Shown one piece after another: positions 1-64,000 of a DNA stretch of 64,000 nucleotides. The position numbers and the translations under genes were made by a program. Within the stretch, counting starts at the first letter, position 1. Each line of letters starts with the position of its first letter. Under the pieces are notes generated by a model, which saw only the letters and a list, made by a program, of their open reading frames with translations, made no database searches and was not told the DNA's origin. Source of the stretch: Octopus sinensis (Eukaryota); assembly GCF_006345805.1 (NCBI RefSeq), contig NC_043013.1:6572001-6636000 (forward strand), written 5' to 3'.

Positions 1-383
1 GTATTTAATTTATGCTTCAGTTTAAAATTTTATCAATGTTCAATGAAGCATAGAAATAATTGTGTAAGCAGGTGTTTGATAATATTTGGGTGTGTGAAAT
101 TCAAGTCACGATAGTTTTTGAATAGAGAATAGGCTTTTGTGTTTTTGTGTTCCATAAATAACAATAGATATGGTCAATAAAAATAACTTTACCCGGGAAC
201 CAAAAAAAATTTGAATAAAAATAAAATAACAAATAAATAAATAAATAAACCAGCTTGGTGGGTGTTAACAACTAAGCAGAAAACGAATATGAAAAAAAAT
301 TCGCACTGACGACCCTGAGGGGTGGGGAGGGGACTTTCGGAAAATTCACAAGATCTGATTTTTCTGTCTTAACTTTCGGTAAA

Positions 384-449
<66 letters not shown>

Positions 450-527
450 CCAATTATTTTATATAAAAATTATATATATATATATATATTATATATATAT
501 ATATATATATACCAATTATTTTATATA

Positions 528-568
<41 letters not shown>

Positions 569-824
569 GGAATCCTACGTTTTTGGTTATGGAGGATCCA
601 ATTCTGAAAAATTTTTTCAAAAATCGCATTTCAATAACTCCCCTACCCACTTCATTTTTCACTCTTTCCAGATTTTATTTTTTTTTGGGAGGGGAAATAT
701 TTAGAAAAATACGAAGATTACGATTCTGAAAAAATTAAATTTAAATTTGTGTTTATTTTTACCATATTCTTAAATTTCGTATTTTCCCACATATATTGAT
801 GGAAAAAAATAATAATTCGTAAAA

Positions 825-974
825 ACATTATTTACATTATTTAAATTTGACAGATATTTGTCCTCCTCTTGTTTGTTGTTAATACAACGTTTCGGTTGAT
901 ATGCCTTCCAGCGCTCATCAGGTCTCTTGGTGGAAATTTCGAACCTGGGTTCTCATTACTATGGTATTTTTCGA

Positions 975-1044
<70 letters not shown>

Positions 1045-1117
1045 TCACTGCCTGGAATCGAACTCGGAATCTTGGGGTTAGTAGCCAGCACTCTTAACCA
1101 CTACGCCATATGCCCGT
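825..1117 (-). mobile_element. tRNA-headed short element with internal (AAT)n and a 3' hammerhead motif
   Basis: Minus strand: GGGCATA-TGGCGTAGTGG (A box)...GTTCGATTCC (B box), then (AAT)n, then a body containing CTGATGA (921-915)...GAAACGTT (893-886). The body is the inverted homologue of 1895-2045. Confidence 0.75.
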
Positions 1118-1789
1118 AGTGCAGAATATGTGGAGATGGACAAGAAACAATAAATCATATCATCTCTAGCTGCCCAGTCCTGGCTAAGAAGGAATATATT
1201 CACAGACACGACAGAGTTGGGACCTATATACACTGGAATCTATGCCAACATTATGGAATAACAACAGAAAAAAGATGGTATAGGCACACACCAGAAAAGG
1301 TCACAGAAAACGAGAAAGCAACCATACTCTGGGATATGCCGATACACACAGATAGAGAAATTAAGGCCAACAGACCAGATATAGTTGTCAGAGATCATGA
1401 AGAAAAAAAAAATGCTTTCTAACTGATGTATCAATACCAGCAGATGACGTTTCTCTAAAAGAAATGGAGAAACTTTCAAAATAAAAAGACCTGGAAATAG
1501 AGGTAACTAAAATGTGGAATCTAAAAACAGAAACAATTCCTATCATAGTAGATGCATTAGGCATGATAGAAAAATATTCAGACAAATACATAACAAAAAC
1601 ACCAGGACTTACAAACACATATAACATACAGAAAATTGCACTACTAGGCACTGCATACATCCTACGCAGAACACTCTCAATACAGTAACCATCAGAGCAT
1701 CACAACAAATCACAGCACATGCCCAAGGTACACAGAGCTGCGCTCGGTAGTGAAGTGAAAGCACGTTATAAAAATAAAACTATTGAATG

Positions 1790-1883
<94 letters not shown>
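1118..1883 (+). mobile_element. 5'-truncated R4/Dong-clade non-LTR retrotransposon (CCHC knuckle + REL endonuclease) with (TAA)n tail
   Basis: Translation CRICGDGQETINHIISSCPVLAKKEYIHRHDRVG...ILWDMPIHTDREIKANRPDIVV...DVSIP...LLGTAYILRRTLSIQ* with frameshift and internal stop; short 3' UTR then (TAA)n at ~1790-1883. Confidence 0.88.
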
Positions 1884-1886
<3 letters not shown>

Positions 1887-1944
1887 CAACAACAACATCG
1901 AAAAAATATCTTAGGAATGAGAACCCAGGTTCGAAATTTCCCCT

Positions 1945-1991
1945 AGACACCTGATGAAGGCTGGAGGGTATATCAGTCGAAACGTTGTGTT
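1945..1991 (+). ncRNA. Minimal type I hammerhead ribozyme motif (dimer-type), within a second copy (1890-2075) of the body of the tRNA-headed element
   Basis: GACAC-CTGATGA(1951-57)-A-GGCTG..CAGTC-GAAAC(1979-83)-GTT-GTGTT. Stem I GACAC/GTGTT, stem II GGCTG/CAGTC, loopless palindromic stem III ACGT. Confidence 0.72.
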
Positions 1992-2485
1992 AACAACAAG
2001 CAAGACGAGGACAAATATCCGTCAAGTGTAAATAATGTAAATAACGTATATAATTCCTCATCTTTTAAATATAGACCAATTCGAAAGAAGTTTTTAAAAA
2101 AAGTTTAAAAAACATGAATTATTTTTCATAAAAAATTACTCTAAAAGAAATCTTTGCAGAAAAGGTGAGTAGATTGATTACATTATGTTATCGCAGTTTT
2201 GTGACAACTGGCTGTTATTTCTAGCATGTGGATAACCTGCATTAAGGCCTGGGGGTATATATTCTTCTACTTTTTTTTCGTGTAAAATTGAAATTTTACA
2301 AACAAATTTTTTTCAGAATCGTAATCTTCGTATTTTACTACATATTTCGCAAAAAAAAGCACAAAAAACCCAAATAAAATTCCGGTAGATGGGTGGGTGT
2401 GGTAGCTATTGAAATCTTGAAAATGCGACTTTTGAAATTTTTTTTCAGAATCGGATCCTCCAAAATCAAAAACGTAGGTTTCCGT

Positions 2486-2512
<27 letters not shown>

Positions 2513-2516
<4 letters not shown>

Positions 2517-2965
2517 GTAAGTAGCTTGCTTATGAACCACATGGTTCCGGGTTCAGTCCCACTGCGTGGTACTTTGGGCAAGTGTCTTCTACTATAGCCT
2601 CGGCCTGACCAAAGCCTTGCGAGTGGATTTGGTAGACGGAAACTGAAAGAAGCCCGTCGTATGATTGATTCTAGTTTCAGCTCATGAGCTGTGGCCATGC
2701 TGGGGCACCGATGTATATATGTATGCGTGTGTATATGCTTGTGTGTCTGTGTTTGTCCCCGCGACATCGCTTGACAGCCGATGCTGGTGTGTTTACGTCC
2801 CCCATAACTTAGCGGTTCGGCAAAAGAGACCGACAGAATAAGTACTAGGCTTACAAGGAATAAGTCCTGGGGGTCGATTTGCTCGACTAAAGACGGTGCT
2901 CCAGCATGGCCGCAGTCAAATTACTGAAACAAGTAAAAGAGTAAAAGAGCAAAAGAGTAAAAGAG
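2513..2965 (+). mobile_element. tRNA-derived SINE, family A (head slightly truncated), with a LINE-tail fragment inserted in its linker
   Basis: TGTGGTAAGTAGCTTGC..GGTTCAGTCCC head; tail GGTGCTCCAGCATGGCCGCAGTC..ACTGAAAC + (AAAAGAGT)n; homologous to 6642-7085 and 26107-26545. Confidence 0.88.
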
Positions 2966-3210
2966 TATTCGTTTTCTACATACTTGTTGACACCCACCAG
3001 GCTGGTTTATTATCTTTTTGTTCCCGGGTGAAAGATATTTATACTAACCAGATAAATTAATTGGTCACGCTACATGTGTTGCTCTCTAATGATGTTGGTC
3101 TTTACTAGATTTCTGATAAAAAAATGTTAAACTGTTTCTTAAAGCATTACAAATTTTGTACAATAAAGCTTTTCACGCCTTATATCTCCATAAAATATAC
3201 ATTTAAATAT

Positions 3211-3375
3211 ACAGGCGCAGGCGTGGTGTCTGGTAAGAAGCTTGCTTTCCAGCTATATGGTTCTGGGTTCAGACTCACTACATGGCACCTTGGGCAAGTG
3301 TCTTTTACTGTAGTCCCAGATCGACCAAAGCCTTGTGAGTGGATTTAGGTGATGGAAACTGAAGGAAGCCCATCG

Positions 3376-3376
<1 letters not shown>
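3211..3376 (+). mobile_element. Diverged 5' half of a family A SINE
   Basis: AGGCGCAGGCGTGG..TGGTAAGAAGCTTGC..CCTTGGGCAAGTGTC..GCCTTGTGAGTGGATTT..GGAAACTGAA. Confidence 0.75.
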
Positions 3377-3449
<73 letters not shown>

Positions 3450-3452
<3 letters not shown>

Positions 3453-3782
3453 CACATTTATACATTCGCTTTGCAAGATTCTTGATGTGAAATCGTGCGT
3501 TGGAACATATATTCTTGTATTTGGGGATGGTCATGTTGCCAGTTTAGCCAATAAAAACACACGCACTATATATTTGGTGTTAATTTGCTTCAGCTTTATT
3601 TTATTTTTTACATTAATCGTATTTCAGTCAGAATTCTTTCGCCACACTTCTGTGACCTCATCAGTGGTCCTTTGCTTTCTTCTTTCTTATTTGTGTCTTT
3701 CCTTTCTAACGATCAGCCATTTTTTATTTTGTATTTTGAATACAAAATACAAAATGGCTGATCGTTAGTAAGGAAAGACATT
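3450..3782 (-). mobile_element. Short Penelope-pLTR-like element with hammerhead-like core and terminal hairpin
   Basis: Minus: CTGATGA(3664-58)-G-GTCAC..GTGGC-GAAA-GAATTC (palindromic); cleavage triplet and stem I are imperfect. A ~45-bp-arm palindrome lies at 3693-3780. Confidence 0.5.
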
Positions 3783-3839
3783 TATTTAAATTAGAACAGA
3801 TGGACACAGTATAATTATACCTAAAATCTCCAAGAAGTT

Positions 3840-5740
3840 AATAATAATAATAATAATAATAATTGTGTACAGTGCTCAGGTGCACTACAACTCATCTAAA
3901 GTGTATATATAATCAGGTGTAGTTTCGACGGATTTCGGGAAGCATGAGGGCCTTAAAGGATGCAGTGTCATGGCAGTCAACAACTGATGCAGGCAGTTTA
4001 TTCCACGCTTCAGCAACCCTGAGCGTGAAAAAATGTTTCCGAAAGTCATGGGAGCTGTGCTGTTTTCTGACTTTGTAGGCATGTCCACGTGTGTTAGACA
4101 CATGGAGATCAAAAAGGTGTTCAGTGTTGTTGTTGGTGAGGTGGTTGATAACTTTGTGGGTGTTTACCAAGTCCGTCGCCAGACGCCGGAGCTTCAGTGA
4201 ATCCATGCCCAGGGAAACAAGGCGCTCAGAATATGGTAGGTGTCTGATGGAGGGTATGCGTTTGGTTGCACGTCTCTGGACAGATTCCAGAAGGTCAATG
4301 TTCTGAGCAAGATAGGGATTCCAAACTGATGATGCGAATTCCAAGTGTGGTCGTACCATAGCTGTATACAGTTTTAAATAGATGGCTGGAGAGCGGCTAA
4401 CAAAAGTCTTGCTGAGTGATGCCAAGACACCCTCGGCCTTCTTGACAATTTTAGAGATATGCTTTGTCCAACGCAAATCACTGCTGACAGTGATGCCTAG
4501 GTCACGCTCGCAAGAGGATTTCTTGATATCAGTGTTGTGGAGGGAGTATGTGGACGCAGGGTTTTTTCTCCCAAAATGCATGGTGGTACACTTGTCCACA
4601 GCCAGTTTCAGTTGTCAGTCTGTGATCCATTGCTGCATTGTGTCTAGGTCTGATTGCAGGAAAGAGTTGTAGACATCAGGATCAGTCCTCTTGATTTCAA
4701 GGTACAGCTTGATGTCGTCTGCATATTTCAATACTGTGGCATTCTTTAAATTGGCATCTATGTCATTAATGTATGCCACAAACAGGAGGGGACCAAGGAC
4801 AGATCCCTGTGGTACACCCGATGACATCTCATATGGTGTAGAGTGCTGTCCTAGAACTGTGACTACCTCCTTTCGGCTGAGGATGAAGGATTTCAACCAG
4901 TTAAAAAGGTCATCCCCCACACCCATTGCAGAGAGTTTCACCATAAGCCTTTTGTGTGGCACAGAGTTGAAGGCCTTAGCAAAGTCAAGGTAGACAACAT
5001 CCACCCATGAGCCACTGTCAGTGATCTGAGTAATGTCCTCAAGGAACTCGACAAGCTGGTCACTGCAGCTGGAGTTAGGGACAAATCCATATTGTGAGGG
5101 TCGGATGAGACTGTGAGAGCTCCAGAAGTTCCAGAGTGTTTCTCTGACACACGATTCCATCAGTTTTGCAATACAGCTAGTGAGACTGACTGGGCGATAG
5201 TTGACAGGTGATGTGCGGTCACCCTTTTTGAACAGAGGAATGACACTGGCAGTTTTCCACTGCTCCGGAGTAGCACCATTGTTGAGACAGTACTGGAAGA
5301 AAATAGAAAGCTGGTGTAAAAGGAAGTGCCTGCCACGTTTGAGAAGCAGGTATGTAACTCCATCGAGACCAGGGGAGGCATAGTTGCGCTTATTTTGAAG
5401 GTGACGTCGCAGCATTGCAGGTGTAAATTCCATAGTTGTTATGGAGTTTGCTGTTAGTGATGGTGAAGATGGTACATTTTGACTTTCGACAGTGAATATG
5501 TTTGCATAGCACTCGGCAATGAGTTCTGCGCATTCCTTGGGGTCGTCAGTGATCTGGTTCGTGTGAGGGTTGCGAAGAGGGCCCACTGGAGAGTGAGGTC
5601 TCTGCTTTGAATGCACATATTTCCAGAAAACCTTGCTGTCAGGATTGGCTGCTATGCACTGTTCAAATTCAAGCACTGCATTTTTTGTCACTTGCTTGAG
5701 ATGGTTGGAGGATTTATTCCGCTTCTTCCTGTTGGTTAAT
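3840..5740 (-). mobile_element. 5'-truncated CR1/L2-group LINE (ORF2 reverse transcriptase) with (ATT)n tail
   Basis: RT motifs SPGLDG, NYRPVSLTS, YLDFAKAF, GVPQGSVLGPLLF, YADD; C-terminus TRGH..FFTLRVAEAWNKLP; 3' UTR ends in (ATT)n at ~3840-3863. Confidence 0.93.
3913..5691 (-). pseudogene. LINE ORF2 reverse transcriptase with one premature stop
   Basis: ORFs 4615..5691 and 3913..4599 are in frame and joined by ..WITD*QLKLAVDKC; TGA sits where Trp is usual. Confidence 0.88.
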
Positions 5741-6641
5741 ACACAAGATGTCTATCTCCTGTTAAGGAGATAGACAAAGAACATGTCTCTACTTCAGCAT
5801 AGAAGTTACTAAATTATCAAGAAGACTCTGCGTGTCACTGATTTTATTTGATTTTATGGGCTCAGTTTTAATTTATAGACTAGTTTATCAAATCCCTTGT
5901 ATATCTAAGGCTGAGAGAACAGAGGGCAGTATCTGTTAGGAGTAGGACTGAGGGTGTAGAGAGACATTCTAGTTGGTATTGTCATAAAAAAATCAAGATT
6001 TATTATAAGCAATATCATGAGGTTTAGTAAGGGAAAACTTAAAACAAGATGTTAGCTAATAATTAGGGGGGGTCACCCACTAGCAGACTGTTGATAATGA
6101 AACAGGGGAAGTCTTATGTGGTACTTTAGTTAAATATTTTAAAGGATTATTAAGAAGAATATTATAACAAAAAGGATAGAAAGTTATAAATACTTTTGAG
6201 TATATACCAAACTTTTTATCACAATAGTGGGAGGACAAGAGATTATCCAGAAATAGTTTAATATTTATACATATTGTATACTTAAATACTAACTCATCAG
6301 ATGTTGTCTGTGAATATTGTCTACACACGTATTTTCAAGTAATCTTTTATGATAATCAGCGTTTTTAGTTTATTTTTCTATCTTGTGTATTAACATAAAG
6401 ATTGTTCTGATTTATTGTAGGTAAACAGTGAATCTACATTCTCTCTGTGAGAAAGCAAAGTTCCTCCAACTACATTCTAGTTACTTTAAAAGTCTGACTT
6501 TGAGATATTTTAACTGCAAATATGAAACCTCGAACTTGTGAGAATTTGAAGTTTGTTCAACTGAAAATGGCGTCTCGATAGACGAACAATATAGTGACCA
6601 GAAAATATTACACTGTAAAACAGTTATTAAGCAAGAACAGT

Positions 6642-6806
6642 ATAGGCGCAGGAGTGGCTGTGTGGTAAGTAGCTTGCTAACCAACCACATGGGTCCGGGT
6701 TCAGTCCCACTGCGTGGCATCTTGGGCAAGTGTCTTCTGCTATAGCATCAGGCCGACCAAAGCCTTGTGAGTGGATTTGGTAGACAGAAACTGAAAGAAT
6801 CCTGTC

Positions 6807-6844
<38 letters not shown>

Positions 6845-7085
6845 ATGTATATGTGTGTCTATGTTTGTGTCTGTGTTTGTGTCTGTGTTTGTCCCTCTAG
6901 CATTGCTTGACAACCGATGCTGGTGTGTTTACGTCCCCGTAACATAGCGGTTCGGCAAAAGAGACCGATAGAATAAGTACTGGGCTTACAAAGAATAAGT
7001 CCCGGGGTCGATTTGCTCGACTGAAGGCGGTGCTCCAGCATGGCCGCAGACAAATGACTGAAACAAGTACAAGAGTACAAGAGAG
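6642..7085 (+). mobile_element. Full-length family A tRNA-derived SINE
   Basis: TAGGCGCAGGAGTGGCTGTGTGGTAAG head, (TA)n/(TG)n linker, tail ..GACTGAAACAAGTACAAGAG. Confidence 0.9.
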
Positions 7086-7421
7086 TATACGCAGAAAAAT
7101 CATTGAATATAGCCGTAAAGATTATTCTCCTCGAAAAACTGCAGGTCTTTACGCACAAGAACTAGAACATAGCACTCAGAAGCATTACAGTGTAATATGA
7201 ACTTAGTGGTACGTCTCTGAATATTCATTCTATAGGTTCCTTCCTCACTCCCTTTTCTCGCCGGTCTTTATCCTCCAACTATTCCCACTTAATTACCCCA
7301 GTGCTTAATTTTTCCAGCCTCTCTACTCATTGTCTTTGATAGTTTTAGCTGATTTCTTGTATGTGAACGATTGAGTTCCACCGCGAGGTTTACTGACAAC
7401 AGTTATTAACTTTATATTATA

Positions 7422-7813
7422 CTAGCAGTATCGCCCGGCGATGCTCGGGTTTGTAAAGAAAATAACAATAAAGCATTTTTAGAGAGTTATAGCCAAAAAA
7501 CAGCAAAAAATGCATTAAAAATCGAAAAAAAATTATGGTAAATTTTTTTTAAATCATTGACTCATCGTAGACATTTTTAGAGAGTTACTTCCCTTTATTT
7601 AAAAAATATGCTTTAAAATGGAAAAAAAAGTATGGTAAATTATTTTTAAAATCGTAGACTCATCGTAGACGCGCGCTAATACACAGAAGGGATCGATATG
7701 AATCCCGCATATAAGATATCCGGTTTTGGTTAAACTGCACCGAAAAATGTGGGAGGAGTTAGGAATCTAAATCGGAGTAGACAGACACACAACTTCACTT
7801 TTATATATAAAGA
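7422..7813 (-). mobile_element. Non-autonomous Helitron
   Basis: Minus strand starts TC(TTTATATA) and ends CTAG, with a subterminal GC hairpin (CCCGGCGATGCTCGGG on +); inserted between A and T; no TSD. Confidence 0.82.
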
Positions 7814-8941
7814 TATGGTATTTCTCAAGCCGTATCTTCATCCTGACTTGTTCTTAACTACCCCCCATTCTCTCCCTATGTCCGTCCACCACCTCCAATC
7901 CCATTTCCTCTCTCTTCTCTGTAAACCCTTATATTTGTTAACTCACGTAAATGGCTCGCGTTTACCACATTACTCTCAAAAAGGGACGCTTAACTTATTT
8001 TAACAATTTTATCTCAACTTGTCGCTGGTCGCACACTTATGACAGCATGCACATATTGCTTATAAATATAGTTATTACTTAAGTTATGGCCATCTTGAAA
8101 CAGCTGTCGAGATAAGACTCTACATAATTTTCGCTTTATTATATAATCTGTATTTTGTGCCTCATGTAAACGTGTTTCAAGTCTAATCGTGTTTATCATT
8201 TATCTACTTTACCTCTTTTTCTCTCTATGTGCGTGTGTGTTTGTGTACAGAAAGAGTGGTTAAGTGGTTATGTATGTATGTATAAGTGTGTGTGTGTGAA
8301 TGTGTATGTATGTATGTATGTATGTATGTATGTGGTGTATATATGTATGTATGTGAGTGTGTTTTTGTGTCTGTGTTCGTATCCCATCCCCGCTTGACAA
8401 ACGATACTGGTGTGTTTACGTACCCGTAACTTAGCGGTTCAGTATAAGAGACCGGTAGAATAAGTACTAGGCTTCAAAATTACTAAACACTGGGGTCCAT
8501 CTTTTTGACTAAAACCCTTCAAGGACGCAAAAACGTTGCAATTTTCCAGCTGAGTAGGCTGGAACATAGCGCTCAGGACTGGAACATAGCGCTTAGAAGC
8601 ATAACAATGTAATATGAAATTAGTGGTACGTCTCTGAATATTCATTCTTAACAAAATACAAAACGAGGCAGACTGGAACGAAATATGTCTAATATATATA
8701 TCTGTCTATCTATTTACATAACAACTACTGTACTTTCCTGTTTATAAGAGAACGAAAAGCTCTTTGTGAGAACATTTTAAGAGAATTGGAGCACATTTAC
8801 ATTTGTTTACATATAAAAAGCGTGAAGCTTATACTTTGTGTTAATTCATTCAGTCCCTCTGGTAGACCGTGTGCTAATTTCTACTTCCAAATAGTTCCTT
8901 TAATTACTTTCTAATTATATTCATAATACATCATACATGAT

Positions 8942-9164
8942 ACGTAAAAGCACCATCCGTTCGTGGCCGTTGTGCCAGCTCTGTCTGGCACCTGTGCAGG
9001 TGGCACGTAAAAAACACCCACTACACTCGCGGAGCGGTTGGCGTTAGGAAGGGCATCCAGCCGTAGAAACACTGCCAAATCTGACTGGGCCTGATGAAGC
9101 CTTCCGGCTTCACAGACCCCAGTTAAACCGGCCAACCCATGCTAGCATGGAAAACGGACGCTAA

Positions 9165-9198
<34 letters not shown>
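8942..9198 (+). mobile_element. Family D SINE-like element (5'-truncated) with (GAT)n tail
   Basis: ACGTAAAAGCACC..TTGGCGTTAGGAAGGGCATCCAGCCGTAGAAAC..GCATGGAAAACGGACG.TAAATGATGATG; absent from the duplicate block at ~13815. Confidence 0.85.
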
Positions 9199-9199
<1 letters not shown>

Positions 9200-9308
9200 A
9201 GGATTCTATTGTTAATTTAACTATTGTTAATTTAACGATTGCAATTTCATGTTTCCACCCTATATGTGTGTGAGCGGAGCGAGAGATAGAGGAGGGGGGG
9301 TTAAAGAA

Positions 9309-9343
<35 letters not shown>

Positions 9344-9739
9344 GAGAGAGGACGGAGAGGGAAAGTGGGAGAGAGATGGAGGGAATAGATAAAATCAAAA
9401 TAAATTCAGCATTGATAACACAGAATATTGTTCAAATGGATGTGAACTTTAACTTCTTCACCCAGGGCCAGAGCCTTGGCATTGAAAGTTAGTTATGAGT
9501 GTAATCCTTATCTAGCTGTTATGGAGGTAGTAAAGTGGATAAAGACAGTTAAGCTTGAGACATATATTTACAAGGGGAACAGCTTACAGATTATATAACA
9601 AAGTAAAAATTATCTCGATAGCTTTTTCAAGATGGCTATAATTTACGCAATAACCATATTCATAAGTAATATTTGCAGGATGTCATAGGTGTACGCCTAG
9701 CGACAAGTGTAGATGAAATTGTTAATGTAAGTTAGACAT

Positions 9740-11625
9740 CCTTATTCAAGAGTAGAGTTTAATAACAAATACTGGTCACGTAATTTCACCATAAACTTCT
9801 TCGATATCAGCATGGGTCCCTCGGACTGTGCCCAACATATGAACGTAGTGGACCTTTCTCTTCTTTCACAAATAACATGCCTCTCTGAAGACTCATGCAG
9901 GGATGATACGCTTATCGCAGCCACGGGTATGTCTAGGCCTTCCATTGACCTTATCCAGATAGCCCTCCATAAGTTCTTTAAAAATCCCATCGAAAAAAGC
10001 ACTAAGGTAGCCATCTTCTTGGACGTGACTCTTGACTTAAATTCTAGCCTCTACTACTACCATAAACCCAAAGAGACCTTACAATACATCAACCTGAAAT
10101 CTAATTACTTTAAATTCATCTTAAATAGCATAGTTCAAGGAATTTCTACTAAGGTTTCTAACGTATCCGCCAACGAAGATATCTTTGACAACCATACCCC
10201 ATACTATAACCAGGCTATCTGAAACAGTGGTTTATAATCGCAATACTAAGCTGAAAACTAAACTAGAACTTCTATTTCCTTGTAGAGAAACTAAGCTCCC
10301 ATAAATTTACCCCTACCTCTTCATCCATTAGCACCTTCCAGCAATCTTCACCCGCTACTAAAACTTTATTTACTAGACTAGAAGCCTGGCCAGCCCTGAC
10401 ACAGAATAAATTCCAACCGCCTAAGGCTAAATAGCACAAACCCACGCATGGTTCTCATGCGTCCAAGGTTGGAAAACGGGAGTTATGGTTTGCATCCCCG
10501 TTTTCTCCTTTTCTCTTTCAAATAATAAATAATAAATGCGCCCTTTTTAAAGCCTAGCCAGGCTCATGAGTCCGATTTTCCGGTTTCTATTGCGTATGCG
10601 TTTCCCAGCTGGACGGGACGCCAGTCCATTGCAGCGTTACTCATTTTAGCCAGCTGAGTGGACTGGAGCAACGTGAAATGAAGCGTTTTGCTCAAGAACA
10701 CAACCCGTCACCCGGTACAGGAATCGAAACCACAATCTTACGATCATGATGCTGACACCCTAACCACTAAGCCACGCGCCGCCACCGTTTTCTCCTTTAG
10801 TGAACTTTATACCAAAGTTCTTATTCAACACCATCAATTCCAGTTACCTACCCTAGCATTGTGCTACTTGATTCGTAACAAATCCTCGATTAAAATTTCA
10901 TTTTCCACAGCCCCAAATTTGGGAGCTTTAACCGAAGCTTCTAACTCGGCCGTCCTAATTGCAGGCCTCGAGAACCACTCTTCTGGCTTCTCTCTCAACC
11001 GAGTAATACCGTAACCCCGGAGAATCCCCTTCTTTACCGTAACAATTTCAGAGCCACCGTTAACGCCCCTAGAATTAGCAACGTGAATACCAGAAACTAC
11101 GGTGAAACAAATACAATATATCATTCTCTTGTCTCTCATACCACTAAAGATTATTTAAACCCACACAAGATTTCTACTCATGCTACCACTGCTACATTAT
11201 CCACTAATACCTCTAATATTGTAGGTTCTAATACTGACCTTCTAACTGCTGATTTTTCTACTCCCAATAATCTCGGCTATAACGTTGAATGTAAATGTTT
11301 GGTTATAACTCCACGTCCCCACCGGCTAGGATATACATTGGGGTTACGATCGACTTAAATAGACGCTTCCTTGCTCACTTGTGCTCCTTCTCTAACAGGA
11401 CTTCTAAACAATCTACTTCCATCGCCACCTACATACACTGCTTGGAGACTGAGTATACCTTATATTTTATCTTGCTTTATAGCTTATCGCGGAGCCCACA
11501 ACAACCCAAATCTTCGCGTTGGTAAATTACATTCCTGGGAGTCTCTCACAATATTACGCCAAAATGAGAACCCTTTACTTAATTGATTCCCTGACGTAAT
11601 CTTTTGCAGACAAATACTATTGAAC
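9740..11625 (+). mobile_element. Degraded Penelope-like element (RT C-terminal half + GIY-YIG endonuclease)
   Basis: ORF 9812..10222: MGPSDCAQ..VDLSLL..CRDDTL..FLDVTLDL..YHKPKETLQYIN.KSN..ISTKVSNVSANEDIF..PYYNQA. Around 11270-11620: YNVEC..IYIGVT..RRFLAHLCSF..STSIATYIH..ESLTIL..LLN. Interrupted by a SINE. Confidence 0.85.
10525..10782 (-). mobile_element. tRNA-derived SINE inserted in the Penelope element
   Basis: Minus: GGCGCGTGGCTTAGTGGTTAGGG..GGTTTCGATTCC..GTGTTCTTGAGCAAAACGCTTCATTTCAC; tail (ATTT)n. Confidence 0.8.
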
Positions 11626-11881
11626 CTTTGCTCACTTTTGGTTTCAAATGTTGGCACAAGGCCTGCAAATTTGATGAATAGGTTCTATAGGATCCTTCCT
11701 CACTCCCTTTTCTCGCCGGTCTTTATCCTCCAACTATTCCCACTTAATTACCCCAGTGCTTAATTTTTCCAGCCTCTCTACTCATTGTCTTTCATAGCTT
11801 TAGCTGATTTCTTGTATGTGAACGATTAGCTCGAGTTCCACCGCGAGGTTTACTGACAACAGTTATTAACTTTATATTATA

Positions 11882-12273
11882 CTAGCAGTATCGCCCGGCG
11901 TTGCTCGGGTTTGTAAGGGAAATAACTATAAAGCATTTTTAGAGAGTTATAGCCAAAAAACAGCAAAAAATGCATTAAAAATCGAAAAAAAATTATGGTA
12001 AATTTTTTTTTAAATCATTGACTCATCGTAGACATTTTTAGAGAGTTACTTCCCTTTATTTAAAAAATATGCTTTAAAATGGAAAAAAAGTATGGTAAAT
12101 TATTTTTAAAATCGTAGACTCATCGTAGACGCGCGCTAATACCCAGAAGGGCTCGATATGAATCCCGACTATAAGATATCCGGTTTTGGTTAAACTGCAC
12201 CGCAAAATGTGGGAGTAGTTAGGAATCTAAATCGTAGGAGACAGACACACAACTTCACTTTTATATATAAAGA
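11882..12273 (-). mobile_element. Non-autonomous Helitron (duplicate of 7422-7813)
   Basis: Same TC...hairpin-CTAG termini and A/T target. Confidence 0.82.
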
Positions 12274-13359
12274 TATGGTATTTCTCAAGCCGTATCTTCA
12301 TCCTGACTTGTTCTTAACTACCCCCCCCCCCCTTTCTCTCCCTATGTCCGTCCACCACCTCCAATCCCATTTCCTCTCTCTTCTCTGTAAACCCTTATAT
12401 TTGTTAACTCACGTAAATGGCTCGCGTTTACCACATTACTCTCAAAAAGGGATGCTTAACTTATTTTAACAATTTTATCTCAACTTGTCGCTGGTCACAC
12501 ACTTATAACAGCATGCACATATTACTTATAAATATAGTTATTACTTAAGTTATGGCCATCTTGAAACAGCTGTCGAGATAAGACTCTACATAATTTTCGC
12601 TTTATTATATAATCTGTATTTTGTGCCTCATGTAAACGTGTTTCAAGTCTAATCGTGTTTATCATTTATCTACTTTACCTCTTTTTCTCTCTATGTGCGT
12701 GTGTGTTTGTGTACAGAAAGAGTGGTTAAGTGGTTATGTATGTATGTATAAGTGTGTGTGTGTGAATGTGTATGTATGTATGTATGTATGTATGTATGTG
12801 TGTATATATGTATGTATGTGAGTGTGTTTTTGTGTCTGTGTTCGTATCCCATCCCCGCTTGACAAACGATACTGGTGTGTTTACGTACCCGTAACTTAGC
12901 GGTTCAGTATAAGAGACCGGTAGAATAAGTACTAGGCTTCAAAATTACTAAACACTGGGGTCCATCTTTTTGACTAAAACCCTTCAAGGACGCAAAAACG
13001 TTGCAATTTTCCAGCTGAGTAGGCTGGAACATAGCGCTCAGGACTGGAACATAGCGCTTAGAAGCATAACAATGTAATATGAAATTAGTGGTACGTCTCT
13101 GAATATTCATTCTTAACAAAATACAAAACGAGGCAGACTGGAACGAAATATGTCTAATATATATATCTGTCTATCTATTTACATAACAACTACTGTACTT
13201 TCCTGTTTATAAGAGAACGAAAAGCTCTTTGTGAGAACATTTTAAGAGAATTGGAGCACATTTACATTTGTTTACATATAAAAAGCGTGAAGCTTATACT
13301 TTGTGTTAATTCATTCAGTCCCTCTGGTAGACCGTGTGCTAATTTCTACTTCCAAATAG

Positions 13360-13766
13360 TTTTTTTTTTTTTTTTTTTACTTGTTTCAGTCATTTGACTG
13401 CGGCCATGCTGGAGCACCGCCTTTAGTCGACCAAATCGACCCCGGGATTTATTCTTTGTAAGCCCAGTACTTATTCTATCGGTCTCTTTTTGCCGAACCG
13501 CTAAGTTACGGGGACGTAAACACACCAGCATCGGTTGTCAAGCAATGCTAGGGGGACAAACACAGACACAGAAACATACATACATATATATACATATATA
13601 CGACAGGCTTCTTTCAGTTTCCGTCTACCAAATCCACTCACAAGGCATTGGTCGGCCCGGGGCTATAGTAGAAGACACTTGCCCAAGATGCCACGCAGTG
13701 GGACTGAACCCGGAACCATGTGGTTGGTTAGCAAGCTACTTACCACACAGCCACTCCTGCGCCTAT
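13360..13766 (-). mobile_element. Full-length family A SINE with poly(A) end
   Basis: Reverse complement of 6642-7085; absent from copy 1 of the duplicated block at ~8895. Confidence 0.9.
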
Positions 13767-14154
13767 AATTACTTTCCTTTAATTACTTTCTAATTATATT
13801 CATAATACATCATGCATGATAGGATTCTATTGTTAATTTAACGATTGCAATTTCATGTTTCCACCCTATCTGTGTGTGAGCGGAGAGATAGATAGAGGGG
13901 GGGGGGTTAAGAGAGAGAGAGAGAGAGAGAGGACGGAGAGGGAAAGTGGGAGAGAGATGGAGGGAATTTTATGGGACATATATTAATTTTATGGGACATA
14001 TATTAATTTTATGGGACATATATTAATGAATAAACGCTTTTCGTATGTAATTTAAATGAACTATTAATTAAAGCTTGAAATACGAAAAAACTTTTATCAC
14101 ATGTATATATATATATTTGGAAATGGATGCGTGGCGTTCAGTCATATAATAATA

Positions 14155-15339
14155 CTAGCAGAGTTACCCGGCGTTGCCCGAGTTACATACAATTGAAGAA
14201 TTAGACTTTTCTGTTATATTTTCTGTAATGAACTGGAATACCTATGTTTCGAATTTCACCAAAATTGCAGATGAGGGTTATTTCCCTCTTTACACATCCA
14301 AACAAAATTGCAATCGTGCCACATGCATCCCATACTACTGATTTTTATGCGCATATTCCAAAATTCCAGTCTTATAAAACCTCTTAAAAAGATTTTGCTC
14401 CTGAAAAATGGAGGTCATGGAGCTCTAAAATGTGAGAGTTATTGGGGGTGGGAATCTTAATGTCAACCAGAGAAATTGAATTGTTGAGAATCTTTTTAAT
14501 TTGGGTCTAATATCTATTGTTTGGATTTCTTTGAAATAGGAAATATATGTTCACTGGGTTTGTAAAAGAGAGCAAAGGAAACCAAAAGACGAATGATCAC
14601 AATAAGCAGTCAGTTACCCTACCCTAGTCGTTACCACTTCCAACGTAGGATTCCTCACCGTCCAGGTGACAGGCACAGCCGTAAGATGCATTACGAATCT
14701 ATAGCATTTGGAGGGGCGTGACCCAACTGAAAGAAACATTAACAACTGTGTGACATGAGATCTAAGGAGAAATGAAAGTTGGAGTTTGCAAATGACCACT
14801 ATATTGATACGTAACTGGACAGAATAAAAATACAATCTATAAATGTCTTTGAATAACCAGTCACTCATCTTGGAAGGCCTTCAAATCAATGTTACCATGT
14901 GGGGACTATGTGTGACCCAGTGATAATAAAAAGACTAAAGGGAGATCTGCAATCAAATAACTTTACTCAACACTTTGCAACTGAATCAGTGGAGGCAAAG
15001 ATGCCTCTCATTTACTTGACAAATTATGCAGCACATTGCAGAAATCACAATCTAAGCGTATGTCAAAGCGTTTTTGCTTAGATAAAATGACAAAATTGTG
15101 GAGGGGTCTTTCTAACTTGTAAGAAGATGAAATTTTATAAATATTACTTAATTTGTGTCTAATATCTATAGTTAAAATTTCATCAACAGCAAAGTTATAT
15201 GAATTGTCATGGGGGTTATGGCCCTTATGCGTAGAATATAATTTCCAAATTTCATAAAAATCCATTCAGTACTTTTGACCTAGTTATGGATCATAATAGA
15301 AATGACTAAAATTCGGGAGTTAAGACTCCCATTACGGTG

Positions 15340-15405
<66 letters not shown>

Positions 15406-15407
15406 GA
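14155..15407 (-). mobile_element. Helitron-like element, possibly with a helicase remnant
   Basis: Plus starts ACTAG..CCCGGCGTTGCCCGAG (3' end hairpin) and ends (TA)n-GA. Minus ORF 14614..14868 has SHVTQLLMFLSVGS, a weak echo of PIF1 motif SHGQLYVALSRV. Right boundary uncertain. Confidence 0.55.
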
Positions 15408-15418
15408 TAGATAGATAG

Positions 15419-15484
<66 letters not shown>

Positions 15485-15529
15485 TACACACGCACACACA
15501 CATACAAAGATAAATTGATAGATACAACT

Positions 15530-15775
15530 GATTGGGCAAACAAAAATATGAGACACAACCTAGTGCTTTGTTTTATGTTGATAAGCCTGGTACTTATTCT
15601 AATAGTTTGTTCTTGTGAAACCAGTATGCTATGTGGATGTAAATAAATGAACAGCAGTTGTGAAGCAGTGATGAGGGCGAAGCACAGAAACAAAGACATA
15701 CACATAGACTTACATATATACATACATATATATACGATTAATTTGTTTCAGTTCCTTTCTACGAAATCCATATAT
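15530..15775 (-). mobile_element. Highly diverged family A SINE fragment
   Basis: GTACTTATTCTA..GTAAA..CAG..GTTGT.AAGCAGTG..CACAGA..TTTCAGTT....CTAC.AAATCCA. Confidence 0.6.
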
Positions 15776-15779
15776 ATTG

Positions 15780-17675
15780 TTGTTGGCATCCTTTTTGTCT
15801 CAGGTGGAGTTGCGCATAAAATAATCTAGTCTGGCTTTTACATTTAATGTCCTGATACATCTCCTGCTGTGGCTGTGTAGTCCTATCCTGGAAAAACACT
15901 CCCTCTGGCAGGTGCCGCAAATGTAGCGAAAACTTTGCCTGGCTGGTTGTAATGTCTTAGTTTCTTGTTGACGTCTTTTCTTGTCTTTCCATTTCTCCTC
16001 TCTCTCTCTCTATGTCACTCTTTTGTGTTCCCTCTTTTATGGTACGTCGCCAATCTCCACGGTTGCTGGCAACTGCTTCCCAGTTGATGTTTCAGGTATT
16101 CATGTCCCTTTTGAAAACATCCTTGTATCGTAAGAACAGTCTTCCCACAGACCTAGCAAGCTCTCCGTAGAGTATGTCCTTGAGGATTCTGCCATCTTCC
16201 ATACGGCTAACATGTCCAAGCCATCTCATACGTCTTTGTGTGAGGAGTGCAAACATGCTTAGTATTCCTGCTTGCTTGAGGACATCTTTGTTGGGGACAT
16301 GATTCTGCCATCTGATGCGAAGGATTTTCCAGAGGCAGCGCAAATGAAAGATATTTAGTCGACGATCTTGGCTTGTGTATGGTGTCCAAGTCTCACTTCC
16401 ATACTGTAGAGTGCTAAGTACACATGCCTGGTAAATCAGCTTATTGTTGTCCCATGGCCATTTGGAGATTTGGGCCATCACAGCAGCTGCCTTGCCAATG
16501 CGTATATTGAGCTCAGCATCAAGGGATAGGTTGTAGGTGACGGTAGAGCCAAGATAGGTAAACTTCTCTACCTTCTGGTCTCCAATATATATGTTTAGGA
16601 TGTCTGATGTAGCCCGACCCATGATGTTGGTCTTCTTGAGGCTGATAACTAAGCCAAAGTCGCTATATGCTAGCTCAAAACAGTCGATGAGCCTTTGTAG
16701 AGCTTCTTCTGTGTGTGATACCAGAGCGGCATCATCAGCAAATACTATCTCCTTGATCAAGACGCTTCTGATTTTGTTCTTGGCACGCAGACGCGAGAGA
16801 TTGAACAGTTTCCCGTCACTTCTACTGTGCAGAAACACTCCATCATCTGATGTCTCAAAGGCATGTGACAGCAGCAGCGAGAAGAAGATGCCAAATAATG
16901 TAGGAGCAAGGACACAACCTTGCTTTAGCCCGCTTTTTATTTGGAAGCCGGCTGATGTTGAACCATTGTGCTGTATGGTGCCTTGCATGTCATCATGGAA
17001 AGATTCGATGATCCTCAGCAGCTTTGGTGGACATCCGATTTTTTGGAGCAGGATGAAAAGGCCTTTTCTACTTACCAAGTTAAAGGCCTTTGTCAGATCA
17101 ATGAAGGCCATATATAAGGGCATTTTCTGCTCTCTGGACTTCCCCTGAAGTTGGTGTATGGAGAATATCATGTCAATAGATGATCTGCTTCTTCTAAAGC
17201 CACACTGCGATTCTGGATAAATTTGAGAAACAAGCAGTTGTAGCCTGGACAGGATAACGCGAGCAATGGTCTTTCCAACAGTGCTTAGAAGAGATATTCC
17301 ACGGTAATTGTTACAATCACCACGGTCACCTTTGTTTTTGTAAAGCGCGTAATGATGTTAGCATTCCGCATATCCTGAGGGACTGTACCCTCTTACCAGC
17401 ACTGACACAGAAGCTCATGAAGGTGCCAAAGCAGGATGATGTTTTTGCCGGTTTTGATGATCTCTAAGGGGATGCCGTCTTTTCCCGGGGCCTTGTTACT
17501 TGCTAGGGAGTCAATAGCCTTGGTGAGCTCTGCTATAGATGGCGGACTGTCAAGTTCGCACATGACTGGCAAGATCTTGACACTCTCGATTGCAGCCTCA
17601 GCTACTGTGGTCTCCCGTGAGTAAAGATCCTGGTAGTACTCCACCCATCTATCCATTTGCTTGCTTTGGTCCTTG
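15780..17675 (-). mobile_element. 5'-truncated RTE-clade LINE (RT pseudogene)
   Basis: ORFs 17393..17656 (KAPGKDGIP) and 16092..17171 (FIDLTKAF, GLKQGCVLAPTLF, FADD, FTYLGS, RWLGHVSRMEDGR..LYGEL); frameshift and stop between them. Confidence 0.92.
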
Positions 17676-17684
17676 ATTAATCAA

Positions 17685-18275
<591 letters not shown>

Positions 18276-18599
18276 ACTGACTGGACAGGCCAACAGGTAT
18301 TCCACCTGAATGGAATACCTGTCCGTCGCAAGGTTATCTTTTCCAGCTCAGCAGACTGGAGGAACATGAAATGAGGTGTTTTGCTCAAGAGCAACATGCG
18401 TAGCCTAATCTGCGAATCGAAACCACTATCTTACCACTAGGGAAAATGGGACACATGCACATACACATTTTCCCTTCTTTCTTTCTCTGTGGCTATCTCA
18501 CTAGCGATCTCTGCAGAGCATCTGAAAAGAGATTAATGATATGTATATTGTGTGAGAAATTTCACTGTATAGTATTACTCATACATAGATAGACTGATA

Positions 18600-18800
18600 A
18601 TCTTTTGTACTCTATACACAAAGCCCGAAATTTTGGCGGGGGTGGCCAGTCGATTAGATCGACTCCAGTACGCAACTGGTACTTAATTTATCGACTCCGA
18701 AAGAATGAAAGACTAAGTCGACCTCGGCGGAATTTGAACTCAGAACGTAGTCAGACGAAATGCCGCCCGGGGTGCTAACGGTTCTGCTAACTTGCCGTCT
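18600..18800 (-). mobile_element. Family B SINE (Meta-domain-like core)
   Basis: GGTACTTAATTTATCGAC.CCGAAAG.ATGAAAG...AGTCGACCTCGGCGGAATTTGAACTCAGAACGT. Confidence 0.75.
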
Positions 18801-18817
18801 TAATTTTATACAAAATA

Positions 18818-20087
18818 CTAGCTGAAGGCGACCCGCTCTACGCGCGGGTAAGAGTGTGGTTTTTACCTTCTGTTGCTTCCTTTCAGCACGTAAAAAGCAC
18901 CATCCGAACGTGGCCGATTGCAGCGCCGCCTTGACTGGCTTCTGTGCCGGTGGCACGTAAAAAGCACCAACCGATCGTGACAGCTGCGAGCTCCCCTGGC
19001 ACCTATGCCGGCGGCACGAAAAAAGCACCCACTACGCTCACAGAGTGGTTGGTGTTAGGAAGGTCATCCACCTGTAGAAACACTGCCAGATCAGACTGGA
19101 GCCTGGTGCAGCCCCCTGGCTTCCCAGACTCCGATCAAACTGTCCAACCCGTGCTAGCACGGAAAACGGACGTTAAACGATGATGATGATGATGATTCTT
19201 CCTCTTTGTTTCTCTCTCCTTTCTCTCTCACTTTCCCCACTCTCTTACTTTTCTTTTCTCTCGGACTCTCCCTCGCTTTCTCTTACTCTCTATCTTTATC
19301 TATCTCTCTCCCATTTATAAACAACAAAAGATCTTGAGTAAGTTGAGAAATAAAATATTTAGAAAGATCAATCATAAATATCAGGCAGTAACAACGGAAA
19401 GGTCTGCTTCAAGGCAGACAGCAAAACACTAACATTTAAAAGGGACAGACGAACTTGCGAGCTGAATAAAAATAATAAAATATTGGAAACCAAAGTTTGA
19501 AGGGACAGACGAACTTGCGAGCTGAATAAAAATAATAAAATATTGGAAACCAAAGTTTGAAGGGACAGAATGTGAAAATAGTAGAGTCAGCATGGCTGGC
19601 ATTTCTTAACGACGGACAGCAACGTTTTGACAGTTTAACGGCTAGCGTAAAATTTTGAACTTGATGTAAAAGAAAATTCGTAAACACCAAGTTTTGAAGT
19701 GATTCTTTCTCACGACAGTAGACTCACCATGGCAAGCATTCAAAACTTCATCATGGACGGCAACACATTGACGATTAAAAGGCTGGCGCAAATTTTTTAG
19801 CTTGATGTAACAGAGAATTGCTAAACACTCGCTCCTTTAAATTTTAATACCCTTCCAGCCCCATTTAGACCCCTTTTCACATTTTGGTTAATATAACCCG
19901 ATTTCATTCGCGTCTACTGGGGCCACATTTTATAAGATGAGGAATTTTGTCCTACAGGTGACGCCTTTCATTTGAGAACAAAAATAGTTTTCATGCAAAC
20001 TTGCCAGCACTTTTAACATAGGTGTGCATATTTTCAGCTGAATCGACCGACTACGTAATGCACACATTATATATATATATATATGTG

Positions 20088-20130
<43 letters not shown>

Positions 20131-21094
20131 ACGCATTATATATACAAATGTATACAAATGAGATATATATCTGTATAAATTAAATTAGAGATAAAACCAC
20201 TAATAGGCAAATCAAACAGTGAAAACCAAAAACAAAAACATTAAAAAAAATATATAATATATAAAATATATAATATATAAAATATATAAAATATAAAATT
20301 GAAAAATTTAAATTATTTAAATTGAAAATAAAAATTATTAAATTATATTTATAATTTGTTTAAAAATATATATAACTATGAAAAAGTATGAAAAAGTTTA
20401 ATATACATAAATACAGATATATACACTTTGTATATATATGCATTATATATACATATTTATATATAAAACACACACACACATACATTATATATACATATTT
20501 ATATATAGAACACACACACACATATAAATGAACGCAAGAATATATGATTCATAATATTTGTTCTCATGATTGTGTGTTGTTGGTAGCGATGATAATTCTC
20601 CCTATGAATGCAAACAGATACATCAAAGAAAGCCGCCTGACGAACTTATAAAGGGAAAGTGAAAGGGAGTTGAGGAAAAAAAATAGTTGTCATGCAAACT
20701 TGCCAGCACTTTTAACATAGGTCTGCATCTATGCATGTGTGTGTGTGTATGTATGTGTATGTATGTGTGTGTATGTATGTGTGTGTATGTATGTGTGTGT
20801 GTATGTATGTAGGGAAAGTGAAAGGGATTTGAGGGGAATACATTAAATAACAGGAGTGGCATTCTCAAAGTTATATATGAAGGGGAGTAAGAGAGGGAAA
20901 GAAGGAAAGAGCATGAATGAGGAAGATGGCCCCTAGCAACCACACCTTTCAAGCTAGGGATTTCTAAGGTAGCCCACGAGCATCGTCACCTCATTTTACA
21001 TGTCCCTGTAAATTTTGGAGCGAATCGGACGGGACGTAGTGGCATTGAAAGCGATCCAAGCGGTAAAAATGCATTTCAGTTTTATATATAGAGA
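18818..21094 (-). mobile_element. Non-autonomous Helitron, copy 1 of a tandem pair; carries a family D SINE (18885-19195)
   Basis: Plus starts CTAG + hairpin ACCCGC-TCTACGC-GCGGGT and ends TTTTATATATAGAGA (5' TC on minus). Confidence 0.85.
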
Positions 21095-22487
21095 CTAGCT
21101 GAAGGTGACCCGCTCTACGCGCGGGTAAGAGTGTGGTTGTTACCTTCTGTTGCTTCCTTTCAGCACGTAAAAAGCACCATCCGAACGTGGCCGATTGCAG
21201 CGCCGCCTTGACTGGCTTCTGTGCTGGTGGCACGTAAAAAGCACCAACCGATCGTGGCCGTTGCCAGCCCCCCTGGCACCTGTGCCGGCGGTACGAAAAA
21301 AGCACCCACTACGCTCACAGAGTGGTTGGCGTTAGGAAGGGCATCCACCTGTAGAAACACTGCCAGATCAGACTGGAGCCTGGTGCAGCCTCCTGGCTTC
21401 CCAGACCCCGGTCAAACTGTCCAACCCGTGTTAGCACGGAAAACGGAGGTTAAACGATGATGATGATGATGATGATTCTCCCTCTTTGTTTCTCTCTCAC
21501 TTTCCCCATTCTCTTACTCTTCCTTTCTCTCGGACTCTCAGACGAACTTGCGAGCTGAATAAAAATAATAAAATATTGGAAACCAAAGTTTGAAGGGACA
21601 GAATGTGAAAATAGTAGAGTCAGCATGGCTGGCATTTCTTAACGACGGACAGCAACGTTTTGACAGTTTAACGGCTGGCGTAAAATAATGGACGGCAACA
21701 CATTGACGATTAAAAGGCTGGCGCAAATTTTTTAGCTTGATGTAACAAAGAATTGCTAAACACCCGCTCCTTTAAATTTTAATCCCCTTCCAGCCCCATT
21801 TAGACCCCTTTTCACATTTTGGTTAATATAACGCGATTTCATTCGGGTGTACTGGGGCCACATTTTATAAGATGAGGAATTTTGTCCTAGAGGTGACGCC
21901 TTTCATTTGAGGAAAAAAAATAGTTGTCATGCAAACTTGCCAGCACTTTTAACATAGGTGTGCATCTATGTATGTGTGTGTGTGTGTATGTATGTGTATG
22001 TATGTGTCTGCATGCGTGTGTGTGTATGTATGTGTGTGTGTATGTATGTATTTCCATTGAGTCAACCTCATTATTTTCTACATAGCAGACCGTTACATAA
22101 ACAGGCAAAGGTACATACATACACACTCACACATACACACACATACACACACACATACATACACATACATAAATACATACATAGATACATACACACACAC
22201 ACATACATGCATACATACATATACACATACATGCATATACACGCATGCACTACAAAAACCGAGTAAAAAATTTCAGTTATCTATCTCTTTGGCCGTTTGT
22301 ATGAAATAGAGTGAGTATTGTGTGTTGGTGGTGGTGGTGGTGGTGGCGATGATAATTATCATTAGGAAAAAGAGTGAGTGATTGAGGAAGACATATACAT
22401 AATTTGTAGCGATGATAATTCTCCCTATGAATGCAGACAGATACATCAAAGAAAGCCGTCTGACGAACTTATAATGCACACATTATA

Positions 22488-22564
<77 letters not shown>

Positions 22565-23387
22565 TATATATGGTGTGTGTGTGTGTGTGTGTGCACGCAT
22601 TATATATACAAATGTATACAAATAAGATATATATCTGTATAAATTAAAATAGAGATAAAACCACTAATAGGTAAATCAAACAGTGAAAAACCAAAAACAA
22701 AAACATTAAAAAAAATATATAATATATAAAATATATAAAATATAAAATTGAAAAATTTAAATTATTTAAATTGAAAATAAAAATTATTAGATTATATTTA
22801 TAATTTGTTTTAAAATATATATAACTATGGAAAAGTATGAAAAAGTTTAATATACATAAATACAGATATATACACTTTGTATATATACATTATATATACA
22901 TATTTATATATAGAACACACACACACATACATTATATATACATATTTATATATAGAACACACACACACACACACACATATAAATGAACGCAAGAATATCT
23001 GATTCATAATATTTGTTCTCATGATTGTGTGTTGGTAGCGATGATAATTCTCCCTATGAATGCAAACAGATACATCAAAGAAAGCCGCCTGACGAACTTA
23101 TAAAGGGAAAGTGAAAGGGAGTTGAGGGGAATACATTAAATACCTGGAGTGGACTTCTCAAAGTTATAGATGAAGGAGAGTAAGAGAGGGAAAGGAGGAA
23201 ATAGCGTGAGTGAGGAAGATGGCCCCTAGCAACCACACTTTTTAAGATAGGGATTTCAAAGGCAGCCCACGAGCATCGTCACCTCATTCTACATGTCCCT
23301 GTAAATTTTGGAGCGAATCGGACGGGACGTAGTGGCATTTAAAGCGATCCAAGCGGTAAAAACGCATTTCAGTTTTATATATAGAGA
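21095..23387 (-). mobile_element. Non-autonomous Helitron, copy 2 of the tandem pair; carries a family D SINE (21160-21475)
   Basis: Same termini; abuts copy 1 with no spacer (..GAGA|CTAG..); the pair sits between A and T. Confidence 0.85.
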
Positions 23388-23729
23388 TAGAGATTAAGGA
23401 AATTGAAAAAAAAAAGGAAATAATTAAAAAAGAATAAAAATATGACATCCAGAGTTATTTCCCTTACAAACTAAGGGAAGTAATTCTCAAAATTTGCGTT
23501 CATGATATAACAGACTTTTGATCACATGCAGTCCAGTTGTGAACAACATGTCTGCTTTCCAGTCATTGGACTACAATATTCAACATGCAATTGCCATTTT
23601 AAAAGAGAGTAAGGTCTAATGTTAAAGTGATTTGCTGTTATTTCTAGCGGTTTAAGCTACCATATACAGTCTCCAGCTTTGAATTGATAATATGTTATTG
23701 TTGCTCAACTCTAAGATTAGCAGACCTAT

Positions 23730-24090
23730 ACTCTTTTACTTGTTTTAGTCATTTGACTGTGGCCATGCTGCAGCACCGCCTTTAGTAAGCAATTCGATCC
23801 CAAGACTTATTCTTTGTAAGCTTAGTACATTGGCCAAACCGTTAAGTTACGGGGACGTAAACACACCAGCATCGGTTGTCAAGCGATGTTGGGGGACAAA
23901 CACAGACATACATATATACATACATATATACGACGGGCTAATTTCAGTTTCCGTCTATCAAAATCCACTCACAAGACTTTGGTCGGCCCGAGGCTAAAGT
24001 AGAAGACACTTGCCCAAGGTGCCACGCAGTGGGACTGAACTCGGAACCATGTGGTTGGTAAGCAAGCTACTTACCACACAGCCACTCCTA
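23730..24090 (-). mobile_element. Family A SINE
   Basis: Reverse complement of the family A sequence with a small internal deletion. Confidence 0.88.
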
Positions 24091-24866
24091 CGCGGTTAAA
24101 GTTGTTCCAGCTATGATCACCCCATATGCCACGATCATGCCTAGAATATACATCTTATCTATTGGAATCTTATTCTTCCAGATAAAAAGAAATATATAAA
24201 AAATTACTAGCATTTCTAGCATCTTGATTGACCGGATATAGGATCGTTCGTCGCTTTTGTTGACCTTGGATACGTGGAATTCACCGTTCATTGTCGGGCA
24301 TAAAATTTAAACTACAAATGTTCAAAGACAAAACGAATTATAAATGTTCTGGTCACTGGATTACAAACTTGTTTTCTTTTCCCACTACACTACTCCCTAA
24401 CATTGAATAAACGATGTATGTATGTATGTATGTATGTATGTATGTATGTATGTATGTATGTATGTATGTATGTATGTATGTGTGTATGTATGTATGTATG
24501 TATGTATGTATGTACTACGTACGTATGTACGTACGTATGTATGTATGTATGTATGTATGTATGTATGTATAAAATACAAAATGGGACGAGAACGCAAAAC
24601 ATCCGGACAACTAGGTGATACAAAAAGGGACAGCAAAACATCCATATAGACGCTACAAAAGAACAAAGACGGGTCATTCGAAGCTTTTTATCCTCAGTCA
24701 AGAACCGGATCATCCTCGCAATTTCGGCTGATTAATTTTGAGATTGCTCCAATCTGGCCAGCCCTAAGGAAAAACTAAGCTAAGAGCATTAGATTCCTTG
24801 GAAAAAAAGGCATCGAATGTATACGAAAACAAGGACGGAAAAACAGACGATGTTACACGAATATAA

Positions 24867-24955
<89 letters not shown>

Positions 24956-25639
24956 GGACATAACAACAGGTGACTTTCGACTGGGGACGAATTGAATCAG
25001 CTGGCGTGTGTGGAAATGAAGCCTTACGGCAGAGATACAAATCTTTCACTCTTCTTTTCTCACGTGACAGAGAGGCTAGACTGCTAGCCCTCTTTTTGCA
25101 TTTGATTGTGGTTACTGCTACATCGATGACCACAGCTGCATGGTTGAAACGAATAAAAGAAATAAAAAAGTATATTTGTAAGCTTTTTATAAGAATATTT
25201 GTAAGCATTTATAATCATTCTTTTCTAAAAAAAAATAATTGATTTCATAATCGGCTTGACGAATAAAAGAAATAAAAAGAATATTTAGAAGCATTTTTAT
25301 AAGAATATACATTTAGAAGCCTGTATAATCATTTTTTGTAAAAAATAATAATTAATTTCGTAATCGGCGTATTTTAGAGTTGCTTCCCTTATTTGTGTTA
25401 TTTAGAGTTATTTCCCTTGATATGCATGTTTTTTTTCTCGCATGTCCTTTCATGTCATTGAATGCCTACTATTTTTTTGTTACCTTTTCCTCGTTTGCCT
25501 TTTAATTACACATGTACAACACCAGCACTTTTGATGGGCGTGATACCTTGGCCTCCCGGGCTCCATTACTTCACTGGCATTTTATTTTATTTCCATCAGG
25601 CGAGAGAAAGGCAATGCAAACCTGGGTAGGATTTATATA

Positions 25640-25952
25640 TATATATCACATGATCACATGACCGACCAGACCATCAAATGTTGTTACACATCGCTGGTCA
25701 CAATGCGTTCGCATTGTTTTAGCCTTGGAATGACGCCACCCCGCTGGCTAACCGAGCAGGCCAACAGAAGAAAGTGTGAGAGAAAGTTGTGGGGAAAGAG
25801 TACAGCAGGGATCACCACCCCCTGTCGGAGCCTCGTGGAGCTTTAAGGTGTTTTCGCTCAATAAACACTCACAACGCCCGGTCTGGGAATCGAAACCGCG
25901 ATCCTACGATCGAAAGTCCGCTGCCCTAACCACTGGGCTATTGCGCCTCCAC
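25640..25952 (-). mobile_element. SINE with family C tRNA head and a different 3' region; TSD AGGATTTATAT
   Basis: Minus head GGAGGCGCAATAGCCCAGTGGTTAGGGCAGCGGAC..GGTTTCGATTCCCAGACC; AGGATTTATAT at 25628 and 25953. Confidence 0.8.
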
Positions 25953-26106
25953 AGGATTTATATCTAGAACATAAAATCCGATGGGATTAAGTGTGGTGGA
26001 TTGGCAGAAGCGCTAGAACGTCGGCCAAAGTACTTGTGATATTTCGCTGGCATTTTATGTTCTAGGATTTATATCTAGAACCTAAAATGTCAGCGAAGTA
26101 TATCCA

Positions 26107-26545
26107 TAGGCGCAGGAGTGGCTGTGTGGTAAGTAGCTTGCTAACCAACCACATGGTTCCGGGTTCAGTCCCACTGCGTGGCATCTTGGGCAAGTGTCTT
26201 CTGCTATAGCCCCGGGCCGACCAATGCCTTGTGAGTGGATTTGGTAGACGGAAACTGAAAGAAGCCTGTCGTATATATGTATATATATATATAAGTGTGT
26301 GTGAATATGTTTGTGTGTCTGTGTTTGTTCCCCTAGCATTGCTTGACAACCGATGCTGGTGTGTTTACGTCCACGTAACTTAGCGGTTCGGCAAAAGAGA
26401 CCGATAGATTAAGTACTGGGCTTACAAAGAATAAGTCCCGGGGTCGATTTGCTCGACTAAAGGCGGTGCTCCAGCATGGCCGCAGTCAAATGACTGAAAC
26501 AAGTAAAAAGAGAGTAAAAAGAGTAAAAAAGAGTAAAGAGTAAGT
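26107..26545 (+). mobile_element. Full-length family A SINE inserted in a palindrome arm
   Basis: Complete head, linker and tail with (AAAAAGAGT)n. Confidence 0.9.
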
Positions 26546-38508: not shown

Positions 38509-38819
38509 TGTATCTATCTATGTATCTATCTATCTATCCATCAACCGTTCTATCTATATATTTATCTATCCATCTATCTATCTGTACATCTATCTATCTT
38601 TCCAGCTATCTACCTTTCCATCTATCCATCCATCCATCTATTTATTCATCTACCATCCATTTGTCTATTTATCCATCTAACTATCTATGCATCCATTCAT
38701 GTATCTATCTATCTGTCCATCTGTCAGTCTATCTATCAATCTATCCATCAATCTATTTATCTTACTATCTAACCATCAATCCAGCCATCCACCCCTCTAT
38801 CTGTCTATCTATCTATCTG

Positions 38820-38871
<52 letters not shown>

Positions 38872-39199
38872 ATCTATCTATCTATATATTTACTCCACCC
38901 ACTATTCCTGGGAGGCTTGTAGCGATAGACTCCACAAGCACCTCCTCCATTGGATCCTATCAGAAGAAATTTTTTAATTACACTTTCTGGCTAGTTTCCC
39001 AAATGTGGCCAACTGAAACCAATAGTTATTATCTATTTGTTCCTGGTTTTTCTTAGGTCTCCTGCTCGTTGGCATGGCTTGAAAAAATCGGTCTTGCGAT
39101 TCCTTCCTCAAACATCCTAATCACGTGCCAATAGTAGCGCAACTGTGACCTTTCAATGCGGAGTGGCTCGGCTCTTAAAACTTATAAATAAAAGTTTTG

Positions 39200-39432
39200 C
39201 CCATGTCTTTAAAATGAAACTGGATCTCTTCCTGTCAGGTGTCCCAGATGAACCAACTTCACGGCAGGAGGTGCAGATGAGGGCAGCTGCATCGAACTCT
39301 CTCATGCACCAAATGGCAGTGGCTAAAAAGCTTTCGTGAAGTAAAACCAAGTAGCAACACCAAATGGCGGTGCCCCAGCATGGCCACAGCGCATAAGCTG
39401 AAACTAGAATCAATCAATCAATCAATCAATCA
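39200..39432 (+). mobile_element. 3' end of a CR1/L2-group LINE with (ATCA)n tail
   Basis: VFKMKLDLFLSGVPDEPT..RAAASNSLMHQM; 3' UTR GGCGGTGCCCCAGCATGGCCACAGC..GCTGAAAC + (AATC)n. Confidence 0.75.
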
Positions 39433-39547
39433 ATACTTATACTTTTAAGAGATCAGAACCCCTACAAGAATTTTCTTCTCTCCGGCAGGTGTATCCACAA
39501 ATTCGACACTAATTACATTTACCTCGCCAGAATATGTAGCTAGTTAA

Positions 39548-40395
39548 CGGCGGTGAGCTGGCAGAAACGTTAGCACGCCGGGCGAAATGCGTAACCGTAC
39601 TTCGTCTGCCATTACGTTCTGAGTTCAAATTCCGCCGACGTCGACTTTGCCTTTCATCCTTTCTTGGTCGATAAATTAAGTACCAGTTACGCACTGGGGT
39701 CGATGTAATCGACTTAATCCGTTTGTCTGTCCTTCTTTGTCCCCTCTGTGTTTAGCCCCTTGTTGGTAATAAAGAAATAGGTATTTCGTCTGCCACTACG
39801 TTCTGAGTTCAAATTCCGCCGAGGTCGACTTTGCCTTTCATCCTTTCGAGGTCGATTAAATAAATACCAGTTACGCACTGGGTCGATATAATCGACTTAA
39901 TCCGTTTGTCTGTCCTTGTTTGTCCTCTCTGTGTTTAACCCCTTGTGGGTAGTAAAGAAATGGACATTTCGTCAGAGGTCAACTTTGCCTTTCATCCTTT
40001 TAGGGTCGATAAATTAAGTACTAGTTGAACACTAGGGTCGAAGTAATCGATTCATCCCACCCCAAACTGCCGCCCGCGTGGCAAAATTTGAAACCATTAT
40101 TATTATTAGTAGTAGTAGTAGTAGCAGTATCATCATTGTTATTATTACAATAATTATTAAGGCGGCGAACTAGCAGAATCGTCAGCGCCCCGGACAACAT
40201 GTTTAGCGGTATTTCGCCCGTCGCTCTGTTCTGAGTTTAAATTCCGCCGAGGTCGACTTTGCCTTTCTTCCTTTCGAAGTCGATAATATAAGTGCCATTT
40301 GAACACTGGGGCCGATGTAATCAACTCAGCCCCTCCCCGAAATTACTCACATGTGCCAAAATATGAAACTGTTATTATTATTATTATTGCTGTTG

Positions 40396-40430
<35 letters not shown>

Positions 40431-40645
40431 GTGTCGAGCTGGCAGAAATGTCATCACGCGAGGCAAAATGCTTGGCGGCATTTCGTCCGTCTTTACGTTC
40501 TGAGTTCAAATTCCGCCGAGGTCGCCTTTGCCTTTTAATCTCTGGGGGGCGATAAATATGTACTAGTTTCGCACTGGGAAACTTGTAATCGATTTATCAC
40601 CTCTTTTCCCGAAATTGCTGGTCTTGTGCCAAAATTTCAAAACCT
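39548..40645 (+). mobile_element. Cluster of family B SINEs with internal ~180-bp multimer
   Basis: Five co-oriented core copies (~39640, 39820, 39975, 40250, 40515). Confidence 0.85.
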
Positions 40646-41127
40646 TTGCTAAAGGTGATGAGTACTTCCCGGCCTCTTCTCAACAACTTTTAAGCCAAGA
40701 GCTGTTTACACTCAATTTCACTGTTCACTGAAAGAATATCAGTTGTCAAAATTGATGGGTTACTAATGAAGTATTTCAGCCTTTACCTTCCATTTTCTCA
40801 TCTTCTTGTCTCTTTGATCGAACTATTGCTCTTTTTACATCTTCCCTAACTCGGTCGCTATTTAAATCTCTCAGCCTCTCTCTATCTCTGTCTACGTACA
40901 TACACTAGTATACGAACAAACAAACATACATACATACATACATACATACATAAACGCGCACACACATATAGAGAGAGGGGGAGGGAGAGAGGGAGAAAGA
41001 AAGAGAGAGAGAGAGATTGAGACAGGCTGACAGCCAGTCAGACAGATATACACATATATCCATATGCATGCATATGCACTGAAAATACACACACACACAC
41101 ATGTATGTGTGCGTACATACATACATG

Positions 41128-41185
<58 letters not shown>

Positions 41186-41217
41186 ATAATATAGAGAGAG
41201 ACGAATGTATAAATAGG

Positions 41218-41263
<46 letters not shown>

Positions 41264-41266
41264 TAG

Positions 41267-41337
<71 letters not shown>

Positions 41338-42284
41338 AATGTTGATGCCTTTATATTCTAAATTAATACATCGTTTCTACCGAGCAATCAAATATTTAGT
41401 CTTTCTATCGCTCCTCTTGTTCTAAAAACCCTTTTTTCACTCGCTCTCTTGCTCTTTCTCTCAATCGCCCTTCTCTCTCTTCCCGCTCAATTCATTATTT
41501 CTCGAAAAATCTTTAAAACTCCGGCCCGGTCACTGACTTGTCGCTTTGATTTCTTCATTTCAAAATAGAAAATCGCCGATTAACAACGCATTATCTCTAC
41601 ATTTCTGACTACCCAATAAAATGCACCAAACTTATTTTTCCACCATCTTGTGAAACAGGTGAAGTGCATGATGGGATCGAGAACGATTTCTTTGACCTGG
41701 TTCCGTCGTTAACCCCCTTCACCATCCATAACGCAAAGTGTGAAGTGTTATATCGGATTAATAAAAAAGAAGAAAACAGCAACCGAAATAAACTATTTTC
41801 TATATAGCCCCACATCTCAATAAGCGCTAATCGAAGTGCATGATGGGATTGCAATCCGCTGACCTGGCGATATAGGTTCAAACGTTTGCTTAAACCGTGT
41901 GTCAGTTGAAGTACGTGATGTGATTGAGAAAAGATGATCTAGCAACGTATTGGAATAGGCACATTTTGCTAGTTGCAATGTAAGAAATGCATGATGAGAT
42001 TAGGGTAGGTTGACGTAGCATAAAAGCTACTGATTCACCGATTTTCAAGACGAGGAGTTTAATTAGTAATATCGGCATTTCAATTACTTTGATTGCTTCT
42101 TGAAAAGAATAGAACTGGCGTCCATAAGTATTAAACTTGAAACCGTCAAATTCGATTATTGACGTTATGAATTCTGCTAATATTACAGGAATCGAAACGA
42201 TTGAGAGAACATATATATATGCACACACACACACTCACACATGAACACACACACAAACACACACATATATGTATGTAGACACAC

Positions 42285-42329
<45 letters not shown>

Positions 42330-42344
42330 ATATTATATATTATA

Positions 42345-42395
<51 letters not shown>

Positions 42396-42434
42396 GTATA
42401 CATGCACATGTATATGTATATACATGTACACAAG

Positions 42435-42473
<39 letters not shown>

Positions 42474-42918
42474 TAATACTTACACCAACCCTATACATAC
42501 ACACGTCCAGACCCCGCATACGCACTTATACTCTCCACACACAAACACACATACCTATACATACCAATACGTACTAATACATACTAATACATACTAATAC
42601 ATACACCAACCCCATACATACGCACGTCCAGACCAATCTTACGCACTAATACTCTCTCATACACACACACACACACACACACACCCTTATACATACTAAT
42701 ACATACACCAACCCTATACATACACACATCCAGACCCCTCCCACGCACTTTAGCTGGTCCCTAACCTTTTATCAACCCTATTATCTCCCCTTATTTCGCT
42801 CTCGCGTCTCATGTTTGATCTTTGACCTCTGGCCGAAATCAGATCGCCATGTTGATTCGTTAGCTACTGCACACGCATTTTTTTCTCTCTTCTTTCTGTG
42901 TTTTTCTCTCTCTGTGTA

Positions 42919-42956
42919 TCTTTCTGTTGAAGAGCGTAGGCTCGAAACGTTAAAGA
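42919..42956 (+). ncRNA. Minimal hammerhead-like motif (core A6 position is T)
   Basis: TCTTT-CTGTTGA-A-GAGC-GTAG-GCTC-GAAAC-GTT-AAAGA; stems I and II perfect, loopless ACGT stem III. Confidence 0.62.
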
Positions 42957-43196
42957 CTTTTTTTATTTATATTTCCTGAGCGCCATACTAATACAATTGT
43001 TCGTTTGTTTTCCACCTGCCTTCGTCTTTTGTTTATTTTCATAAAGCTTCCGTTATATATATATATACATATGTATGTATGTATATATGATATATGTATA
43101 TGTGGTGTACAATGAAAGATATTGTGTTAACCATCCATCCATCCATCTATTTTACATTGTGTGTATGAATGTGTGTGCACGTGTGTGGATAACCAT

Positions 43197-43256
<60 letters not shown>

Positions 43257-43352
43257 TAAACATTTACACACACAACAACACTCATATATATATTGTATAT
43301 ATATGTATATATATATATATGCATATATAGATATACATACATGTGTGCATAT

Positions 43353-43409
<57 letters not shown>

Positions 43410-43547
43410 ATATATACCGACATCGGGAAATTAGAAGGAAAGATGAAATTTCTGCTCCAAGTGCTCAATGACTGTAATTCTTGTATCAAATATATTCTTC
43501 CTTCTCTCGCTTGCTTACACTAATCTACATCAATTTCTCGATACCGC

Positions 43548-43578
<31 letters not shown>

Positions 43579-43683
43579 TCTCTCTCCCTCTTTCTCTGTA
43601 TATGTTTGTGCGTTTATATATATATATAATATATATAGAGAGAGAGAGAGAGAGAGGTGGAGGAGGTTAGATAGATAAACAGT

Positions 43684-43714
<31 letters not shown>

Positions 43715-43972
43715 TTATATATATATATATATATATACATAACTGCCCGCATGTCTTTGTCTCTCTATGGTTCCATCTTTGAACGTGTCTATCAAGTAGT
43801 CTAATTTATCCTTAATTCTTTAACAGTTAGACTCAGCTTGTTCTTTAATCGGTTTGACTAATCTGTTCACTGTTAGGAATTATGTGCCAGCATCGAAGTG
43901 TTAACATATATATACATAACTTATATATATATATATATATAATATATATATATATATAATATATATACATAC

Positions 43973-44017
<45 letters not shown>

Positions 44018-44024
44018 TACATAC

Positions 44025-44059
<35 letters not shown>

Positions 44060-44312
44060 CTATATATATTATATATATATATATATACATAATTAATATA
44101 TAGGGTGGCAAGGAAAATTTTGTAGAATTTTATTGCCACCAGCGGCCCAGTAGGAAAAATTAAATAGTCATAGACCATTTTTAAGTTCAACATTAACAAT
44201 TAAGGAACGGCCATAATAGGCCATTCACCCACTAGAATAACAGCCAAAGCTTCTACCGCAAATAAAGATTAATTCCGTAAACAGGAGAAAATTAAAAAAA
44301 CATTTACCCTGT

Positions 44313-44420
44313 AATTTCTTGTACGGTATACCGTTTCATCCGCTGTTTAATGGTAAACTAACCTGATTAAATTAAATCAAGCCAATCTTCCATAAGTCCT
44401 CGGATTCTTCAGCAAGAAAT
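44313..44420 (-). ncRNA. Type I hammerhead ribozyme, intact copy
   Basis: Minus: ATTTCTTG-CTGAAGA-ATCCG..CGGAT-GAAA-CGGTATACCG-TA-CAAGAAAT; predicted cut between 44322 and 44321. Confidence 0.85.
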
Positions 44421-44797
44421 AGCTCAAGTCGGAACAGATATTACACGAGGCATACCCAATCATGCCAAGGCAATATCTGACCTAAAATTTTCAAATCGTC
44501 GCACTCGCGCAAATTTATCGGCAGCAAATAAATATCAGCCGTCGATTCATTACGGAATTAACCAAAAAATTCATAATAATCAATATAGGGTGGCAAGGAA
44601 AATTTTGTAGAATTTTATTGCCACCAGCGGCCCAGTAGGAAAAATTAAATAGTCATAGACCATTTTTAAGTTCAACATTAACAATTAAGGAACGGCCATA
44701 ATAGCCATTCACCCACTAGAAATAACAGCCAAAGCTTCTACCGCAAATAAAGATTAATTCCGTAAACAGGAGAAAATTAAAAAAACATTTACCCTGT

Positions 44798-44903
44798 AAT
44801 TTCTTGTACGGTATACCGTTCATCCGCTGTTTAATGGTAACTAACCTGATTAAATTAAATCAAGCCAATCTTCCATAAGCCCTCGGATTCTTCAGCAAGA
44901 AAT
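44798..44903 (-). ncRNA. Type I hammerhead ribozyme, copy lacking one A of GAAA
   Basis: Same fold, but reads GGAT-GAA-CGG; mutation or homopolymer sequencing error. Confidence 0.65.
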
Positions 44904-45301
44904 AGCTCAAGTCGGAACAGATATTTACACGAGGCATACCCAATCATGCCAAGGCAATATCTGACCTAAAATTTTCAAATCGTCGCACTCGCGCCAAATT
45001 TATCGGCAGCAAATAAATATCAGCCGTCGATTCCATTACGGAATTAACCAAAAAATTCATAATTAATCAATATAGGGTGGCAAGGAAAATTTTGTAGAAT
45101 TTTATTGCCACCAGCGGCCCAGTAGGAAAAATTAAATAGTCATAGACCATTTTTAAGTTCAACATTAACAATTAAGGAACGGCCATAATAGGCCATCACC
45201 CACTAGAAATAACAGCCAAAGATTCTACGCAAATAAAGATTAATCCGTAAACAGGAGAAAATTAAAAAAACATTTACCCTGTAAATTTTCCGACTTGAGC
45301 T

Positions 45302-45408
45302 ATTTCTTGCTGACGAATCTGAGGGCTTATGGAAGATTGGCTTGATTTAATTTAATCAGGTTAGTTTACCATTAAACAGCGGATGAAAAGGTATACCGTA
45401 CAAGAAAT
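45302..45408 (+). ncRNA. Type I hammerhead ribozyme, copy with CTGACGA core and a stem III mismatch
   Basis: CTGACGA 45310-16; ATCTG/CGGAT; GAAA 45385-88; AGGTATACCG-TA; predicted cut after 45400. Confidence 0.7.
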
Positions 45409-45791
45409 TACAGGGTAAATGTTTTTTTTAATTTTCTCCTGTTTACGGAATTAATCTTTATTTGCGGTAGAAGCTTTGGCTGTTATTTCTAGTGGGTGAA
45501 TGGCCTATTATGGCCGTTCCTTAATTGTTAATGTTGAACTTAAAAATGGTCTATGACTATTTAATTTTTTCCTACTGGGCCGCTGGTGGCAATAAAATTC
45601 TACAAAATTTTCCTTGCCACCCTATATTGATTAATTATGAATTTTTTGGTTAATTCCGTAATGGAATCGACGGCTGATATTTATTTGCTGCCGATAATTT
45701 GGCGCGAGTGCGACGATTTGAAAATTTTAGGTCAGATATTGCCTTGGCATGATGGGTATGCCTCGTGTAAATATCTGTTCCGACTTGAGCT

Positions 45792-45898
45792 ATTTCTTGC
45801 TGAAGAATCCGAGGGCTTATGGAAGATTGGCTTGATTTAATTTAATCAGGTTAGGTTACCATTAAACAGCGGATGAAACGGTATACCGTACAAGAAAT
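45792..45898 (+). ncRNA. Type I hammerhead ribozyme, intact copy
   Basis: ATTTCTTG-CTGAAGA(45800-06)-ATCCG..CGGAT-GAAA(45875-78)-CGGTATACCG-TA-CAAGAAAT; predicted cut after 45890. Confidence 0.87.
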
Positions 45899-46041
45899 TA
45901 CAGGGTAAATGTTTTTTTTAATTTTCTCCTGTTTACGGAATTAATCTTTATTTGCGGGGGAGAAGCTTTGGCTGTTATTTCTAGTGGGTGAATGGCCTAT
46001 TATGGCCGTTCCTTAATTGTTAATATATATATATATACATG

Positions 46042-46073
<32 letters not shown>

Positions 46074-46108
46074 TACACACAAATATATATGTATATATAT
46101 ACATATAT

Positions 46109-46161
<53 letters not shown>

Positions 46162-46404
46162 TATATATATATAAATGTATATACACACACATATATATTC
46201 AAATACAGAGTGCGAGGGGACAGAGAAAGAGAGTTAGAAAGGGAAACACACCAAAATGTTATACATATATATATATATATATATACACACATCTCCAATA
46301 TAATCAAACTATATAATTTTTCTAATGCGATGTAATGTATTTAATAAATATAATTATTATTATTATTAATAATAATGATGATGATGATGATGATGATGAT
46401 GGTA

Positions 46405-46461
<57 letters not shown>

Positions 46462-46899
46462 GACACTTAATTAGGGGCATTTAAATATTTAATGGGTGGC
46501 AATGGAATATGTAATTTAGTGGCAATATAATATTTAATTTGTAGCAATATATACAAAACAGACGAAAATTGATCCCCTTCAAAATCTGTTGACCCAGTCG
46601 TCTGATATACAATATGAGCAAAATAAAGAATATGATATGGTTATTTTATATTTTGTTAATAGGCTAAGCTTAAAATCTGTGTACTAACTACATTAGAGTA
46701 AACTTTTTTTTTTTCAAACCAAAGGGGTTGATAAAAAATACGCTCCTCTCAAGTCCTGGAGTTTGATTTAAGCCACGTTATTCCGCACTTAGAAACATCT
46801 GCGATCTTATGCGTAAGAATATATGATAATATTTCCTTTTTCTTTGACACTGTTTACTTGAAAGCAGACACTTTCCAAGGGTTTCGAATAAGACTATCT

Positions 46900-48860
46900 C
46901 CTGTGCTTCAAAGAGACAGGTCTTTCTTTAGGATACGAATTGTACTTAACAAACCTGCTGGCTGGATCACTTAAAGCCTGATAATAACACCAATATTCTC
47001 GATGTGCTTTCCAAACTTGTTAGGGACAGCACCCAACGTTCGAATCACGACCTGAATTATAGCCACTTTCCTCATACTCCAAAGCCTTCCTATCTCGTCC
47101 CTTAATTGCTGGTATTTCTCCATCATTTTTAGCTCTTTATCTTTCACCTTCGAATCACCTGCTATCTATGGTCTTAGCCTCTTTTTCAACTTTATCGATA
47201 AATACGATATCTGGCCGTCTCGACTCTATGACCTCGTCACATTGTATGGGCTCTATATTGTTCCTTTTCCAGTAATCCTTTGGCTTGTGCTCATACCATC
47301 GCTGCACTCTCTCAATAATTGTTTTATCACACAGCTGCCTGTGCAGATATCTGGCCATGTTGTCTTGTCTCCTTTTATTATTCGCGCAGTTCGTGCTTGC
47401 TGCACTCTCTGTCAATGTGGCTTACGCTTCCTCCCTTTCCAGAACACATTCTACATTGTGTGAGTCAGTGCTTTTTATCAAAATGCCACTTGGCATGATT
47501 CGTTCAGAGGTCCTGTTTATGGTTGAGTACAACAAACTAATGCCTCAGGGCAGTCTTTTGAGTCGCCCTTCTGCAGACATTGCAGGTCTTATTCCAGTCA
47601 ATCTCAACTCTAACCGTAAAGATCTAATTGTGCATTTTCTTGTCATACCAAGCTTCCTCCTATTTTCTTTTCTGGTCTGACTTAAACTGTCTTGGGTCTA
47701 CTGTGTCATTCACTTTAAGCTTCCCAACATTTGCATCTCTTCAAACATCTCAATGGCCCAGTGGTTAGGGCAGCGGACTCGCGGTCATAGGATCGCGGTT
47801 TCGATTCCCAGACCGGGCGTTGTGAGTGTTTATTGAACGAAAACACCTAAAAGCTCCACGAGGCTCCGGCAGGGGATGGTGGTGATTCCTGCTCTAGTCT
47901 TTGACAACAACTTTCTCTCACTCTTACTTCCTGTTTCTGTTGTACCTGTATTTCAAAGGGCCGGCCTTGTCACTCTCTGTGTCACGCTGAATATCCCCGA
48001 GAACTACGTTAAGGGTACACGTGTCGGTGGAGTGCTCAGCCACTTACACGTTAATTTCACGAGCAGGCTGTTCCGTTGATTCGGATCAACTGGAACCCTC
48101 GTCGTCGTAACCGACGGAGTGCTTCCACCACATTTAGTGCCCTTGACATATCATGCAAAGCTGTTCTCTTCTGTTACACAAGTCTCATAGTTCACTAATC
48201 TACTTTATTCCTCTTTACATAAAATCTTGCCACATCACTCCGAGGGCTTAGTTCCTTGTTCACTGCCATTAGTCTTTGACCAATTTCTTGTAATTCATCC
48301 TTCTTGCAAAATATAACTCATGTCCTATATTTCATCAAAGGGACAGCTCTAGTTTTTAATTGCTTTGATCATATTCCACCCATTTAGCTCGCCCTGTAGC
48401 ACAAACGGGTCCTCCTCAGATGCTCTTTTCTGAAAACTCTCATTTGTTTTACCTCATTTGTTTAATCACTTTCAATAATACCCAGGTATTTACACCATTC
48501 TTCTCCAACTTCTTTATAGTTTCATCTCCTTCCAGCTTGGTTCTTACTAACTCTTTCTCTTTTTAGTATCATTACTCTACACTTCTCGATCGCGAATTCC
48601 ATTCCAAAAACCTTGCTAATTACCTGAACGGTTGACATCAATCTACCAATTTCTCACTCATTTTTTTTAAGCTTTAGGTCATACATAAACGAGTTGTTTA
48701 TTTTCTCATTGCTAACAGTACACCCTACATGCATCTCTCTTAGAACATTCGATACAGATATCATGCAGATGATAAATAAGCTGGAAGATAGACTGTTCCC
48801 TTGGGAAATTCCTCTGTTAATATCTGCCTCTCCTAGAATTTCACCACACGCTTAGATAAC
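46900..48860 (-). mobile_element. Degraded R4/Dong-clade LINE (RT C-half + REL endonuclease), split by a SINE
   Basis: Minus frames: RGISQGNSLS (cf. RGIFQGDSLS), FMYDLKL (cf. FMDDLKL), KYLGII, RRQDNMARYLHRQLC, RRPDIVFIDK, LLSTIRILRK. Confidence 0.75.
47750..48130 (+). mobile_element. Family C tRNA-derived SINE
   Basis: CAATGGCCCAGTGGTTAGGGCAGCGGACTC..GGTTTCGATTCCC..CGTCGTCGTAACCGACGGAGTG. Confidence 0.88.
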
Positions 48861-48869
48861 CGTGGTGAT

Positions 48870-49522
48870 TGGCAATACACTGAAAAATTATCAGGAGCTT
48901 ACGAGTGCACGTACCAACCAGAAGAAGTCAGTTGGTTCGCAGCTCGAGACCTTGTGAAGCCAGTCCCTTCTTGGCTGATGTAGCTTCTATTGTTCAACCG
49001 GGTGTTCAATTAACCTACTCGAAGCGTGGTTAAAATGCAAAATCTGGGAAGAGGCAAGGAGTAGTGTAGCCAGTTTAGCAAGTATATCAGCTATGAGGAA
49101 GCTTTTCTTAAGCGGTAATGTACAGAGGCCTGACTACATAGGTGCGCATGCTCTTTCGCTTCTTGTGAACAGGACAGATTCTAGGGACAAAGAGATTCCA
49201 TCTGTAACTAACATCTATTCCAAGGGATTCCCAGACTCCATCACTAGGAATACGCTGGATAAAGATGAAGATGGCTTATTTATCACTGATATCTGATCAA
49301 CCATTACAAAACTAGCGATCAGGTATTCGTTCGAAATGCCATCCTACACATCTTTTCTGTGACCAAGCTGCAGACCTGGATCGTGTGGAGGCCGACGTTA
49401 GATATATGGTACCTGGAAGGTTGCTTGCTTTACCTCCTAGCTCCTTCAATGCTATATGGAAGTCCTCCGTATCATCTACCTACGTACTTATCTATCTACT
49501 TATGTATGCATGTATGTATGTA

Positions 49523-49559
<37 letters not shown>

Positions 49560-49565
49560 TATATA

Positions 49566-49605
<40 letters not shown>

Positions 49606-64000: not shown

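Follow-up and report, generated by a model that had tools for sequence, protein, structure and literature searches.

Head-to-head insertions of a 491-nt hammerhead repeat in Octopus sinensis suggest two-ended priming on a single RNA

The window analyzed here, a stretch of 64,000 nucleotides from the Octopus sinensis assembly, holds a repeat insertion at 44088-46024 that comprises about four copies of a 491-nt unit, with a (TA)n tract on either side. The copies are arranged as two arms that meet head to head, as an earlier note on this DNA had described, and the outer ends of both arms run into (TA)n, in the sequence and in the tandem-repeat (TRF) rows alike. Table 1 gives the features; phase within the unit is numbered so that +1 is the first base after the predicted ribozyme cut, and A and B are the two sites at which arms end on the outside. 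Elsewhere in the window, 3.6 tandem copies of a 184-nt unit occupy 27678-28343, which resembles a SINE segment, and the minus strand at 46900-47700 resembles, by eye, a decayed retrotransposon coding fragment.

Table 1. Features of the insertion in the window and copies of a second repeat family
Feature	Position	Strand	Description and basis
(TA)n microsatellite, left flank (target)	43906..44087	.	TRF row 43906-44102 and sequence
Left arm, 2.45 units	~44088..45284	-	Outer (3') end at site B (phase ~237); inner (5') end at +8 after the cut
Type I hammerhead motif, intact, left arm	44316..44418	-	Predicted cut between 44322 and 44321; descriptor, fold, Rfam RF00163
Second left-arm hammerhead copy	44799..44905, approximate	-	Predicted cut between 44807 and 44806; sequence, fold
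Head-to-head junction, 3 bases	45285..45287	.	Between exact end of left arm (+8) and exact start of right arm (phase 379)
Right arm, 1.50 units	45288..46024	+	Inner (5') end at phase 379; outer (3') end at site A (phase 131)
Hammerhead copy, right arm	45302..45408, approximate	+	Predicted cut between 45400 and 45401; sequence, fold
Site B module within unit	45584..45640, approximate	+	8-bp GC-rich hairpin, then AT-rich tract; 3'-end distribution and fold
Type I hammerhead motif, intact, right arm	45794..45896	+	Predicted cut between 45890 and 45891; descriptor, fold, Rfam
Site A module	45988..46024, start approximate	+	Hairpin, then AT-rich tract; meets (TA)n at phase 131
(TA)n microsatellite, right flank (target)	46025..46198	.	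TRF row 46023-46198
Second-family copies	L197:6764-7880; also L198, L083:3690-4095, L207-L246		620 exact B-end matches in genome

This element is a non-LTR retrozyme, a non-coding tandem repeat whose 491-nt unit has a GC content of 179/491 and a longest open reading frame of 67 aa. The search for tRNA genes returned none, and there is no tRNA head; nor does the element hold a frame joining reverse transcriptase (RT) to a GIY-YIG domain, so it is not an autonomous Penelope-like element (PLE). Every unit has the type I hammerhead fold (stem I of 8 bp, CUGAAGA, stem II of 5 bp, GAAA and a palindromic stem III), with the predicted cut at GUA^C. A strict descriptor passed two of the four copies in the window. 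The second left-arm copy failed it, with a GAAA core that is one A short (a mutation or an assembly indel), and in the first right-arm copy an altered base after GAAA disrupts stem III. In a narrow Rfam scan, both descriptor-passing copies matched Hammerhead_1 at 21.4 bits (E 0.049), below the gathering score of 34; a scan of the whole window listed only low-complexity microRNA and snoRNA matches, with the hammerhead absent.

Among the insertions sampled below, paired changes in stem II (411/472 and 410/473, in L057, L130 and L132) are consistent with selection on the fold, and no insertion-wide variant falls in stems I or III or in the invariant core. Together with the fold and a peak of 5' ends described later, this conservation suggests that the RNA cleaves itself. 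Arrays reach 12.4 units, and 128 of 210 arms exceed one unit. Among the sequencing runs listed as containing the unit, none is on record as RNA; all four runs that we guessed to be RNA contain it and join its end to its start, in contigs that cannot separate a circle from a multimer; one of these runs has a single 521-nt contig of one unit.

The earlier note placed the start of the left arm 3-7 nt after the cut and joined it to the right arm through a TTC microhomology. The first statement agrees with our alignment, in which the left arm matches the unit exactly to +8 and a reading of the three junction bases allows a start anywhere from +4 to +8. The junction itself is also real, but an exact TTC overlap would be 2 bases shorter than what is assembled, which is a 3-nt insertion or slip (overlap -3). 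That the junction lies at the cut site is true of the left arm only, as about 113 nt separate the right arm's start from the next cut downstream. By itself, this junction is weak evidence; the family-wide excess of ends goes beyond chance.

No contig spanning the window junction was among the matches listed for other sequencing runs. Contigs of three other runs, one possibly from the source sample, do hold head-to-head joints of the 491-nt repeat, and three of the five with known intervening letters, read by hand, leave the left arm at +4/+5; the other five of ten rows, in which the sequence between the arms was not known, were set aside as possibly normal units mis-laid through the loop II hairpin. 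The missing contig and an assembly indel rate of about 0.8% in the arms could be cited for an artefact of assembly or of chimeric reads, or for DNA recombination among arrays at a later time. We give such explanations almost no credence, given 94 two-arm insertions on many contigs with different junctions and flanks, unequal arms and a strict A+B rule, as well as the analogous joints in short-read contigs of other runs. The recurrence of the layout with differing junctions also answers the earlier note's concern that the inversion was a chimeric-read product: it is not.

Copies were collected from the 2.7-Gb assembly in two sets. The first comprises the window locus and 36 loci that were the best-scoring matches of a DNA search, and is hence biased toward long arrays; the second comprises 80 loci from the first 100 of 149 exact A-end matches (19 were already in the sample and 1 was left out). 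After dropping 8 of 219 arms, old ones with less than 92% identity, and 1 arm whose 5' end lay beyond the fetched stretch, we analyzed 117 insertions (94 two-arm, 23 one-arm) with 210 arm 5' ends. Both outer ends are present in 91 of the two-arm insertions, the other 3 having an outer end beyond the fetched stretch, and at least five of the one-arm insertions have a tiny B partner under the alignment limit. The natural unit from L034 served as the alignment yardstick, and expected end counts come from a life table that allows for how often each position is reached.

Outer ends use two sites, A at phase 131 (103 exact) and B at 230-249 (mostly 234, 237 and 241), which are alike in having a hairpin followed by a similar AT-rich tract. 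Every one of the 91 complete two-arm insertions pairs A with B. The rule holds in 29/29 insertions of the set not selected by ends, for which random pairing would give about half. Twenty further loci picked by their B end (of 635 B-end matches), mostly older subfamilies, have 19 A partners and 0 B partners. These older subfamilies (L147-L166), 87-97% identical to the young unit, retain the A+B rule together with a compensatory change in stem I and a different palindromic stem III; a clear cut peak was not seen in 39 arms of the older subfamily (0 ends vs 0.9 expected, by coarse BLAST ends, with two further ends 1-2 nt upstream). Unselected outer ends lie in TA repeats without exception (129/129; 66/66 in the first set and 63/63 B ends in the second), which bears out the expectation that the insertions favor (TA)n. 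The repeat thus shows an inverted 5'-truncated copy, a tail on one end and a microsatellite target, all traits of non-autonomous Penelope-like elements.

Within an insertion, all units of both arms carry one haplotype, and insertions differ from one another. The arms agree at 235 of 246 informative sites (vs 0.10 in shuffles), discordant calls within arrays number 51 in 22,242, and there are 56 haplotypes among 84 fully covered insertions. Twenty variants, private relative to our sample in that no other sampled insertion has them, are common to both arms in 17 insertions. A search of the sample found no donor-daughter pairs. The earlier note had supposed a self-cleaved multimeric template; a haplotype that stays the same through as many as 12 units speaks for a circle rather than a linear multimer. 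As a separate observation, insertion-wide variants of L031-L146, read in ribozyme sense, include 19 A>G and 9 T>C changes (p=0.004; private variants 11 vs 6, p=0.045), and 12 of the 19 A>G positions are preceded by T, compared with 43 of the 129 As in the unit. With the direction of change presumed, this bias could reflect A-to-I editing of the template copied into DNA.

Uniform arms would also arise if two-ended priming took place on linear read-through transcripts of donor arrays that were already uniform, on one or two RNAs and with no circle, since uniform donors would give uniform daughters. A cleaved multimer would further supply a 5' end that accounts directly for the peak at the cut, and the contigs of the guessed RNA runs cross the cut site, which suits multimers as well as circles. 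This route would, however, require that new variants be spread to every unit, given that each of the 84 insertions is uniform and 56 haplotypes occur among them. Linear RNA also fits poorly with L033, whose arms of 7 and 5 turns both end at the cut, and with the symmetric ends between A and B that accompany an A arm one turn longer. We regard it as highly improbable.

Arm lengths and inner ends suggest that two copying runs shared one template. A and B arm lengths are correlated (rho 0.58, n=62), and in 16 of 94 insertions the inner ends of the two arms lie no more than 5 nt apart in phase (4.0 when shuffled). Near-symmetric junctions number 23, of which about 6 are expected by chance: 14 have equal turns, the A arm is ahead in 9 and the B arm is ahead in 0. 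In 4 of them the shared end falls between the two sites and the A arm has made nearly a complete turn. From this pattern we infer that the A enzyme ran ahead of the B enzyme and that the circle was opened in the stretch between them. Across the 91 complete insertions, 18 junctions are blunt, 37 have 1-3 nt of overlap, 10 have a larger overlap and 26 carry insertions, several of which copy adjacent sequence. Such a mix of blunt, short-overlap and inserted junctions resembles microhomology-mediated joining.

The earlier note had favored a single run of reverse transcription followed by a template switch. Taken together with the published self-priming idea, that account has a single enzyme reach the 5' end of a linear multimer left by self-cleavage, after which fold-back of the cDNA or a template switch yields the inverted arm, resolved at the other fixed site. 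Shared haplotypes and palindromic junctions would follow, self-priming has been proposed for PLE inverted junctions (in the available text of PMC3846280), and 14 of the 23 near-symmetric junctions have the expected equal turns. One cDNA that folds back should contain the short arm within the long one. That is compatible with 73 of 91 insertions, but in 18/91 the short arm lies outside the long arm at a tolerance of 40 nt (24 at 15 nt), which disfavors this route and contradicts it as the sole one unless the switch returns to RNA. A single run with a switch also fails to explain the constant A+B outer ends. In addition, 87% of arms end outside +1..+10, the B arm is longer by a turn in 0/23 near-symmetric cases, and a second family inverts without a cut peak. 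We consider this route very unlikely, and two-ended priming taken by itself highly probable.

The inner ends do cluster at the cut, as the earlier note had anticipated, although the cluster takes in only 13% of arms. Positions +1..+10 hold 28 of the 210 ends, compared with 4.6 expected (6.1-fold, p ~1e-13; life table), and the excess is present in each locus set (12 vs 1.4; 16 vs 3.2) and in both A and B arms. The 10 nt upstream of the cut hold 2 (4.4 expected), and +1..+35 holds 60 (16.9 expected), with further hot spots at +19..+28 (23 vs 4.9; a second peak, at a U-run) and 174-183 (14 vs 4.4). Arms pass the cut about nine times in ten: 6% of arrivals stop by +10 and 12% by +35, and first arrivals stop no more often (4% first, 8-11% later, for +1..+13). 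At these rates, a self-cleaved 5' end with a template switch is not supported as a general mechanism. Both arms of one insertion end within +35 in 11/94, a borderline count (p=0.058). Over about 452 passages through the cut, indels are not in excess; end-to-end template jumping there is rejected on this ground, and the clean passage counts toward a continuous template.

What makes arms end after the cut is probably cleavage rather than a stall. A stalling enzyme, on uncut RNA and still with two-ended priming, would halt at the base of stem I or on a weak A/U-rich hybrid. Of the 28 ends in the peak, 25 lie at +5..+10, where the base of stem I also falls (the stem ends at +8), and few lie at +1, an offset that likewise counts against the mechanism we favor. 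The U-run at the second peak would suit a stall as well, and cleavage was dispensable in vitro for a PLE (PMC11167929, in its available text). Yet the A, B and loop II hairpins, predicted to be stronger than stem I (-10 to -13 vs -6.8 kcal/mol), show no end peak at their 3' bases (0 vs 2.5, 4 vs 2.2 and 2 vs 2.6). Nor do other AATT sites past +35 show an excess (18 vs 27.3 expected). The clearest single case of an arm ending at the cut is L068, whose B arm begins exactly at +1 and is preceded by +1..+21 in inverted form. The second family, with a comparable stem I and a 2-nt stem III loop (a type covered by the accessible part of PMC4209133), has no peak. On balance a stall is rather unlikely. 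Microhomology at AT palindromes was a separate candidate cause of the peak, ruled out by the same AATT counts.

That second family is a hammerhead repeat of 535 nt that looks unrelated to the first; its insertions have the same layout of head-to-head arms, two outer sites and (TA)n flanks, and its B end is similar. We sampled 42 loci (40 from the first 100 of 620 B-end matches, plus L197 and L083), removing palindromic 30-nt matches inside other arms before counting. Of 29 two-arm insertions, 26 are A+B (10 of the A calls being less certain), 3 are unclassified and 0 are B+B; symmetric junctions are again in excess (5/29 vs 0.7). Ends at the cut are not (2/71 vs 1.4 expected; P=0.011 were the 6.1-fold excess to hold), so inversion does not depend on stopping at the cut. 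Hammerheads with a 2-nt stem III loop are said to cleave poorly as monomers (PMC4209133, as far as its available text goes). The missing peak fits cleavage as the cause of the peak in the 491-nt family, as one contrast in small numbers.

A search for a helper covered 30 GIY-YIG loci (30 of 147 matches; 150 scored of 5029 candidates), none with DNA similarity to the unit. At L197:2721-5063 and L198-L201 lies a young RT+GIY-YIG (Penelope-like) family in which several 781-aa frames are intact; its copies end in (TA)n, may carry a tail of about 35 nt and have, by eye, a hammerhead-like motif with a changed core. It shows no DNA similarity to the unit and was set aside as a candidate helper. More head-to-head insertions, with unequal outer ends, lie at L204:7286-8372 and L199:7083-7629, the former with a hammerhead-like motif (by eye).

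With moderate confidence, we favor a reading in which both DNA ends of a break prime on one circular RNA and a minority of runs are ended by self-cleavage; the circular RNA and the cleavage are predictions, and the helper enzyme is putative. A borrowed Penelope-type enzyme pair would likely prime from both ends of a break in (TA)n, each DNA end at its own site, A or B, on the same predicted circle, and both enzymes would roll round it in the same direction. A run would end at random or on an opened circle, which in a minority of cases would have been opened by its own ribozyme, with a few nucleotides lost at the end, and the two cDNA ends would then be joined by microhomology-type repair. For the insertion in the window, the scheme implies that copying primed at B met the cut three times and ran off there on the third, and that the arm primed at A stopped or was joined at phase 379. 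Two results for the PLE enzyme studied in vitro speak against parts of this scheme, at least in the available text of PMC11167929: ribozyme cleavage was unnecessary for insertion, and the start site was reported not to differ between the strands. Among our own counts, the hot spots away from the cut, the first-arrival rates and the missing peaks in the second family and the older subfamily also weigh against it. More tentatively, Penelope-type retrotransposition may be intrinsically two-ended, with a dimer that holds the circular RNA through a two-site element and primes both ends of the (TA)n break simultaneously, and with the hammerhead as a stochastic terminator of rolling-circle copying.

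These young insertions offer countable rules, each open to testing in the PLE system already available in vitro with a 491-nt RNA: an outer end of each kind, A and B; a single haplotype per insertion; arm lengths that go together; and a peak of stops behind the predicted cut. Two-ended insertion templated by circles would, if true, give RNA circles a separate way into animal genomes, and the more tentative reading above would account at one stroke for the inverted arm, the one-sided tail and the tandem arrays. Searching titles and the opening parts of abstracts, we found no report of the two-site rule, of haplotypes shared between arms or of the cut-site peak; supplements and most subscription papers lay outside this search, and a prior description is possible.

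Among known systems, L1 twin priming is comparable, in which two primers from one target site act on one RNA and leave a head-to-head inversion. There, the internal position of the second primer varies and the two segments have little overlap; the present insertions have two fixed sites, and the same unit is copied again and again in both arms.

Animal non-LTR retrozymes, like this element, are tandem repeats of low GC content that code for no protein, have one type I hammerhead per unit and lie in dispersed arrays, for which a circular RNA template and a PLE helper have been proposed (PMC7229834; preprint 10.64898/2026.07.22.740005; both in their available portions). Those retrozymes derive from PLE pLTRs, according to the accessible part of the preprint (10.64898/2026.07.22.740005), and their RNA circles have been shown, with rolling-circle insertion proposed rather than shown (PMC7229834, available text). 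By the same portions of PMC7229834 and 10.64898/2026.07.22.740005, our unit of 491 nt is slightly above the described range of 150-450, and its stem III, of 4 bp with a 4-nt loop, is longer than the usual 1-2 bp. Head-to-head insertions, fixed A/B ends, (TA)n targeting and a cut peak were not found in the available text of either source, where the word 'inverted' occurs 0 times in PMC7229834 and once, among the references, in the preprint.

PLE insertions, as described in the available parts of PMC8557442 and PMC3846280, carry an inverted 5' copy and a tail on one end, are biased toward microsatellites and have been attributed to self-priming. Ours are like them in the head-to-head inverted arm, the one-end tail, the microsatellite targets and the microhomology junctions. 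They differ in having no open reading frame, a tail of about 106 nt (129 nt in the second family) rather than 30-40, and a one-end tail rule that is near absolute; moreover, those papers invoke self-priming or endonuclease resolution, as far as their accessible text goes, and not two coupled priming events on one RNA (PMC8557442, PMC3846280). The origin of tandem and inverted PLE structures and of the one-sided tail is described as undefined in the available text of PMC8557442. A biochemical counterpart is PAc, a purified PLE protein (Poseidon, Anolis) that, in the accessible portion of PMC11167929, cuts and extends both strands of AT-rich DNA, is a predicted dimer and starts at two internal sites bounding the 'tail', all features that our insertions call to mind. 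The PAc sites are adjacent and show no strand difference, whereas each end of our insertions uses a different site, and ribozyme cleavage was without effect for PAc (PMC11167929, same portion). Overall, the inverted layout is a known PLE trait; the quantitative fossil record of how its two arms were written is new.
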